Shown here: piece by piece, positions 1 through 64,000 of the stretch
Numbering within the stretch: the stretch's first letter is position 1
Layout of the letters: each line of letters begins with the position of its first letter
From: an uncultured delta proteobacterium
GTDB taxonomy: Bacteria > Desulfobacterota > Desulfobaccia > Desulfobaccales > 0-14-0-80-60-11
Length of the DNA stretch: 64,000 bases
Assembly: GCA_963812015.1 (NCBI GenBank)
Contig: CAWETI010000003.1
Location: 576,001-640,000, forward strand
Reading direction: 5' to 3'
Made by a program: the position numbers and the translations under genes
The notes under the pieces: generated by a model
What the model was told of the DNA's origin: nothing
The model's input: only the letters and a program-made list of their open reading frames with translations
Database searches by the model: none

Positions 1-1558
1 TTTCCTATTTCTTCCGATCATCATCATCTCCTACTGGCTCCTGCCGGCCAGACGGCGGCTGCTGTTGTTGCTGGCGGGCAGCTATTTCTTCTACGCCTGT
101 TGGGACGTCAGGTTCCTGGCCCTGGTGCTGGCCACCACGGTCATCGACTACAATTGCGGCCTGGCCATCGCCGGCCGGAAAAATGGACCCTGGCCGGCCC
201 TGGGTTTATCCCTGTTGCCCGGGGCCTGGTTACTGGGGTGTTATGTCGGGCTCCCCGCCTCGGACATTTCTCAGTCTCTCTTATTGATCAGCGCCGCCGT
301 GGGCCTGGCGTTTTTCGGGGCCCATGAAGCCATCGGGCTCCTGGCCGAGGACCGGCGCGCCAGGTATTACCTGATTCTCAGCGTAGTCTTTTGCCTGACC
401 ATTTTAGGGTTCTTTAAATATTTCAATTTTTTTGTCGGATCATTCACCTCGCTCCTGGGGGGGGTGGGGTTCAAAGCCGATTGGGCCCTGCTGAAAATCA
501 TTCTGCCCGTGGGCATCTCCTTTTACACCTTCCAATCCCTGGGCTACGTCATTGATATCTATCGGGGCCAGAGCCCCCCATGTTCGGATCTTCTCACCTT
601 TGCCACCTTTGACGCCTTTTTTCCCCAGATGGTCTCGGGGCCCATCGAACGGGGCAAGAACCTCATCCCCCAGCTTGAGAACGGGGCCAGTTTCCGGGAT
701 TCGCATCTTCAGGACGGCCTGCGCTTGATCCTGGTGGGGTTCTTCAAGAAAATCTTCGTGGCCGATAATTGCGCCCTTTTGGCCAATTACGCCTTTAATC
801 CCCAAACCACCCTCAACGGCTACTGGGCGGTGATCGGGGTGGTGGCCTTCGCCTTTCAGATCTACAGTGATTTCTCGGGGTATACCGATATCGCCAGGGG
901 GTCCGCCAAACTGTTGGGGATCGATCTCATGGAAAATTTCCGGTTCCCCTATTTTTCCCGGACTCCCTCGGAATTTTGGGGCAGGTGGCACATTTCCCTG
1001 TCCACCTGGTTCCGGGATTACCTGTATATCCCTTTGGGGGGCAATCGCGGCGCCAGGTGGGAGACTTTGCGGAATCTGGCCATTGTCATGGTCTTAGCCG
1101 GTCTGTGGCACGGCGCCAACTGGGTTTTTGTCCTGTGGGGGGCGTATCATGGGGCCCTGCTCATTCTCTACCGGGTGCTGCCGCCGTTCAATCGCCTGTC
1201 GGGCCAAGACGGGGCCTGGACCTGGCGGGACGTCGCCGCGGTGCCCCTGATGCTGGTCTTTACCCTGGTGGGCTGGGCTATTTTTCGCAGCCCCAGCGTC
1301 GCGCATCTGGGCGCCTGGTTCGGGGCGTTGGGCAACTGGGACGCCTCAGCGGGACTCTCCTGGGAATCCTCCTCCCTCTGGCTGCTGATCCATATCCTCC
1401 CCTTGATCCTGCTGCAAGTCCTGGCCTGGAAATACCGGGATGAAGCCACGCTCACACACGTTCCCTGGCTGGCCCGGGGTCTGGTTTATACCGTGATGAT
1501 CCTGTTGATCGTCTCCTCGGGGGAGCAGGATAAAGAATTTATCTATTTTCAGTTCTGA
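1..1558 (+). CDS. MBOAT family O-acyltransferase (AlgI/DltB-like), 5' end outside the window
   Basis: Frame is open from base 2 (FLFLPIIIISYWLL...). Motifs LPVGISFYTFQ, FFPQMVSGPIER, FWGRWHISLSTWFRDYLYIPLGGNR, GLWHGA and the C-terminal FIYFQF are typical of AlgI-like MBOATs. Confidence 0.93.
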   Translation, partial: FLFLPIIIISYWLLPARRRLLLLLAGSYFFYACWDVRFLALVLATTVIDYNCGLAIAGRKNGPWPALGLSLLPGAWLLGCYVGLPASDISQSLLLISAAVGLAFFGAHEAIGLLAEDRRARYYLILSVVFCLTILGFFKYFNFFVGSFTSLLGGVGFKADWALLKIILPVGISFYTFQSLGYVIDIYRGQSPPCSDLLTFATFDAFFPQMVSGPIERGKNLIPQLENGASFRDSHLQDGLRLILVGFFKKIFVADNCALLANYAFNPQTTLNGYWAVIGVVAFAFQIYSDFSGYTDIARGSAKLLGIDLMENFRFPYFSRTPSEFWGRWHISLSTWFRDYLYIPLGGNRGARWETLRNLAIVMVLAGLWHGANWVFVLWGAYHGALLILYRVLPPFNRLSGQDGAWTWRDVAAVPLMLVFTLVGWAIFRSPSVAHLGAWFGALGNWDASAGLSWESSSLWLLIHILPLILLQVLAWKYRDEATLTHVPWLARGLVYTVMILLIVSSGEQDKEFIYFQF

Positions 1559-2634
1559 TGAAACGGCTAATCACTCCCGCCTGCCTTGTGGTAATCTGCC
1601 TGTTGGGCCTGGCCGAACTGGGCGCCCGGCTCTTTTTTGCCCAGGATATTTCGGGGCGCTTCGACTACGGCTACAATCCCCAGGCCGGTTTTGCGGAGCA
1701 TGGCGACGGCACGGTGGAACTCTTCCGGGCGGGGGGACGCCGGTTCTACCCCCAGACGTTTGAGCGTCACCGGCCGCCGGGGGTGTTTCGCATCTTCGTC
1801 ATCGGCGACTCCGTGCCCCGGGGCCCCAACCTGAAAGGGGCCTATCCCTGGCTCCTGGGGGCGGAATTGGAGCAGCATGACCTTAGGGCCGAGTCCATCA
1901 ACCTGGCCGTGCCCGGCTACGGGCCCCGCCGCTGTCAGATCGTGCTCAAGAAGGCCCTGGAGTATGACCCCAGTCTCATCATCTTGCATCTGGACGACTA
2001 CAATAAGTGGGAGGATGAGCGGGAGTGGCGGCGCAGCCAGGAATTCCAGGGGTGGCACCCCCGGCACTGGCTGATGAAGAGTTTCATATTCCGGCGGCTC
2101 TATGAAGCTAAAATGGAGAAGATCTTCTGGACCCTGGTGCCCGAGGAGATCCGTCTGAGATACGCCGCCAACGACGTTGACGCCCAGGTGGCCGCCGGGG
2201 CCGACCCCAAGGAAATTGCGGCCCGGATCAAATTGGCCTATGACACCGCGGTGGAAAATGTCGCCATGGTGCGAGCCCGGCATATTCCCATCATCATCGT
2301 TACCCAGTGTCGGCTGGAGGAAGACGCCCGCCACCGCATCTCCCTCACCGACCACGGTCTGGATGCCCTGGGGGAATCCCTGGCAGGTCCCGGGGTCTAC
2401 CACGTTTCCATGAAAGAAGTTTTGTCCGGTCAGGACATCAAGCAAATCTTTACCAACTTCAGCGGCCACATGCACCAGGAAGGCCATCAGCTCCTGGCCC
2501 GGGCCCTTGGCGCCAAAATCGAGACGGAACGAGCCGCCGGAAGAATGCCGGGGCCTAAAGTCGCCGTGGCGGAAAAGCCCCGGGAGGCGAAGGCTTCCAG
2601 CCCGGCCGTCCCAACCGTCCTGCTGAACCCGTAA
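1558..2634 (+). CDS. SGNH/GDSL hydrolase-like protein with N-terminal anchor (AlgJ/AlgX-like partner of the MBOAT)
   Basis: GDS motif (VIGDSV), NLAVPGYG block and C-terminal GHMHQEGH. Start overlaps the MBOAT stop (TGATG). Confidence 0.75.
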   Translation: MKRLITPACLVVICLLGLAELGARLFFAQDISGRFDYGYNPQAGFAEHGDGTVELFRAGGRRFYPQTFERHRPPGVFRIFVIGDSVPRGPNLKGAYPWLLGAELEQHDLRAESINLAVPGYGPRRCQIVLKKALEYDPSLIILHLDDYNKWEDEREWRRSQEFQGWHPRHWLMKSFIFRRLYEAKMEKIFWTLVPEEIRLRYAANDVDAQVAAGADPKEIAARIKLAYDTAVENVAMVRARHIPIIIVTQCRLEEDARHRISLTDHGLDALGESLAGPGVYHVSMKEVLSGQDIKQIFTNFSGHMHQEGHQLLARALGAKIETERAAGRMPGPKVAVAEKPREAKASSPAVPTVLLNP

Positions 2635-2704
2635 CCGACATTGCCGGCTGCTGAGCTTCAAGATCAGAGGCGCGTGAGAGAGGCGGAACCCTCAGAGGAG
2701 ACTC

Positions 2705-3622
2705 ATGGAACAGGTTTTGGGAATGATTTACGGTCTGGCGTTGGGAGATGCCCTGGGGGCGCCGGTGGAATTCTGGGAATTGAAGGGGATCCGGGAACGC
2801 TATGGTCCGGGCGGCATCCAGGAGCTTCCGGAGCCGGCCTTATTCACCGATGACACCCAGATGAGCCTGGCGGTGGCCGAGGCCCTGGTGGCGGCGGGGC
2901 ATCAGGACCTGGGCGCTATCATGACGGCCATATCCCAAGAGTTTGTCGCCTGGCTGCGGTCTCCGGAGAATGACCGCTCCCCGGGGGGGTCCTGCCTCTA
3001 TGGGGCCCGGCAACTGGAGGCGGGGGTGCCCTGGTGGAAAAGCGGCAAGCCCAATACCAAGGGCTGCGGGGCGGCCATGCGGGTGGCTCCCATCGGCTAC
3101 CTCTATCAGCATGACCTGCCCAAGTTGCGCCAGGTGGCGGCGGCTTCGGCCCTAGCCACCCACCATCATCCCACTGCCCAATTGGGGGCCGTGGCCGCGG
3201 CCTTTCTGGTCAAACTGGCCCTGGACCGCATCCCCCCGGATGAGATGCTCCCGACCCTGGAGCTGGAAACCCACGGACAGGTCCAGGAATTCGACCAGAC
3301 CCTGGCGCGACTGGAAGAGGCCCTGGAGATGACCTCCCCGGACGCGGCCCTGGCTCATATCGGCGAAGGCTGGGTGGTGGAGGAAGCCGTCATGATGGCC
3401 CTCTATTGTTTCCTTAAATCGCCGGATGACTTTCTGGCCACAATTCGTCAGGGGGCCAACACCCAGGGGGATTCGGACTCCATCGCCTGTATCGCCGGCG
3501 GCATCAGCGGCGCCTACCTGGGCATCCGGGCCCTGCCGCCGGAATGGGTGGAGCGCCTGGAAAAGTCCGCTTACCTGGCGGATGTCGCCCGACGTCTGGC
3601 GGCGGTGAAAGGGCGGGAATGA
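2705..3622 (+). CDS. ADP-ribosylglycohydrolase family protein
   Basis: GDALGAPVEF, FTDDTQM, GCGAAMRVAP and GDSDSIA motifs; GAGGAG RBS upstream. Confidence 0.92.
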   Translation: MEQVLGMIYGLALGDALGAPVEFWELKGIRERYGPGGIQELPEPALFTDDTQMSLAVAEALVAAGHQDLGAIMTAISQEFVAWLRSPENDRSPGGSCLYGARQLEAGVPWWKSGKPNTKGCGAAMRVAPIGYLYQHDLPKLRQVAAASALATHHHPTAQLGAVAAAFLVKLALDRIPPDEMLPTLELETHGQVQEFDQTLARLEEALEMTSPDAALAHIGEGWVVEEAVMMALYCFLKSPDDFLATIRQGANTQGDSDSIACIAGGISGAYLGIRALPPEWVERLEKSAYLADVARRLAAVKGRE

Positions 3623-4437
3623 AGGCGGGGTCTTTTCGAGATAACATCTTCATGAAGATAATGACGGGATTGGTTGTATTGGCGCTCCTGGGGGGGCTCG
3701 GGGTCCGGGTCGGTGGGGTCGAGGCCGCGGAGAGTTGCGCGGACGCCCGGCAGGCCATGGTAGCCCGGCAACTGCAACGCCGGGACATCACCGACCCCCG
3801 GGTATTGATCGCCATGGGCACGGTGCCCCGGCACCGCTTCGTACCCGGGGCCATGGCGTCCCAGGCCTATGGCGACCATCCCCTGCCCATCGGGGAAGGT
3901 CAGACCATCTCCCAGCCCTATATCGTGGCCTTGATGACCCAATGGGCCGAAGTGCACCCCCAAGACAAGGTGCTGGAGGTGGGGACGGGTTCAGGGTATC
4001 AGGCCGCGGTCCTGGCTGAGCTTGCCGAACAGGTCCTGAGCATCGAACTCCGCCCGGAACTGGCCCGGCAGGCCGCGGCGCGCCTCAACGAGTTGGGCTA
4101 CGGGCGGGTGCGGGTGAAAAGCGGCGACGGCTACCAGGGCTGGCCGGAGGAAGCCCCCTTTGACGCCATCCTGGTCACCGCGGCTGCGCCCCGGGTGCCT
4201 CCGGCCCTGGCGGCGCAGCTTAAAGAGGGTGGTCGCCTGGTGATTCCCCTGGGGGCGGCCTATGGGGGCCAAACCCTGGTGCGCTGGCGGAAAGTGCAGG
4301 GGAACCTGGTGGAGGAGGCTTCCCTGCCGGTGAGGTTTGTGCCCCTGGTGAGCCCCCCGGTCCTGAAGGGGATGCCCGGGGAGACCCCGCCGGAGGCCCC
4401 GGGACCGAGCCCAATTCCCGGGGTAACGACGCGCTAA
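3619..4437 (+). CDS. pcm: Protein-L-isoaspartate(D-aspartate) O-methyltransferase (start 3619 or 3652)
   Basis: VPRHRFV, QTISQPYIVA, VLEVGTGSGYQAA, GDGYQGWPEEAPFDAILVTAA and VRFVPL motifs. Confidence 0.93.
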   Translation: MKAGSFRDNIFMKIMTGLVVLALLGGLGVRVGGVEAAESCADARQAMVARQLQRRDITDPRVLIAMGTVPRHRFVPGAMASQAYGDHPLPIGEGQTISQPYIVALMTQWAEVHPQDKVLEVGTGSGYQAAVLAELAEQVLSIELRPELARQAAARLNELGYGRVRVKSGDGYQGWPEEAPFDAILVTAAAPRVPPALAAQLKEGGRLVIPLGAAYGGQTLVRWRKVQGNLVEEASLPVRFVPLVSPPVLKGMPGETPPEAPGPSPIPGVTTR

Positions 4438-4897
4438 GGGGAGGCTTGTCTCGATCCCCGGTTTCTGTAATGTCCCCTGCCAAAAGCGCCCATCTCGTTA
4501 TTCAGATCATATCTTTAATTTTTTCGGGTCTGATGATAAGGGCGTATAGTGACAAGATATACCGCAGTCAGACCACACCAGGTTCCCCTGCCATGCCGGT
4601 GGGATATGTGCTTGGGGCCACAGACTTACCTAAGTTACAATACTTCCAGGCGCTCCTGGATTGGGGGTTCATAAGCCGGTGCCACACCCAGAATATGTGA
4701 ACCAGGGGGGGGGTATGAACCCGTAAAAAATTAACTTTTGATGAAAATTTGTGATAGCTTGCTTTTGGTAAGACGATTTGGCTACAAAAAGAAGAGCTTT
4801 CCCGGAAATAAACCCTTGATATAATATCCCCAAAACCATTTTTCGATTGCGGGGCCGAGGCGGCCGCATAATCTGAGCTAACTGCTATCCGAACACA

Positions 4898-6471
4898 ATG
4901 GAGTCAATCATAAGAGTCCTGCTAATAAATCCTGAGTTTCCCCCATCCTTTTGGTCACTTGCCGAAGCTTCTAATTTTATGGGTCGCAAGACCCTGCTGC
5001 CGCCCCTGGGGCTCCTGACCGTGGCTGCGCTCTTGCCGCAAGAATGGGAATTCCGCCTGGCAGACCTGAACCTCGGCCCCCTCACTGCGGCATCCTGGCA
5101 GTGGGCCGACCTGGTGATGATCACCGGCATGATCATTCAGCGGGAGGGGATTTTAAGTCTGGTGCGGCAGGCAAAAGAGCAGGGAAAAACCGTAATAGTG
5201 GGGGGCCCCTGTGCTACCTCTCTGCCCCAGGATATGCTGGACGCCGGGGCCGATTTTGTGGTGCGGGGCGAGGGGGAAACCACCATCCCCCGCCTGTTGG
5301 CGGCCCTTCGCGCAGGGCAACCGGGAGGGGTGATTAAAGAAGACGGCAAGCCGAAGATGACCATCTCGCCGGTGCCCCGGTTTGATCTGATCACGCTTGA
5401 CGACTATGTCGCCATCGGCATTCAGACCTCCCGGGGCTGTCCCTTTGACTGCGAATTCTGCGATATCGTCAGCCTCTACGGCCGCACCCCCCGCTACAAA
5501 GATCCCGGCCAGGTCGTTGCCGAACTGGAAACCCTGTACCATCTGGGCTGGCGCGGGGTGGTGTTCATCAGTGATGACAATTTCATCGGTAACCAGGATC
5601 ATGCCCGGGCCATTCTGAACCGGTTGATCCCCTGGATGGAGGGCCACGGGGAGCCCTTCTGTTTCTGGACCCAGGCCTCCATGAACCTGGGGCAGGATCG
5701 GGAGATGATCGACCTTTTGACCGCCGCCAACTTCGCCTACGTCTTTTTGGGAGTGGAAACGCCTGAACCTGACATCCTGCGCGCCGCCGGCAAGTATCAA
5801 AATTTGCGCAATCCCTTGAAGGATTCCCTGGCGGCCATCAACGCCAACGGCCTCAACATGATCGCCAGCTTCATCATCGGTTTCGATGGGGAGCAGAGTG
5901 GCGCCGTGGACCGCATCGCGGAGTTCGTGGAAGAGCTCGCCATCCCTATCATAATGATAAACATCTTGCAGCCTCTCCCCAACACCAGGCTATGGAACCG
6001 GTTGGAAAAGGAAGGCCGGCTGCTCTATGGCAAGACCAGCGGCGACTTTTATGGGATGGGATTCAATTACCTACCCACCCGCCCCCAGGAAGAGATCTTG
6101 GGGGAATTCGTCCGGGGCCTTGACCGCCTCTACGAACCTTCCCGGTATCTGGCCCGGGCTTACCGTTACTTTCTGACTATGCGGCCCACCCGCCGGGCCC
6201 TGGCCCGGCAGGCCGGGGAAAATGCCCCCGCCCCCCCCAGACCCCCAAGAAACCGCCCTCTCCCCATCGCCTCAGTGAAGCATTAGCTCAATTAATGCGC
6301 CTGATCTGGCGCCAGGGGATTCGGCCCGGTTATCGCTGGCAGTTCTGGAGACAGGTCCTGGGGATTTACCGTCAGAACCCGAGCCGCCTGAAGCCCTATC
6401 TCATTTGTTGCAGCATGGGTGAAGATTTATTTGCCCTCAGGCGAGATATTCTGAAGAAGTGGCATGGCTGA
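4898..6471 (+). CDS. B12-binding radical SAM protein with DUF4070-like C-terminus, interrupted by a 1-nt frameshift at the C8 run (6231-6238)
   Basis: PPLGLLTVAALLP and TSRGCPFDCEFC motifs. The ORF stops at 6286, but the frame starting at 6241 continues ...LAQLMRLIWRQGIRPGYRWQFW...KWHG* to 6471. One extra C restores a single ORF. Confidence 0.85.
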
Positions 6472-6744
6472 TTACCCTGCCGCCTCGCAATCGCCGGTCC
6501 CCGGTGTCCCAGCCGAGGTTATAATTAGGACCTGAGGGGCCGGCTCAGGTTTTCTGAACGCAGGGGCTTTGGCAAGACCAGGCGTAGCTCTCAGAAATCC
6601 TCTGACCCGAGCCATTAGCCGGGCAAACATCTCGGCATACTCCCGAGTATGGTCGTTGTCGCTCTGGAGATGGGCAATTTCGTGGCACCAGTCGGTATCC
6701 GGCAGGCTAAAAGCTGATGGACCGGCGCCGGTGGTCCGCTTCCG
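6472..6744 (-). pseudogene. Fragment with an HExxH zinc-metalloprotease-like motif (SprT/WLM/M48-like remnant)
   Basis: Minus frame reads DTDWCHEIAHLQSDNDHTREYAEMFARLM, with HEIAH at 6670-6684. There is an in-frame stop upstream and no clear start. Confidence 0.35.
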
Positions 6745-6854
6745 TCATTCGGCTACGAATGACTGATCACTGCTATATATACGCAGGGTTAACTCACCAT
6801 AAGAATTATTCGATAGGATTACCATAGCACACCTTCCGCAATATCCTAAAATGC

Positions 6855-7514
6855 TTATAAAAACTTCCGAATGAACGCCGCCACCGCAGGTTTGCCCCGA
6901 TAAATCCCGTAATGCCCTTCGCACAGCACGTCGGCTGCGAGGGAAAGCAGCAATTCCAGGGAGCGCCGGTAGGCTTCGGCATCGGACCGCAAGTCCGGAT
7001 GCAGGGGGCCATGGACATCCTGGGCGAACAGGATCTTCAGCCCCTGGGATTCGGTGAGATAGACCACTGATCCCGGGGAATGCCCGGGAGTGTGGATGGC
7101 CTCAATGATCCGGCCCCCCAACGCAATCTCGGTTCGAGCCCCGGCAAGTTTGAGGTCAACCGGGCAGGGCGGCAGAGTCGCCCCGTACCAGGTGGCGGCC
7201 GTTACCGTGGCATCGCCCTGCTCCAGGAACGGCGCTTCCAGGGCATGGGCCACCACCTGGCAGGGCAGCAGGTCCTTCAGGGCCCTGGCGCCCCCGGTGT
7301 GGTCGAAGTGGCAGTGGGTGAGAAGCAGGTATTCTATCTGCTTCGGCTCGACCCCCGAGGCCCGAATATTGGCGAGCAGACGCGGCTGGGCCCGGCCGCA
7401 GCCGGCGTCCACCAACGCTGCGTGGCCGCTAAAATTGATGAGATAGATGGCGGCATCCTCAGGGGCGGTAAGTTGCGCCCCGCCCACCTGATGGATTTCC
7501 CCGGTTATACGCAT
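6855..7514 (-). CDS. MBL-fold metallo-hydrolase
   Basis: THCHFDHTGG, HTPGHSPGS and CEGH motifs. Confidence 0.92.
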   Translation of the reverse strand: MRITGEIHQVGGAQLTAPEDAAIYLINFSGHAALVDAGCGRAQPRLLANIRASGVEPKQIEYLLLTHCHFDHTGGARALKDLLPCQVVAHALEAPFLEQGDATVTAATWYGATLPPCPVDLKLAGARTEIALGGRIIEAIHTPGHSPGSVVYLTESQGLKILFAQDVHGPLHPDLRSDAEAYRRSLELLLSLAADVLCEGHYGIYRGKPAVAAFIRKFL

Positions 7515-7587
7515 AGCCTCCCCTCAGCCCCGGACTGCTCCCCCTTACACCCCACCTGTCCCCGGTGAAATAGGGCGGGCCAGGCGG

Positions 7588-7899
7588 TCAGACCTCAACC
7601 AACAGGGCTTTCACTGCCATAATGGCCAGCCGCCGCACCGCGGTCACCGGCATGGTCCCCTCTAGGGTCAGGGGTATGGGTTTCCGTAAGAACAACATAT
7701 AATCGCTGCTGCTGTTATAGATCGCCGCGAAGCGCTTGTAGTCGGGGGTATAAAAGTCGGCCTTGTCGAAGCGGTCGTCGTCGCCGGGCTCCACCCGGCC
7801 GTCCGGGTACACGTCAACCCGGTAGTAACAATCATCGGTCTCGAGGATGCAGGGGAGGATAATCCATTCGCCGGGCTCAATGGCAATGATTCTTCTCAT
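7588..7899 (-). CDS. Hypothetical protein (103 aa)
   Basis: ATG with a purine-rich upstream region and protein-like composition; co-oriented with its neighbours. Confidence 0.6.
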   Translation of the reverse strand: MRRIIAIEPGEWIILPCILETDDCYYRVDVYPDGRVEPGDDDRFDKADFYTPDYKRFAAIYNSSSDYMLFLRKPIPLTLEGTMPVTAVRRLAIMAVKALLVEV

Positions 7900-8191
7900 A
7901 CCCTTTCCCCCGGTTCACTGCCGCGGCCGCGGAACCTGGTTGAGCTTCTGAGTGGATAGGGTTGGGCTGCATAACTAGGGTGATGGCAAATCATAGGAAA
8001 ACCTGGGATAGAGGGCCTTAAAGTCCCTCCTTCGAAAAGGGGGGAAAGCCGTGGTTTTACCTGTCAAAGCACGGAGGCAGCGCCCCAAGAGTTATCCCAT
8101 CCGGCGATGGCCCGGCTCCTGATCCTGCCTGGTCAGACACCAGCGCCATGGATCCAAAGGAAGCACGCTATTGCCGGTCTTCCCCGGTTGG

Positions 8192-9124
8192 CTACCCGAC
8201 CCTGAGAGGGGCGGACTGCTCCGCCGCCCGGAGGAGGTGGGTGAGGAGGTCGTTGACCGGGGTGGACAGGCCGAGGGCCCGGCCCCGGATTACCACCTGG
8301 GCGTTCAAGGCCTCGATTTCCGTGGGCCGCCCCGTCAGAATATCCTGGAGCATGGAAGAGTGGTTGGCGGCCGTATTGGCACAGACCTGGGACAGGCGCG
8401 CCGCGGGGTCGCCGGTGAGCTTGAGCCCCGCAGCCGCGGCCACCGTCTGGGCTTCTTGGGCTGCGGCCACCGCCACTTCCCAGGCTTGGGGCAGCTGGAG
8501 CAACGCCCCGTTGGGCACGCGCAGCAGGGCGGTGAGGGGGTTAATGCCCACGTTGATGACCAGCTTCTCCCACAAAACGGCCTCGATGTCCTCCCGGGGG
8601 TGGCACTCCAACCCGGCGTGCCGGAAAAGGTCCACCACGGCGGCCGTCTCGGCCCCGGTTACCCGGGACCCGGCCGGCACCCCGATGAAAATAGCTCCCC
8701 GGCCGGCATAGATGATGCGGCCCTCATCCTGCCGGGTCACCCCCAAAAGGCCTACCCCGGCCAGCAGGCGCTCGGGGCCCACGGTCCCGGCCATGGCTTC
8801 CAGGTTGCCCAAACCATTCTGCAAGGTCAGAGCCATGCCCCCCTGGCTCATCAGGGCCGGCAGGGCCCGGGCCGCGGTTTCCGTTTGATAGGCCTTGACC
8901 GCCATGATGGTTAAATCGCAGGGCCCCGCCTCGGCCGCCAGGCCGATGGGCACCATGACCACCCGAGGCCCGCCGTCCAGGGTGTGCACCTGGATGCCCC
9001 GCTGGCGCAGCCAGGCGACTCGATCCGGACGGTAGTCCACCAAAGAGACCTCGACGCCGGCTTCCCAAAAGAGGGCGGCCACAAGACATCCCAGGGCCCC
9101 CGGTCCCAATACGGCCAGTTTCAT
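8192..9124 (-). CDS. panE: 2-dehydropantoate 2-reductase
   Basis: GPGALG Rossmann motif, VKAYQT, LQNGLGN, WEKLVINVGINPLTAL and SSMLQD...TEIEALN. Confidence 0.93.
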   Translation of the reverse strand: MKLAVLGPGALGCLVAALFWEAGVEVSLVDYRPDRVAWLRQRGIQVHTLDGGPRVVMVPIGLAAEAGPCDLTIMAVKAYQTETAARALPALMSQGGMALTLQNGLGNLEAMAGTVGPERLLAGVGLLGVTRQDEGRIIYAGRGAIFIGVPAGSRVTGAETAAVVDLFRHAGLECHPREDIEAVLWEKLVINVGINPLTALLRVPNGALLQLPQAWEVAVAAAQEAQTVAAAAGLKLTGDPAARLSQVCANTAANHSSMLQDILTGRPTEIEALNAQVVIRGRALGLSTPVNDLLTHLLRAAEQSAPLRVG

Positions 9125-9237
9125 TGATCGTCCTGAAGAAAAAGCAAGAAATAGCCCCCGAAATTGCGTCAGGATTCTTTATCTTTTAGATGATTTGTAA
9201 TAAAATTTCTACGAGTAATTAAAGAAAGGGGGCGATA

Positions 9238-9927
9238 ATGAGCGTGCCCGTGGAATTACCGAGGCATTTCGACCAGGAATTGGGAAATCTGAAGCAGGAT
9301 CTGCTCCGGATGGCGGCGCTGGCCGAGACTGCGGTGGGCAAGAGCCTGTTATCCGTCACCAACCGGGACTCGGACCTGGCCCGGGAGGTGATCACCGATG
9401 ACATCTCCCTCAACCGCATGGAGCTGGCCATTGAAGAACAGGCCTTTAAACTGCTGGCCCTGCGGCAGCCCGTGGCCACCGACCTCCGTCTCACCGTGGC
9501 GGCGATGCGCATCGCCACGGAATTGGAGCGCATCGGCGATCAGGCCGTCAATATCGCCGAACGGGCCCTGGAACTGAACAGCAGCCCAGCTCTGGAAGTA
9601 CCCATCAATATCAGGGTCATGGCGGAAATGGCCTTGGAGATGGTTCGCACCAGCATTGACGCCTTTGTCAACCAGGACCCCAAGTTGGCCATCCAGGTCT
9701 GTCAACGGGACGTGGAAGTGGATATTCTGGACGATGAATATGTCCAAAAGATCCTGGGCTACATGATTGAAGAGTCCCGCTGGGTGACCCGGCTGCATCA
9801 CTTCGTAATCATCGTCCGGAACCTGGAGCGCATTGCCGATTTAGCCACCAACATCGCCGAAGACATCGTGTTCATCGTCGAGGGCCGGGTAATCAAGCAT
9901 CGGTGTGAAGAAATGATGCTTTCCTAG
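9238..9927 (+). CDS. phoU: Phosphate signalling complex protein PhoU
   Basis: RQPVATDLR, ELERIGDQAVNIA and NLERIADLATNIAE repeats. Confidence 0.95.
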   Translation: MSVPVELPRHFDQELGNLKQDLLRMAALAETAVGKSLLSVTNRDSDLAREVITDDISLNRMELAIEEQAFKLLALRQPVATDLRLTVAAMRIATELERIGDQAVNIAERALELNSSPALEVPINIRVMAEMALEMVRTSIDAFVNQDPKLAIQVCQRDVEVDILDDEYVQKILGYMIEESRWVTRLHHFVIIVRNLERIADLATNIAEDIVFIVEGRVIKHRCEEMMLS

Positions 9928-11269
9928 GCCTCGATCTGACCTTAGCCTGAGCCAGTTTCTCCTCCAGCAATTGTAATTCCTGGGCCACCCGGGGTTGAGT
10001 CTTGCGGTTCCGCTCCAGGGTCTGTAGGGCATGCACCACGGAGGCATGGGACCGCTGGAACAGGCGCCCCAACTCCACCATGGTTTTTTCCGTGTAAATG
10101 CGGCAAAAATGGAGGGCCATCTGCCGGGCCCGCACCAAGCGCTTCTGACGCGACCGCCCCAACAACTCCGGCAGGCTCACCCCATAGTAATCGCTGACGA
10201 TCTTTTGAATATCCGGGGTATTTAACCGGGTATCCACGGCCTGCAAATCCTGGAGCACCTCCTGGGCCAGGCGCAGGCTGAAAGGTTCTTCGAGCAGGGT
10301 GGACCGGGCCACCAGGCAATCCAGGGCGCTCTCGAGGCGGCGCACATCCTCGTCAACGTATTCGGCCAGGTACTCCAAAATTTTCACGGAGACCTGCACT
10401 CCCCGGCGCTTGGCTTTTTTATCCAGGATATCGACCCGGGTGGCGTAGTCCGGCGGTCCGATGGGAGTGATGAGGCCACCGGTGAGCCGGGAGCGCAGTT
10501 CCTGGGAGAGGTGGCCGATCTCCCCCGGCAGGTAGCAACTGGTAAACACCAGCCGCTTATTCTGGCTCATGAGCGTGTCCAGGGTGTAGCAGACTTCCGC
10601 CTGGATCTTCTCTTTGCCGCTGAGAAACTGGACCTCTTCCAGCAGCAAGACGTCGCAGTCCCGCCGGAAGCGCTCTTTGAACGTGGACATCCGGCCGTTC
10701 TTGAGGGCGTGCACCATCTCGTTGGCGAAATTTTCCGCGGTGATATAAAGCACCTGTTTTCCCGCCGCCGACTTGGCGACGAAGTTGCCCACCGCCTGGG
10801 ACAGGTGGCTTTTCCCCAACCCGGGTCCGGAGGTGAGAAACAGGATACGGTTATAAAAGGTATCGTTACGGGCCAGGGCCTGGGAGGCCTGATAAGCCAG
10901 GCGGTTGGAGGCCCCCACCACGAACTGGTCAAAGGTAAAGGCCCGGTTGAATCGCCGGCTCACGGTCTTCTCCACCGCCAGGGGCAGGGCGGGCTGGCAC
11001 ACCTGGACCAGGGCCGGGAGGCGCGCCGGGGTGGTGAGTAACTTCAGATGCACCGGTAGGCTGCGGTTTAAAGCCGTTTCCTGAAGCTGCCGGATGAGTT
11101 TGAGATAGTGGGCTTGGACCCACCGGAGGGCAAAGGGATTGGGACAGGATAAAACCAGCTCGCCCCCGGGCCCCGACTCTGCCAAAAGGGGCTCAATCCA
11201 CAGGTCAAAGGTAGCGCAGGGTAGCTGGTTCTTGAGGATCTCCTTGACGGCCTGCCAGATTGCTTCCAT
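9893..11269 (-). CDS. dnaA: Chromosomal replication initiator DnaA-like protein (divergent paralogue)
   Basis: Domain I (FDLWIEPL...CPNPF), FTFDQFVVGASN, Walker A GPGLGKSHL, LRSRL, VRRLESAL and domain IV ARQMA. Start at 11269 follows AAGGGGG. Confidence 0.88.
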   Translation of the reverse strand: MEAIWQAVKEILKNQLPCATFDLWIEPLLAESGPGGELVLSCPNPFALRWVQAHYLKLIRQLQETALNRSLPVHLKLLTTPARLPALVQVCQPALPLAVEKTVSRRFNRAFTFDQFVVGASNRLAYQASQALARNDTFYNRILFLTSGPGLGKSHLSQAVGNFVAKSAAGKQVLYITAENFANEMVHALKNGRMSTFKERFRRDCDVLLLEEVQFLSGKEKIQAEVCYTLDTLMSQNKRLVFTSCYLPGEIGHLSQELRSRLTGGLITPIGPPDYATRVDILDKKAKRRGVQVSVKILEYLAEYVDEDVRRLESALDCLVARSTLLEEPFSLRLAQEVLQDLQAVDTRLNTPDIQKIVSDYYGVSLPELLGRSRQKRLVRARQMALHFCRIYTEKTMVELGRLFQRSHASVVHALQTLERNRKTQPRVAQELQLLEEKLAQAKVRSRPRKASFLHTDA

Positions 11270-11840
11270 ATTCCCCCTTGGTTTGGCCCTGCATGTGGGA
11301 AGAATATTAACCGCAACCGGTACCCGGGTCAAAGGGGCTAGAGCCAAATCAACCTTAGGACTTTATATTAAAAAATTGTTAGAGATTTGTTACAGAACAC
11401 AACAATGGCGCGGCTCTGGCCAAGTTATAATAAAGAATAATTAATTCAATAGGTTATAACGCATAAACCGTGGGGTTGGGAGCCTTACGGGACCCTGAGC
11501 CGGGTCCCACGTTTTTCAAGAATCTCTCGGATTCGGGGTTTTTCATCGTTTTTCGTAGGGAGAGAAAATTATCCCGAATACAATTCGCTAACCAATTAAT
11601 TTATTTAATAAAAATAATATTAAGCCGTGAATCGCCATGATCTTCCGGGGTGAGGCCGGATGGGGCTGGAAACCGTGGTCCTTGACCCCGGGAGATCGCG
11701 CCCCAGATAACCGGGTTCATGATGGCCCGATAGTCAAGGTGGGGAAGAGGTTACTCCCCCCTCCTGCCCCGCCGGGTTCAGGGGCAATCCGGACAGGATA
11801 GCTCCACCGGATTTATCGCCCGGTCCTCCCTGCCGTTGCC

Positions 11841-11868
11841 TTGACAAATCTTAAGGAGGGGGTATCAT
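11841..11868 (+). promoter_or_regulatory. Putative sigma70 promoter for the GNAT gene
   Basis: TTGACA-16nt-TATCAT. Confidence 0.45.
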
Positions 11869-11907
11869 GGATCATAGTTTGGCTGAAATTCCTTTTTGAG
11901 GTTGGCA

Positions 11908-12477
11908 ATGATCAATTACGTCGCTTACCGCAAGTTCGCCACCCTGAAGAACGGCAAGCGGGTGATGTTCCGTTTCCTCAATGACCAGGACCGGGAGGCG
12001 TTGATCCAGATGTTCCAGGAGGCCCCGGAAGAGGATGTCCGGTTCCTGAAGCAGGACGTCAAGGACCTGAAAGTGGTAAACTCCTGGGTTGACCACCTTA
12101 ATTACCGCAAGGTATTGCCCTTGCTGGCGGTGGACCTGGAAAACAACCGGATCATTGCGGACGTCACGCTTCATCCGGGCAAACATGCCGCCAAACATAT
12201 CGGCGAGATTCGCATCTTCGTGTCCCGCCCGTTTCGAAACCTGGGCTTGGGGTCGCTGATGCTTGAAGAGGTGCTCAATCTGGCCTTGCAAGAAAATCTC
12301 ATGTGGGTGAAAGCGGAGATTCTGGCGGACCATAAAAAGGTGATCAAGGCCTTTAAAGCCAAAGGGTTCGAGCAGAAATGCCTTCTGGATGATTTTTTTA
12401 TCCGCAAGGACGGGGTGACCCACGATGTGATCTTGATGATGCGCCCGGTGGTAAAACGAGACGAGGCGGAATTTTAA
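11908..12477 (+). CDS. GNAT family N-acetyltransferase
   Basis: FRNLGLGSLML acetyl-CoA-binding motif; ATG after GAGGT. Confidence 0.85.
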   Translation: MINYVAYRKFATLKNGKRVMFRFLNDQDREALIQMFQEAPEEDVRFLKQDVKDLKVVNSWVDHLNYRKVLPLLAVDLENNRIIADVTLHPGKHAAKHIGEIRIFVSRPFRNLGLGSLMLEEVLNLALQENLMWVKAEILADHKKVIKAFKAKGFEQKCLLDDFFIRKDGVTHDVILMMRPVVKRDEAEF

Positions 12478-12486
12478 AGTACATTG

Positions 12487-12621
12487 AGACCGCTGCAAAA
12501 GTATTTTGAGGGGAGGGCCGTCGGCCCAGTTACAATCCCTCCCCCAAAGGCTGGTTGCAGAGCTCTTACCTTGGGTGACCAGGAGGGCAGGGGAGCACGG
12601 TAATCACTCTTCCCGCCCTCC
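12487..12621. repeat. MITE-like unit (imperfect terminal IRs AGACCGCTGCAA / TTGCAGAGCTCT) enclosing a G/C-tract hairpin, followed by a second hairpin
   Basis: tttgaggggaggg...ccctcccccaaa at 12505-12548 lies inside IRs at 12487-12498 and 12555-12566; ggagggcaggggag...ctcttcccgccctcc at 12582-12621. Confidence 0.55.
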
Positions 12622-12645
12622 GGCCATTTTTGGGGGAGGCTGGCC

Positions 12646-13824
12646 ATGGGCCGGGTAGCATCAGGTCTGGAAATCTTTCTCCGGGAACCGCCGGCCTGGG
12701 CGGCTGGCGCCCGGTTGGGACTCTTGAGCCACCCGGCCAGCGTCGGTCCGGATCTGACCAACGCCCGGGAACTGGTGGCCCGGGGTTTTCCCGGCCGGCT
12801 CCAGGTCCTGTTCAGCCCGCAACACGGTCTGTTGGGGGAAAAGCAGGACAACATGATCGCCTCCGCCGATTTTGCCGACCCCGTCCTCCATCTGCCGGTG
12901 GTGAGTCTCTATGGCCCCCGCATGACCCCCCCGCCCGAGGCCCTGGCGGCGGTGGACGTGATCTTGGTGGATCTCCTGGACGTGGGCACCCGGGTGTACA
13001 CCTTTGCCGCCACCCTGGCCAAGGTCATGGCGGCGGCGGCGCGCCTCGATAAGAAGGTAGTGGTCCTGGACCGCCCCAACCCCATAGATGGGACCCAGGT
13101 GGAGGGGAATATGCTGCGGCTGGAGTGGGCCTCTTTTGTGGGGCCTTATCCTTTGCCCATGCGCCACGGCTTCAGCCTGGGAGAACTGGCCCGCTACTAT
13201 AACGCCACCCAGAAGATCGGCTGCGACCTGGAGGTGATCCCCGCAGCCGGCTGGCGCCGGGGCGATTATTATGACGCCACCGGGCTGCCCTGGGTGCTGC
13301 CTTCTCCCAACCTGCCCACCCTGGATGCCGCCATCGTCTATCCCGGTCAGGTGCTGCTGGAAGGCACCAATCTCTCCGAAGGCCGGGGCACCACCCGGCC
13401 CTTCGAACTCTTCGGGGCCCCTTTTCTGGAACCCCGGCGCATCCTGGACCTTCTCAAGCAGATCGAGCTGCCGGGGGTGATCCTCAGGGCGGCCTGTTTT
13501 GAGCCCACCTTCCATAAATGGGCCGGGGAACTGTGCCGGGGTTTCCAGCTTCACGTCACCGACCGGGGGAGCTTCAAGCCCTACTTCACCACCCTGGCCC
13601 TGCTGGCGGCGATCCGGGAGCTCTACCCCGAGCAGTTCGCCTGGCGCCAGCCGCCCTACGAATACGAGACGGTGCGCCTGCCCTTCGACTTGCTCACCGG
13701 GGATGACGTTATCCGGCAGGGGTTGGAGGGGGGATTGACCGCTGGAGAACTGGAAGGCGCCTGGCAGGACGACCTGGCGCGGTTTATGGAAGTGCGGCGG
13801 GAGTTTTTGATTTACGGGGAATGA
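12646..13824 (+). CDS. DUF1343 / NamZ-like exo-beta-N-acetylmuramidase
   Basis: FSPQHG, DVGTRVYT, LDRPNP, PMRHG, PSPNLP and SEGRGTTRPFE motifs. Confidence 0.9.
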   Translation: MGRVASGLEIFLREPPAWAAGARLGLLSHPASVGPDLTNARELVARGFPGRLQVLFSPQHGLLGEKQDNMIASADFADPVLHLPVVSLYGPRMTPPPEALAAVDVILVDLLDVGTRVYTFAATLAKVMAAAARLDKKVVVLDRPNPIDGTQVEGNMLRLEWASFVGPYPLPMRHGFSLGELARYYNATQKIGCDLEVIPAAGWRRGDYYDATGLPWVLPSPNLPTLDAAIVYPGQVLLEGTNLSEGRGTTRPFELFGAPFLEPRRILDLLKQIELPGVILRAACFEPTFHKWAGELCRGFQLHVTDRGSFKPYFTTLALLAAIRELYPEQFAWRQPPYEYETVRLPFDLLTGDDVIRQGLEGGLTAGELEGAWQDDLARFMEVRREFLIYGE

Positions 13825-13832
13825 GGTTAAGC

Positions 13833-13901
13833 TTTGAGGGAGGGGGCCAGGGGCAGACAGCCCCTGCCCCCTCCCTCAAACTCCCTCCCCCAACCCCTTA
13901 T
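13833..13901. repeat. G-tract/C-tract hairpin repeat copy
   Basis: tttgagggagggggccaggggc-agaca-gcccctgccccctccctcaaa plus the tail ctccctcccccaacccctta. Confidence 0.8.
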
Positions 13902-13916
13902 TGGTAATAAGTTCTT

Positions 13917-13941
13917 GTAGGGTGCGTAAGACGCACCCTAC
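13917..13941. repeat. GTAG-type REP palindrome
   Basis: gtagggtgcgt-aag-acgcaccctac is a perfect palindrome. Confidence 0.8.
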
Positions 13942-13954
13942 CTACATTGCTTTT

Positions 13955-14260
13955 TTATCCAGGTTGCGGGCCGGTAGGGGCATAAAGCGGTTTGAGGTTG
14001 ATCTCCTTGGCTGATTTCCTGACTTGAGCAAGGTCGTACTGCACCTGGAGCTGTAACCAACTATCGGGACTGCGGCCAAAAGCCTGGGACAACCTGACGG
14101 CCATTTCCGGGGAAATGCCCGCGTGACCGTTCAACAACAAAGAAAGGGTCTTGCGGGTCACGCCAAGTCCTTGAGCGGCCCGGGTGATGGTCAAGTCCAG
14201 GGGCTCGAGGCATAATTCCCGGATAATCTCGCCCGGATGCGGTGGATTTTTCATGGCCAT
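13955..14260 (-). CDS. higA: HigA family antitoxin
   Basis: [17 protein letters not shown] and [10 protein letters not shown]...[10 protein letters not shown] motifs. Confidence 0.93.
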
Positions 14261-14272
14261 GGCGTTTTCCTC

Positions 14273-14551
14273 CTAATGGTAATCAATCAGATCAACCTCG
14301 GCGGCTTGGCCGTCCTCAAAGCGAAAAATCACCCGCCAATTTCCTGAAACGGCTACGGCATAAAACCCCGCCAGATCGCCCTTGAGTTGATGAAGCTTCA
14401 GACCGGGAAGGTTCATATCCTCAACGGTGACAGCCGTGGCCAGCAAAGCCAGAATCTGCCGCAGCCGCTTTACCAGGGATTGTTTCACTCCCTTGGTCCG
14501 GTCGTCATAATAGAGGGCGGCTAATCCTTTATGCCTTATGCTGCCGATCAT
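14273..14551 (-). CDS. higB: HigB/RelE family toxin
   Basis: IRHKGL, LHQLKGD and VSGNWRVIFRF...VDLIDYH motifs; lies upstream of the antitoxin. Confidence 0.93.
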   Translation of the reverse strand: MIGSIRHKGLAALYYDDRTKGVKQSLVKRLRQILALLATAVTVEDMNLPGLKLHQLKGDLAGFYAVAVSGNWRVIFRFEDGQAAEVDLIDYH

Positions 14552-14555
14552 GGAT

Positions 14556-14584
14556 ATTGTATCCTGTTACGTAGCAGGTTACAA
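14556..14584 (-). promoter_or_regulatory. higBA promoter with overlapping near-palindromic operator
   Basis: Minus strand TTGTAA-17nt-TACAAT, 4 nt before the ATG; tgttac-gtagcag-gttaca inverted repeat in the spacer. Confidence 0.5.
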
Positions 14585-14589
14585 GTCAA

Positions 14590-14723
14590 TTTATCTATTC
14601 GCAAGGAAAAAATTGAGCGGGTGCGGCCTTTTTTCGCTCGCGAACCGGGAATACCATTTTGTCTATTTTTCAGGATTTTTGGGTGCTGGAAAGCCGCGTC
14701 CTATCAGGGGTATGATTATTTGA
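14590..14723 (+). pseudogene. Possible degraded minimal nucleotidyltransferase (MNT-type) N-terminus
   Basis: Two overlapping frames give KIERVRPFFAREPGI / FVYFSGFLGAGKPRPIRG, resembling the MNT start (FAYLFGS.A.G...P.SD.D), but frameshifted and lacking the Asp residues. Confidence 0.3.
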
Positions 14724-14866
14724 ACCAGACAATTCACGTGATTTTGTCCAGTTTTCTTTTTTCCGCCCTCCGCGGTCTATCATCAGACAATTAGATATAT
14801 TTTGTCCCGAGACAAGGTTAGGCCCGGAGAGAAAGCTATGATAATCTCTAACAAGGAGGCCGTAGT

Positions 14867-15523
14867 ATGGAATCCCATATCGTCGCTTTGGAAGAGCTTT
14901 CCAAAAAACATGCTGAAATTGGAAATAGTCTTTATCATGCCTGTAATTCGTCGTTATTCCCTGCGGATATCTTGGCGTTCTCAGTTCTTGAACGATCTCT
15001 TCAACTCCTAAAAGGCTTTTGTCTGCTAATGCGAAATGAGGGTTACGTCTGCGCAGTGCCCCTGCTTCGAATGCAACTTGACAGCTTGCTGAGGTTTTCC
15101 GGGATTGTGACGATGGATGACCCTCATGGGACGGCTCAGTTGGTAATGAACGGAAAGGCGCTGAGGAATATTAAGGGCATGGATGGGGAAAAAATGACTG
15201 ACAAGCGTTTAGTTAAACGGTTCTCAGTCAAGAATCCACAGATTCAAGTCGTATATGACGCTACCTGTAGTTACGTCCACTTCTCAAGGGAGCACTTTGC
15301 TCTTTTTCTTGCGCGTTGTAAGAAAATTAGTGAAGATGGAAACCGGGAAATATGTATAGGTCATGATGATGCAAATATTCAGATGGAAAACAAGCTCGGC
15401 TTAATCAACAATTTTAAGGTAATCACAAAAGCAGTCATCAATCTTTTAGAACACTGGTGTTCCTATCGTCACAATTATGGGGATATAAGCTCTTTGCGTG
15501 AGAGATGCACGCAGCGCTTATGA
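14867..15523 (+). CDS. AT-rich hypothetical helical protein (DUF5677-like pattern)
   Basis: AAGGAGG RBS; pattern LLRMQLD...VYDATCSYVH; GC clearly lower than the flanks. Confidence 0.7.
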   Translation: MESHIVALEELSKKHAEIGNSLYHACNSSLFPADILAFSVLERSLQLLKGFCLLMRNEGYVCAVPLLRMQLDSLLRFSGIVTMDDPHGTAQLVMNGKALRNIKGMDGEKMTDKRLVKRFSVKNPQIQVVYDATCSYVHFSREHFALFLARCKKISEDGNREICIGHDDANIQMENKLGLINNFKVITKAVINLLEHWCSYRHNYGDISSLRERCTQRL

Positions 15524-15807
15524 TCTATTACGCCGCTTTATCTTCGTTAAAAGAAACTGTGACACGGCAAGTAGGCCGCCCATTTTCTGCGCCACGCCTT
15601 GAGCAAGCCCGCTCCCTCTCGCAGCCTTTTTCTGTCTAAGCAGCCCTAACTCCCCTTATGTTTTCACGCTTGTGCTTCTCGTGCGCTAAAGCAGGCCAGC
15701 CAGATTAGAAAAAAGGTGGGATTTTATCCAGTTATTAAGTTCAAAGGTTTTGTAACAGTTTTGTGCAAAACCTGCAAGGTGTAGCGAAGTCATAGTTGAT
15801 CCACTGG

Positions 15808-16683
15808 TCAGACGATCATTGCTTCAATTATTAAATTGCTATTCTTGTCTATGAGTACAAGATGATTGTTATAATAAGCAAAGTCTAAGTATAAGTTTAA
15901 AAACCTCTTTCCAGTTTTCTTGAAAATATCTTCTAGGATCATTGTCTTGTTCGCCTGATATTTTGCCTCGACAGAGGCTATGTATTTTTTCCAGTTCATG
16001 GCCTGCCGAATGTGGTTTACACCAGTACTTGCACGGGTGATTCCCCCACCGATCGGTGCATAAACCTTGTCGTCAATTTTCAAGCATATATTACTCTGAT
16101 TCTTTCTTAACTTCTTGATCTCATCATTGGTTGGGCTAAATGACACATCCAAAACTCCTTTTAGCTCATAGCCTTCGATGACGGCTGGCCAGTTATCTTT
16201 AATAATTTGCAAGTATTCTCTCTTTACAAAAACTTCAACATCGTTGTGGTGTTCAATATCAATAAAATGTGCGATACCATTTTTAAATAGAACCATTAGC
16301 AAGTAGTCGGATCTGACATTAAAATAACCACCTGAGTTATTATTGTTAAGATGAAGATGATGAATGTTCCAATCAAGCAGCAAATAATCTTGAAATTGAG
16401 GATTTAACGCTTCCTTGCTCAGAAATGGATTTACATCATCACCTTTCGTTAGCCTCAGTTTTATCTCTTCGTATGCAACTTTATAATTTGTGCCTAATGA
16501 GCTGAGTTTGGCAATCACTTCCCCAGTCTCTTTAATCATATGTGGAAATTGATAGATCAATTTTGCTTTTAAGTTTAGGTTTAAAGCAATGATTTCTTGA
16601 TCATCTAAACTGCCAAAGTCACTCATTCCATAATTGTTGAGCTCTTCTTTGACTACGGCCATGAATTTCTGAAACAATTTCAT
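15808..16683 (-). CDS. AT-rich hypothetical protein with DWNIHHLHL motif (possible YafO/RelE-like RNase)
   Basis: GGAGG RBS; GDDVNPFLS...DYLLLDWNIHHLHL...RSDYLLMV; very low GC. Confidence 0.75.
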   Translation of the reverse strand: MKLFQKFMAVVKEELNNYGMSDFGSLDDQEIIALNLNLKAKLIYQFPHMIKETGEVIAKLSSLGTNYKVAYEEIKLRLTKGDDVNPFLSKEALNPQFQDYLLLDWNIHHLHLNNNNSGGYFNVRSDYLLMVLFKNGIAHFIDIEHHNDVEVFVKREYLQIIKDNWPAVIEGYELKGVLDVSFSPTNDEIKKLRKNQSNICLKIDDKVYAPIGGGITRASTGVNHIRQAMNWKKYIASVEAKYQANKTMILEDIFKKTGKRFLNLYLDFAYYNNHLVLIDKNSNLIIEAMIV

Positions 16684-16800
16684 TTTGCCTCCATCTACTT
16701 AACGCCGGAATGAGTTTTCTATACTACTCCACTGGGGGAAGGTCCCCAGGTTCTATTAACTGGACAAGTTACCATGAATTGTCCAATTTTATAAAGAAAT

Positions 16801-16824
16801 GTAGGCGCGTAAGACGCGCCCTAC
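16801..16824. repeat. GTAG-type REP palindrome (sister of 13917-13941)
   Basis: gtaggcgcgt-aag-acgcgccctac. Confidence 0.75.
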
Positions 16825-16890
16825 GCAGCTTTCTCTCTATTTCAAACTCCTGCTGCATTTCCCTAACCACTGACCACTGGCCACTGCCGT

Positions 16891-18258
16891 TCACGGAAAC
16901 AGGCTGCGGATGGCGTCGGCCAGGGTTTCCACGCCCACCAGTTCCAGGCCGGGGAACTCGCCCAGGCGGTCCTGTTGGCGGCGGGCCAGGAGGGCCCGGG
17001 AGAACCCCAATTTCAGGCCTTCTTTGAGGCGGACTTCCGGGGAGCTGACGGCCCGGATTTCGCCGGTAAGCCCCACCTCCCCGAAGATCAGGGTATCGGC
17101 GGGCACTGGCCGGTCCAGGAAGGAGGAGGCCAGGGCCAGGGCCACCCCCAGGTCCAGGGCGGGCTCGGTGAGGCGCACCCCACCGGCCACGTTGACGAAG
17201 AGGTCGTGGCCGCCCATACCCAGCCCCACCCGCTTTTCCAGAATGGCCACCAGCAGCGAAACCCTTCCCGGCTCCACGCCCATGGTTTGTCGCCGGGGCG
17301 TCGCCAGGGAGGAGGGGGAGACCAGGGCCTGGACCTCCACCAGGATGGGGCGGGAACCCTCCAGGCTGGGAACCACTACCGCGCCGGGGACCTCAAGGGA
17401 GCGTTCCGCCATGAACAGGCCCGAGGGGTTGGTCACTTCCGCCAACCCGGTTTCCTGCATTTCAAAGACACCCAATTCGTGGGTGGGGCCGAAGCGGTTC
17501 TTGACGGTGCGCAGCAAACGGAAGGGGTGGCTCCGGTCGCCCTCCAGGTAGAGCACCGTGTCCACCATATGTTCCAGGACCATGGGGCCGGCGATGGCGC
17601 CTTCCTTGGTGACGTGGCCGATGAGAAAGGTGGCGACCCCGGTGAGCTTGGCCTGTTGGACCAGGCGGAAGGCGGTCTCCCGGATCTGGGTCAAGGAGCC
17701 GGGGGCCGCAGGCAGGGTGGCGGTGTAGAGGGTCTGAATGGAATCCAGGGCCAGGTAGGCGGGGCGGCACTCTTCCACGATCTTGAGGATGTTTTCCAGG
17801 CAGGTTTCCGTGGCCACCAAGAGACCGGGGGCGGAGACCCCCAGGCGGTCGGCCCTAAGCTTGAGCTGGGTTTCGGACTCCTCCCCGGAGATATAGAGGC
17901 CCTGGCGGCCTTGGCGGCAGAGGCGATCCAGCACCTGGAGGATCAGGGTGGATTTGCCGATGCCGGGGTCGCCGCCCAGGAGGACCACGGAGCCGTGGAC
18001 CACGCTCCCTCCCAGGGTCCGGTCGAATTCCGTCAGGCCGCTCACCTGGCGGACCTCGGGGGGCGCCTTCAGCCCAATCAACGGCTGGGGGGCGCCGTGC
18101 CTGGGGGGCAACTGCACGTCAGACACGGGCGCGGCAGGGGTCATCTCTTCGGCCAGAGAGCTCCAGGTGCCGCAATCGGGACAACGGCCCAGCCATTTGG
18201 GGGCCTGATACCCGCAGTTCTGACAGATAAACACGGATTTGCCGGGACGGGCTGCCAT
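16891..18258 (-). CDS. radA: DNA repair protein RadA/Sms
   Basis: CQNCG...CPDCG zinc finger, GDPGIGKSTL, KNRFG motif and a Lon-like C-terminus. Confidence 0.97.
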   Translation of the reverse strand: MAARPGKSVFICQNCGYQAPKWLGRCPDCGTWSSLAEEMTPAAPVSDVQLPPRHGAPQPLIGLKAPPEVRQVSGLTEFDRTLGGSVVHGSVVLLGGDPGIGKSTLILQVLDRLCRQGRQGLYISGEESETQLKLRADRLGVSAPGLLVATETCLENILKIVEECRPAYLALDSIQTLYTATLPAAPGSLTQIRETAFRLVQQAKLTGVATFLIGHVTKEGAIAGPMVLEHMVDTVLYLEGDRSHPFRLLRTVKNRFGPTHELGVFEMQETGLAEVTNPSGLFMAERSLEVPGAVVVPSLEGSRPILVEVQALVSPSSLATPRRQTMGVEPGRVSLLVAILEKRVGLGMGGHDLFVNVAGGVRLTEPALDLGVALALASSFLDRPVPADTLIFGEVGLTGEIRAVSSPEVRLKEGLKLGFSRALLARRQQDRLGEFPGLELVGVETLADAIRSLFP

Positions 18259-18395
18259 CGATTTCTGCTGTCCTTATAGGAAAATGGGAAACTGCCGGGA
18301 TCGTTCCTGAACCCCGGAGGGCGGTCAGGGCTCAAAAATAGAGAAATCGCCGACAAGTTTCTTTATAATGGCATCATCAGATCGTCATTATTACC

Positions 18396-19976
18396 GTGGA
18401 GCCGCGGCCGGAGGTGATCTCAGAGGCAGCCCGCCGGCGGCGCACCGAATCGTTTCAGGGAGATGGTCACATCAACACCGGCAGATTACCTAACCAGTCT
18501 ACCTCAACCGGGGTTCCCATAGCAACCCGGATTCTTCTGGACAACCTGAGCCGGGGTCTGGGGGCACTGGCGACCCGGCCGGCCCTGGTGAGGCTGGGGC
18601 AACTGGCCGCGGCCCGGTCCCTGGCAGTCTATCTGGTGGGGGGCACGGTGCGGGAACTGGCCCTGGGCCGGGGCGCCAAGGACCTGGACCTGGCCGTCTC
18701 AGCTCAGACGCTGGATTTGGCCCGGGACCTGGCCGAGGCCCTGGGGGGCACCTATGTCCTCCTGGATGAAGCCGAGCGGACCGCCCGGGTGGTGTGGCAG
18801 GACGAGATTCTGGACCTGGCCGAATTTAGGGCTCCCACCCTGGAAGGGGACCTGAGGGGCCGGGATTTCACCCTCAATGCCCTGGCAGTGGGATTGAACG
18901 CCGTCCTGGGCCAGAGTCCCCCGGAGCTCATCGATCCGGGGGGCGGCCTGGAAGATTTGGCCGGGGGCTGGTTGCGCATGGTGGCTCCGGAAAATTTCCT
19001 CCATGATCCCCTGCGACTCCTCCGGGCCTATCGATTTGCCGCCACCCACGGTTTTCAGGTTACCCCGGAAACCACGGCCGCCATTCGCCAGGCCGCGCCG
19101 GCCTTTTCCCGGGTGGCCGGGGAGCGGGTCCACCAGGAGTTATTTCTGCTCCTGGGGGCGCCGGCGGCCGCGCCGGTGCTTGGGGAGATGGAAGCGGTGG
19201 GGCTTTTAAGCCGGGTGTTTCCGGAGCTGGAGGATATGAAGGGGGTGGAGCAGAACGGCTACCATCACCTGGATGTCTACGGCCATTCCCTGGCGACCCT
19301 GGCATCTCTGGAGGAGGTGCTGGCGGCCCCGGAGAGGTTTTTCGGGGATTTGGCCGGGGAGGTGGTCCGTTATGCCCAGACCCCCCCCAAGGCGGTGCTC
19401 CTGAAGCTGGCCGCCCTGTTCCATGATGTCGGCAAGCCCCGGGTGCAGGCGCGCCGCAGCCAGCCGGAACGCTACACCTTTTATTTCCATGAAAAAGTGG
19501 GGCTGGAGATATTCAGCCGGGTGGCTTCACGGTTGCGGTGCAGTCAGGCCGAGACCCGGACCGTTACCAGCCTCATCCAGATGCACATGCGTCCGTTCTT
19601 GTTGTTGCCGGCCTTCCGGGAGAGGGAGCTCAGTTTTCGGGCCCTGGGACGGCTGGTCAGGGCGGCACGACCGGAGTTAGCCGGCCTCTTTGTCCTGGCC
19701 ATGGCTGACAGTCTGGCGGGACAGGGACCCCTGAAACCGGCGGATTCCGAGGCGGTGCTGGCTGATCTGGCGGAGGCGGCCTACCAGTTTTTAACCGAGC
19801 GCCTGGAGCCCCAAGAACAGCATCCCAGGCTGGTCAGCGGCCATGACCTGATCCGCCTGGGGCTCACCCCGGGACCCCAATTCCGGCGGCTGCTGACCGC
19901 GGTGGAGGAAGCCCAGTGGGAAGGCCTGGTCAAAACCCGGGAGGAAGCCCTGGAAATGGTCCGGCGGTTGTTGTAG
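18396..19976 (+). CDS. CCA tRNA nucleotidyltransferase / poly(A) polymerase family with HD domain (start uncertain)
   Basis: YLVGGTVR...DLDL, RDFTLNALA, DPLRLLRAYRF, QNGYHHLDV and FHDVGKP motifs. Confidence 0.9.
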   Translation: MEPRPEVISEAARRRRTESFQGDGHINTGRLPNQSTSTGVPIATRILLDNLSRGLGALATRPALVRLGQLAAARSLAVYLVGGTVRELALGRGAKDLDLAVSAQTLDLARDLAEALGGTYVLLDEAERTARVVWQDEILDLAEFRAPTLEGDLRGRDFTLNALAVGLNAVLGQSPPELIDPGGGLEDLAGGWLRMVAPENFLHDPLRLLRAYRFAATHGFQVTPETTAAIRQAAPAFSRVAGERVHQELFLLLGAPAAAPVLGEMEAVGLLSRVFPELEDMKGVEQNGYHHLDVYGHSLATLASLEEVLAAPERFFGDLAGEVVRYAQTPPKAVLLKLAALFHDVGKPRVQARRSQPERYTFYFHEKVGLEIFSRVASRLRCSQAETRTVTSLIQMHMRPFLLLPAFRERELSFRALGRLVRAARPELAGLFVLAMADSLAGQGPLKPADSEAVLADLAEAAYQFLTERLEPQEQHPRLVSGHDLIRLGLTPGPQFRRLLTAVEEAQWEGLVKTREEALEMVRRLL

Positions 19977-20020
19977 GTCAGGGGCGCCGGGGCCCAAGTC
20001 TTTCCCGACTGTTGTCCTTC

Positions 20021-20080
20021 ATAATAATATTTTCTTTTTTTAGATTAATATATTAAAATTATAATAATTATTTTAAATCT
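20021..20080. promoter_or_regulatory. Very AT-rich control region upstream of the RpiR regulator
   Basis: About 60 nt of almost pure A/T in a GC-rich context. Confidence 0.4.
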
Positions 20081-20099
20081 GGGGAAATATAGGGATGAG

Positions 20100-20999
20100 A
20101 TGATGAAAATCAGGTCTCCGCACGCCGTCGATCGAGACCCGCAAACCGGCACGTTGATCAGACTCCGGGGACTTTATCCTTCCCTGAAAACCGCCTTAAG
20201 GAAGGTGGCCGACGTCATCCTCAGGCAGCCGGAAATGGTGATCTACGCCTCGGTAAATGAAGTGGCGGCCGAATCATTGGTTAGTGAAGCTACCGTGATG
20301 CGCTTCTGTCGTATCCTGGGCTTTAAGGGTTTCCAGGATTTCAAGATCGCCCTGGCCCGGGAGATGGTCATCACCACCGCGCCCCTCCACGAAGAGGTGG
20401 GGGGCGGAGACGATGCCGCCATCATCCGCACCGTATTTCAAACCAACCGCGCCGCCCTGCAGGATACTTTGGAAATTCTGGAGACCGGAGCGATGCAGGA
20501 GGCGGCCCGGATTCTCCTCAACGCCCGTCAGGTCATGGTGGTGGGGGTGGGGGGCTCCGGTCCGGCCGTGACCTATGCCGGCAACCGCTTCCTCCTGCTG
20601 GGTCTGAAGGCCTCTCTGTACACCGACTTTTCCCTGATGTTGATGGCGGCCTCATTGCTGTCCAGGGAAGACGCGGTGCTGGCCATCTCCAACCTGGGAA
20701 CCACCCGGGAAGTGGTGGAGACGGTGGGGTTAGCCCGGGAAAAAGCAGCCCGGGTCATGTGCATCACCAATAATTCCCTTTCACCCCTGGCCCGGGCCTG
20801 CAAGCCGGCCCTGATCACCGCGTCCCGGGGGGTGACTTTGCCTGAGGAGGCCGTTGCCTCCCTAACTTGTCAAATATCGATCCTCGACGCCCTGTTCGCC
20901 CTGATGGCGGCGGCCCCGGAGGCGCAGGCCCGGGCGACCCTGGAGGGGATGGAGAAGGCCCTGATCACGGGGGGAGTGCGGCGTGAACCCGCCAAATAG
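20100..20999 (+). CDS. MurR/RpiR family transcriptional regulator
   Basis: VSEATVMRFCRILGFKGFQDFK HTH plus an SIS domain (GVGGS, ISNLGTT). Confidence 0.92.
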   Translation: MMKIRSPHAVDRDPQTGTLIRLRGLYPSLKTALRKVADVILRQPEMVIYASVNEVAAESLVSEATVMRFCRILGFKGFQDFKIALAREMVITTAPLHEEVGGGDDAAIIRTVFQTNRAALQDTLEILETGAMQEAARILLNARQVMVVGVGGSGPAVTYAGNRFLLLGLKASLYTDFSLMLMAASLLSREDAVLAISNLGTTREVVETVGLAREKAARVMCITNNSLSPLARACKPALITASRGVTLPEEAVASLTCQISILDALFALMAAAPEAQARATLEGMEKALITGGVRREPAK

Positions 21000-21067
21000 C
21001 CTTGCCGGTGCCCGGGACGCCACCCAGGGCTAAGTTCCTTAAAAAAAAACCGCGCCCAGGACCAGCC

Positions 21068-21709
21068 ATGTCAAGCCACCAGTTGAGACAGGACATCGTG
21101 CGCATCTGCCGGATGCTGCACCGAAAAAATTACCTCGCCGCCACCGACGGCAATGTCAGTGTGCGCCTGGGAGACCAGGTGCTCACCACCCCCAGCGGGA
21201 TTAACAAGGGACTCATGGAGGCGGACCAGGTGATCACCGTGGACCTGGAGGGCAGGGTGGTCATGGGTGAGGGGCGGCCCACCTCGGAGATCCGGATGCA
21301 CCTTTTGGCCTATGAGTTGCGCCCGGATGTTACGGCCGTGGTGCACGCCCATCTACCTTACGCCACGGCCTGCACCCTGGCGGGGGTTTCCCTGCTGGAA
21401 CCCATCCTGCCGGAGGTGGTGATTACCCTGGGGGGGATTCCCACCACGCCCTATGCCACCCCCGGCAGCGAAGCAGTGCCGGAGGCCATCCGGGGTTTTA
21501 TCCGGGAATATGACGCCCTGCTCTTATCACGGCACGGGGCCATGACGGTGGGGCGGGACGTGACGGACGCCTACAACAAGATGGAGAAGCTGGAACACAC
21601 GGCCCGGGTCATGCTGGCGGCGCGACTCCAGGGACCGGTGACGCCGTTGCCGGCGGCGGAGGTTGAGAAGCTGCGGCGAATGGGGGAAAAGTATAAGGGA
21701 GGAGGGTGA
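21068..21709 (+). CDS. Class II aldolase/adducin family protein (FucA-like)
   Basis: DGNVSVR, TPSG, TSEIRMH, VVHAH and LLSRHG motifs. Confidence 0.92.
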   Translation: MSSHQLRQDIVRICRMLHRKNYLAATDGNVSVRLGDQVLTTPSGINKGLMEADQVITVDLEGRVVMGEGRPTSEIRMHLLAYELRPDVTAVVHAHLPYATACTLAGVSLLEPILPEVVITLGGIPTTPYATPGSEAVPEAIRGFIREYDALLLSRHGAMTVGRDVTDAYNKMEKLEHTARVMLAARLQGPVTPLPAAEVEKLRRMGEKYKGGG

Positions 21710-21811
21710 CCTGATAAGACAATCTGGCCGAGATGCAGCTATGGTAACCATATCAATACACTACTTATCCAGTAACGTATTGCATCTAAATAGCAGAAAG
21801 CCGCACAAGAT

Positions 21812-21868
21812 CTTTAACCCATCATACTCCCGGCGCCAGTGATAAAAGGTCTGCTCGGCAATGCCCAA
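21812..21868 (-). mobile_element. IS3-family OrfA remnant
   Basis: LGIAEQTFYHWRREYDGLK matches the IS3 OrfA HTH pattern (LGISEQTYYRWRREYGGL); no OrfB or IRs seen. Confidence 0.65.
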
Positions 21869-22076
21869 GAGGAAGGCGAGGACCCTTCCCCCACCAAGAA
21901 AAGGGTGGTCGTGAGTCCGGCCTTCCGGCCTCAATGAAAGGCGGTGGCCCAGGGAGAGACGGCAACGTTTCATTCATGGACCAGGCCGACCGGATGTGGC
22001 CAGTAAGTATTAGACAATAAACCGGCTATTAATTCCATATTTTTTGGGTTTAAGTAAATATGACTAATTGAAAAGT

Positions 22077-22634
22077 CTACCATTGAGTATATTTCTCCAG
22101 ACCCCACCTCATATATAGCCCTGAATCCGGGTCAAAATCACAATGCAAAATTATTTCTCTGATTTTAAACTTTGATTTATAATCATTATTTATTAATGGC
22201 ACTGATTCCGGCGAATTATCAATTGATTTATATGCAACAACAACGAAAACTCTATTAATAGAAGAAATATTAGAAAATAATTCACCAGGAGATTCTTGAT
22301 TAATATTTTTAATTTCGACAATCTGCCATTGGCAAGGAAATCTAAATATATAGGCAATATTATCGAGTTCATATTGATTAAAAATGGTTGTCCTGATTTC
22401 ATTGCGATTTTTCTCAATAAGTTTTTCCTTTTTAAATTGAGGCTCATCTTGAATTTTTGCTAAGTTTACTTGATAGGCGTAGGCCATCTCAATACACTTT
22501 TCGATATTATGGTTTTGCAATGAAGTAAAAAGTATTTTTGCCTGCTCTTCTGGATTATTTTGTCCGCCACATGATAGCAGATTAACAGTTAATAATATTA
22601 TAAAGATATTTTTCGGTATTATTCCAAGTTTCAT
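22077..22634 (-). CDS. AT-rich hypothetical lipoprotein
   Basis: Signal peptide with lipobox LLSC; very low GC. Confidence 0.75.
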   Translation of the reverse strand: MKLGIIPKNIFIILLTVNLLSCGGQNNPEEQAKILFTSLQNHNIEKCIEMAYAYQVNLAKIQDEPQFKKEKLIEKNRNEIRTTIFNQYELDNIAYIFRFPCQWQIVEIKNINQESPGELFSNISSINRVFVVVAYKSIDNSPESVPLINNDYKSKFKIREIILHCDFDPDSGLYMRWGLEKYTQW

Positions 22635-23178
22635 GATGACCTACCCCTTTATTTTATAATTTATAGTCTGGAGTCTGGGCTTTTATTACGTTTTAATGAG
22701 TATCGTTGCGTCAATCATAATACGTAGGCTTTAGAGAAATAATCAGGGAATACCATGATCTTCGGATGGGGGAATTACCTATTTCTCTATAATAGCCTAA
22801 GGAAAATGCGGGTACGGGGTCGTCTGGCTCGAAGTGCAGGTCCTTGACGGCTTGGCAAGATGCTGCCCCAGTGCGTCCTCGTCGGCCCGGGTAGAACGCT
22901 GCACCGTGGCCAGGCTTAGGTGAAATACCCCGGCGTTAAATGGTGGGGACGTTTGCGCCAGTCTCCATGCGCCACTCAGGCCATTTCCGAGTGTAGTGTG
23001 TCCCCTGGCTCAGTCGAACAGATATTGTCCTCAAGCGAGGAGAAGAAATCTTGCCACCATGGACACTTATCAGTGGTGCGGGAATAAATCTTGAGATGAT
23101 TCCGATAGGTTGTTAGGGGAGATCAAGCTTTAAAGAAGAGGTTGTCTTGAGCGAGCCTGGTCAGTTACGGTTTAATTA

Positions 23179-23283
23179 GCTCCAACACCAAGATTCCTTG
23201 GCCTCGGCCACGATTTTCAAGGCTGCTTGGATTGGTGGTAAGGGCAGGGTCTGGGTGATGGCGTCTTTGACGTTGATCTTTTT
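23179..23283 (-). repeat. Diverged copy of the 3' end of the downstream Zn-dependent dehydrogenase gene (24027-24138)
   Basis: Direct alignment over about 105 nt, with one 7-nt deletion and scattered substitutions. Confidence 0.85.
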
Positions 23284-23286
23284 TTT

Positions 23287-23340
23287 GTTCCCAAGCTAAA
23301 CTTAAGAACGCAATAATGGCCCAAGCTTAGGTTGGGCAAC
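23287..23340. repeat. CCCAAGCT-type paired palindrome (REP-like)
   Basis: gttcccaagctaaacttaagaac ... gcccaagcttaggttgggcaac. Confidence 0.5.
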
Positions 23341-23411
23341 CTCATTACTCATGGCGCTTCCTGACTCAGATATGGATTGCATCAGCAAAGCTTTGCAATC
23401 GATTGGTCGGT

Positions 23412-23702
23412 TTACCCCTCTCGGCTTTCCATAAATTCCATATAATCCGGATCTCCTACAACTGGCCCTTCTTCATCTTCAATCGCCTTGGCCATTGGCG
23501 ATTCCACCATTTTCACGGCTCGAGTTTTCCGGGGTCGGGGGACCGGAACCTTGGTCTCGGGTACGACCACCTCATCTTCCAAAGAAGCCAGGATACGATG
23601 CACTGCTTTAATTGCCTGCACCAATTCCTTGGGGGAGAGCTGAGTCATGGAGGCATGGGATATGACAATCTGGGCCGTCAAATTCAGGACTTCACTGGCC
23701 AT
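23412..23702 (-). CDS. MucR/Ros-like N-terminal domain protein lacking the zinc-finger domain
   Basis: LTAQIVISHAS...LSPKELVQAIKAVHRIL matches the MucR N-terminus; no CxxC follows. GAGAGGAG RBS. Confidence 0.7.
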   Translation of the reverse strand: MASEVLNLTAQIVISHASMTQLSPKELVQAIKAVHRILASLEDEVVVPETKVPVPRPRKTRAVKMVESPMAKAIEDEEGPVVGDPDYMEFMESREG

Positions 23703-23894
23703 GGGAATTTCTCCTCTCAGGTTAAATTACCCTGCCATCAGTCATTGGGGCCGGCTTGCCCTTGAGATCCAGCCGGCATAGACCCCTGGCGGCGGGGGGA
23801 AGATCAGCTATGATCTGGATGGCAGGTCTGGTGACCTCAGGCTGTAAAGAGCAGACCGTCTGCTCAAGTCTTGACCATGACAGTTTATCATAAA

Positions 23895-24018
23895 CTGTTT
23901 CAAAACCGGTTTATTGTGTCACCCTGAGCGCCCGGGAAGGGTCTATCTTATTGGAGAGACAAGATGCTTCGCTTCGCTCAGAATGACAAACTGGCGCAAA
24001 AAGGAGGTTTGGCAATAG
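23895..24018. mobile_element. MITE-like element with internal TGTCAC...TGACA palindrome
   Basis: tgtcaccctgagcg...gaagggtct...agatgcttcgcttcgctcagaatgaca at 23917-23988; imperfect outer IRs ctgtttcaaaacc / ggtttggcaatag. Confidence 0.55.
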
Positions 24019-24021
24019 GTT

Positions 24022-24999
24022 CTAAGGCTCCAACACCACCTTTAAAGATTCTTTGGCCTCAGCCACAATTTTAAAGGCTGCTTGAATCTGTTGCAAGGGC
24101 AGGGTCTGGGTGATGGTGTCTTTGACGTTGATCTTTTTATCGGCGATGAGGGCCAGGGCGGCTTCCAAATCAGCCGGCGCGGCGCCGTAGGATGAGGTCA
24201 CCGTGAGTTCATTGCGCCAAAAGTCGGGGATGGGAATGGCAATATCCCGGTTGGGGATGGCGAAGAGGAGAATAATCCCCTTCTTATCGATGCAACGGAA
24301 GGCTTGCTCCACCGCGGCGTAAGCGCCGGTGCAGACAATAACCCTCTCCGCCTTCAGATTCAGCTCTTGATCGGCCCGCACCACTTCATCGGCCCCGAAC
24401 TCTTTGGCTTTCCGCAAACGGTACTCATGCATATCGGTGGCCACCACCCGGGCGCCGGTCAACTTGGCCAACTGAACATTCAGGATGCCGGAGATGCCGC
24501 AGCCCAGGATCAAAACGGTGTGGTGGGCCCGGATATCAATCAGCCCGAGGCCTCTGACCCCGCAGGCTAACGGCTCGATCATGGTGCCTTCGAGATAGGA
24601 AACCTGATCCGGTAAGACGTACACCCCATAATCCACATTAATCTTGGGCACCCGGACAAATTCGCTATAGCCGCCGGGATCGTAATTGCCGGAATGCAGC
24701 GTATCGCAGGCCGTCTGATTGTCTTCCCGGCAATATTTGCAGTCATTGCACGGCACATGATGGCTGACAAAGACTCGCTGGCCGGGGTGGTATTTGTCCG
24801 ATTGGGACTCTACAATCTCGCCGGCAATTTCATGGCCCAGAATCCGGGGAGCCTTCTTAATCCGATACCACTCCATGACATCGGTGCCGCAAATGCCGCT
24901 GGCGCGCACCTTGACCAGAATCTCCCCCGGCCCGATCTGAGGGGTGGGAAATTTTTCTAGGCGAATATCGTTATTATTGTAGTATTTAGCAACCAGCAT
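24022..24999 (-). CDS. Zn-dependent alcohol/polyol dehydrogenase (MDR family)
   Basis: GICGTD, GHE, CNDCKYC...C, EPLAC and GCGISG motifs; start MLVAKYY at 24999. Confidence 0.92.
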   Translation of the reverse strand: MLVAKYYNNNDIRLEKFPTPQIGPGEILVKVRASGICGTDVMEWYRIKKAPRILGHEIAGEIVESQSDKYHPGQRVFVSHHVPCNDCKYCREDNQTACDTLHSGNYDPGGYSEFVRVPKINVDYGVYVLPDQVSYLEGTMIEPLACGVRGLGLIDIRAHHTVLILGCGISGILNVQLAKLTGARVVATDMHEYRLRKAKEFGADEVVRADQELNLKAERVIVCTGAYAAVEQAFRCIDKKGIILLFAIPNRDIAIPIPDFWRNELTVTSSYGAAPADLEAALALIADKKINVKDTITQTLPLQQIQAAFKIVAEAKESLKVVLEP

Positions 25000-25066
25000 A
25001 TAGGTTAGGAGAAGTTCAAGGTTCAAGGTTAAAAGCTTAGCCATTTTGAACCTTAAACTGGTTGGA

Positions 25067-25873
25067 TTACGCTTTCGCTTTTGGTTTATGTTCTTTGGTC
25101 TGCTTGAGTATCTCGTGGGCGTGTTTGACGGAGGCATTTTCATGCACAATGGTGCGAAGAGCTTTCGCCATGGCCACCGGATGAGCACTCTGCCAGACAT
25201 TTCTCCCCAGATTGATGCCTACCGCCCCCTTTTGGATACCGTCATGGACAAATTCCAGCACCTCCAGTTCGGTCTCACATTTGGGCCCACCGGCCATAAT
25301 GACCGGCACCGGACAGCCGTTCACCACCTTATCAAAATCTTCCTCACACCAATAGGTCTTCACCACTCTGGCGCCCAGTTCGGCGGCGATGCGACAGCTC
25401 AACGCCAGATAACGCGCCTCCCGTTTCTCCAATTCCCGGCCGACGGCGGTAACCGCCATCACCGGGATGCCATAATCCTCGCAGGCATTGACCAGCGTGG
25501 CCAGATTCTTGAGGGTGTCCTTTTCATATTCACTGCCGATAAAGATCGAGAGCCCCACGGCCGCGGCGTTCAACCGGATAATTTCTTCAATGGAGGTGGT
25601 GAGCGCTTCATTAGCCAAATCCTTGCCCACCATGCTGGTACAGCCGGAGACGCGCAACACAATCGGTTTACTGGTGAGAGGATCGATGGCCGCCCGCAAT
25701 ACCCCCCGGGTGACAAAGATCGCATCCACATAGGGCAGAAGCGGTTTGATCGTCTCGCCCGGCTGCTCCAGCTTCCTGGTCGGCCCTTGAAAATAACCGT
25801 GATCGATGGGCATAAAAAAACATTTGCCATTGGGCATAAGTTGGGCTAAGCGATTTTTCATTCCCCAATTCAT
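25067..25873 (-). CDS. lsrF: LsrF-type class I aldolase/thiolase
   Basis: MNWGMKNRL, DHGYFQGP, RIAAELGA, KTYWC, AGGPK and GRNVWQ motifs. Confidence 0.88.
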   Translation of the reverse strand: MNWGMKNRLAQLMPNGKCFFMPIDHGYFQGPTRKLEQPGETIKPLLPYVDAIFVTRGVLRAAIDPLTSKPIVLRVSGCTSMVGKDLANEALTTSIEEIIRLNAAAVGLSIFIGSEYEKDTLKNLATLVNACEDYGIPVMAVTAVGRELEKREARYLALSCRIAAELGARVVKTYWCEEDFDKVVNGCPVPVIMAGGPKCETELEVLEFVHDGIQKGAVGINLGRNVWQSAHPVAMAKALRTIVHENASVKHAHEILKQTKEHKPKAKA

Positions 25874-25942
25874 TTGGTAGATCTCCGTATAAGGGCTGAA
25901 TCGGTCATTTCTGCCTTGATCTCTGACCCCCAGCCCAGGCGC

Positions 25943-26257
25943 TTATTTATTCCTCCGCGGCAGGTTGCGGAGGCGCTCGATTTCGGCCTGCTCCAGCTCG
26001 AGAAATTCCTCCCGGGGATAGTCATTACGGATGGTCCGGGTGACCCGGTGAATGGAAATCATCAGGGGCGCTGAATACATGTTTTCCCAGGTGATGTGCA
26101 CCGTATCCGTTTCCGGCTCAAAGTGCATTCCCCGCCAGGCCCCGAAGACCGCGTCGAACTCCAACTCGTAGAGTTCATCCCAGGCCAGTTGCAGGAGTTC
26201 CACCACTTCGGCTTCCTCGATCCGCCGATCACAGTAATAGAGCGAATAATCTTTCAT
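25943..26257 (-). CDS. Hypothetical protein (104 aa)
   Basis: Coherent acidic ORF, co-oriented with its neighbours. Confidence 0.6.
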   Translation of the reverse strand: MKDYSLYYCDRRIEEAEVVELLQLAWDELYELEFDAVFGAWRGMHFEPETDTVHITWENMYSAPLMISIHRVTRTIRNDYPREEFLELEQAEIERLRNLPRRNK

Positions 26258-26286
26258 GGAAGTTACACCAGTATGGAGAAAAGATA

Positions 26287-26310
26287 GGGGCGCCGGCTGG
26301 CCGGCGCCCC
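26287..26310 (-). terminator. Hairpin terminator after the CoA-transferase operon
   Basis: ggggcgccgg-ctgg-ccggcgcccc followed on the minus strand by tatcttttc. Confidence 0.6.
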
Positions 26311-26325
26311 GGTTTAGCAGTTAGC

Positions 26326-26517
26326 TTAGGCTACCTTTTTCTTTTCTTGGAAGTATTTGCAGTCCTTGGGAGCCGTGAAGGCCCCGGGGCGCGCTTCCTT
26401 GAAAATGCCCAGCAGGAAAGGATATTCGATGGCCCGGCAGTGTCCGAAACATACCTTGGAGATCTGCGGGTCGAAGGTCCGTTTAAAATTTTTGCAATCT
26501 TCACAGAGAATCGCCAT
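26326..26517 (-). CDS. Small Cys-rich protein (CxxCxxF...C.GHC...CxxF), reminiscent of BssB/BssC-type Fe-S mini-subunits
   Basis: AGGAGG RBS; five Cys in 63 aa. Confidence 0.7.
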   Translation of the reverse strand: MAILCEDCKNFKRTFDPQISKVCFGHCRAIEYPFLLGIFKEARPGAFTAPKDCKYFQEKKKVA

Positions 26518-26555
26518 ATTGAAGATTCCTCCTATCTTCCGAAGTTACGGCGCCG

Positions 26556-26969
26556 CTACCAGGATTTGCCGTACTTCCGCTGTGCGACGATGCGTTTCCA
26601 GCAGCTCCCTTCCAGGTCTTCCGGTTTGAGCTGGGTGCAAGCGACGAGCTTGCCCCGGGCCGACACCACCACATTCTTGGGCTTGCCCAGGAAGGTGACA
26701 TTGGCAAAGGGCGGCGCCGAGGTCTTGCCTTCCCCGGAAAGGGGCTTCAGGTCTTCGGTCTCGACGTAGCCGGGCAGGATGAAATCCTTGCCCTTGGCCG
26801 GTCCCGGCTCTTCCACCCGCTGGCCGTTTTCCCACTCCGAATAATAGAGGGTATCACAGCCGCCGCATTTGAAATTGCCTTTGTATTCCCAGAAGCTGTA
26901 GGGATCCAGGAAATTCCGGGCCTTGCATTTAGGACAATCGTACATCAACGATATTTTGAATTCAGTCAT
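26556..26969 (-). CDS. Hypothetical zinc-ribbon protein (CPKC...CGGC)
   Basis: GGGAGG RBS; two CxxC pairs at the N-terminus. Confidence 0.8.
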   Translation of the reverse strand: MTEFKISLMYDCPKCKARNFLDPYSFWEYKGNFKCGGCDTLYYSEWENGQRVEEPGPAKGKDFILPGYVETEDLKPLSGEGKTSAPPFANVTFLGKPKNVVVSARGKLVACTQLKPEDLEGSCWKRIVAQRKYGKSW

Positions 26970-27048
26970 ATCGAGTCATTCCTCCCGTTATGAATAGAGG
27001 TGCAGCGAAGGCAGGCCGGCATGATAAGCCGGACCCACTGCGCTCCGG

Positions 27049-28410
27049 TTAAATGACCTCTTTGGCTTCCATTGCCCGGATCTGGTCCGAGCTGAGGCCG
27101 CAGACCCGCTGGTAGATTTCTTCGTTGTCAGAGCCCACCGGGCGGTGCACGTGTTTCAAGCGCGGCGGGGACTCGCTCATCTTGTACATGACCTTCTGGG
27201 TGAAGACGTCGCCGTAGAAGGGGTCATCGTACCAGCCCAGGGCGCCCCGATCCAGCCAGTGGTTGCAGTTGGCCGCTTCCAAGACGGTCAGGAGAGGCTG
27301 GGAAATGATGCCGGCACCGCTGAAGATGCGGTTAGCCTCTTCCTTGGTCTTGTTTTTCAGGAACTCTTCGATGGCCGGGTAGATCTCTTCCTGGGCCCGG
27401 GCCTCGACGCGATCGTCATGGCTGGCGTATTTCTTGCCCAGGTCGGGGCGGCCGATGAGGTTCATCAACTTGCCGAAGTCTTCGTCCGTATAGGCCTGGA
27501 CGCAGATGTAGCCCTCTTCCTTCTCAGCCGGATGGTCCGAATGGGGATAGGAGGTCAGGCCGCAGGCGCAGATGCCGTTGACACAGATTTCGGTGTCCCA
27601 GTTGCCCCAGCGCATCCGCACGACGCCGCTGCGACCCCAGAGGGGCAGGGCGTATTCGGTGTACCGGGTGGAACCCTGGACCTGGGAACACTCAAAGTAG
27701 TTGCCCTGGCCCGACACCGTATCCCGCCAGTAGAGGCCGGCCAGCATGCCGGTGGAGACCAGCATGCCAACGGAGTAGTCCATGATCCAGGTGGTGTGTT
27801 TGCTGGGGAAGCCGGCGCTGGCCCTCCCGGCCCGGTGGCCGGTGAAGGAGAAGACGCCGCCCTTGGCCTGGCCCAGGATGTCGTAGGAGGCCCAGTTCCG
27901 GCCGGGGCCGAAGCCGCCGAAGCCGCCGCACCAGGCCAACACGATACGGGGGTTGACCTCTTTGCAGGCGCCGTAGCCGATCTTCCAGCGGTCGAAGGTG
28001 CCGGGCCGGTAGTTCCAGACCATGGCGTCGGTCTTCGACACCAGGTTGTAGAAGATTTCCTTGGCTTCCGGTTTGCGGTAGTCCAGGGTGCAGAAGTACT
28101 CGTTGTGATTGGCGCCCTGGAAGGCCGGGGAAGTGCCGCGGCCCGGGTTCCACCGGGAAACCGGGTAGAACCAGGTTTCATTGTAAGGCGAGCAGTGGCG
28201 CATGGGCTCACCCAAACGGGGCACCTCGATCTTGATGACCTCGGCGCCCAGTTCACCCAAGTAAGCGGCAGCGCAAGGGCCCAGGATGTACTGGGTGCAG
28301 GACAGTACCCGGTACCCTTTCAGGGACTCGGGTTTCTCAAAAAGTGCGTCCTTATTGAAGATAGTCTTGCAATAATCCTCAAAGGGTAGATTATCCAGGT
28401 GTTCGGTCAT
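27049..28410 (-). CDS. Family III (CaiB/BaiF/Frc) CoA-transferase, subunit B
   Basis: LKGYRVL...GP.AA.YLGELGAEVIKIE, NYRPG, YDILGQA and a putative catalytic Asp in WIMDYSVG. Confidence 0.9.
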   Translation of the reverse strand: MTEHLDNLPFEDYCKTIFNKDALFEKPESLKGYRVLSCTQYILGPCAAAYLGELGAEVIKIEVPRLGEPMRHCSPYNETWFYPVSRWNPGRGTSPAFQGANHNEYFCTLDYRKPEAKEIFYNLVSKTDAMVWNYRPGTFDRWKIGYGACKEVNPRIVLAWCGGFGGFGPGRNWASYDILGQAKGGVFSFTGHRAGRASAGFPSKHTTWIMDYSVGMLVSTGMLAGLYWRDTVSGQGNYFECSQVQGSTRYTEYALPLWGRSGVVRMRWGNWDTEICVNGICACGLTSYPHSDHPAEKEEGYICVQAYTDEDFGKLMNLIGRPDLGKKYASHDDRVEARAQEEIYPAIEEFLKNKTKEEANRIFSGAGIISQPLLTVLEAANCNHWLDRGALGWYDDPFYGDVFTQKVMYKMSESPPRLKHVHRPVGSDNEEIYQRVCGLSSDQIRAMEAKEVI

Positions 28411-28428
28411 ATTTCCTAACCCCCTCTA

Positions 28429-29859
28429 TTAGATGAGCCCTTTTCCGTACAGCTCATTCAGCTTGGCGGTATCGAAATTACAGAGCTTGCGGTACACGTC
28501 ACTGTTATCATAGCCCACGGGACGGCCCAGGTCTTTGACCCGGCCCGGAGTCCGGTGGCCATAGAACAAGGAGCCGCAGAACAGCACCTTGCCGTAATGC
28601 CCTGTGTCGATGGACCGCACCATGCCCCGGTATTTGTAGTGGGGCTCTTCCGCCACTTCGTCGATGAAGGAGACGCCGCCGGCGGCCACTTCTTCCTCCA
28701 GCAGCTTGGCCCGGCACTCTTCCCGGGTCCAGTCCTTCATCCAGTCGGTGAGGATGGTGCAGGTCTTGACCTGCTGGTCGTGGCCGACCCGGTCGATGAC
28801 CACCCGCAGGGTGGGCTCATCCAGGATCATGTCTTCCAGCTCGGGGCGGTCTTTGCCTACGGTCTTCCAGATGCGGTACCACAGCCGGTCATGGCCGCCG
28901 CCCACCATCATGTAGCCGTCTTTGCAGGGGTTCACCGAGTAGATGTTGATGGCCAGGTCCCAGTTGCCGTAACGGGGCTTACTGGAGCCGTCCATGCCGT
29001 ACCAACCCCAGGCATAGTCATGGATCCTCAGGTGGGACTCAGCCGAGGTGACTTCGATGAACTGGCCTTTGCCGGAGGTTTCCCGGTAAATCAAGGCGGC
29101 GATGGTGCTGTGGGCCGTCAGGTTGCCGGCCAGGATGTCGTCGGACCGCTCGCCGGACCGGATGGGAGTGCCGCCGAAGGACTTGGGCAGGCCGGTGGCA
29201 TGGCACCAACCGGTGGAGCAGGGCGAGGAGGGATAGAGTTCGCCCGGCTTGTCCTTCAAAGGACCCCACTGGCCTTTCTGCCCGGTCCAGACATAAATCA
29301 GGCGGGGGTTGATCTTGGAGAGCTGGCGGTAGCCGATGCCCCACTCGTCAAACTGCCCGGGGGCATAGTTTTCGACGAGCACATCGGCGTGGACGACCAG
29401 CTTCTTCAGGATGGCCCGGCCCTCTTCCTTGGTAAGGTCCAGGGTGATGGACTGTTTGTTCCGGCATTCATGCAGGAAGCCGCCGCCGCAGAGGTCGCCG
29501 TTGACGTCATCCTTGAACATGTAGCGCTTGCGCCCGAAAGCGCTCAGCTTCCGGAGGGGAGAGCCGCCCGGGGGTTCCACCATGATGACGTTGGCCCCCA
29601 GTTCGCCCAGGTAGCCGCCGCCAAACATGGCGTTGACCTGCAGGCCGCCGTGCCCGCATTCCAGGACCCGGATTAGGCCCAGGGCTTCGGGTTTGGCCAT
29701 CTCGTGTTTGGGATGGAGCCAGCCCTCAAAGATGGTGGAGATTTCCCGAGACGCCTCGGTGCAGATTTTCGGGTCATAGACTTCTTCAAATGTGGGAATT
29801 GGGGTCAGAGGCCACAGTAAAGGTGCTTCTTGAACCTCTTTTTTAAGATCTTCGGACAT
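28429..29859 (-). CDS. Family III (CaiB/BaiF/Frc) CoA-transferase, subunit A
   Basis: LGELGANVIMVEPPGG, RNKQSITLDL, DVLVENYAPG, INPRLIY and a putative catalytic Asp in SDDILAG; GAGGAGG RBS. Confidence 0.9.
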   Translation of the reverse strand: MSEDLKKEVQEAPLLWPLTPIPTFEEVYDPKICTEASREISTIFEGWLHPKHEMAKPEALGLIRVLECGHGGLQVNAMFGGGYLGELGANVIMVEPPGGSPLRKLSAFGRKRYMFKDDVNGDLCGGGFLHECRNKQSITLDLTKEEGRAILKKLVVHADVLVENYAPGQFDEWGIGYRQLSKINPRLIYVWTGQKGQWGPLKDKPGELYPSSPCSTGWCHATGLPKSFGGTPIRSGERSDDILAGNLTAHSTIAALIYRETSGKGQFIEVTSAESHLRIHDYAWGWYGMDGSSKPRYGNWDLAINIYSVNPCKDGYMMVGGGHDRLWYRIWKTVGKDRPELEDMILDEPTLRVVIDRVGHDQQVKTCTILTDWMKDWTREECRAKLLEEEVAAGGVSFIDEVAEEPHYKYRGMVRSIDTGHYGKVLFCGSLFYGHRTPGRVKDLGRPVGYDNSDVYRKLCNFDTAKLNELYGKGLI

Positions 29860-30030
29860 TCAGCATCCTCCTTTATTGCCGTTAATTCGAATTCTCATTT
29901 AGGGAAACTTGAGTCCGCTCAAGTCCAGCCTTACTTCGGATAGGCGGCAGCCACCTCCTTTCGTGAATATTCTGGCTCACGCGAAGGAGCCAGGCATGTT
30001 AGTACCTCGATATAGTCCGAAATACCTTCA

Positions 30031-30046
30031 AGCTAAATTTGTGCCA
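30031..30046 (-). promoter_or_regulatory. sigma54 (-24/-12) promoter of the CoA-transferase operon
   Basis: Minus strand TGGCAC-AAATT-TAGCT versus consensus TGGCAC-N5-TTGCW; adjacent near-palindrome ggggaaaattttctcc at 30061-30076. Confidence 0.7.
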
Positions 30047-30361
30047 AATATCTCAAGTTAGGGGAAAATTTTCTCCATGAAATATAACTTGTTTGATTTA
30101 TTGAATTATTTCCCTAAGATGACTTAGGCCGGTGGTGGCTTCCGGGAGGGCGTTCAACCCAAAAGCCGCCAGGGCTGGGGGAATCGGTATCAGGCGGGGG
30201 GGTGTTTTTCCCCGCAGGCGAAGCGGCCGGGGCGACGAAAATCTGGTACGGCGTCCCGGCTAGTTTTAGTATAATGATCTTAAGAGGCCTTCCGGGATGA
30301 GGCGCCGCACGTGAGCGCCCCTCCTGACCGCAGGCCCGAAACACTTAATGAGCCTGAGACT

Positions 30362-31567
30362 ATGGCAGATCAGCACGTCCATGCCCCCAAAAACTGGTTT
30401 GAACGCCATCCCCGCAAGACTATTTTAGGGTTGGTCTTGATCCTGATTCTGGGCGCCACCTACGGCACCGAAAAGCTCCTGGCTTATATCAACCATACCC
30501 ATAACCTGGTACTCTTTACCGAGAGGCGCTATATCAATTTAAGGGAGATCCTCCCCGGGGTCGACACGGTGGATGTCCCCCCGGACCGGGCCGTGCGGGA
30601 ATCCGACGACCTGGTCCAGAAGCCCTACCGGGTGCGCACCGACGCCCAGGGCTTCATGCTGCCATATAATCATTATGACAAGGCGGATAAGACCCTGGTG
30701 TTTTTGGGAGGCTCCACCGTCGCCTGCATCTATGTGGATGAAACGAGCCGGTTTCCCTACCTGGTGGGCCAGCTCCTGGAACAAAAGACCGGGAAAAAGA
30801 TCACCTCGATTAATTCGGGGGTCGGCGGCAACAATTCTTTGCATTCGCTGGATATTTTATTGAACAAGATTATCCCGGTCAGGCCGGATATGGTCATCAT
30901 GATGCATAACATCAACGACTTGGTGGCCCTGATTTACGATGGGACTTACTGGAGCAAAAACCCCACCCGGGAGCCCATCGTCAATTTCAATTTTTATAAG
31001 ACCCTCACGGGGCTGAAGGCCCTGTCCACCCTGGCCCGGGATATGTATATCCCGAACCTCCACGCCGCGACCCGGATCCTGAGCAAGAAAATCTTCGGCA
31101 AAAAGGTGAAGGACCCGGACGACGAGTTTGCCTACATCCGGGGCAAGAAGCTCACGGTGGATGAGGCGCAGATTCTGGCTGAATTCAAGATGAACCTTAA
31201 CACCTTCATCAACATCTGCCGGGCCCGGAGAATCACGCCGGTGCTGATGACCCAGTTCAACCGCTACAAACCCAATCCCGACCCCAAGGTCCTGCAGGCT
31301 ATGAAGGGCTTTGAAGCCGACTCCCAGATCCCGGTGGGCGAATTCATGGATCTTTACGCCAAATTCAACCAGGCTATCCGGGAAGTGGGGAAAAGCAACG
31401 ACGTCCTGGTGATCGACCTGGCGGCTTTGATCCCCCAGGATAAACAATATATGTATGACGTGGTGCACCTCAACACCCAGGGGTCGGAGCTGGCCGCCCA
31501 ACTGATCAGCGAGGGCCTGCTTGGGCAGGTGTCAGGGTTCAGGGGGCAGGGACCAGAGAAGAACTGA
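30362..31567 (+). CDS. SGNH/GDSL hydrolase family membrane-anchored protein
   Basis: N-terminal TM segment, FLGGST, INSGVGG, HNIND and YDVVHLN motifs. Confidence 0.85.
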   Translation: MADQHVHAPKNWFERHPRKTILGLVLILILGATYGTEKLLAYINHTHNLVLFTERRYINLREILPGVDTVDVPPDRAVRESDDLVQKPYRVRTDAQGFMLPYNHYDKADKTLVFLGGSTVACIYVDETSRFPYLVGQLLEQKTGKKITSINSGVGGNNSLHSLDILLNKIIPVRPDMVIMMHNINDLVALIYDGTYWSKNPTREPIVNFNFYKTLTGLKALSTLARDMYIPNLHAATRILSKKIFGKKVKDPDDEFAYIRGKKLTVDEAQILAEFKMNLNTFINICRARRITPVLMTQFNRYKPNPDPKVLQAMKGFEADSQIPVGEFMDLYAKFNQAIREVGKSNDVLVIDLAALIPQDKQYMYDVVHLNTQGSELAAQLISEGLLGQVSGFRGQGPEKN

Positions 31568-31628
31568 TCCCTAACCCCTGATCCCTTTCTTTGTATCCTC
31601 TGTGTCTCTGTGGTAAATAATCATCGAG

Positions 31629-32786
31629 ATGGAGCGCCCACCGAAAAAAATTAACGTGCTGTTCATCATCAAACCGGAGCGGGGCGCCGGCGCCGAAATG
31701 GTGCTGGTGGAGGCCGCGGCGCGCTTGAACCCGGACCGCTTCCAGGTGATTTGCGGCCTGCTGACGCCGGATGCGGAACATCTCATTCCCTCGCACCTGG
31801 ACACCATCGACTTCCGTCTGCCGGGGCTCAACGGCTGGGTCTGGCTGCGGTTTTTCTTCCACCTCGGCTGGGTTATCTATCGCCGCCGGGTCGACCTGTT
31901 GCACGTGAACAGCTATGTCCCGGGGAATTACGCCCGCCTGGCCGGGGCCCTGATGCAGGTGCCCATCATCATCGACCACTGGCACGGCTTCACCCGGTTC
32001 AACGGCAAGCGCCGGCTCATTTGCCGCCTCCTGGGGCGCTTTACCGATCTGAGTATCGCGGTCTCCCAAGGGGTGCGGGACTATCTTCTCAAGGAATGTG
32101 GGCTGGACCCGGCCAGGGTGAGGGTGGTGCATAATGGGGTGGATATCGCCGCCATCGACGCGGCCCGCCCCGGTTCGGAGGTGCGCCGGGCCTTGGGGCT
32201 GCCCGATGAGGCGCCGGTGATCGGGTTGGTGGGCCGCCTGGATCACTGGGGCAAGGGGCACAGAGAATTGTTTGAAGCCATGGCGCGCCTCAAGGACCGG
32301 CATCCCTGTCAGGCCCTCATCGTGGGGGGCGGCAGGCGAGAGGATGAGGTGCGGGCTTTGGCGGCCAGCCTGGGTCTCGCCGATGCCGTCCACTTTCTCG
32401 GCCAGCGCCAGGATGTCCCCGATCTCCTCAACGCCATGGATATTTTTGTCCTCCCCAGCTACAGCGAAGGGGTGTCCCTGGCCCTGCTGGAGGCCATGGC
32501 GGCGGGCCTGCCGGTGATCGCCACCGCGGTGGGCGGGCTCCCCGAGGTGGTGGAACATGAGTCCACCGGGCTGCTCATCCCGCCCCGGGATGCGGCGGCC
32601 CTGGCCCGGTCCCTGGAGCGACTCTTGGCGGACCCCGCCTGGGCGCGGCAACTGGGAGCCAACGCCCGGGCCCATGTCAGGGAACACTTCTCCCTGGACC
32701 GCCTGGGCCGGGAGATCAATGAGATATATGGGGAGCTGATAGAGAAGAAATTTGGGTTGACAAAGACCTTGACTATATCTCAATAA
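31629..32786 (+). CDS. Glycosyltransferase family 4
   Basis: GAEMVL, VHNGVD, KGH and PSYSEG...LLEAMAAG motifs. Confidence 0.92.
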   Translation: MERPPKKINVLFIIKPERGAGAEMVLVEAAARLNPDRFQVICGLLTPDAEHLIPSHLDTIDFRLPGLNGWVWLRFFFHLGWVIYRRRVDLLHVNSYVPGNYARLAGALMQVPIIIDHWHGFTRFNGKRRLICRLLGRFTDLSIAVSQGVRDYLLKECGLDPARVRVVHNGVDIAAIDAARPGSEVRRALGLPDEAPVIGLVGRLDHWGKGHRELFEAMARLKDRHPCQALIVGGGRREDEVRALAASLGLADAVHFLGQRQDVPDLLNAMDIFVLPSYSEGVSLALLEAMAAGLPVIATAVGGLPEVVEHESTGLLIPPRDAAALARSLERLLADPAWARQLGANARAHVREHFSLDRLGREINEIYGELIEKKFGLTKTLTISQ

Positions 32787-32800
32787 TTGGTATATTTATT

Positions 32801-33091
32801 ATGGCTTGGGACGTCTTGTTAGCGGCTAGCGTCCACAAAAAGCTCAAGCGGCTGCCCACTGGTATAGATGAAATCCTTCAGCTCTTGCTGGCTGAGATGA
32901 GGCTCTCCGGCCCGGTTCAGGCTGCCTGGCCTAATTATGGCAAGCTCCGGAAGGACTGCCATCATTGCCACCTTCAGAGAGGCAGGCCCACCTATGTGGC
33001 GGTTTGGAGGGTCCTGGGCAAGAAAGACAGGCTGATAGAGGTTATTTATGTCGGAAGCCATGAAAAAGCGCACTACGGGCGGTTATGTTGA
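32801..33091 (+). CDS. RelE-like toxin
   Basis: WPNYGKL...HHCHL..GRPTYVAVW...IEVIYVGSHEKA; overlaps the downstream HTH gene. Confidence 0.75.
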   Translation: MAWDVLLAASVHKKLKRLPTGIDEILQLLLAEMRLSGPVQAAWPNYGKLRKDCHHCHLQRGRPTYVAVWRVLGKKDRLIEVIYVGSHEKAHYGRLC

Positions 33092-33395
33092 GGTTAGGTT
33101 CCGGATCCCGGTAACCAAAGTGGTGGAGGCGAAGCAGGCTTTGGCCTCCTATGGAGCCATTGCCGAAGAGGCGGGGTCTGTGCCTTGGGAGGAGGTCTAT
33201 CCTGACTTTAATGGGAGTGTGGCTCTTCGGGGGGCAAGGAAAAGAGAGGCCCTGACCCAAAAGGAGTTGGCTCTCCTGGCGGGGGTCAGCCAGACCCATA
33301 TCTCGGAAATGGAGCATGGCAAGAGGCCCATCGGCAAGGACATGGCCAGGAGGCTGGCCAAGGTTCTCAAGGTCAATTATCGGGTTTTATTGTAA
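33048..33395 (+). CDS. XRE-family HTH antitoxin
   Basis: LRGARKREALTQKELA...SQTHISEMEHGKRPIG motif. Confidence 0.85.
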   Translation: MSEAMKKRTTGGYVEVRFRIPVTKVVEAKQALASYGAIAEEAGSVPWEEVYPDFNGSVALRGARKREALTQKELALLAGVSQTHISEMEHGKRPIGKDMARRLAKVLKVNYRVLL

Positions 33396-33455
33396 GCCAA
33401 AAAGTTTTAAAAAATCCTCGCACCAGAAGAGGCAAGGTACGAGGAGACGTCTTCC

Positions 33456-34577
33456 TCATTTCCCAAAAAACCGCGGTTCCCACCAAGTCTTGATCAAGTC
33501 CACCACGTCCGCCATCTTAATCGCCTCCATACACAAATTCTTCGGGCATTTTTTGAGCAGGCAGGGTTCCTGGGTGCAAACCTCTGACCGTTTATGGAGG
33601 GCCGCGCCCCAGTCCACTTGATACGGTCCTACCCGCCGGGGGGCGTCGGCGCCCAACAGGCCGATGGTGGGCACGCCCAGGGCCAGGCCCATGTGCAAAG
33701 GGCCGCTGTCGTTGGCCACCAGGAGGCGGCAGTGAGTCAGCAGGGCGGCCACGGTGAGCAGGGGGTAGCGGCCCCCGGTCACCAGGGTGGGGCCGGATAA
33801 TTGGGCGGCGATGGCTTCAGCCGGCACCCTGTCCCCCTCGCCGCTGATGATGAGGAGCGGCGCTTGGTAGGAGTCGTACAAGAAATTCCCCAGCTCGATG
33901 AACGACGCCGCCGGCCACCACTTGTAGGGATCGGAGCCGGTGGGGTGGAGGGCCATCAGGAGGGGAGGGACCCGGCCGAAATTTTCGGTCAGGATGGCCG
34001 CGGCCCGCTCGGTTTCTCCCGGCGGCAGGAAGAGGTCCATGCGCTTATCGGCGGTGTCGGCCCCCAGGAGCCGCACATAGTCGAGACGCCGCTCGATGGC
34101 GTGCTCATCAGGGTCGGTAAAGGCCACCGCGGCCGAATAGGTGAAGGCAAAAGGGCTGCGGGCCGAGCCGATGATGAACGGGGTCCCGGAAAGATGCGCC
34201 AGGAGGGTGGCTTCGGGGTCGTTGCCGTGGAGGATGATGACCAGGTCATAAGCCCTCCGGCGCAACTGGCGGGCCAGGCTCAAGAGGCCCCGGTTGCGGC
34301 CGGGATAGGCAAAGAGGCGGGCCACACAAGGATTATGGGCCAGGAGGACGCCGAACCCCCGGTGGGTCAACACTTCCAGTTCCCAGGCGGGATGCCGCTC
34401 TTTCAAGGCCCGGATGGCCGGGGTGGAAAATAGGGTGTCCCCCAGGGCGGTGGCACTGATCAACAGGACCCGCCGGACTTCATCGGAAACCAGGGACGGC
34501 AACGGCGCGGGAGGCCGGCGGCGGACCCGGTGGCGCAGATACTGGCGGGCCAGGGCGGTTAAGAGTTTATGCCACAT
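33456..34577 (-). CDS. Glycosyltransferase family 9 (heptosyltransferase-like)
   Basis: ALGDTLFSTP, HPTGS..YKWWP and NDSGPLH..ALGVPT motifs. Confidence 0.92.
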   Translation of the reverse strand: MWHKLLTALARQYLRHRVRRRPPAPLPSLVSDEVRRVLLISATALGDTLFSTPAIRALKERHPAWELEVLTHRGFGVLLAHNPCVARLFAYPGRNRGLLSLARQLRRRAYDLVIILHGNDPEATLLAHLSGTPFIIGSARSPFAFTYSAAVAFTDPDEHAIERRLDYVRLLGADTADKRMDLFLPPGETERAAAILTENFGRVPPLLMALHPTGSDPYKWWPAASFIELGNFLYDSYQAPLLIISGEGDRVPAEAIAAQLSGPTLVTGGRYPLLTVAALLTHCRLLVANDSGPLHMGLALGVPTIGLLGADAPRRVGPYQVDWGAALHKRSEVCTQEPCLLKKCPKNLCMEAIKMADVVDLIKTWWEPRFFGK

Positions 34578-34745
34578 AATTTAACGTCGGTCAGGCGCGG
34601 GAGGCGTCATCTTACCTCTGCAGGCCTTAATGCCCTCTCCGAAGGCGGGTGTCCAAATGGATGGCCGGTGGATTTTTGCTCCAAAAATGGGGTATATTGA
34701 CCAAAGCTGGCCCATTGCCGATCATCTTAAATGAGGATAAGGCTT

Positions 34746-34976
34746 ATGATACCACACGGTCACCCCCATGGGCACGAAAGAGACAAAGCGAAACACTCCC
34801 ACCCCACCGAGCGCTGGCGAGGTCTCCACAAAGACTGGCGCACCTGGGCGGTTATCGGCTTGATGTTGGCGGCTATCGGCACCTATGTGCTGACCCTGGA
34901 CGAGTCGGTCCAGCCGGGCAGTGCGGCCCGGGACGGACTCCCGGCCTCGGCGGCGCCGGGAAGCACTCCGAAATAA
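34746..34976 (+). CDS. Small single-pass membrane protein
   Basis: His-rich N-terminus followed by HKDWRTWAVIGLMLAAIGTYVLTLDES. Confidence 0.6.
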   Translation: MIPHGHPHGHERDKAKHSHPTERWRGLHKDWRTWAVIGLMLAAIGTYVLTLDESVQPGSAARDGLPASAAPGSTPK

Positions 34977-35002
34977 GGTTGGGTAAGGCCAGCCGGGGAA
35001 AA

Positions 35003-36202
35003 CTAATCCCTGATCCCTAAACCCATGACCTCATCATAGAACTGCTCCAGTCGCCGGGCGATCTTTTCCCACGTGAAGTTGGCGCTCACCCACTCCCGGC
35101 CCTGTTGGCCCAACTGTTGCCTCCGGGGCGCATCATTCAAGAGCCCGATGATCTTGGCCGCCAGTTCGGCGTCGTCGTCCGGTTGCCGTAGCAGCAGGCC
35201 GTTAAAGCCATCCCGGACCACCTCGGGAATGCCGCCCCTGGCGGTGGCGATGATGGGCAACCCCGCGGCCGAAGCCTCCAGGAAGACCAGCCCCAACCCC
35301 TCTTCGATCTGAGACGGGCCCACGAAGACATCGCCCAGGAGATAGGCCCGGGGCATCTCGGTCGGGGGCATGAACCCGGTGAGCACCACGCGGCCGGGGG
35401 CCCGGTCCAGGTCCCGGCGCAATTGGCCTAAAAACGGGGTCTCCCGCATGGTGCGGCCCTTGCCGTATTCGGTGCCGCCCACCAGCACCAGCACCGTCTC
35501 GGGCGCGATTTCCCAGACCCGGGTCATGGCCCGGAGCAGGATATGGACCCCCTTGCTCTCCCTGAGCTTGCCGGCAAAGAGGACGGTGGGTTCGTCCTCA
35601 ATGCCGTACCGGCGGCGCACCTCCCGGACCCCGGCCGCCGGGTCCCAGAGGGAGGCAAAGGCGTCGGTGGAAACCCCGTTATAGATGACCCGAAAGAGGG
35701 CCGCCCCCCGCCCCAGCCGGGACTTCTCCCGGTCCAGCACGAAGTTGCTGCAGGCGGCAAAGCCCGCCACCGGCATGGAGGCGCCGGGCCGGGGCCGCTC
35801 CCGTTTCCCCAGGGACTCAGAGAGGTTGTGCATGTGGAGGATGATAGGGGTCCCGGGGGGCAGGCGGCGCTTCAGGGACAGGGCCAGGAGGGGCCGGTTG
35901 TGGACGTGTACCAGGTCCGGCCGGACCCGTTGGATGATCCGGGCCACCTCCCGGTCATAGAGAGGACAAAACCGGCGATAGCGGCAATAGAGCCATTTGC
36001 GCCAGCCTTCCAGGGGGACGCGGTAATATTCCGCCTGACCCCGGGTTTCCCGGCGGGGCAACTCGGGGTCGGATACCCCGATGACCACCGGCCGCCAGGA
36101 GGTGAGGCTACCGGCCACCTTCTCGATGAACAATTCGGCCGCCCCGCCCCGAATGGGGGGGATGGGGTAGAGTTCGGGTCCGATCAGGGCCACGGTGGGC
36201 AT
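35003..36202 (-). CDS. Glycosyltransferase family 4 (WaaK/CotSA-like)
   Basis: IPPIRGGAAE, HVHNRP, KGVHILL and EEGLGLVFLEASAAG motifs; start MPTVAL at 36202. Confidence 0.9.
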   Translation of the reverse strand: MPTVALIGPELYPIPPIRGGAAELFIEKVAGSLTSWRPVVIGVSDPELPRRETRGQAEYYRVPLEGWRKWLYCRYRRFCPLYDREVARIIQRVRPDLVHVHNRPLLALSLKRRLPPGTPIILHMHNLSESLGKRERPRPGASMPVAGFAACSNFVLDREKSRLGRGAALFRVIYNGVSTDAFASLWDPAAGVREVRRRYGIEDEPTVLFAGKLRESKGVHILLRAMTRVWEIAPETVLVLVGGTEYGKGRTMRETPFLGQLRRDLDRAPGRVVLTGFMPPTEMPRAYLLGDVFVGPSQIEEGLGLVFLEASAAGLPIIATARGGIPEVVRDGFNGLLLRQPDDDAELAAKIIGLLNDAPRRQQLGQQGREWVSANFTWEKIARRLEQFYDEVMGLGIRD

Positions 36203-36390
36203 TTTTGGGGATTTTCGGCTTAAGGTTTTCAGTTTTCGGCCAATCCAGCCAAATTTTGTGCCGGTTCTCAGCCCTGAGGCGAAAAATCCATCAAGGCGCT
36301 CGCCTTGAGCCTGCCAGGCCTCAACCACTTAATAAGTTAGCATAAAATTATATCAAAAAATCAGATCATTAACCAAAAACCAAAAATTTC

Positions 36391-36418
36391 TTGACACCTG
36401 AGACAGACTTTGTAATAT
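36391..36418 (+). promoter_or_regulatory. Putative sigma70 promoter for the acyl-CoA ligase
   Basis: TTGACA-16nt-TAATAT with upstream A-tracts. Confidence 0.5.
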
Positions 36419-36494
36419 GCTTCACATGGTTGTGTTCTAGGGTATAGACCGAAAGACCATTAGAATTACCAATATCTGAAGGAGGTAGCAGTTC

Positions 36495-38180
36495 ATGGGT
36501 AAAATTCCGGCTGATTATTTGCCACCTAAAGAACTCTGGGCGGGATATACGGCGCCCGAGGAGTTCAAAAAGTTTACCTCAGGACAGTGGAATATTGCAG
36601 AAGAATTTCTTGACAGGCACGTGAAGGAAGGTCGGGGAGACACCGTCGCCATCCTCTTCGGGGACCAGAAGATCACTTTTAAAGAACTGCTGGCCATGTC
36701 CAACAAGTTCGCCAACGTCCTCACCAAGCTGGGCATCGGGGCCCAGGACCGGGTGGGCCTTCGCCTGACCAACATGCCGGAAGCCGTTGCCATCAATTTC
36801 GGTATCCAGAAGTGCGGCGCCATCCCGGTGCCCATTTCCCCCCTGTGGGCCAAGGAAGAAGTGGCCTTTGTCTGTAATAACGCCGAATTCGCGGCCTTTG
36901 CGGTGAGTGCCCCCTTGATGGCCGCGGTGGAAGAAGCCAAGCACGAATTCGAGTTCCCCACCAAGATCATCGTGGTGGGCGGCAAGCCCGAAGACGCGGA
37001 GGCCAAAGGCCACGTTTCCTTCGGCAAAGAGATGGCGAGTGCGTCGGACCAGTTCACCAACGCCAAACTGAACGCCGACGACATCGGGGTCATCCTGTTC
37101 ACCTCCGGCACCACCGGCCAGCCCAAGGGCTGCGTCCACTTCGTCAAAGAAGTGCTGGTGGAGTCCAACCTGGTCAACAAGTATGTCTACAAGTTGAAAC
37201 CCGGCGACGTGCTGGGCGGCTCGGCCCCGGTGTCCTTCGCGGCGGGCTACGGCACCTTCTGTATGATCCCGTTTGCGGGGGGCTCCGCCATTTCGCTCCT
37301 GCCCAAGTTCACCCCGGACGATATGATGAGCACCATCGTCAAGCACAAGATCACGGTGATCACCGGTCTGCCCACCGCCTACCGGAAGCTGCTGGAAATG
37401 CCCAACTTCAAGGACTACGACGTCAGCAGCATCCGCATGTACACCACCGGCGGCGACGCCTTGACCGGCAAAACCCTGGCCATGTGGCAGGCCAAGACCG
37501 GCATGCCCATCTGGGAAGGTTTGGGCGGCACCGAGATGATGCACTTGGTGACCAGTAACACCATGAGCGACATCCCCATGCCCGACTCCATCGGCAAGGC
37601 CCTGCCCGGCTTCGAGATTAAGGTCGTGCGGGAAGACGGCACCACCGCCGGCCCCGGCGAAGTGGGCAGCATGCTGATCAAGGGCCCCACCGCCACCCTG
37701 TACTGGAAGCCCTACATCCAGGACAACAAGCTCCTGAAGACCATGAAAAAGGGCATCAAGGACGGCTACAACATGATGGGCGACGCCGTCATGATGGACA
37801 AAGACGGCTTTATCTTCTTCCAGGCCCGGGAAGACGACATGATCAAGTCCTCCGGCTTCCGGCTGGCCCCTTCGGAAATCGAAGACGCCATCCTCCGGCA
37901 TCCGGCGGTGCGGGATGACGCGGTAGTGGGCATCCCCGACGAGGTCTTGGGCCAGAAAGTCGTGGCCATGGTGGAACTGGAACCCGGTCACACCGGCTCC
38001 CAGGAGTTGGCCAGCGACATCATCAAATCCTGCCTGGACGTGCTGGGCATGTACAAGCTGCCCCGGGAAGTGGTGTTCATGGATTCCATCCCCCGGACGC
38101 CCACCGGCAAGATCCTCAAGAAGGTGCTGCGGAAGGACTATCCGGAGTACCCCACTAGGTATGTACCCAAGGTAAAGTAG
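36495..38180 (+). CDS. AMP-forming acyl/aryl-CoA ligase (benzoate/2-aminobenzoate-CoA ligase-like)
   Basis: FTSGTTGQPKG, EGLGGTEM, REDDMIKSSG and PRTPTGKI motifs; N-terminal YLPPKELW extension; AAGGAGGT RBS. Confidence 0.88.
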   Translation: MGKIPADYLPPKELWAGYTAPEEFKKFTSGQWNIAEEFLDRHVKEGRGDTVAILFGDQKITFKELLAMSNKFANVLTKLGIGAQDRVGLRLTNMPEAVAINFGIQKCGAIPVPISPLWAKEEVAFVCNNAEFAAFAVSAPLMAAVEEAKHEFEFPTKIIVVGGKPEDAEAKGHVSFGKEMASASDQFTNAKLNADDIGVILFTSGTTGQPKGCVHFVKEVLVESNLVNKYVYKLKPGDVLGGSAPVSFAAGYGTFCMIPFAGGSAISLLPKFTPDDMMSTIVKHKITVITGLPTAYRKLLEMPNFKDYDVSSIRMYTTGGDALTGKTLAMWQAKTGMPIWEGLGGTEMMHLVTSNTMSDIPMPDSIGKALPGFEIKVVREDGTTAGPGEVGSMLIKGPTATLYWKPYIQDNKLLKTMKKGIKDGYNMMGDAVMMDKDGFIFFQAREDDMIKSSGFRLAPSEIEDAILRHPAVRDDAVVGIPDEVLGQKVVAMVELEPGHTGSQELASDIIKSCLDVLGMYKLPREVVFMDSIPRTPTGKILKKVLRKDYPEYPTRYVPKVK

Positions 38181-38199
38181 GTCACACCTGATAAAAAAT

Positions 38200-38273
38200 C
38201 TCCGGGGGCGGTAGCCGTCCCCGGAGCCTCTTCGGAGGACGATGCCTTGCTTCGGCAAGGCATTTTTCTTTTT
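38200..38273 (+). terminator. Three tandem hairpins ending in a rho-independent terminator
   Basis: ctccgggggcgg-tag-ccgtccccggag; ctc-ttcg-gag; atgccttgc-ttcg-gcaaggcat followed by a T-rich tail. Confidence 0.8.
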
Positions 38274-38297
38274 GATTTTGGTTATCCTTGTGATTAA

Positions 38298-39623
<1,326 letters not shown>

Positions 39624-39719
39624 GGCGGACCTTCAGGCGGCCCCGCCGCGATGTTCAACCCAGCAAGTCACTCAGGGCCGGTCAGCACGAATAAGCCGGC
39701 CCCTCTCTTTTTCCGGCGC

Positions 39720-39736
39720 CTTTACAGGCTGTAAAG
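39720..39736. promoter_or_regulatory. Perfect palindrome, candidate activator site for the downstream sigma54 promoter
   Basis: ctttacag-g-ctgtaaag. Confidence 0.4.
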
Positions 39737-39872
39737 ATCTCTGACGCTTCCCTGAAAAAACTGCAAGGCCGTGACCGGCGCGTCCGAAGGCAAGGCGCCA
39801 TAATCCCGCTGTTATATTAACGTGCAGTCAAAGGACAATTAACGGCACGTTGCAATAATAAAATCCAGAATT

Positions 39873-39932
39873 GTAGGGGCGCACCCTCGGGTGCGCCCTC
39901 AACCAAGGGCGGACACATGGGTCCGCCCCTAC
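39873..39932. repeat. Inverted GTAG REP doublet
   Basis: gtaggggcgcaccctcgggtgcgccc ... gggcggacacatgggtccgcccctac. Confidence 0.8.
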
Positions 39933-39988
39933 AAAAATTGCCGTTTGTTGGCGATTTTGTATTAAGCGGTTGCGCCGGGCCCGGGGTT

Positions 39989-40004
39989 TGGCATGTTCGA
40001 TGCT
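39989..40004 (+). promoter_or_regulatory. sigma54 (-24/-12) promoter upstream of the oxidoreductase operon
   Basis: TGGCAT-GTTCG-ATGCT. Confidence 0.6.
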
Positions 40005-40264
40005 ATAGTTTTTGGTCATGGGGACCGAAGGGTAAGGTAAGAAAAATTCTGACAAAGGAATCGAAAATTACCCGACTTTCCCAATGAGGCCGCCGATGCT
40101 ATCATACATCAAGGATGATAAGGTGGCCTTTGCCTGGCCTGAAGCCGGCAGGCGGACCCTGACCAGGCCGCACAGTGCAAGAGCTTCGGCCCGGCAAGGG
40201 GCAAGCAAGAGCCCGTTCTTCTTAAATCAGGATAAAAAACTTCTCCACGACATAGGAAAACACC

Positions 40265-40822
40265 ATGATTGAAATCCGCTTTCATGGCCGCGGCGGCCAG
40301 GGCGCGGTGACTTCGGTGGAACTGCTGGCTCTGGCGGCCATTGAGGAAGGGAAGTTCGCCCAGGGTTTTCCCAGTTTCGGTCCGGAGCGCCGGGGCGCCC
40401 CGGTGCTGGCCTTCTCCCGGGTGGACGACAAGCCCATCAAGCTGCGCTGCAAGATCGTCAAACCCGACGTGGTGGTGGTGCTGGACGCCTCTCTGCTGCC
40501 GATTCAAAACCCTGCGGGTGACTTGAAGGAAAACGGCATCATCGTTCTCAACACCAACAAGACCGCAGCGGAGATCCGCCAGGAATACGGCTTTAAGCAC
40601 ACTCTGGCCCTGGTGGACGCCAACAAGGTGGCCCGGGAGGTGCTGGGGGTGCCCATCGTCAACACCACCATGATCGGGGCCCTGTTGCGGGCCACGGGCG
40701 TCGTCAAGGTGGAGACCATGGAAGCTCCCCTGAAGGATCGCTTCGGCCCCCTGGCGGTCAAGAATTTCAACGCCCTGAAAGTGGCTTTTGAGCAGACCAC
40801 TATTGAGGAGCGACGGTCGTGA
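40265..40822 (+). CDS. porC: 2-oxoacid (pyruvate):ferredoxin oxidoreductase gamma subunit
   Basis: [24 protein letters not shown] and NTTMIGA motifs. Confidence 0.93.
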
Positions 40823-41109
40823 GCAAAGCATGGGATCAGGTAACCTGGCAGGAGATTGAGATCGGCGGCGTGTTGACCGAGCCGGGCACGGCCCGGAACT
40901 ACAACACCGGGGATTGGCGCTCAAGCCACCCGGTGTGGGACAAGACCCGCTGCATCAAGTGCGGCGTATGCTGGACGGTGTGCCCCGAAGCGGGGATCAC
41001 CGAGCAACCGGACGGCTACTTCGAGATGAACACCTACTGCAAAGGCTGCGGCATCTGCGTCAAAGAATGCGTCACCGGCTGCATCAAGATGGTGCTGGAG
41101 GAATCATGA
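40819..41109 (+). CDS. porD: 2-oxoacid:ferredoxin oxidoreductase delta subunit (2x[4Fe-4S])
   Basis: TGDWR, CIKCGVCWTVCP and CKGCGICVKEC motifs. Confidence 0.93.
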   Translation: MSKAWDQVTWQEIEIGGVLTEPGTARNYNTGDWRSSHPVWDKTRCIKCGVCWTVCPEAGITEQPDGYFEMNTYCKGCGICVKECVTGCIKMVLEES

Positions 41110-42290
41110 TGGCCCATAAGAAGCGAGTCGGCATGGAAGTCTCCATAGCGGTGAGCCATGCGGTACAGTTGGCTCGGGCCGAAGCCATCGCGGCTTATCC
41201 CATCACCCCTCAGACCCACATCGTGGAGCACCTCTCCTCCGTCGTGGCCAACGGCGAGTTGGAGGCGGAATTCGTCACGGTGGAATCCGAGCATTCCGCC
41301 ATGAGCGCCTCCATCGGCGCCGCCGCCACGGGGGCCAGGACCTATACCGCCACCAGTTCCCAGGGGTTGGCCTTGATGAACGAAATCCTGTTCATCGCCT
41401 CGGCCATGCGCCTGCCCATTGTCATGACCGTGGCCAACCGGGCCCTGTCCGGTCCTTTGAGCATCTGGAACGACCACGGCGACATCATGGCGGCCCGGGA
41501 TATCGGCTGGATTCAGATCTTCGCGGAGAACGGCCAGGAGGCCTTTGATCTCAGCATCATGGCCTTCAAGATCGCCGAAGACCATCGGGTGCTCCTCCCC
41601 ACCATCGTCAACCTGGACGGCTTCATCCTCACCCACGTGGTGGAAGCCCATGAGATGATGGACCAGGAGACCGTGGACCGTTTCCTGCCCCCTCTGGTGC
41701 CGTATCACAAGCTGGACCCCCACAAACCGGTGACCATGGGGGCCTTTGCCATGCCGGAACTCTATACCGAGTGCAAGATGGCGCACCAGGAGGCCCTGAC
41801 CAACTCCTACGGCCCCATCCGGGAAATCTGGCAGGAATGGGGGGAGCTCACCGGGCGGCACTACAAACCCGTGGAGACCTACCGCACCGAAGGGGCCAAG
41901 ATAATTATCATGATGATGGGCTCCCTGGCGGAAGTGGCGGAGACCGCGGTGGACACCATGCGGGATAAAGGCATCCCCGTGGGGCTGGTAAAGATCCGGT
42001 TGTGGCGGCCCTTTCCCTTCGCGGATTTGCGCCAGGCCCTGGCCGGGGCGGAACTGGTGGTCGTCTGCGACCGGGCCCTATCCCTGGGAGGCGCGGCCGG
42101 GCCGGTCCTGGCGGAAGTGCGCAGCGCCATGTATCCCCTGGCTCAAAGACCTCAGATCCTGGGGTACACCGTGGGACTGGGGGGCCGGGACGTGCAGCCC
42201 GAGGCCTTTGAGGAACTGGTGCAGCTCGCCCAGGCGGAAGTCAAGCAGGGTCCCAGCGAGGAATTCCATATTTATGGGGTAAGAGGCTGA
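41106..42290 (+). CDS. porA: 2-oxoacid:ferredoxin oxidoreductase alpha subunit
   Basis: AYPITPQT, ESEHSAMS, TATSSQG and GLGGRD motifs. Confidence 0.94.
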   Translation: MMAHKKRVGMEVSIAVSHAVQLARAEAIAAYPITPQTHIVEHLSSVVANGELEAEFVTVESEHSAMSASIGAAATGARTYTATSSQGLALMNEILFIASAMRLPIVMTVANRALSGPLSIWNDHGDIMAARDIGWIQIFAENGQEAFDLSIMAFKIAEDHRVLLPTIVNLDGFILTHVVEAHEMMDQETVDRFLPPLVPYHKLDPHKPVTMGAFAMPELYTECKMAHQEALTNSYGPIREIWQEWGELTGRHYKPVETYRTEGAKIIIMMMGSLAEVAETAVDTMRDKGIPVGLVKIRLWRPFPFADLRQALAGAELVVVCDRALSLGGAAGPVLAEVRSAMYPLAQRPQILGYTVGLGGRDVQPEAFEELVQLAQAEVKQGPSEEFHIYGVRG

Positions 42291-43279
42291 TGGAAAAGTT
42301 TGGATTTGCGGAAAGCACGAAATTCGATACGTACGCCTCTCGGATGATGCCCCGGGATGAGTTTTTCACCTCGGGGCACCGGTCCTGCCAGGGGTGCGGC
42401 GAGGCCCTGGCGGTTCGGTGGGCCTGCAAGGCCATCGGTAAAGACGCCATCATCGCCCACGCCACCGGCTGCATGGAGATCGTCTCCTCGGCCATGCCCC
42501 AGACCGCCTGGATGCATCCCTGGATTCACGTGGCCTTCGAAAACACCTCGGCGGTGGCGTCCGGGATCGACGCGGCCCTGAGAGTCCTGGAACGCAAGGG
42601 CAAACTCAAGGGCCCCCTCCCCAAGGTGGTGGCCATGGGGGGCGACGGCGCCACCAGCGACATCGGCCTCCAGGCCCTCTCCGGGGCCCTGGAACGGAAT
42701 ACCAACTTCACCTACATCTGCTGGGACAACGAAGCCTACATGAACACCGGCATCCAGCGTTCCAGCGCCACCCCCTTCGGGGCCATGACCACCACGTCCC
42801 CTCCCGGGAAGCGGAGCTTCGGCCAGCATACCTGGAAGAAAGACATGGCGGCTATTGCTGTGGCCCACGGCATTCCCTACGTGGCCACCGCCTCCCCGGG
42901 CTATCTCTTCGACCTGTACTTTAAGGTGAAAAAGGCCGTGGAAACCCCGGGTCCGGCTTATATCAATATCCTGTCCGTCTGCCCTACGGGCTGGCGGAGC
43001 GCCACGGACCTGACGGTGCGCCTGGCCCGGCTCGCCACCGAAACTGCGGTCTTCCCGCTGTTTGAGGTGGTGGACGGCAAGTACCGGCTGACGGTGGAGC
43101 CCCCCAAGATCCGGCCTGTCCGGGATTATCTCAAACCCCAAGGGCGGTTCCGGCATCTCCGGGACCCGGAGGTGGAGTTCATCCAGAAGCAGACTACCGA
43201 CCGATATAAACTGCTCCTGGAAAAATGCCAGGCGTCCTTTGCGGAATTTGTTCCGGTCCACGTGCCTGAAGGAATCTGA
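42290..43279 (+). CDS. porB: 2-oxoacid:ferredoxin oxidoreductase beta subunit (TPP-binding)
   Basis: GHRSCQGCG, GGDG, DNEAYMNTGIQRS and CPTGW motifs. Confidence 0.94.
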   Translation: MEKFGFAESTKFDTYASRMMPRDEFFTSGHRSCQGCGEALAVRWACKAIGKDAIIAHATGCMEIVSSAMPQTAWMHPWIHVAFENTSAVASGIDAALRVLERKGKLKGPLPKVVAMGGDGATSDIGLQALSGALERNTNFTYICWDNEAYMNTGIQRSSATPFGAMTTTSPPGKRSFGQHTWKKDMAAIAVAHGIPYVATASPGYLFDLYFKVKKAVETPGPAYINILSVCPTGWRSATDLTVRLARLATETAVFPLFEVVDGKYRLTVEPPKIRPVRDYLKPQGRFRHLRDPEVEFIQKQTTDRYKLLLEKCQASFAEFVPVHVPEGI

Positions 43280-43740
43280 TGATGACGAACCAGCAGAAAC
43301 TCGAAACCATCATGTCCCGTTATGAGGGGATGCCCGCGGACCTGATTCCCGTGCTCCAGGATATCCAGGATGAATTTAACTACCTGCCCAAGGATGAATT
43401 GAAAATCGTGGCCGGCCGGTTGCAAATCCCCCTGACTCGGGTCTACAGCGTGGCCACCTTTTTCAAGATGTTCTCCCTGGAACCCAGGGGCAAGCATCTG
43501 GTTCGGGTGTGTTTGGGCACTGCCTGCCACTTGCGGGGCGGACAACGCCTGGTGGAAACGGTGGGCCGCCGCCTGAACGTCGAGCCGGGTCATGCCACCG
43601 ATGATCTGCAATTCTCCCTGGAGACCGTGGGCTGTCTCGGATCCTGCGCCCAGGCCCCCTTAATGATGATCGACGACAAGTATTTCGGGCGCATGGCCGT
43701 GGATAAGGTCCCGAAGATCTTGAAACCTTATAAACAATAA
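43279..43740 (+). CDS. NuoE/HydC-like [2Fe-2S] subunit
   Basis: VCLGTACH...CLGSC motif; start overlaps the porB stop. Confidence 0.92.
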   Translation: MMTNQQKLETIMSRYEGMPADLIPVLQDIQDEFNYLPKDELKIVAGRLQIPLTRVYSVATFFKMFSLEPRGKHLVRVCLGTACHLRGGQRLVETVGRRLNVEPGHATDDLQFSLETVGCLGSCAQAPLMMIDDKYFGRMAVDKVPKILKPYKQ

Positions 43741-43756
43741 GAGCTGAGATAAGGAT

Positions 43757-45613
43757 ATGCCTAAGTTTGAATCTATGGACCACCTGGAGGAATACCGGGG
43801 TCGACTTCTCAGCAGCCGGAATCCGAAGGAGCCCCAGGTCCTGGTATGTGGCGGCCCCGGCTGTTTGCCCATGGGGAGCGAGGAAGTAGCGGCAGCTTTC
43901 CAGGCCGAACTGAAGCAGCGAGGACTGGCAGGGAAAGTCGTGCTCAAGGAGAGCGGCTGCCAGGGCTTGTGCGCCAAGGCGGTCAAGGTGATGTTTCGCC
44001 CCCAGGAGATCACCTACCAGCAGGTGACCGCCGAGGATGTGTCCCTCATCGTCGAAGAAACCCTGGTCAAAGGCAAAATTCTGGACCGGTTTTGTTACCA
44101 GGACCCCAAGGACGGGGCCATCAAAGCCCACAAGTCCAAGGTGCCGTTCTACCAGGGACAGCGCCCCATTGTGTTGGCCAAGATGGATGTCATCGACCCG
44201 ACGAGTCTGGACGATTACCTGGCGGCGGGCGGCTACCAGGCCCTTAAAAAGGTCTTGTCCGGGATGAGCCCGGAAGCCGTCATCGATGCGGTGGAACGTG
44301 CAGGCCTCAGGGGTCGTGGGGGCGGCGGTTTTCCCACCGGTCGTAAATGGCGGCTCTGCCGGCAGGTGCCCGGGGACATCAAGTATATTATCTGCAACGG
44401 GGACGAAGGCGACCCCGGGGCCTTCATGGACCGGGCCGTCATGGAAGGCGACCCCCACGCCGTCCTGGAAGGGATGGTCATCGGCGGCTATGCCATCGGC
44501 GCGGGCCAAGGCTATATCTATGTTCGCCATGAATATCCCCTGGCGGTCAAGCGCCTGACCCTGGCCATTGACCAGGCCCGGGAAGCGGGCCTCCTGGGAG
44601 CCAATATCCTGGGGTCCGGTTTCGCTTTTGACGTGAAGATCAGCAAGGGCGCCGGGGCCTTCGTGTGCGGCGAAGAGACCGCGCTCATCGCCTCCATGGA
44701 AGGCAATATCGGCGAGCCCCATCCCCGGCCGCCGTATCCCGCGGTGGAGGGCCTGTGGGGCAAACCCACGATCATCAACAACGTGGAAACCTGGGCCAAT
44801 ATCCCGGCGATCATGAGTAAGGGGCCGGACTGGTTTGCCGCCATCGGCACCGAGAACAGCAAGGGCACCAAGGTCTTTTCCCTGGTGGGCGCGGTGAACA
44901 ACACCGGCCTGGTGGAAGTGCCCATGGGCACCACCCTGCGGCAGATGGTCTTTGACCTGGGCGGGGGTATCCGGGGCGGCGGGGAATTTAAGGCGGTCCA
45001 GACCGGCGGACCCTCCGGCGGCTGCATCCCCAAGCAGTTTCTGGACCTGCCGGTGGATTACGACAGCCTACAGTCGGTGGGCTCCATCATGGGCTCCGGC
45101 GGCATGATCGTCATGGACCACACCAGTTGCATGGTGGACGTGGCCAGATACTTCATGTCCTTCCTTCACGACGAATCCTGCGGCAAATGCACCCCTTGCC
45201 GGGAAGGCACCAAACACCTGCTGGAGATCCTCACCGAAATTACCAAAGGGCATGGCAAAGAAGAGGACCTGGCCCTGATGGAAGAGCTGTGCGCCGCCAT
45301 GTCCTCCGCTTCCCTCTGCGGCCTGGGCCAAAGCGCGGTCAATCCCGTCAGGAGCACCTTGAAATATTTTCGGGAAGAATACGAGGCCCATATCCTCCAG
45401 AAAAAATGTCCGGCATTGGTCTGCCGGCCCCTGCTGAAGTACACCGTTGACCCCGAGACCTGCACCGGCTGCCTGGCCTGTGTCCGGGAGTGCCCGGCGG
45501 ACGCCATCCACGGGGAAGCCGCCGAACCGCAACTGATCGATCAGGAACTCTGCGTCAAATGCGGTATGTGCCATGCGATCTGTAAATTCGACGCAGTTAA
45601 GGTAGAGTCATGA
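43757..45613 (+). CDS. NuoF/HydB-like FMN/NADH-binding subunit with extra N-terminal [2Fe-2S] and C-terminal 2x[4Fe-4S] domains
   Basis: GRGGGGFPTG, CNGDEGDPGAFMDR, CGEETAL, GGPSGG, ESCGKCTPCREG and two C-terminal ferredoxin motifs. Confidence 0.94.
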   Translation: MPKFESMDHLEEYRGRLLSSRNPKEPQVLVCGGPGCLPMGSEEVAAAFQAELKQRGLAGKVVLKESGCQGLCAKAVKVMFRPQEITYQQVTAEDVSLIVEETLVKGKILDRFCYQDPKDGAIKAHKSKVPFYQGQRPIVLAKMDVIDPTSLDDYLAAGGYQALKKVLSGMSPEAVIDAVERAGLRGRGGGGFPTGRKWRLCRQVPGDIKYIICNGDEGDPGAFMDRAVMEGDPHAVLEGMVIGGYAIGAGQGYIYVRHEYPLAVKRLTLAIDQAREAGLLGANILGSGFAFDVKISKGAGAFVCGEETALIASMEGNIGEPHPRPPYPAVEGLWGKPTIINNVETWANIPAIMSKGPDWFAAIGTENSKGTKVFSLVGAVNNTGLVEVPMGTTLRQMVFDLGGGIRGGGEFKAVQTGGPSGGCIPKQFLDLPVDYDSLQSVGSIMGSGGMIVMDHTSCMVDVARYFMSFLHDESCGKCTPCREGTKHLLEILTEITKGHGKEEDLALMEELCAAMSSASLCGLGQSAVNPVRSTLKYFREEYEAHILQKKCPALVCRPLLKYTVDPETCTGCLACVRECPADAIHGEAAEPQLIDQELCVKCGMCHAICKFDAVKVES

Positions 45614-46332
45614 AAAACGATTTAGTGAGTCTGACCATTGACGGCATCCCGGTCCAGGCGCCGGCGGGGACTACGCTCCTGCTGGCGGCCAAGGCCAGCG
45701 GCATCGACATTCCCACCCTGTGCTACCACCCGGAACTCAAACCCGAGGGCCACTGCCGCCTGTGCGTGGTGGAAATCGGCGAGGCGCCCCGCACCCGCAT
45801 GGTGAATTCCTGCACCTATCCGGTGGAGCCCGGTCTGGTGGTGCAAACCGCGACGGAGAAAGTCCTGGCCTCCCGGCGCATGGTGCTGGAGCTCCTCCTG
45901 GCCCAGGCGCCGGCGGCGGAACACCTCAAGGAGATGGCCGCGGCCATGGGAGTGCATGAAACCCGCTTTACCAAAGGGGACCCGGCGGCCCGGTGCATCC
46001 TGTGCGGCCAGTGCGTCCGCACCTGCCGGGAGGTGGTGGGGGTGAGCGCCATTTCCATGGCCTTCCGCACCCCGAAAAAGCGAGTGGCCACCCCCTTTGC
46101 CGAGCAATCCGAGGCCTGCATCGGCTGCGGCTCCTGCGTCTTCATCTGCCCCACCAACACCATCGCCTACACCGAGAAGGACGGCGTCCGCACCGTCTGG
46201 GGCCGGAAATTCGAACTCCAGCCCTGCAGCAAATGCGGCAACTACATCGCCCCCAAGGCCCAACTGGAACACTGGGCCAAACTCACCGGCGACCCGGTGG
46301 AAAGCTTCTACACCTGTAAAGACTGCCGGTAA
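45610..46332 (+). CDS. NuoG/HydA N-terminal-like Fe-S subunit without a catalytic domain (BamI/HoxU-like)
   Basis: IPTLC, CRLCVVE, NSC, CILCGQCVRTC, CIGCGSCVFICP and terminal CSKC/CKDC; only 240 aa. Confidence 0.9.
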   Translation: MKNDLVSLTIDGIPVQAPAGTTLLLAAKASGIDIPTLCYHPELKPEGHCRLCVVEIGEAPRTRMVNSCTYPVEPGLVVQTATEKVLASRRMVLELLLAQAPAAEHLKEMAAAMGVHETRFTKGDPAARCILCGQCVRTCREVVGVSAISMAFRTPKKRVATPFAEQSEACIGCGSCVFICPTNTIAYTEKDGVRTVWGRKFELQPCSKCGNYIAPKAQLEHWAKLTGDPVESFYTCKDCR

Positions 46333-46336
46333 GCAT

Positions 46337-46444
46337 TTTGAGGGAGGGCCGGGGGAATTTTTCGTAAGAGATTCCCCCGCCCTCCCCCAAACCCCCACCC
46401 GACCCCCGCATAAGATTTGTAAGGGCACAGCGAGCTGTGGCCCT
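46337..46444. repeat. G/C-tract hairpin copy plus REP-like palindrome
   Basis: tttgagggagggc...gccctcccccaaa with tail, then gtaagggcacagc-ga-gctgtggccct. Confidence 0.7.
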
Positions 46445-46466
46445 TTTTTTACTCATTTTATCACGC

Positions 46467-46495
46467 TTGACAAGTCACGGAAAACGTTATAGATT
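46467..46495 (+). promoter_or_regulatory. sigma70 promoter of the second higBA (leaderless spacing)
   Basis: TTGACA-17nt-TAGATT, 6 nt before the GTG start. Confidence 0.6.
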
Positions 46496-46501
46496 ATTTC
46501 T

Positions 46502-46783
46502 GTGATTAACTCCTTCCGGTGCAAAGAAACCGAAAGGCTCTTTAACCGTGAGCCGACGAAAAGATTTCCCGGTGATTTGTATCGGCCTGCTTTACGGAAG
46601 TTGTTGATATTGGATGCTGCCGAAAGCCTGGAGGATTTGCGAAGCCCACCAGGAAATCGCTTGGAACCCCTCAAGGGGGACCGGTCGGGACAGTACAGTA
46701 TCAGGATTAACGATCAGTTCCGGATTTGCTTTGTCTGGCAAGATAACCACGCATATAACGTAGAAATAGTGGATTATCATTGA
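46502..46783 (+). CDS. higB: HigB/RelE family toxin
   Basis: SFRCKETE, PPGNRLEPLKGDRSGQYSIRINDQFRICF and VEIVDYH motifs. Confidence 0.95.
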   Translation: MINSFRCKETERLFNREPTKRFPGDLYRPALRKLLILDAAESLEDLRSPPGNRLEPLKGDRSGQYSIRINDQFRICFVWQDNHAYNVEIVDYH

Positions 46784-46793
46784 GGACAAGATC

Positions 46794-47099
46794 ATGACTG
46801 GCAAAAAACTACCTCCGGTGCATCCCGGTGAAATTCTTTTAGAGGAATATCTTAAACCTCTGGGAATTAGCCAAAATAAGCTCGGCCGCGATTTAAATGT
46901 CCCGGCCCAGAGAGTCAATGAAATTGTCCGGGGCCAGAGGGCGATCACGGTGGATACCGCCTTGCGCTTGGCCAGGTATTTCCAAACCAGCCCGCAGTTT
47001 TGGCTTAACCTGCAATCCCGCTATGATCTGGAGTTGGCAGAGGAAACGCGCCTGGTGGATCGGGTTATCCGGGAAGTTAGGGAACGGCAAGCTGTTTAA
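46794..47099 (+). CDS. higA: HigA family antitoxin
   Basis: PVHPGEILLEEYL and ITVDTALRL...FWLNLQSRYDL motifs. Confidence 0.95.
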   Translation: MTGKKLPPVHPGEILLEEYLKPLGISQNKLGRDLNVPAQRVNEIVRGQRAITVDTALRLARYFQTSPQFWLNLQSRYDLELAEETRLVDRVIREVRERQAV

Positions 47100-47150
47100 G
47101 GGCTAACAAGCCATAGGGGCAAGGTTACTCAGTCGCATAAACTGGCTGGA

Positions 47151-47263
47151 GAAGACGGGCTCGAGGGCCCGCCTTCCCCGGCCTTATTTTTCTCTTATAA
47201 GAGATTGGGGGAGGAAAGGGGGTAAGGGCATTTACGAAAAAGCCCTTAGCCCCCTCCCTCCAA
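47151..47263. repeat. Composite hairpin repeat (sister of 58128-58244)
   Basis: gaagacgggct..gcccgccttc plus gattgggggagg..ggtaagggc..ttacgaaaaa..gcccttagccccct..ccaa are shared with the 58 kb copy. Confidence 0.75.
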
Positions 47264-47266
47264 CTC

Positions 47267-48289
47267 TTACTCCTTCCCGCCAAACCGCCGCTTCGCCATC
47301 TCCGCGGCCATCATGATGGCGGCTTTGAGGGAATCGGGGGCGGCCTTGCCGGTGCCCGCCAAGTTGTAGGCGGTCCCGTGATCGACGCTGGTGCGGATAA
47401 TGGGGAGCCCCAAGGTCACGTTCACCCCGTCCATGAAGTGGAGGAGTTTTAAGGGAATAAGTCCCTGGTCGTGGTACATGCAGATGATGGCGGCGAACTC
47501 CCCCTGATTATGGCGCCAGAACAGGGTGTCGGCCGGGAAGGGGCCCTCCACGGCCAGGCCCGCAGCTTGAGCCTCTTTGACCGCGGGGATGATGATCGCC
47601 TCTTCTTCGTGACCGAACATGCCCGCTTCGCTGGCGTGAGGGTTGAGGGCCGCCACTCCCAGGGGCACGCCCGCCAGCCCGAAGTCCCGGTCCAGGGCCT
47701 TGGCGGTGAGGTGGAAAAGCCGAACCAGGCCTTCCTGGGTGAGCTTTTTCGGCACCTCGGCCAGGGCGCAGTGGATGGTGGCCAGCACCACCCGGAAGTT
47801 GCCCCCGGCCAGCATCATGGCAAACTCAGGGGTCTTGGTCCGCTCCGCCAGAAGTTCGGTGTGGCCCGGGAAGGCGTAGCCCGAAAGCTTCATAGCGATC
47901 TTACTGATGGGCGCGGTGACCAGGCCTGAGACTTTTTGCATCAGGGCCAGATCAATGGCGGCCAGGATATAGCCTACCATGGCCTCCCCGGACGCCGGAG
48001 TGGGGCGGCCGTACTCCAGGTCGCAGGAAGCCAGTTGTGACAGGGGCATGAGGTCCAGGGTCCCGGACTGGTAGCGCCCCGCCCCCGGGCGGTCCGCCAG
48101 TTGGATTTTCAAGGCTGGATCCAAGGCCAGGCGGGCTCGGTCCAGGGCCGGGAGATCGCCGATGATTAAGGGCCGGCACACCCGGTAGATCCGGGCGTCC
48201 GCCAAAGTCTTGACGATGATCTCCGGCCCCACTCCCACGGGGTCGCCCATGGTCAGGGCCAAAATGGGTCTTGAGGGTGAATCAGTCAT
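47267..48289 (-). CDS. pdxA: 4-hydroxythreonine-4-phosphate dehydrogenase
   Basis: TMGDPVGVGPE, GHTE, LNPHA, YHDQGLIP and RTSVDHGTA motifs. Confidence 0.96.
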   Translation of the reverse strand: MTDSPSRPILALTMGDPVGVGPEIIVKTLADARIYRVCRPLIIGDLPALDRARLALDPALKIQLADRPGAGRYQSGTLDLMPLSQLASCDLEYGRPTPASGEAMVGYILAAIDLALMQKVSGLVTAPISKIAMKLSGYAFPGHTELLAERTKTPEFAMMLAGGNFRVVLATIHCALAEVPKKLTQEGLVRLFHLTAKALDRDFGLAGVPLGVAALNPHASEAGMFGHEEEAIIIPAVKEAQAAGLAVEGPFPADTLFWRHNQGEFAAIICMYHDQGLIPLKLLHFMDGVNVTLGLPIIRTSVDHGTAYNLAGTGKAAPDSLKAAIMMAAEMAKRRFGGKE

Positions 48290-49169
48290 GGCGTTGCGAA
48301 CCTCCTCCCGCCGCCAGGCGCTGCACCTCGATGTGCACCTTCCCCTCGTCGAGGGTAACCTTGAGGTAGTGGTGAAAAAAATGTGCGGGGTCGGTGCCAT
48401 ATAAGGGCGCTCCGGCCCCGGCGGTGATGGTATAGGGGACGTCGTCCCAATGGCCGGAAAAGTAGCCGTGGATATGCCCGGCAAAGATGTGGGTCACCTG
48501 GTATTGGCGGAAGAGGGCGGCCAGTTTGCGTCCCGCCGCCTCACCCAGGCAGTGATGATTCTCACCCCCCCGGGGATCAAAGAGGGGGACATGGAGGAAT
48601 ATCAGGCGGGTTTTGAAGGCCCGGGATTTGCGTAATTCTTTCTCCAGCCAGCCCCATTGCAATTCGCCGACTCCGTTGGGCTCTAGATCATTGACGATGA
48701 TAAAGTAGTTGTCCCTGACCTGAAAGGAGTAGTAATCGGGCCCGAAGATTTCCCGGTACAGCCCGGGACTATGATCTTCTTCGAGATCGTGGTTGCCTAA
48801 CACCGTGAGAAAAGGCAGGCGCAGGCCTTGGCGGACCTGCCCCAGGAAAGCCGCAAAGGTCTCCACGCTGCCGCAATCCACCAGGTCGCCCACATCAATG
48901 GCAAAGGCCAGGCCGGGATCACCATCCAGTTGCCTAATGACCTGGTTAAAGACCGCGGGATTGCTGCGGTTGTCTCCCAGGACGGCAAAGGTCAGGGGGG
49001 GACCGGCGGGCACCTTGATCCGGGCCAGGTTGCAGGGGTTCCAATCCTGGGCCGGTAACGGGCCGGGGTCGGTCCCGACCCCGGCTCCCGCCGAGACGAA
49101 GAGGCATAAGACCGTGAGGCCGATAATCAAGACGTGCAGTCTTTCGGGTCGACCCTGAAACAGTTTCAT
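48282..49169 (-). CDS. Calcineurin-like metallophosphoesterase with signal/TM segment
   Basis: GDNR, GDLV, GNHD, HVP and GHIH motifs. Confidence 0.9.
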   Translation of the reverse strand: MKLFQGRPERLHVLIIGLTVLCLFVSAGAGVGTDPGPLPAQDWNPCNLARIKVPAGPPLTFAVLGDNRSNPAVFNQVIRQLDGDPGLAFAIDVGDLVDCGSVETFAAFLGQVRQGLRLPFLTVLGNHDLEEDHSPGLYREIFGPDYYSFQVRDNYFIIVNDLEPNGVGELQWGWLEKELRKSRAFKTRLIFLHVPLFDPRGGENHHCLGEAAGRKLAALFRQYQVTHIFAGHIHGYFSGHWDDVPYTITAGAGAPLYGTDPAHFFHHYLKVTLDEGKVHIEVQRLAAGGGSQRHD

Positions 49170-49302
49170 CAGACCTCTCCCAACCTATAGTTTACCTGCG
49201 CTTGATGCTCACGGCCGGGGCCGAAGCTTTTCCCGCCACTTTTTTCATGCAATCAACCCGCCAGGTGTGCAACAATAACTATTACCTGAAATATGACGGG
49301 AG

Positions 49303-50145
49303 ATGGAGTCCGTGTCAATGACAGAACCGGGTAAAGAGCGATTGGCAGACATAAAGCTGGGTTTCATCGGCGTCGGCAACATGGGCGGGGCCATCATCAG
49401 GGGGCTGCTGGCGGGAGGCTTTGTTCTCCGGGAGAACCTGGTGTACTACGACCCGGACCCGGCCCGGCAGGCCCAGATGGATGAACTGGGGGTTTCGACC
49501 GCCCTGGATAACGCCGAGGTGATGCACGCGCCGGTGGTGGTGCTGGCCGTCAAACCTCAGGTGTTGGCCCCCGTCCTGGCCGGGGTCAAAGAATTCGCCC
49601 GACCCTGGCACCTGATTATTTCCATCGCCGCCGGGGTCTCCCTGGAGGTCCTGGAAGGGGCCTTCCCCGACTCCCGGGTGATCCGGGTCATGCCCAACGC
49701 CCCCACCCTGGTGGGGGCCGGGATGGTGGCCCTGGCCCCGGGCCGCGGCGTCTCCCCGGAAGACCTGGCCCTGGCCCTGGATCTGTTCCGGGCCGTGGGA
49801 CAGGCCGTGGTGGTGGAGGAAAGGCTCATGGATGCCGTCACCGGCCTGAGCGGCAGCGGCCCGGCCTTTGTGGCCGTGTTCATCGAGGCCCTGGCCGACG
49901 GCGGCGTGAAAATGGGGCTGCCCCGGGCCCTGGCTCACACCATGGCAGTGCAAACCGTCCTGGGCACAGCAAAACTCTGCCTGGAAGAAGATCTCCACCC
50001 CGGCAGGCTCAAAGACATGGTGACCTCCCCCGGAGGGACCACCATCGCCGGTATCCACGCCCTGGAATCGAGTGGCTTCCGGGGCGCAGTCATGGACGCC
50101 GTAACCGCCGCCGCCCGGCGGTCGGAGGAGTTGGGAAAGAAATGA
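49303..50145 (+). CDS. proC: Pyrroline-5-carboxylate reductase
   Basis: GVGNMG, AVKPQ, RVMPN, SGSGPAF and VTSPGGTT motifs. Confidence 0.96.
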   Translation: MESVSMTEPGKERLADIKLGFIGVGNMGGAIIRGLLAGGFVLRENLVYYDPDPARQAQMDELGVSTALDNAEVMHAPVVVLAVKPQVLAPVLAGVKEFARPWHLIISIAAGVSLEVLEGAFPDSRVIRVMPNAPTLVGAGMVALAPGRGVSPEDLALALDLFRAVGQAVVVEERLMDAVTGLSGSGPAFVAVFIEALADGGVKMGLPRALAHTMAVQTVLGTAKLCLEEDLHPGRLKDMVTSPGGTTIAGIHALESSGFRGAVMDAVTAAARRSEELGKK

Positions 50146-50164
50146 GGGGCGGATTTTAGGAGAA

Positions 50165-50308
50165 TTTGGGGGAAGGGGCTAGGGGCGAACGGCCCCTACC
50201 CCTTCCCCCAAACCCCCATCCCCAACCCCTTACAGGGGGTTGGGAGGAGAGTCCAAGGGGAGGGCGGAGGAAATGACTTATGAAAAAACCGCCGGCCCTC
50301 CCCTCAAA
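50165..50308. repeat. Full three-hairpin G/C-tract repeat
   Basis: Hairpin, then cccaacccct-tacag-ggggttggg, then a second hairpin; lies between the convergent proC and nadC. Confidence 0.8.
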
Positions 50309-50311
50309 TTC

Positions 50312-51172
50312 CTATCCTAAATTCCACGTCCTCACCAGCCGCAGGTGGATATCAACGGCCGGGGCGCTATGGGTCAGGGCGCCCATGGAGATGAAGTTGA
50401 CTCCGGTGGCCGCCACCTTCGGCAGGCGTTCTTTGGTCATGCCGCCGGAGGCTTCCAAGAGGGCCCGGCCCCGGGTCAGGTCCACGGCTTTTTTCAGGGC
50501 GGCGTCGTCCATGTTGTCCAGGAGGATGCGGTCGGCGCCGGCGTTCAGGGCCTCTTCCAGCCCCTTCAAATCCGTCACTTCCACTTCGACCTTGAGCAGG
50601 GGGTGGGCCTTGGCTTTGGCCTGCCGCACGGCCTGGCTGATGGACCCCACTGCGGTCAGGTGATTGTTCTTGATGAGCACCGCGTCATAGAGCCCCAGGC
50701 GGTGGTTGCGGCCGCCGCCCAGGCGCACGGCGTATTTCTCCAGGACGCGCCAGCCGGGGGCGGTTTTACGGGTGTCCACCAGGCAGGTTGTGGAGCCGGC
50801 CACCTGGGCCACCATGCTGCGGGTGAAGGTGGCAATGCCCGAGAGGCGCTGGAGAAAATTGAGGGCCACCCGTTCGCCGGTAAGGATCGAGGCCGCGGGG
50901 CCGGTGAGGCGGGCCAGGACCGTGCCTTTGGCCACCTCCTGGCCGTCATCCACCTGGGGAGTGAAGGTCACGGCCGGGTCAAGCCGGACAAAAACCCGGG
51001 CCGCCACCGGCAGCCCCGCCACCACCAGGGTCTGTTTGGCCCGGATATGGGCTTCCCCCTGCAACTCCGGGGGGATTAAGACCTGGGTGGTGACATCTCC
51101 CGGTCCCAAATCCTCTTCCAGGGCCAGGTCGATGAGGCGGTCAATGTGGGGTGAGATGAGCATTTTATCCAT
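50312..51172 (-). CDS. nadC: Nicotinate-nucleotide pyrophosphorylase (carboxylating)
   Basis: ALEEDLGPGDVTT, ERVALNFL, DTRKT, NHRLGL, LLDN and EASGG motifs. Confidence 0.96.
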   Translation of the reverse strand: MDKMLISPHIDRLIDLALEEDLGPGDVTTQVLIPPELQGEAHIRAKQTLVVAGLPVAARVFVRLDPAVTFTPQVDDGQEVAKGTVLARLTGPAASILTGERVALNFLQRLSGIATFTRSMVAQVAGSTTCLVDTRKTAPGWRVLEKYAVRLGGGRNHRLGLYDAVLIKNNHLTAVGSISQAVRQAKAKAHPLLKVEVEVTDLKGLEEALNAGADRILLDNMDDAALKKAVDLTRGRALLEASGGMTKERLPKVAATGVNFISMGALTHSAPAVDIHLRLVRTWNLG

Positions 51173-51182
51173 GAATAAATCC

Positions 51183-51265
51183 CGGTGGGGCGGGCCTCCG
51201 CGCCCGCCTGCTTAACGTCGGATATGTGCGGCAATTATGGGCAGGCACGGAGGCCTGCCCCACCG
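51183..51265. repeat. GTGG-type REP doublet
   Basis: cggtggggcgggcctccgcgcccgcc ... gggcaggcacggaggcctgccccaccg. Confidence 0.7.
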
Positions 51266-51273
51266 ATGCCGAT

Positions 51274-51471
51274 TTAATCATAATCCTCTTCAAAAGAAAT
51301 GACGCAAGGAGTCTCCAGGTCGGGTTTGGAGGTGGCATCGATGGGGTCACAAGTCTCGTAGCAATCGCCGGCGCATCCTTCTTGTTCTTCATCCCAGAAA
51401 TTGCAGCGTTCCCGGACGCACTGGCCCAGGCCGGGAAGCGGGCAGATGGGGGTGGTGTAGTCTCGCAGCAT
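51274..51471 (-). CDS. Small Cys-rich acidic protein (65 aa)
   Basis: CP...C....C.FW.....C pattern with seven Cys; lies between valS and nadC on the same strand. Confidence 0.55.
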   Translation of the reverse strand: MLRDYTTPICPLPGLGQCVRERCNFWDEEQEGCAGDCYETCDPIDATSKPDLETPCVISFEEDYD

Positions 51472-51485
51472 ATTTTGGGGATAAA

Positions 51486-51605
51486 GGCGGGCAGTGCCCG
51501 CCCTACGTTATCGGCACAGGGGAGACGCCTGTGCCATCATCTTATGCGGGTTGGGTGGGGGGTGTGGGAGGAGGGCAGGGACGAAGTTCCTGGCCCTCCC
51601 CCCAC
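51486..51605. repeat. Half REP (ggcgggcagtgcccgccctac) plus reverse-oriented G/C-tract hairpin copy
   Basis: Elements at 51486-51506 and 51541-51605. Confidence 0.65.
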
Positions 51606-51611
51606 ATCTTC

Positions 51612-54269
<2,658 letters not shown>

Positions 54270-54289
54270 GGTGATCCTTGTAGAAGATA

Positions 54290-54370
54290 TTTGGGGAAGG
54301 GGGCCAGGTGCCGACGGCCCCTGCCCCCTTCCCCAAACCCCATCCCCCAACCCCCATAAAGGTTGGAGGA
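54290..54370. repeat. G/C-tract hairpin repeat copy
   Basis: tttggggaagggggccagg...cctgcccccttccccaaa plus tail. Confidence 0.75.
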
Positions 54371-54464
54371 GGAGGTATATTGTGACTAACTATTTAATAT
54401 CATTGCTAACTAACATGTAGGGGGGGAGTTGTCAAGGGAATTGGGGACCAGACTTGGGAAAGGC

Positions 54465-54505
54465 TTGACAGTGGACCGGTAAATTTGGTATGACCATCTG
54501 GTCAT
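54465..54505 (+). promoter_or_regulatory. TetR promoter and palindromic operator overlapping the start codon
   Basis: TTGACA at 54465; atgacca-tc-tggtcat perfect palindrome at 54490-54505. Confidence 0.7.
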
Positions 54506-55154
54506 GAGTGAAGAACCGGTCCTTTCAACCTTTCGGCACCTGCCTGCGGACAAACAGGAAAGGGTGCTGACTGCCGCCCTGGCGGAGTTTGCCGAACAGG
54601 GTTATCAGCAGGCTTCCCTGAACCGCATGGTGGCCCAGGCGGGGATCGCCAAGGGGTCGCTCTACCAGTATTTTCCCAACAAAGAGGGGATGTTTCATTA
54701 CATCTTCCAGTACGCCCTCAAGATGGTGCGGCGGACCCTCACCGCGGTTAAGGAAGAGACCCGGGAAGAGAATTTTTTTGTCCGGCTGGAAAAATCCCTC
54801 CTGGCGGGGGTGGCCTTCTCCCGGGAGCACCCCCGGATTTTCAGCCTGTATCTGAAGATCCAGTTCGATAAAAATGTGCCGTTCCGGGGAGAGTTTCTGG
54901 CCGCGGTGCGGCGCCACGCCACGGAATATTTCGCCTCCCTGGTGCGCCGGGCCCAGAGCCGGGGGGAACTGCGGCCCGGAGTCCCCAAAGACGCGGTGCT
55001 GTTTCTCCTGGATGCGTTGTTCGACCGGTTTCTCCAGGCCGTGGCGGTCCCGGCCCTGGACGTCACCCTGGGCCTAAACCAGGCCACGGATGCGACCATT
55101 CATAAACACGTCCGGGAACTCATCGGCCTCCTCCAGGATGGCCTGATGGCTTGA
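54504..55154 (+). CDS. TetR/AcrR family regulator
   Basis: AEFAEQGY..AS...AGIAKGSLYQYFPNKE motif. Confidence 0.93.
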   Translation: MSEEPVLSTFRHLPADKQERVLTAALAEFAEQGYQQASLNRMVAQAGIAKGSLYQYFPNKEGMFHYIFQYALKMVRRTLTAVKEETREENFFVRLEKSLLAGVAFSREHPRIFSLYLKIQFDKNVPFRGEFLAAVRRHATEYFASLVRRAQSRGELRPGVPKDAVLFLLDALFDRFLQAVAVPALDVTLGLNQATDATIHKHVRELIGLLQDGLMA

Positions 55155-55284
55155 GATGGCGATCGGTTTTTTCCACTATTTTAACCGATAAGAACGGCAT
55201 AGGGAGGGAGGAGCAGAAAGCAGACAATCGCCCGAGCCGGTTCCCCAAGAAGTAAACCTGCGGCTGTTGGACAACTGGAGACAG

Positions 55285-55782
55285 ATGGCAATTAATTTCA
55301 AACAACAATCATCACTGCTCGAACTGCTCTGTATCATAGTGCTGGCAATTCTTGGCGTGGCTATTTCATATTATTATGATTTTATTGAGGAAATGTATAT
55401 ATGGTCCGTACTTCATAAATCACACCTTATTGACGAGTTAGTCGTACTCCTTATCGTCCTGACCTTTGGTCTGGCTATTTTTTCCTTTCGGCGATGGCGG
55501 GAACAGATTAGAAAACACTCTGAATTGAAACGATTAATGTCGGAAAAAGAAAGGATGATCGTAGAACTTCACGAGGCCACCGAAAAAATCAAAATTTTAA
55601 AGGGCTTCTTGCCTATTTGCTCCCATTGTAAAAAAATTCGTAACGATGAGGGTTATTGGCAGCAATTGGAGAAATATATCAGTGAACACTCTGAGGCCCA
55701 ATTCAGTCATGGGATTTGTCCAACCTGTGCGGAGAAACATTATTCTGAGTTATTACCGGGAAAGGATAGTTCGTTGAAATGA
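55285..55782 (+). CDS. Two-TM protein with coiled coil and C-terminal ICxxCKKIR...SHGICPxC module
   Basis: GGAG RBS; lower GC than the flanks. Confidence 0.8.
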   Translation: MAINFKQQSSLLELLCIIVLAILGVAISYYYDFIEEMYIWSVLHKSHLIDELVVLLIVLTFGLAIFSFRRWREQIRKHSELKRLMSEKERMIVELHEATEKIKILKGFLPICSHCKKIRNDEGYWQQLEKYISEHSEAQFSHGICPTCAEKHYSELLPGKDSSLK

Positions 55783-55901
55783 TGCAGTGTGCACCGGATA
55801 ATTCTTGGCCTGATTTTGCAGGAACAACCCGGAAGATGCCGGGCGAGTGGGATCTATTTTTTTGGGGAAAGCGTGACCAGTTGGTCATTTAAGGAGAGGG
55901 C

Positions 55902-57008
55902 ATGGCAGGTATCCAGGGTTTCACTGATAAACGACTTTATCCCATCTATGACAAAGTGGCATCTCAAGAGCGTCTCTCCCGGGAAGACGGTTGCGCCCTG
56001 TTCGAGAGCCCCGATCTTTTGGGGGTGGGGCGTCTGGCCCAGATAGTGCGGGAGCGCCTCCATGGCCGCCGGGCTTTCTATATCTATAATCAGCATATCA
56101 ACTACTCCAATATCTGTATCAATGGCTGCAAGTTTTGCGCGTTCGGGCGCAAGGCGGGAGAACCGGGGGCCTATGAGATGAGCCTCCCGGAGATTTTTGA
56201 CAAGGTGGAGGCAAGGGCGCATGAGCCGATCACTGAAATTCATATCGTGGGCGGCTGTCATCCCGATCTGCCATTCGCTTACTATGTGGATATGCTCCGG
56301 GGCATCAAGGCCCGGCGTCCGGAGGTCCATCTCCAGGCCTTCACCGCCGTGGAGGTGGCCCACCTGGCCCAGAAGGCCGAAATGAGCGTGGCCGATACCC
56401 TGTCGGCCCTGAAAGAGGCGGGCCTGGGGTCCCTCCCCGGCGGCGGGGCCGAAGTCTTCAGTCCCCGGGTGCGTTCCAGCCTCTGCCCGGAAAAGCTCTC
56501 CCCCGAGGGCTGGGTGGAAGTGGCTCAGGCGGCGCATCGGCTGGATCTCAGCACCAACGCCACCATGCTCTATGGCCACATGGAGAGCGTGGCGGAGCGG
56601 GTGGACCATCTGGTTAGACTGCGCGAAGCCCAGGACGAGACCGGGGGATTTTTGGCCTTCATTCCCCTGGCCTTTCACCCCGCCAACACCGGTCTCAGCG
56701 ATCTTACCGGCCCCAGCGCCATCGACGATCTCAAGACCCTGGCCGTTTCTCGGCTGATGCTGGACAATTTCCCCCACATCAAGGCGTTCTGGGTGATGTT
56801 GGGGCCGAAGCTGTCCCAAATCTCCCTGTGTTTCGGGGTGGATGACGTGGACGGCACGGTGATGGAGGAGCGGATCACCCACATGGCCGGGGCCCAGACG
56901 CCCCAGGGCCTGACCCGCTCCCAACTGCGAGCCCTGATTCGGGAGGCGGGCTGCGTGCCGGTGGAACGGGACACCTTGTACGGGGTGATTGCCGATGAGT
57001 GGCGTTGA
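55902..57008 (+). CDS. mqnE: Aminofutalosine synthase MqnE
   Basis: NYSNICINGCKFCAF, EIHIVGG, NATMLYGH, FIPLAFHP, HIKAFWVM and ERITHMAGA motifs. Confidence 0.92.
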   Translation: MAGIQGFTDKRLYPIYDKVASQERLSREDGCALFESPDLLGVGRLAQIVRERLHGRRAFYIYNQHINYSNICINGCKFCAFGRKAGEPGAYEMSLPEIFDKVEARAHEPITEIHIVGGCHPDLPFAYYVDMLRGIKARRPEVHLQAFTAVEVAHLAQKAEMSVADTLSALKEAGLGSLPGGGAEVFSPRVRSSLCPEKLSPEGWVEVAQAAHRLDLSTNATMLYGHMESVAERVDHLVRLREAQDETGGFLAFIPLAFHPANTGLSDLTGPSAIDDLKTLAVSRLMLDNFPHIKAFWVMLGPKLSQISLCFGVDDVDGTVMEERITHMAGAQTPQGLTRSQLRALIREAGCVPVERDTLYGVIADEWR

Positions 57009-58050
57009 GCACGGCTTGCAGGCCAAGTTGGCGGCCGGGGCGCGGCTGGATTTTCAAGAGGCCTGCCGGCTATGGGACCTGGAACTCCTGACCCTGGGAA
57101 ATTGGGCGGACCGGGTGCGCCGGCGTCTCAACCCCGAGCCCCGGGTTACCTTTGTCATTGATCGGAATATCAACTACACCAACATCTGTGTTTCGGGCTG
57201 CCGTTTCTGCGCCTTTTACCGGCCTCCCGGGTCCGCCGACGGCTACGTCCTGGCGTGGGACACCCTGGCGGCGAAGCTCACGGAACTCAAAACCCACGGC
57301 GGCAGCGGGGTTCTGCTCCAGGGCGGCCTCAACCCCGAGTTGCCCCTGGACTACTACCTGGAACTGGTCGATTTTATCCGGGGCTCCGGCCTGGCGGTGC
57401 ACGGCTTTTCTCCCCCGGAAATTTTTTATCTCGCCGAAAAAAACGCTCTTAGCCTGGAAGAACTGATTCAGCGCCTGATGGACGCAGGGTTGAGCTCCAT
57501 CCCCGGGGGCGGGGCCGAGATCCTGGTGGATCGGGTGCGGCGCCAGATCTCGCCGCAGAAATGCTCCAGCTCCCAGTGGCTGGAGGTCATGGCCGCGGCG
57601 CACCGGCTGGGCTTATCGACCAGCGCCACCATGATGTTCGGACACCTGGAGACCCGGGCGGAGCGGATCGAACACCTCTTCAGGATTCGGGAACTCCAGG
57701 ACGACACCGGCGGCTTCACCGCATTCATCCCCTGGACCTACCAGCCCGGGGGCACAAACCTGACGGGCGAGACCCTGGGCGCGGTGGAATACCTAAAAAT
57801 GCTGGCCATCTCCCGGCTGGTGCTGGACAACGTGCCCCATCTCCAGGTCTCCTGGGTGACCCAGGGGCCCAAGGTGGCCCAGGTGGCCCTGAAATTCGGA
57901 GCCGACGACTTCGGCTCCACCATGCTGGAAGAAAACGTGGTGGCCGCCGCCGGGGTGGGCTTCCGCCTGACGCGGCCCGAAATCGAAACGCTGATCCGCC
58001 AGTCCGGTTACGAGCCGCAGGTGCGGGATCACCGATACAATGTCGAGTGA
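56995..58050 (+). CDS. mqnC: Dehypoxanthine futalosine cyclase MqnC
   Basis: DRNINYTNICVSGCRFCAFYR, LLQGG, SATMMFGH, FIPWT, SWVTQG and MLEENVVAAAG motifs. Confidence 0.93.
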   Translation: MSGVEHGLQAKLAAGARLDFQEACRLWDLELLTLGNWADRVRRRLNPEPRVTFVIDRNINYTNICVSGCRFCAFYRPPGSADGYVLAWDTLAAKLTELKTHGGSGVLLQGGLNPELPLDYYLELVDFIRGSGLAVHGFSPPEIFYLAEKNALSLEELIQRLMDAGLSSIPGGGAEILVDRVRRQISPQKCSSSQWLEVMAAAHRLGLSTSATMMFGHLETRAERIEHLFRIRELQDDTGGFTAFIPWTYQPGGTNLTGETLGAVEYLKMLAISRLVLDNVPHLQVSWVTQGPKVAQVALKFGADDFGSTMLEENVVAAAGVGFRLTRPEIETLIRQSGYEPQVRDHRYNVE

Positions 58051-58052
58051 AT

Positions 58053-58244
58053 TTCTGGGGGGAGGGCCAGGGCCAACGGCCCTGCCCTCCCCCCAGACCC
58101 CCCTCCCAACCCGTATAAGGGGTTGAGGAAGACGGGCTGAAAGCCCGCCTTCCTCAATTTGAAGAATAAAAATTAAGGGATTGGGGGAGGGGGTAAGGGC
58201 CCCTTACGAAAAAACGGAAAAGCCCTTAGCCCCCTTCCCCCAAA
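58053..58244. repeat. Cluster of G/C-tract hairpin repeats
   Basis: Elements at 58053-58127, 58128-58152 and 58181-58244. Confidence 0.75.
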
Positions 58245-58258
58245 CAACCATAACAACC

Positions 58259-59125
58259 ATGAAACCGAAAATTGCGGTCATAGCCCGGGTGGGGGCGCAT
58301 AAGGCCTTGGAGGTGGCGGGGTTGAGGCCGCGCCGCACCGAGGTTTATGCCACGCCCTATGGCGACAGTCGGCCGGTGCATTGGTTCCGCCAGGGGGGGA
58401 TCGATTTTGTGGTCCTGTCCCGGCACGGGGAGGCGGGTTACGAGATTTCGGCCCCGTTCATCAATGCCCGGGCCAATCTCTATGCCTTGAAGGCGTTGGG
58501 GGTGGCCAAAATTCTGGCCTGGGTGGCCCCGGGCTCGCTCAGGGAGGAGATGGCCCCGGGGGACCTGGTGGCGCCCCACGATGTCTTGGATGAAGGCCGG
58601 GGCGGCCCCCACACCTTTTATCCCGGGGTGGGGTGGGGTTTTATAAGGCACAACCCCCTGTTCTGCCCGGAGTTGAGGGCAGCGATGTTGGGAGCGCTGG
58701 TAGATGTTCCCTTTGTGGTGCATGGCCGGGCGGTCTATGTGGCCACTACCGGGCCGCGCCTGGAGACCGCGGCGGAAATCCGCAAGTTCGGTTGCCTGGG
58801 AGGCGATCTGGTGGGCCAGACCCTGGTCCCCGAGGTCTTTCTGGCCCGGGAACTGGAGTTGTGCTACGCGGCCCTGACCTATGTGGTGAATTATGCCGAA
58901 GGCCTGGTGGATCGGCCCTATCAGCCGGGGGTGCTGTTTGAAGGGCTGGCCACCCCGGAGGAAGCGGCAAGGGTGCGGGCGGTGGAAGCGGCCTTTCCGG
59001 ATCTGGTCCTGAGGCTGCTGCCGGCGATGGCCGGCACGGCGCGGCAATGCCCCTGCCCCCGGCTCATGGAACGCTACCGCCTCCGGGGCGATATCAGTGA
59101 CGACTGGCGCACCTGGGTAAGATAA
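58259..59125 (+). CDS. MTAP/PNP family nucleoside phosphorylase-like protein
   Basis: TPYG, SRHG, ANLYALK, GSL, PLFCPELR, GPRLETAAE, VGQT..PE...AREL and VNYAEG motifs. Confidence 0.88.
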   Translation: MKPKIAVIARVGAHKALEVAGLRPRRTEVYATPYGDSRPVHWFRQGGIDFVVLSRHGEAGYEISAPFINARANLYALKALGVAKILAWVAPGSLREEMAPGDLVAPHDVLDEGRGGPHTFYPGVGWGFIRHNPLFCPELRAAMLGALVDVPFVVHGRAVYVATTGPRLETAAEIRKFGCLGGDLVGQTLVPEVFLARELELCYAALTYVVNYAEGLVDRPYQPGVLFEGLATPEEAARVRAVEAAFPDLVLRLLPAMAGTARQCPCPRLMERYRLRGDISDDWRTWVR

Positions 59126-59148
59126 GTTGAGGCTAATAAAAATATCAG

Positions 59149-59281
59149 CTGAGGGAGGGGGCCAGGGGCACCCGCCCCTGCCCCCTCCCTCAGGCTCCCT
59201 CCCCCAACCCCTTACAGAGGGATGGGAGGGGTGTTTGAGGGGAGGGCGGGGGACTTTCCGTCCCCCGGTCCTCCCCTCAAA
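59149..59281. repeat. Full three-hairpin G/C-tract repeat
   Basis: Same layout as 50165-50308. Confidence 0.8.
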
Positions 59282-59289
59282 GAGAAAAT

Positions 59290-60489
59290 ATGATCGCGCA
59301 CGTAAGTAAATGGGTTTTGCCAGTAGATCAGCCTCCCATCCGGGACGGGGCGGTGGTGGTGGCCGGGGACCGGATCGCCGCGGTGGGGCCCGCGGATGAA
59401 GTTTTGTCCGGGTTCACGGGGTTGATCTGCGAACACGGTCATGGCGCCATCCTGCCCGGGGTGGTGAACTGCCACGTCCATCTGGAGTTTTCCGCTCTGG
59501 CCGGGCGGGTGGCCCCCCGGGCGCGCTGGGAGGACTGGCTGGACGCCACCCTGGCGGCCTACGGGGCCCTGGCTCCGGAAGAGGTGGAGGCCGGTATCGG
59601 CCGGGGCATTGACGCCTTGTGGCGGAGCGGCGCGGTATTGGTGGGGGAGGTCACCAACACCGGGGCTTCCTGGCCGCACCTGGCGCGGGGTCCCTTGTCA
59701 TACCACCTGTTCTATGAGTGCCTGGGGTTCAACCTGCTGGAACGGTTTGATCTTCCGGAGTTATTTCCCTTTTTCGGCCGGCCCGAGGTCGCGGCCGCGG
59801 CCTGGGTTTCGGCCGCGGCCCATGCCCCTTATTCCGTGTCCGCCGCTTTATTCCGGGCCGTAGATCAGTGGAACGCCGTCCGACAGGGCCTCCAGATGGT
59901 GCACCTGGCGGAATCCCGGGCGGAATTGGACTTTCTGGCCAAGGGCAACGGGTTTTGCGAGGGCTTGCTGAAACGCCGGGGCCGCTGGGCGCCGGATTTT
60001 CAGCCTCCCGGGGTGAGCCCCCCGGCTTACCTCAACAGTCTGGAATTCCTGGGCTCCCGGACCCTAGCGGTCCATGGGGCCTGGCTCAATTCTGAGGATT
60101 GCGAGCTTTTAGCCGGCACCGGGACCTGGCTGGTGCTGTGCCCCCGGGCCAACCGGTACACCGGGGCCGGGATGCCGCCGGTGCCGGAGTTGCTCCAGGC
60201 GGGGGTGAACCTGTCCCTGGGCACCGACTCCCTGGCGGGCAACCGGGACCTGAATCTGTTCGGGGAAATGCTCTGGCTCCAGCAAAATTATCCCGCCTAC
60301 CCCGGGGATCTCTGGCTGCGCCTGGGGACCCTGAACGGCGCCCGGGCCCTGGGACGGGACCGGGACTTCGGCAGTCTGGAACCCGGGAAACACGCGGCCC
60401 TGGGATTCATTCCCCTGATGGAGAGCGGGGAATTTTGGGGCGAGCTGTTTAGGGCCGGGGCGGCGGGGAAGTGGCGCTGGCTGGGATGA
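59290..60489 (+). CDS. Amidohydrolase, probable aminofutalosine or 5'-deoxyadenosine/MTA deaminase
   Basis: NCHVHLE, HAPYS, HLAES, HG and LGTDS motifs; mqn context. Confidence 0.85.
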   Translation: MIAHVSKWVLPVDQPPIRDGAVVVAGDRIAAVGPADEVLSGFTGLICEHGHGAILPGVVNCHVHLEFSALAGRVAPRARWEDWLDATLAAYGALAPEEVEAGIGRGIDALWRSGAVLVGEVTNTGASWPHLARGPLSYHLFYECLGFNLLERFDLPELFPFFGRPEVAAAAWVSAAAHAPYSVSAALFRAVDQWNAVRQGLQMVHLAESRAELDFLAKGNGFCEGLLKRRGRWAPDFQPPGVSPPAYLNSLEFLGSRTLAVHGAWLNSEDCELLAGTGTWLVLCPRANRYTGAGMPPVPELLQAGVNLSLGTDSLAGNRDLNLFGEMLWLQQNYPAYPGDLWLRLGTLNGARALGRDRDFGSLEPGKHAALGFIPLMESGEFWGELFRAGAAGKWRWLG

Positions 60490-60509
60490 ACTGATAATGA
60501 GGCGGAAGG

Positions 60510-60538
60510 GTAGGGGCGGGTTTTAAACCCGCCCCTAC
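60510..60538. repeat. GTAG-type REP palindrome
   Basis: gtaggggcgggttt-t-aaacccgcccctac. Confidence 0.8.
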
Positions 60539-60610
60539 AGAACCACGGATCGATTATTTTAAGGCTACAACAATATTGACAGAGCGAACCATGGATAAAG
60601 GGAGACACCC

Positions 60611-61444
60611 ATGATGGCCAAGGCCCGATTGGGGCGCATTGCGTATCTCAACGTGCTGCCCATCTATTTCGCCCTGGAAAACCTCTTCGGCGAAAACGGC
60701 TTCCACCTGGTGCGGGGCACCCCGGCGGAGCTCAACGCCTTGATGCGCCGGGGCGAGGTGGACCTGGGCTCCATCTCCGCCATGGAATATGGCCGCGCCT
60801 GGCGGGATTATTTCCTGCTCCCCGACCTGTCCATCAGTTCCAAGGGGGCGGTGGGCAGCGTGCTCCTGTTCAGCCGGGTGCCGTTTTCCCGACTGGACGG
60901 GCGGACCATCCGGGTGAGCGCTGCTTCGGCCAGCGGCGCGGCGCTGGTCAAGGTCCTGATGGCCAAACTTTTTGAGGTGCAGCCCCGCTACGAACAGGGC
61001 CAACTGGCCGATGCTTCCCTTGCGGATGCTGCCGCAGTCATGGCCATCGGGGACGAGGCCTTGCGCCTGAAAGCCGCGGGGGCCATGCCCTTTGAATTGG
61101 ACCTGGGGAAGGCCTGGCAGGAACTCACCGGCCTGCCGTTCGTGTTCGGGGTCTGGGCCGTGCGCCGGGACTTTACCGCAGCTCACCCCGCGGACACCGC
61201 TATCCTGCACCGCCTGCTGCTCCGCTCCCGGGATTGGGGCCTGGGGTCGTTGGCGGAGTTGAGCCGGATCGCCGCGGCCCCCTTCGGCATGGCCCCGGCC
61301 CAAATTCTGGCGTATTTCCATCAGCTCAATTTCTTCCTGGGCCCGGAACACGAAGAAGGTCTGGCCACCTTCTTCCATTATCTGTATAACCTGGGGGAAT
61401 TGGACGAGGCGCCGCGGCTGGAGTATTTTGGGGGAGGGGGCTAA
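60611..61444 (+). CDS. mqnA: Chorismate dehydratase MqnA
   Basis: IAYLNVLP, PAELN, VGSVLL, IGDEAL and DLG..W...TGLPFVFGVW motifs. Confidence 0.9.
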   Translation: MMAKARLGRIAYLNVLPIYFALENLFGENGFHLVRGTPAELNALMRRGEVDLGSISAMEYGRAWRDYFLLPDLSISSKGAVGSVLLFSRVPFSRLDGRTIRVSAASASGAALVKVLMAKLFEVQPRYEQGQLADASLADAAAVMAIGDEALRLKAAGAMPFELDLGKAWQELTGLPFVFGVWAVRRDFTAAHPADTAILHRLLLRSRDWGLGSLAELSRIAAAPFGMAPAQILAYFHQLNFFLGPEHEEGLATFFHYLYNLGELDEAPRLEYFGGGG

Positions 61445-61558
61445 GGGCACCCGCCCTTACCCCCTCCCCCAATCCCCCTCCCCCAATCCCTTAAAGGGGG
61501 ATGGGAGGGGAGTTTGAGGGGAGGGTGGGGGACGCGAGTCCCCCACCCTCCCCTCAAA
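61426..61558. repeat. Full three-hairpin G/C-tract repeat overlapping the mqnA stop
   Basis: The last codons of mqnA (FGGGG*) are supplied by the repeat arm. Confidence 0.8.
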
Positions 61559-61576
61559 AACACCAAGGAAAACCAC

Positions 61577-63022
61577 ATGGGCTATCGAAACTTACAAGAT
61601 TTTATCGCCCGGCTGGAAAAGACCGGGGAGTTGGTGCGCATCAAGGAGCCGGTGAGCCCGTATCTTACCATCACCGAGATCACCGACCGGGTGTGCAAGG
61701 CCGGGGGGCCGGCCTTGTTGTTCGAGGAGGTGCCGGGCTACGACATGCCGGTGTTGATGAACGCCTTCGGGTCCATGCGGCGCATGTGTCTGGCGTTGGA
61801 GGTGGAGTCCCTGGACGACATCGCCACGGACCTCCTGAGCTTCATGGAGGCGGAAGCCAACACCCTGATGAAGAAGCTCAAACTCATTCCCAAACTGGCC
61901 CGCCTGGGCCGGATGTTCCCCAAAGAGGTGGGGAAAGCCCCGTGCCAGGAGGTTATCCTCACAGGCGAGGACGCGGATCTGGGCAAGGTGCCGGTCCTGA
62001 CCTGCTGGCCCGATGACGGCGGCCCCTTCATCACCCTGCCGGTGGTGTTCACCCATCATCCTGAGACCGGGCGGCGCAACGTGGGCATGTACCGCCTCCA
62101 GGTCTATGACGCCCGGACCACGGGCATGCACTGGCATGCCCATAAGGGCGGGGCCCAGCACTATCGGGTGGCGGAATCCCGGGGGGAGGCCCTGCCGGTG
62201 GCGGTGGCCATCGGGCCCGACCCCGCGGTGACCTATGCGGCCACTGCGCCCCTGCCGGAGGATATTGATGAGATCCTGTTCGCCGGGTTTCTCAGGGGAG
62301 AGCCGGTGGAGATGGCGCCCTGCGTCACCCAGCCCTTGAGCGTGCCGGCGGCATCCCAGATCGTTTTAGAGGGTTACGTTGAGCCGGGGGAGAGGCGGAC
62401 AGAAGGCCCCTTCGGCGACCACACCGGCTACTACTCCCTGGCGGATGACTACCCGGTGTTCCACCTCACCGCCATCACCCGGCGGCGGCACCCCGTTTAC
62501 CCCGCCACCATCGTGGGGCGCCCCCCCATGGAAGACTGCTTCATGGCCAAGGCCACGGAGCGTATCTTCTTCCCCCTGATGAAAAAGACGCTGCCGGAGA
62601 TGGTGGACCTCAACCTGCCGGTGGAAGGGGTCTTCCACAACCTGGCCTTTATCTCCATCGACAAGCGCTATCCCGGCCATGCCCGCAAGGTGATGCACGC
62701 CATCTGGGGGATGGGACAGATGATGTTCACCAAGATCATCATCATCTATGACCGGGACGTGGACGTGCAGGACCTGTCTCAGGTGCTGTGGCGGTTAGGG
62801 AACAACGTGGACCCGCGGCGGGACGTGGTGTTCGCCGACGGGCCGGTGGACGCCCTGGATCACGCCTCGCCCCTGCCCCGCTACGGCTCCAAGATGGGGA
62901 TCGACGCCACCCGGAAATGGCCTGAGGAAGGGTTCACCCGCCCCTGGCCCGAGGTGATTGTCATGGACCCGGAAATCAAACGCAAGGTGGATGAACTGTG
63001 GCCGCGCCTGGGGCTGGCATGA
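61577..63022 (+). CDS. UbiD-family menaquinone biosynthesis decarboxylase (MqnL-type)
   Basis: RNVGMYRLQ, EGPFGDHTGYY, GRPPMED and DALDHAS...GSKMGIDAT motifs. Confidence 0.93.
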   Translation: MGYRNLQDFIARLEKTGELVRIKEPVSPYLTITEITDRVCKAGGPALLFEEVPGYDMPVLMNAFGSMRRMCLALEVESLDDIATDLLSFMEAEANTLMKKLKLIPKLARLGRMFPKEVGKAPCQEVILTGEDADLGKVPVLTCWPDDGGPFITLPVVFTHHPETGRRNVGMYRLQVYDARTTGMHWHAHKGGAQHYRVAESRGEALPVAVAIGPDPAVTYAATAPLPEDIDEILFAGFLRGEPVEMAPCVTQPLSVPAASQIVLEGYVEPGERRTEGPFGDHTGYYSLADDYPVFHLTAITRRRHPVYPATIVGRPPMEDCFMAKATERIFFPLMKKTLPEMVDLNLPVEGVFHNLAFISIDKRYPGHARKVMHAIWGMGQMMFTKIIIIYDRDVDVQDLSQVLWRLGNNVDPRRDVVFADGPVDALDHASPLPRYGSKMGIDATRKWPEEGFTRPWPEVIVMDPEIKRKVDELWPRLGLA

Positions 63023-63624
63023 ACCGCTATGTGGTGGCCCTCACCGGGGCTTCGGGCATGATCTATGCCCGGGAGCTGTTGAGTTATTTTGCCGGCCGTC
63101 CGGACCTGGAATTGCACGCGGTGATCTCCGGGGCCGGGGAACAGGTGTTGGACCTGGAGTTGGGGCTCAAGCCGGCGGAGTTGGCCCCCGGGGCCATCTG
63201 GCACCGGGTGGATGACTTCACCTCAGGCCTGGCCAGCGGCTCTTTCCGGGCCCGGGCCATGGTGGTGGCGCCGTGCTCCATGGGCTCCCTGGGGGCCATC
63301 GCCCAGGGGGTGGGCCGCAACCTGATCCACCGGGCCGGTGAGGTCTTTCTCAAGGAGCGGCGGCCCCTAATTCTGGTGGTAAGAGAAACTCCTTTGAGCC
63401 TCATCCATCTGCGCAACCTGGTCCAGGCCTCGGAGGCGGGGGCCACCATCTTTCCGGCCTGTCCCGGTTTCTATCACCGGCCCCAAGATCTTACCGAACT
63501 GGCCCGCCAGTTTGCCGGGCGCATCCTGGATCACCTGGGGCTGGAGCACCGGTTGACCCGGCGCTGGGGGGAGGAGGAGAAAGCAGGGGTCAGGGGTCAG
63601 GGGTCAGGGGTCAGGGAAAAATAG
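63019..63624 (+). CDS. ubiX: Flavin prenyltransferase UbiX
   Basis: TGASG, ASGS, APCSMG, LKERR and RETPL motifs. Confidence 0.93.
   Translation: MNRYVVALTGASGMIYARELLSYFAGRPDLELHAVISGAGEQVLDLELGLKPAELAPGAIWHRVDDFTSGLASGSFRARAMVVAPCSMGSLGAIAQGVGRNLIHRAGEVFLKERRPLILVVRETPLSLIHLRNLVQASEAGATIFPACPGFYHRPQDLTELARQFAGRILDHLGLEHRLTRRWGEEEKAGVRGQGSGVREK
63584..63616 (+). repeat. Heptamer tandem repeat (CAGGGGT)x4.7 inside the ubiX 3' end
   Basis: Direct reading; encodes GVRGQGSGVRE. Confidence 0.85.
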
Positions 63625-63638
63625 AGTTTTTTGTAGCT

Positions 63639-64000
63639 ATGGGACGATTATTCCGCACTATCATTGAACTGTTGGAGATGATCAAGGTCGGCCACAGCGT
63701 CCTGGCCCTGCCCTTCGCCTTCATGGGGGCCGTGATGGCGGCTCGGGGTTTGCCGGACGGCCGGACCCTGTTCACCATCATGGTGGCCATGGTGGGGGCC
63801 CGGAGCGCCGCGATGGCCTTCAATCGCTTGGCGGACGCCCGCATTGACGCGGCCAATCCCCGTACCGCCGACCGGGCCCTGCCCGCGGGCAAGATCAGTC
63901 GGCGGGCCACCATTCTGTTCATCGGGGCGAGCGCCGTCCTCTTCATGGCGGCGGCGGCCCAACTCAACCGGGTCTGCTTCGCCCTGTCTCCCCTGGCCCT
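63639..64000 (+). CDS. UbiA-like polyprenyltransferase (MqnP-type), truncated by the window end
   Basis: LEMIK..HS.LALPFA and ARSAAMAFNRLADARIDAANPRT..RALP motifs; absent from the ORF track because no stop falls inside the window. Confidence 0.9.
   Translation, partial: MGRLFRTIIELLEMIKVGHSVLALPFAFMGAVMAARGLPDGRTLFTIMVAMVGARSAAMAFNRLADARIDAANPRTADRALPAGKISRRATILFIGASAVLFMAAAAQLNRVCFALSPLA

Follow-up and report, generated by a model that had tools for sequence, protein, structure and literature searches.

The futalosine pathway is the more widespread, and possibly the older, menaquinone route, as far as the accessible parts of PMC3914697 and bioRxiv 10.1101/2025.09.17.676790 state. Ravcheev and Thiele (2016; PMC4746308) predicted that a PF01048 gene located by mqnC/mqnE or mqnEAC and never co-occurring with mqnD, named MqnZ (locus MHY_27640), substitutes for MqnD, and in their Table S1 both gut genomes with MqnZ lack mqnD, mqnB and mtnN. 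They gave MqnZ the MqnD step only, with neither a deaminase partner (mqnX = 0) nor a residue analysis, and Megamonas was left with missing internal steps. A literature search on the gene name mqnZ found no assay of this protein. We report a locus whose MqnZ-like gene occurs, in the genomes examined, where neither of two standard pathway enzymes, MqnB and MqnD, is found; this suggests a so far uncharacterised alternative to the standard menaquinone route. The pathway and the MqnZ prediction are known; a variant that dispenses with both MqnB and MqnD is, with moderate confidence, what is new here. The type of gene and the arrangement noticed in an earlier sequence-only reading had already been predicted, under the name MqnZ.

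Table 1. Features discussed in the text, with positions in the window (the whole 64,000-nucleotide stretch of DNA that was analysed).
Feature	Position	Strand	Basis and remarks
Class II aldolase, sole one in genome	21002..21709	+	PF00596; below every named NCBIfam cut-off; unlinked to mqn cluster
TetR-family regulator	54504..55154	+	PF00440; also precedes mqnE in relatives, f32 loci among them
mqnE, aminofutalosine synthase	55902..57008	+	TIGR03700 506 bits, cut-off 435
mqnC, radical-SAM cyclase	56989..58050	+	TIGR03699 472 bits, cut-off 428
P0001, MTAP/MTIP-fold, MqnZ-like enzyme	58259..59125	+	PF01048; AF2 model and residue tables; E169/N211, phosphate site partly remodelled
P0002, amidohydrolase, probable aminofutalosine deaminase (MqnF/MqnX type)	59290..60489	+	NF006269 128 bits full length, below cut-off 320
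mqnA, chorismate dehydratase	60611..61444	+	Sole PF02621 gene of genome
ubiD-like menaquinone decarboxylase (MqnL)	61577..63022	+	TIGR03701 655 bits, cut-off 496
ubiX-like flavin prenyltransferase (MqnM)	62998..63624	+	TIGR00421 and NF004685 above cut-off
ubiA-like prenyltransferase (MqnP)	63639..64000	+	MqnP-like fragment; extends past window end, 286 aa in genome

The gene order mqnE-mqnC-[MTAP-fold gene]-[deaminase]-mqnA-ubiD-ubiX-ubiA, read earlier from the sequence, was borne out by profile matches and ORF positions (Table 1), and the two central genes are intact ORFs encoding 288 aa (P0001) and 399 aa (P0002). The PF02621 protein of the window is MqnA and not MqnD; it is closer to the chorismate dehydratase 7ahr (E 7e-39) than to MqnD 2czl/3a3u (E 2e-4). 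The source genome is 99.86% complete, and the absence of MqnB, originally claimed for the window, extends to all of it and to MTAN: the best TIGR03664 score is 30 bits (cut-off 124.7), with genes other than P0001 as the best matches, and the best TIGR01704 score is 25.5 (cut-off 73.8). No MqnD was found in the genome, mqnA being its only PF02621 gene; this gap lay beyond what the sequence-only reading could see. The other PF01048 genes are an inosine/guanosine PNP (over cut-off), two uridine/DeoD-like genes and one HpnG-like gene, the labels of the last three genes coming from reading the sequences and not from a profile scan. Two MtaD-like deaminases are encoded elsewhere in the genome (PRK09045, 418 and 471 bits, versus 128 for P0002).

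P0001 falls under all MTAP, MTIP and PNP cut-offs, its best NCBIfam matches being MTIP (NF006599, 147 against 223) and MTAP (TIGR01694, 171 against 275); it has no TIGR03664 or TIGR01704 match at E 0.001, and an Atlas lookup returned PF01048 only. The best fold matches of its AF2 model (pLDDT 91) are MTAPs, and the TM to MTIP and MTAP structures is about 0.75-0.81. All motifs quoted earlier are present, i.e. IARVG (residues 8-12), RHG (55-57), WVAPGS (88-93), GPRLET (165-170), QT (187-188) and VNYA (210-213), and these residues are conserved and not decayed; the 'degenerate' phosphate site belongs to one lineage. Specifically, R10, R55, H56, E169, Q187, T188, N211 and E214 are each found in 120/120, and V11 and V89 in 119/120, of the closest homologues listed; this conservation of the unusual residues (119-120/120 of those homologues) led us to reject a pseudogene or decay.

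With MTIP (PDB 3ozb) and MTAP the protein shares the fold, RHG and the E-T of the PRxET motif, and with MTIP the Asn at the base-reading position, where N211-Y-A213 replaces the MTAP Asp-x-Asp adenine-reading motif; P0001 and P0002 would moreover follow the deaminase-then-phosphorylase logic of Pseudomonas. It differs from both in having NYAEG, not NxAAG or DYD, and a C-terminal DWxxW tail, and from MTIP in having ARVG instead of the intact GG[ST]G loop and F128 instead of the pocket His of the neighbouring subunit. The pair E169 and N211, which we take to mark 6-oxopurine specificity as in MTIP, is kept in the 120 close homologues, and its equivalents occur in 118/119 and 119/119 members of a second mqnC-linked clade described below, in support of the specificity proposed earlier.

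Phosphate-site residues were assigned by alignment to S. mansoni MTAP. According to the available part of PMC5147791, the phosphate ligands of that enzyme are S12, R54, H55, A88 and T207, and the Met of the MT motif touches the ribose via main-chain atoms without being a phosphate ligand. P0001 retains four of the five hydrogen-bonding residues (R55, H56, A90 and T188) and has lost the Ser/Thr at 11; the earlier statement that the altered positions help to bind phosphate does not hold for the Met. Across the P0001 clade G11/S12 of the phosphate loop (S. mansoni numbering) have become R10/V11, and f32 members additionally carry Asn for T188. GGS-type relatives mostly retain the ligands, with Gly replacing Ala, while members of the second clade carry Met where the phosphate Arg would be (119/119), with an acidic residue next to the site (119/119); the site is remodelled in two of the three lineages. 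GGS, RH, S and MT are all present in relatives located directly behind mqnC, and within the ARV clade QT, MT or MN can occur; QT/ARV was therefore rejected as a family marker. Many mqnC-linked relatives have an intact phosphate site. Since the signature does not define the family, hydrolysis cannot be inferred from it, and the hydrolytic release of hypoxanthine suggested earlier is not established. In the 5'-pocket, located from the accessible part of PMC5147791, F128 or Leu takes the place of the MTAP His, and in each clade an Arg that is new to this loop is invariant; P0001 has lost both methylthio-pocket histidines and gained R130. Judged from sequence, the new Arg would suit the aryl carboxylate of futalosine.

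P0001 resembles MqnZ in being a PF01048 gene clustered with mqnC/mqnE and confined to genomes without mqnD (0/158 and 0/42 with it; see below). The second clade, which has the layout mqnE-mqnA-mqnC-gene and members from Selenomonadaceae, Syntrophomonadaceae, Acetonema and Desulfofundulus, is probably the MqnZ family because of this layout and these members. However, P0001 is ~31% identical to its Selenomonadaceae member, no nearer than to canonical MTAPs, and the phosphate site is remodelled differently in the two clades. Our trees separate the two clades and the canonical set, each forming one side of a branch, but without a reliable root, the PunA outgroup being a long branch, they do not establish a single origin; a second tree left out four long rows (L001_PunA, L056, P0166 and P0145). 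P0001 also belongs to the same superfamily (PF01048) as MqnB and MTAN, is proposed to cleave the same bond and never co-occurs with MqnB among the genomes searched; it lies, however, on another branch of the superfamily, and MqnB accompanies MqnD, which the P0001-type gene never does.

The neighbouring P0002 matches aminofutalosine deaminase over its full length, albeit below the NF006269 cut-off of 320, and its linked relatives score 125, 203 and 225 bits. It carries the HxHLEFS motif, an invariant Trp83 and a complete metal site, the metal and catalytic residues H62, H64, H205, E208, H262 and D313 being invariant among the linked deaminases. A profile of 13 of these has 4m51/3v7p as first matches and matches 2imr and 7lkj full length; 3v7p/4m51 and 2imr are characterised aminofutalosine deaminases, and 7lkj is named as such in the PDB. 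MTA deaminase structures score nearly equally on this profile (238 versus 241 bits), but in two pieces. P0002 is accordingly a probable aminofutalosine deaminase, as had been proposed. Where the MTAP-fold gene lies apart from mqn genes (L120, L125, L130, L276 and L277), this deaminase still accompanies it.

A pathway link between P0001 and the mqn genes is supported by 44/49 GTDB loci, all of one clade, that have mqn neighbours. Among metagenome loci of the subfamily, mqnA/C/E adjoin the gene in 15/39 and the deaminase does so in 7 more, compared with mqnA/C/E in 0/41 canonical MTAP/MTIP loci. The MTAP-fold gene usually stands after mqnC, and in compact operons of the order ubiD-ubiX-ubiA-mqnE-mqnA-mqnC-gene (L116, L128 and L131) there is no other candidate between mqnC and the gene. 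Mqn neighbours are absent in 17/39 metagenome loci and in all 12 GGS-type loci fetched from Desulfobacterota; many homologues do lie outside mqn clusters, yet their genomes carry mqn genes, and as far as this could be tested the pattern that the sequence-only reading had named as speaking against its idea was not encountered.

The distribution was studied in a phylum sample of 401 Desulfobacterota genomes, where carriers were defined by a P0001-type gene or a member of the second clade, two PF02621 genes were taken as MqnA plus MqnD, and a single one as MqnA alone. There are 39 carriers in 10 families. The 158 genomes with two PF02621 genes (145 of which have a TIGR03664 match) and the 118 with MqnB over cut-off include no carrier at all, and 34 carriers belong to the 44 genomes with a single PF02621 gene; MqnA is missing in the other five carriers. 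The anti-correlation with mqnB is complete in that 0/39 carriers pass the MqnB cut-off. In Planctomycetota the gene is carried by 6/83 genomes and by none of the 42 with two PF02621 genes. MqnD genomes without an MqnB match do not have it either (0/13 and 0/19). Seven of the 11 single-PF02621 Planctomycetota are without the gene (five rechecked at lower stringency), and in the genome G289, with mqnE/A/C present, neither MqnB, MqnD nor the MTAP-fold gene was found; the gene is not a universal answer to missing MqnD. A split A1 match in G289 was rejected, as it belongs to a canonical MTAP located next to apt. Among the carriers, G435 has an MTAN over cut-off, and G035 has a weak TIGR03664 match (E 3e-15); another weak one, in G454, was rejected as MqnB (HpnG/MTAN-like, below all cut-offs). 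On a quick MqnC tree the state must have changed a minimum of 5-6 times, so the carrier state is not one inherited event. Genomes with MqnA alone plus the gene make up 34 of the 202 PF02621-positive genomes in the sample, about one in six, and would score as having an incomplete pathway; a gene explaining both the MqnB and the MqnD gap would close them, provide an annotation marker and predict new chemistry or intermediates.

From the gene identities, their co-location, the exclusion and the residue patterns we infer a substrate and a chemistry: P0001 probably frees hypoxanthine from a nucleoside of the futalosine type, as part of a variant pathway needing neither MqnB nor MqnD. MqnE would make aminofutalosine, P0002 would deaminate it to futalosine, and the MTAP-fold enzyme would cut hypoxanthine off a futalosine-type nucleoside, making MqnB and MqnD unnecessary. 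How it does so could be pictured in three ways, each of them unlikely when taken singly. The foremost is a reordering, in which MqnC cyclises the nucleoside first, with the consequence that the two replaced steps become consecutive, and the MTAP-fold enzyme then removes the base and three sugar carbons. Somewhat less likely is phosphorolysis, where the sugar would be released as a 1-phosphate, which MqnD would be unable to open, and where after MqnC the housekeeping MtnA isomerase and a class II aldolase would release DHAP and dihydroxynaphthoate, as in the 5'-deoxyadenosine shunt. The aldolase of the window (Table 1) would be a candidate partner in this scheme only, and is absent in one of five carriers; MtnA, ordinary-looking and unlinked, is present in 41/41 genomes searched, of which 40 are carriers or have MqnA alone, and also in 4/4 MqnB plus MqnD genomes, and was dismissed as a specific partner for being non-discriminating. 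Less likely again, the enzyme would act twice, as a nucleosidase before MqnC and an aromatising enzyme after it. The altered MqnC substrate of the first two schemes is disfavoured because the MqnC of carriers shows neither a diagnostic residue nor a separate clade (27 versus 29 rows, with G289 labelled as a carrier though not one, 4/29 control rows with weak or no MqnB match and one mis-picked MqnC as an outgroup row; best column G260, 18/27 versus 4/29). Co-evolution of MqnC with the gene gave no signal in this comparison. Nor, to our knowledge, does the MTAP fold offer an example of retro-aldol chemistry.

Replacement of MqnB alone, the swap first suggested for this locus, is quite doubtful. 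Futalosine would be hydrolysed to ordinary DHFL, leaving the MqnD step to some unlinked protein or to a spontaneous reaction. In favour, the fold is one that cleaves nucleosides, both E169/N211 and the association with the deaminase agree with futalosine, MqnC appears unaltered, which is expected if DHFL is still its substrate, the remodelled phosphate site of two lineages (including the Met and acidic residue of the second clade) would suit hydrolysis, and the available part of PMC5147791 has one MTAP hydrolysing adenosine without phosphate. This plain swap nevertheless leaves the simultaneous absence of MqnD in every carrier unexplained, the gene is in none of the 32 (13 + 19) MqnD genomes without an MqnB match where a drop-in substitute is expected, and no extra shared gene is seen in the compact operons. 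Replacement of MqnD alone, as proposed for MqnZ, is improbable: the enzyme would aromatise cyclic DHFL and another nucleosidase would remove the base, in keeping with the absolute exclusion with MqnD in both samples, the usual place after mqnC, the MTAN of one carrier (G435) and the many MqnD genomes without detectable MqnB, which imply cryptic nucleosidases. Against this, the Glu/Asn pair that reads the purine is invariant and a deaminase accompanies the gene, although cyclic DHFL contains no purine; and the source genome has neither MqnB nor MTAN.

The variant that needs neither enzyme is also part of a wider picture, plausible to us though held tentatively, of a rewired futalosine pathway in several phyla, in which one repurposed MTAP-fold enzyme replaces the unrelated MqnB and MqnD, either by reordered steps (cyclisation, base release, sugar fragmentation) or by a phosphorolytic branch recovering the ribose carbons as DHAP, and in which two distant clades fill the role, maybe recruited separately.

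Salvage of 5'-deoxyadenosine or MTA, the earlier alternative, is very improbable as the sole role, though P0001/P0002 may have such a side activity. The deaminase and an MTI/5'-deoxyinosine phosphorylase would clear radical-SAM by-products and feed MtnA and the aldolase, both present, the operon place reflecting the 5'-deoxyadenosine of MqnC. The best NCBIfam matches are MTAP and MTIP, the gene is the only MTAP-family gene in 14/14 genomes searched of the source order and in 3/4 f32 genomes, and MTA deamination followed by phosphorolysis is a known route (PMC6302742, in the part available). Salvage would not, however, lead one to expect that the gene excludes mqnB and mqnD. A canonical MTAP-family gene is present in addition in each of the 15 GGS-type and four second-clade genomes tested, P0001 no longer has the methylthio-pocket histidines, and the source genome has the two other MtaD-like deaminases and the inosine-type PNP. 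Least probable is that these genomes make no menaquinone by this route, the truncated mqnA/E/C set giving another product or drawing on imported intermediates, with the enzyme working to that end. For this reading the five carriers without MqnA and an NMT1-type ABC transporter after ubiA in two f32 loci could be cited, and against it the prenyltransferase and menaquinone-type decarboxylase pair in the same operons. Finally, the TetR-family regulator encoded upstream of mqnE may play a role in the mqn operon.

The gene pair in the source Desulfobaccales genome is a real feature and very probably belongs to menaquinone synthesis; the best-supported reading, held with moderate confidence, is that a single enzyme serves a variant pathway lacking both MqnB and MqnD. 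Both genes, encoding an MTAP-fold, phosphorylase-like protein (P0001) and an amidohydrolase (P0002), are intact ORFs with MqnE, MqnC, MqnA, menaquinone-type UbiD, UbiX and UbiA/MqnP as neighbours. The P0001 motifs quoted in the sequence-only reading are all there, each kept in 119-120 of the 120 closest homologues listed; the nearest named relatives among the matches listed are Desulfobaccales. The lack of MqnB that it had noticed in the window extends to the whole genome (99.86% complete), where none of five PF01048 genes is MqnB or MTAN. MqnD was likewise not found in this genome, because the single PF02621 (MqnA/MqnD family) gene is MqnA. Replacement of MqnB, as first proposed, is half the story, and replacement of MqnD, as proposed in 2016, the other half.

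Four separate searches of one set of 401 genomes of the phylum placed the P0001 subfamily in 33, plus one split copy (G284), and a second clade of distant mqnC-linked relatives (30-34% identical) in five, after mqnE-mqnA-mqnC in four; the 39 carriers span 10 families. No carrier occurs among the 158 genomes with two PF02621 genes or, in line with the expected anti-correlation, among the 118 with MqnB (TIGR03664) over cut-off, and carrier G035 has a weak match to this profile. Carriers account for 34 of the 44 single-PF02621 genomes, and the other five carriers have no PF02621 gene. Seven of the ten single-PF02621 non-carriers have a strong MqnB match, and in the five of these with coordinates shown the PF02621 gene adjoins mqnB and is probably MqnD; the rest are G223 (86% complete), G354 (weak partial match only) and G289, a true exception. 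MqnD is present without an MqnB match in 32 genomes, Planctomycetota included, none of them a carrier: the P0001-type gene follows MqnD absence more strictly than MqnB absence. Related genomes are not independent, but carriers and non-carriers interleave in the MqnC tree, with at least 5-6 forced changes. That tree is of the quick kind; it counts G289 as a carrier, 4 of its 29 control rows have a weak MqnB match or none, and one outgroup row is a wrongly chosen MqnC. Queries with the P0001 subfamily alone detected it in 6/83 Planctomycetota, namely 0/42 with two PF02621 genes, 4/11 with one and 2/30 with none; one of these carriers has MTAN.

MqnA and MqnD without a TIGR03664 match at E 1e-10 or an MqnZ-like gene are found in 13 genomes of the phylum and 19 Planctomycetota, where a further futalosine nucleosidase probably exists. 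In G289 (L203), G413, G416, G426, G430, G443, G466 and G486 one PF02621 gene was found but no MqnB, second PF02621 or MqnZ-like gene, so that either the assemblies are incomplete or a further pathway variant exists; in G416 a deaminase adjoins mqnA. Two clusters of f32, a family of the same phylum, lack mqnA and ubiX and have an NMT1/SsuA-type ABC transporter after ubiA, which could import the MqnA product or another intermediate; no PF02621 gene was found in either genome (G360, G312), and G199, G258 and G026 likewise lack MqnA.

The predicted co-location with mqn genes holds in part. Such neighbours occur at 44 of 49 GTDB loci of P0001 relatives, all 44 forming one clade, and not at the other five (Nitrospinota, Planctomycetota, two Chloroflexota and one Bacteroidales record). 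Among 20 wide regions drawn from 33 first-pass carriers, the gene lies inside the mqn cluster in 8/8 of the 'ARV' type and outside it in 12/12 of the 'GGS' type (named by phosphate-loop motif); in the three GGS-type genomes checked, mqnE, mqnC and a single MqnA gene lie elsewhere, with MqnA identity confirmed in two. Out of 580 metagenome matches, the 80 best comprise 39 subfamily and 41 canonical MTAP/MTIP loci. MqnA/C/E genes adjoin 15/39 of the former (10/33 outside the ARV type) and 0/41 of the latter; the deaminase alone adjoins 7/39 subfamily loci, and neither 17/39. Several genomes have an outer-membrane beta-barrel gene (PF13505) immediately upstream of their GGS-type gene; in one ARV-type cluster such a gene comes shortly behind ubiA. 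The Bacteroidales record, from a genome that has no PF02621 gene, holds a frameshifted copy (~69% identical to P0001) at a contig end, which probably reflects misassembly or mis-binning. In one Chloroflexota record a tandem pair of divergent PF01048 genes precedes a Met aminopeptidase gene and an ORF resembling class II aldolases; the single PF02621 gene of that genome adjoins mqnE.

The suggested action of the deaminase on aminofutalosine, already a known pathway step, finds support in sequence comparison. In P0002 the amidohydrolase metal site is complete and an HxHLEFS motif is present; the protein's only strong full-length NCBIfam match, below cut-off (128/320), is the aminofutalosine deaminase family. 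With a profile from 13 deaminases linked to P0001-type genes, 4m51/3v7p was the top match and 2imr and 7lkj also matched at full length; MTA deaminases scored close, but in two pieces. On these sequence grounds P0002 is probably an aminofutalosine deaminase. Two MtaD-like deaminases elsewhere in the genome score 418 and 471 bits against PRK09045, versus 128 for P0002.

The AF2 model of P0001 (pLDDT 91) matches MTAP/MTIP structures, with the sequence under all curated cut-offs. The subfamily shares a C-terminal DWxxW tail, E169/N211, E214, an invariant R130 and loss of two pocket histidines. A Glu+Asn pair reads 6-oxopurines; this conserved pair and the company of the deaminase suggest that the enzyme handles a hypoxanthine nucleoside. 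In S. mansoni MTAP, S12, R54, H55, A88 and T207 hydrogen-bond phosphate, G11 and N87 are in contact, and the Met of 'MT' contacts ribose via its main chain (PMC5147791). P0001 keeps R55, H56, A90 and T188, has lost Ser/Thr at 11 and Thr at 89, and has gained Arg10. That study also shows efficient phosphorolysis by an MTAP lacking the second Thr, and an ability of the enzyme to hydrolyse adenosine without phosphate (PMC5147791). The ARV clade (this order and f32; tree support 100) is nested among GGS members, and those immediately downstream of mqnC mostly keep the site; the degeneracy, though real in P0001, is thus lineage-specific and does not discriminate between water and phosphate, so hydrolysis is not implied.

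MTA/5'-deoxyadenosine salvage by the pair is a weakened alternative: although the P0001-type gene is the sole MTAP-family member in 14/14 genomes of this order and 3/4 of f32, a separate canonical one exists in 15/15 GGS-type and 4/4 second-clade genomes, the source genome could route salvage via its own MtaD-like deaminases and inosine PNP, and salvage predicts no exclusion with mqnB or mqnD. The source genome has MtnA and no canonical MTAP or MTAN, and its salvage may run via deamination and an inosine-type PNP.

In the favoured variant pathway the enzyme would cleave a futalosine-type nucleoside in a manner bypassing MqnD, reconciling the strict MqnD exclusion with the signs of a hypoxanthine nucleoside. 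MqnD removes three sugar carbons via ring opening, isomerisation and retro-aldol. MqnC abstracts the C4' hydrogen and bonds C4' to the ring (PMC8210684), after which the remaining three sugar carbons must depart. Were cyclisation to come first, loss of the base and fragmentation would follow one another on a single substrate. Phosphorolysis would instead free the sugar as a 1-phosphate that MqnD could not open, and MtnA and class II aldolase could finish, as in the 5'-deoxyadenosine shunt proposed in PMC6302742. Neither sub-mechanism gained direct support: comparison of carrier and non-carrier MqnC gave no carrier-specific residue, MtnA is present in 41/41 genomes of a carrier-centred set yet also in 4/4 controls, and class II aldolase in 4/5 genomes searched.

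Ravcheev and Thiele gave the name 'mqnZ' to a PF01048 gene adjoining mqnC/mqnE in Negativicutes and further Bacillota, proposed it as a replacement for MqnD and noted internal steps still missing in Megamonas; two rows of their table lack mqnB, mtnN and mqnX (PMC4746308). The second clade includes Bacillota from groups reported for mqnZ and is probably MqnZ. P0001 resembles MqnZ in context and exclusion, but neither trees nor identity establish it as an orthologue. The literature within reach, mostly outside subscription journals, yielded neither an assay of a protein of this kind nor a suggestion that it covers both the MqnB and MqnD steps; PMC6302742 remarks in general that promiscuous MTI phosphorylases could take futalosine.

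Locations of features (G, genomes searched; L, loci or regions)
Feature	Location	Remark
Phosphorylase-like gene (P0001)	window 58259-59125	intact ORF, 288 aa
Deaminase gene (P0002)	window 59290-60489	intact ORF, 399 aa
REP-like repeats	window 50164-50272, 51541-51620, 54289-54363, 58040-58122, 59146-59257, 61425-61558	GC-rich palindromes
Membrane protein gene	window 55267-55782	171 aa
RpiR-family regulator, class II aldolase	window 20100-21709	
MtnA and two MtaD-like deaminases, source genome	G000:C3:211099-212085, 256825-258165, 1337877-1339259	
PF13505 beta-barrel genes	L098:9204-9794, L105:7024-7788, L107:8947-9579, L093:1991-2815	
Frameshifted P0001-like copy	L053:8001-8780	Bacteroidales record
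Tandem PF01048 genes	L056:7998-9400	Chloroflexota record
f32 clusters with transporter	L095:12718-15409 (G360), L097:12807-15498 (G312)	
MqnA + MqnD, no TIGR03664 match	G004, G044, G047, G230, G297, G301, G318, G338, G350, G356, G363, G365, G396	13 phylum genomes

In the window, intergenic palindromic repeats (~60-105 nt, 65-87% alike) lie between many genes and flank the phosphorylase-like gene on both sides. The membrane protein gene between tetR and mqnE has no Pfam match. After the RpiR-family regulator comes the sole class II aldolase of the genome; a CCA-type nucleotidyltransferase lies ahead of both, and the regulator-aldolase pair recurs in G088 (L258).
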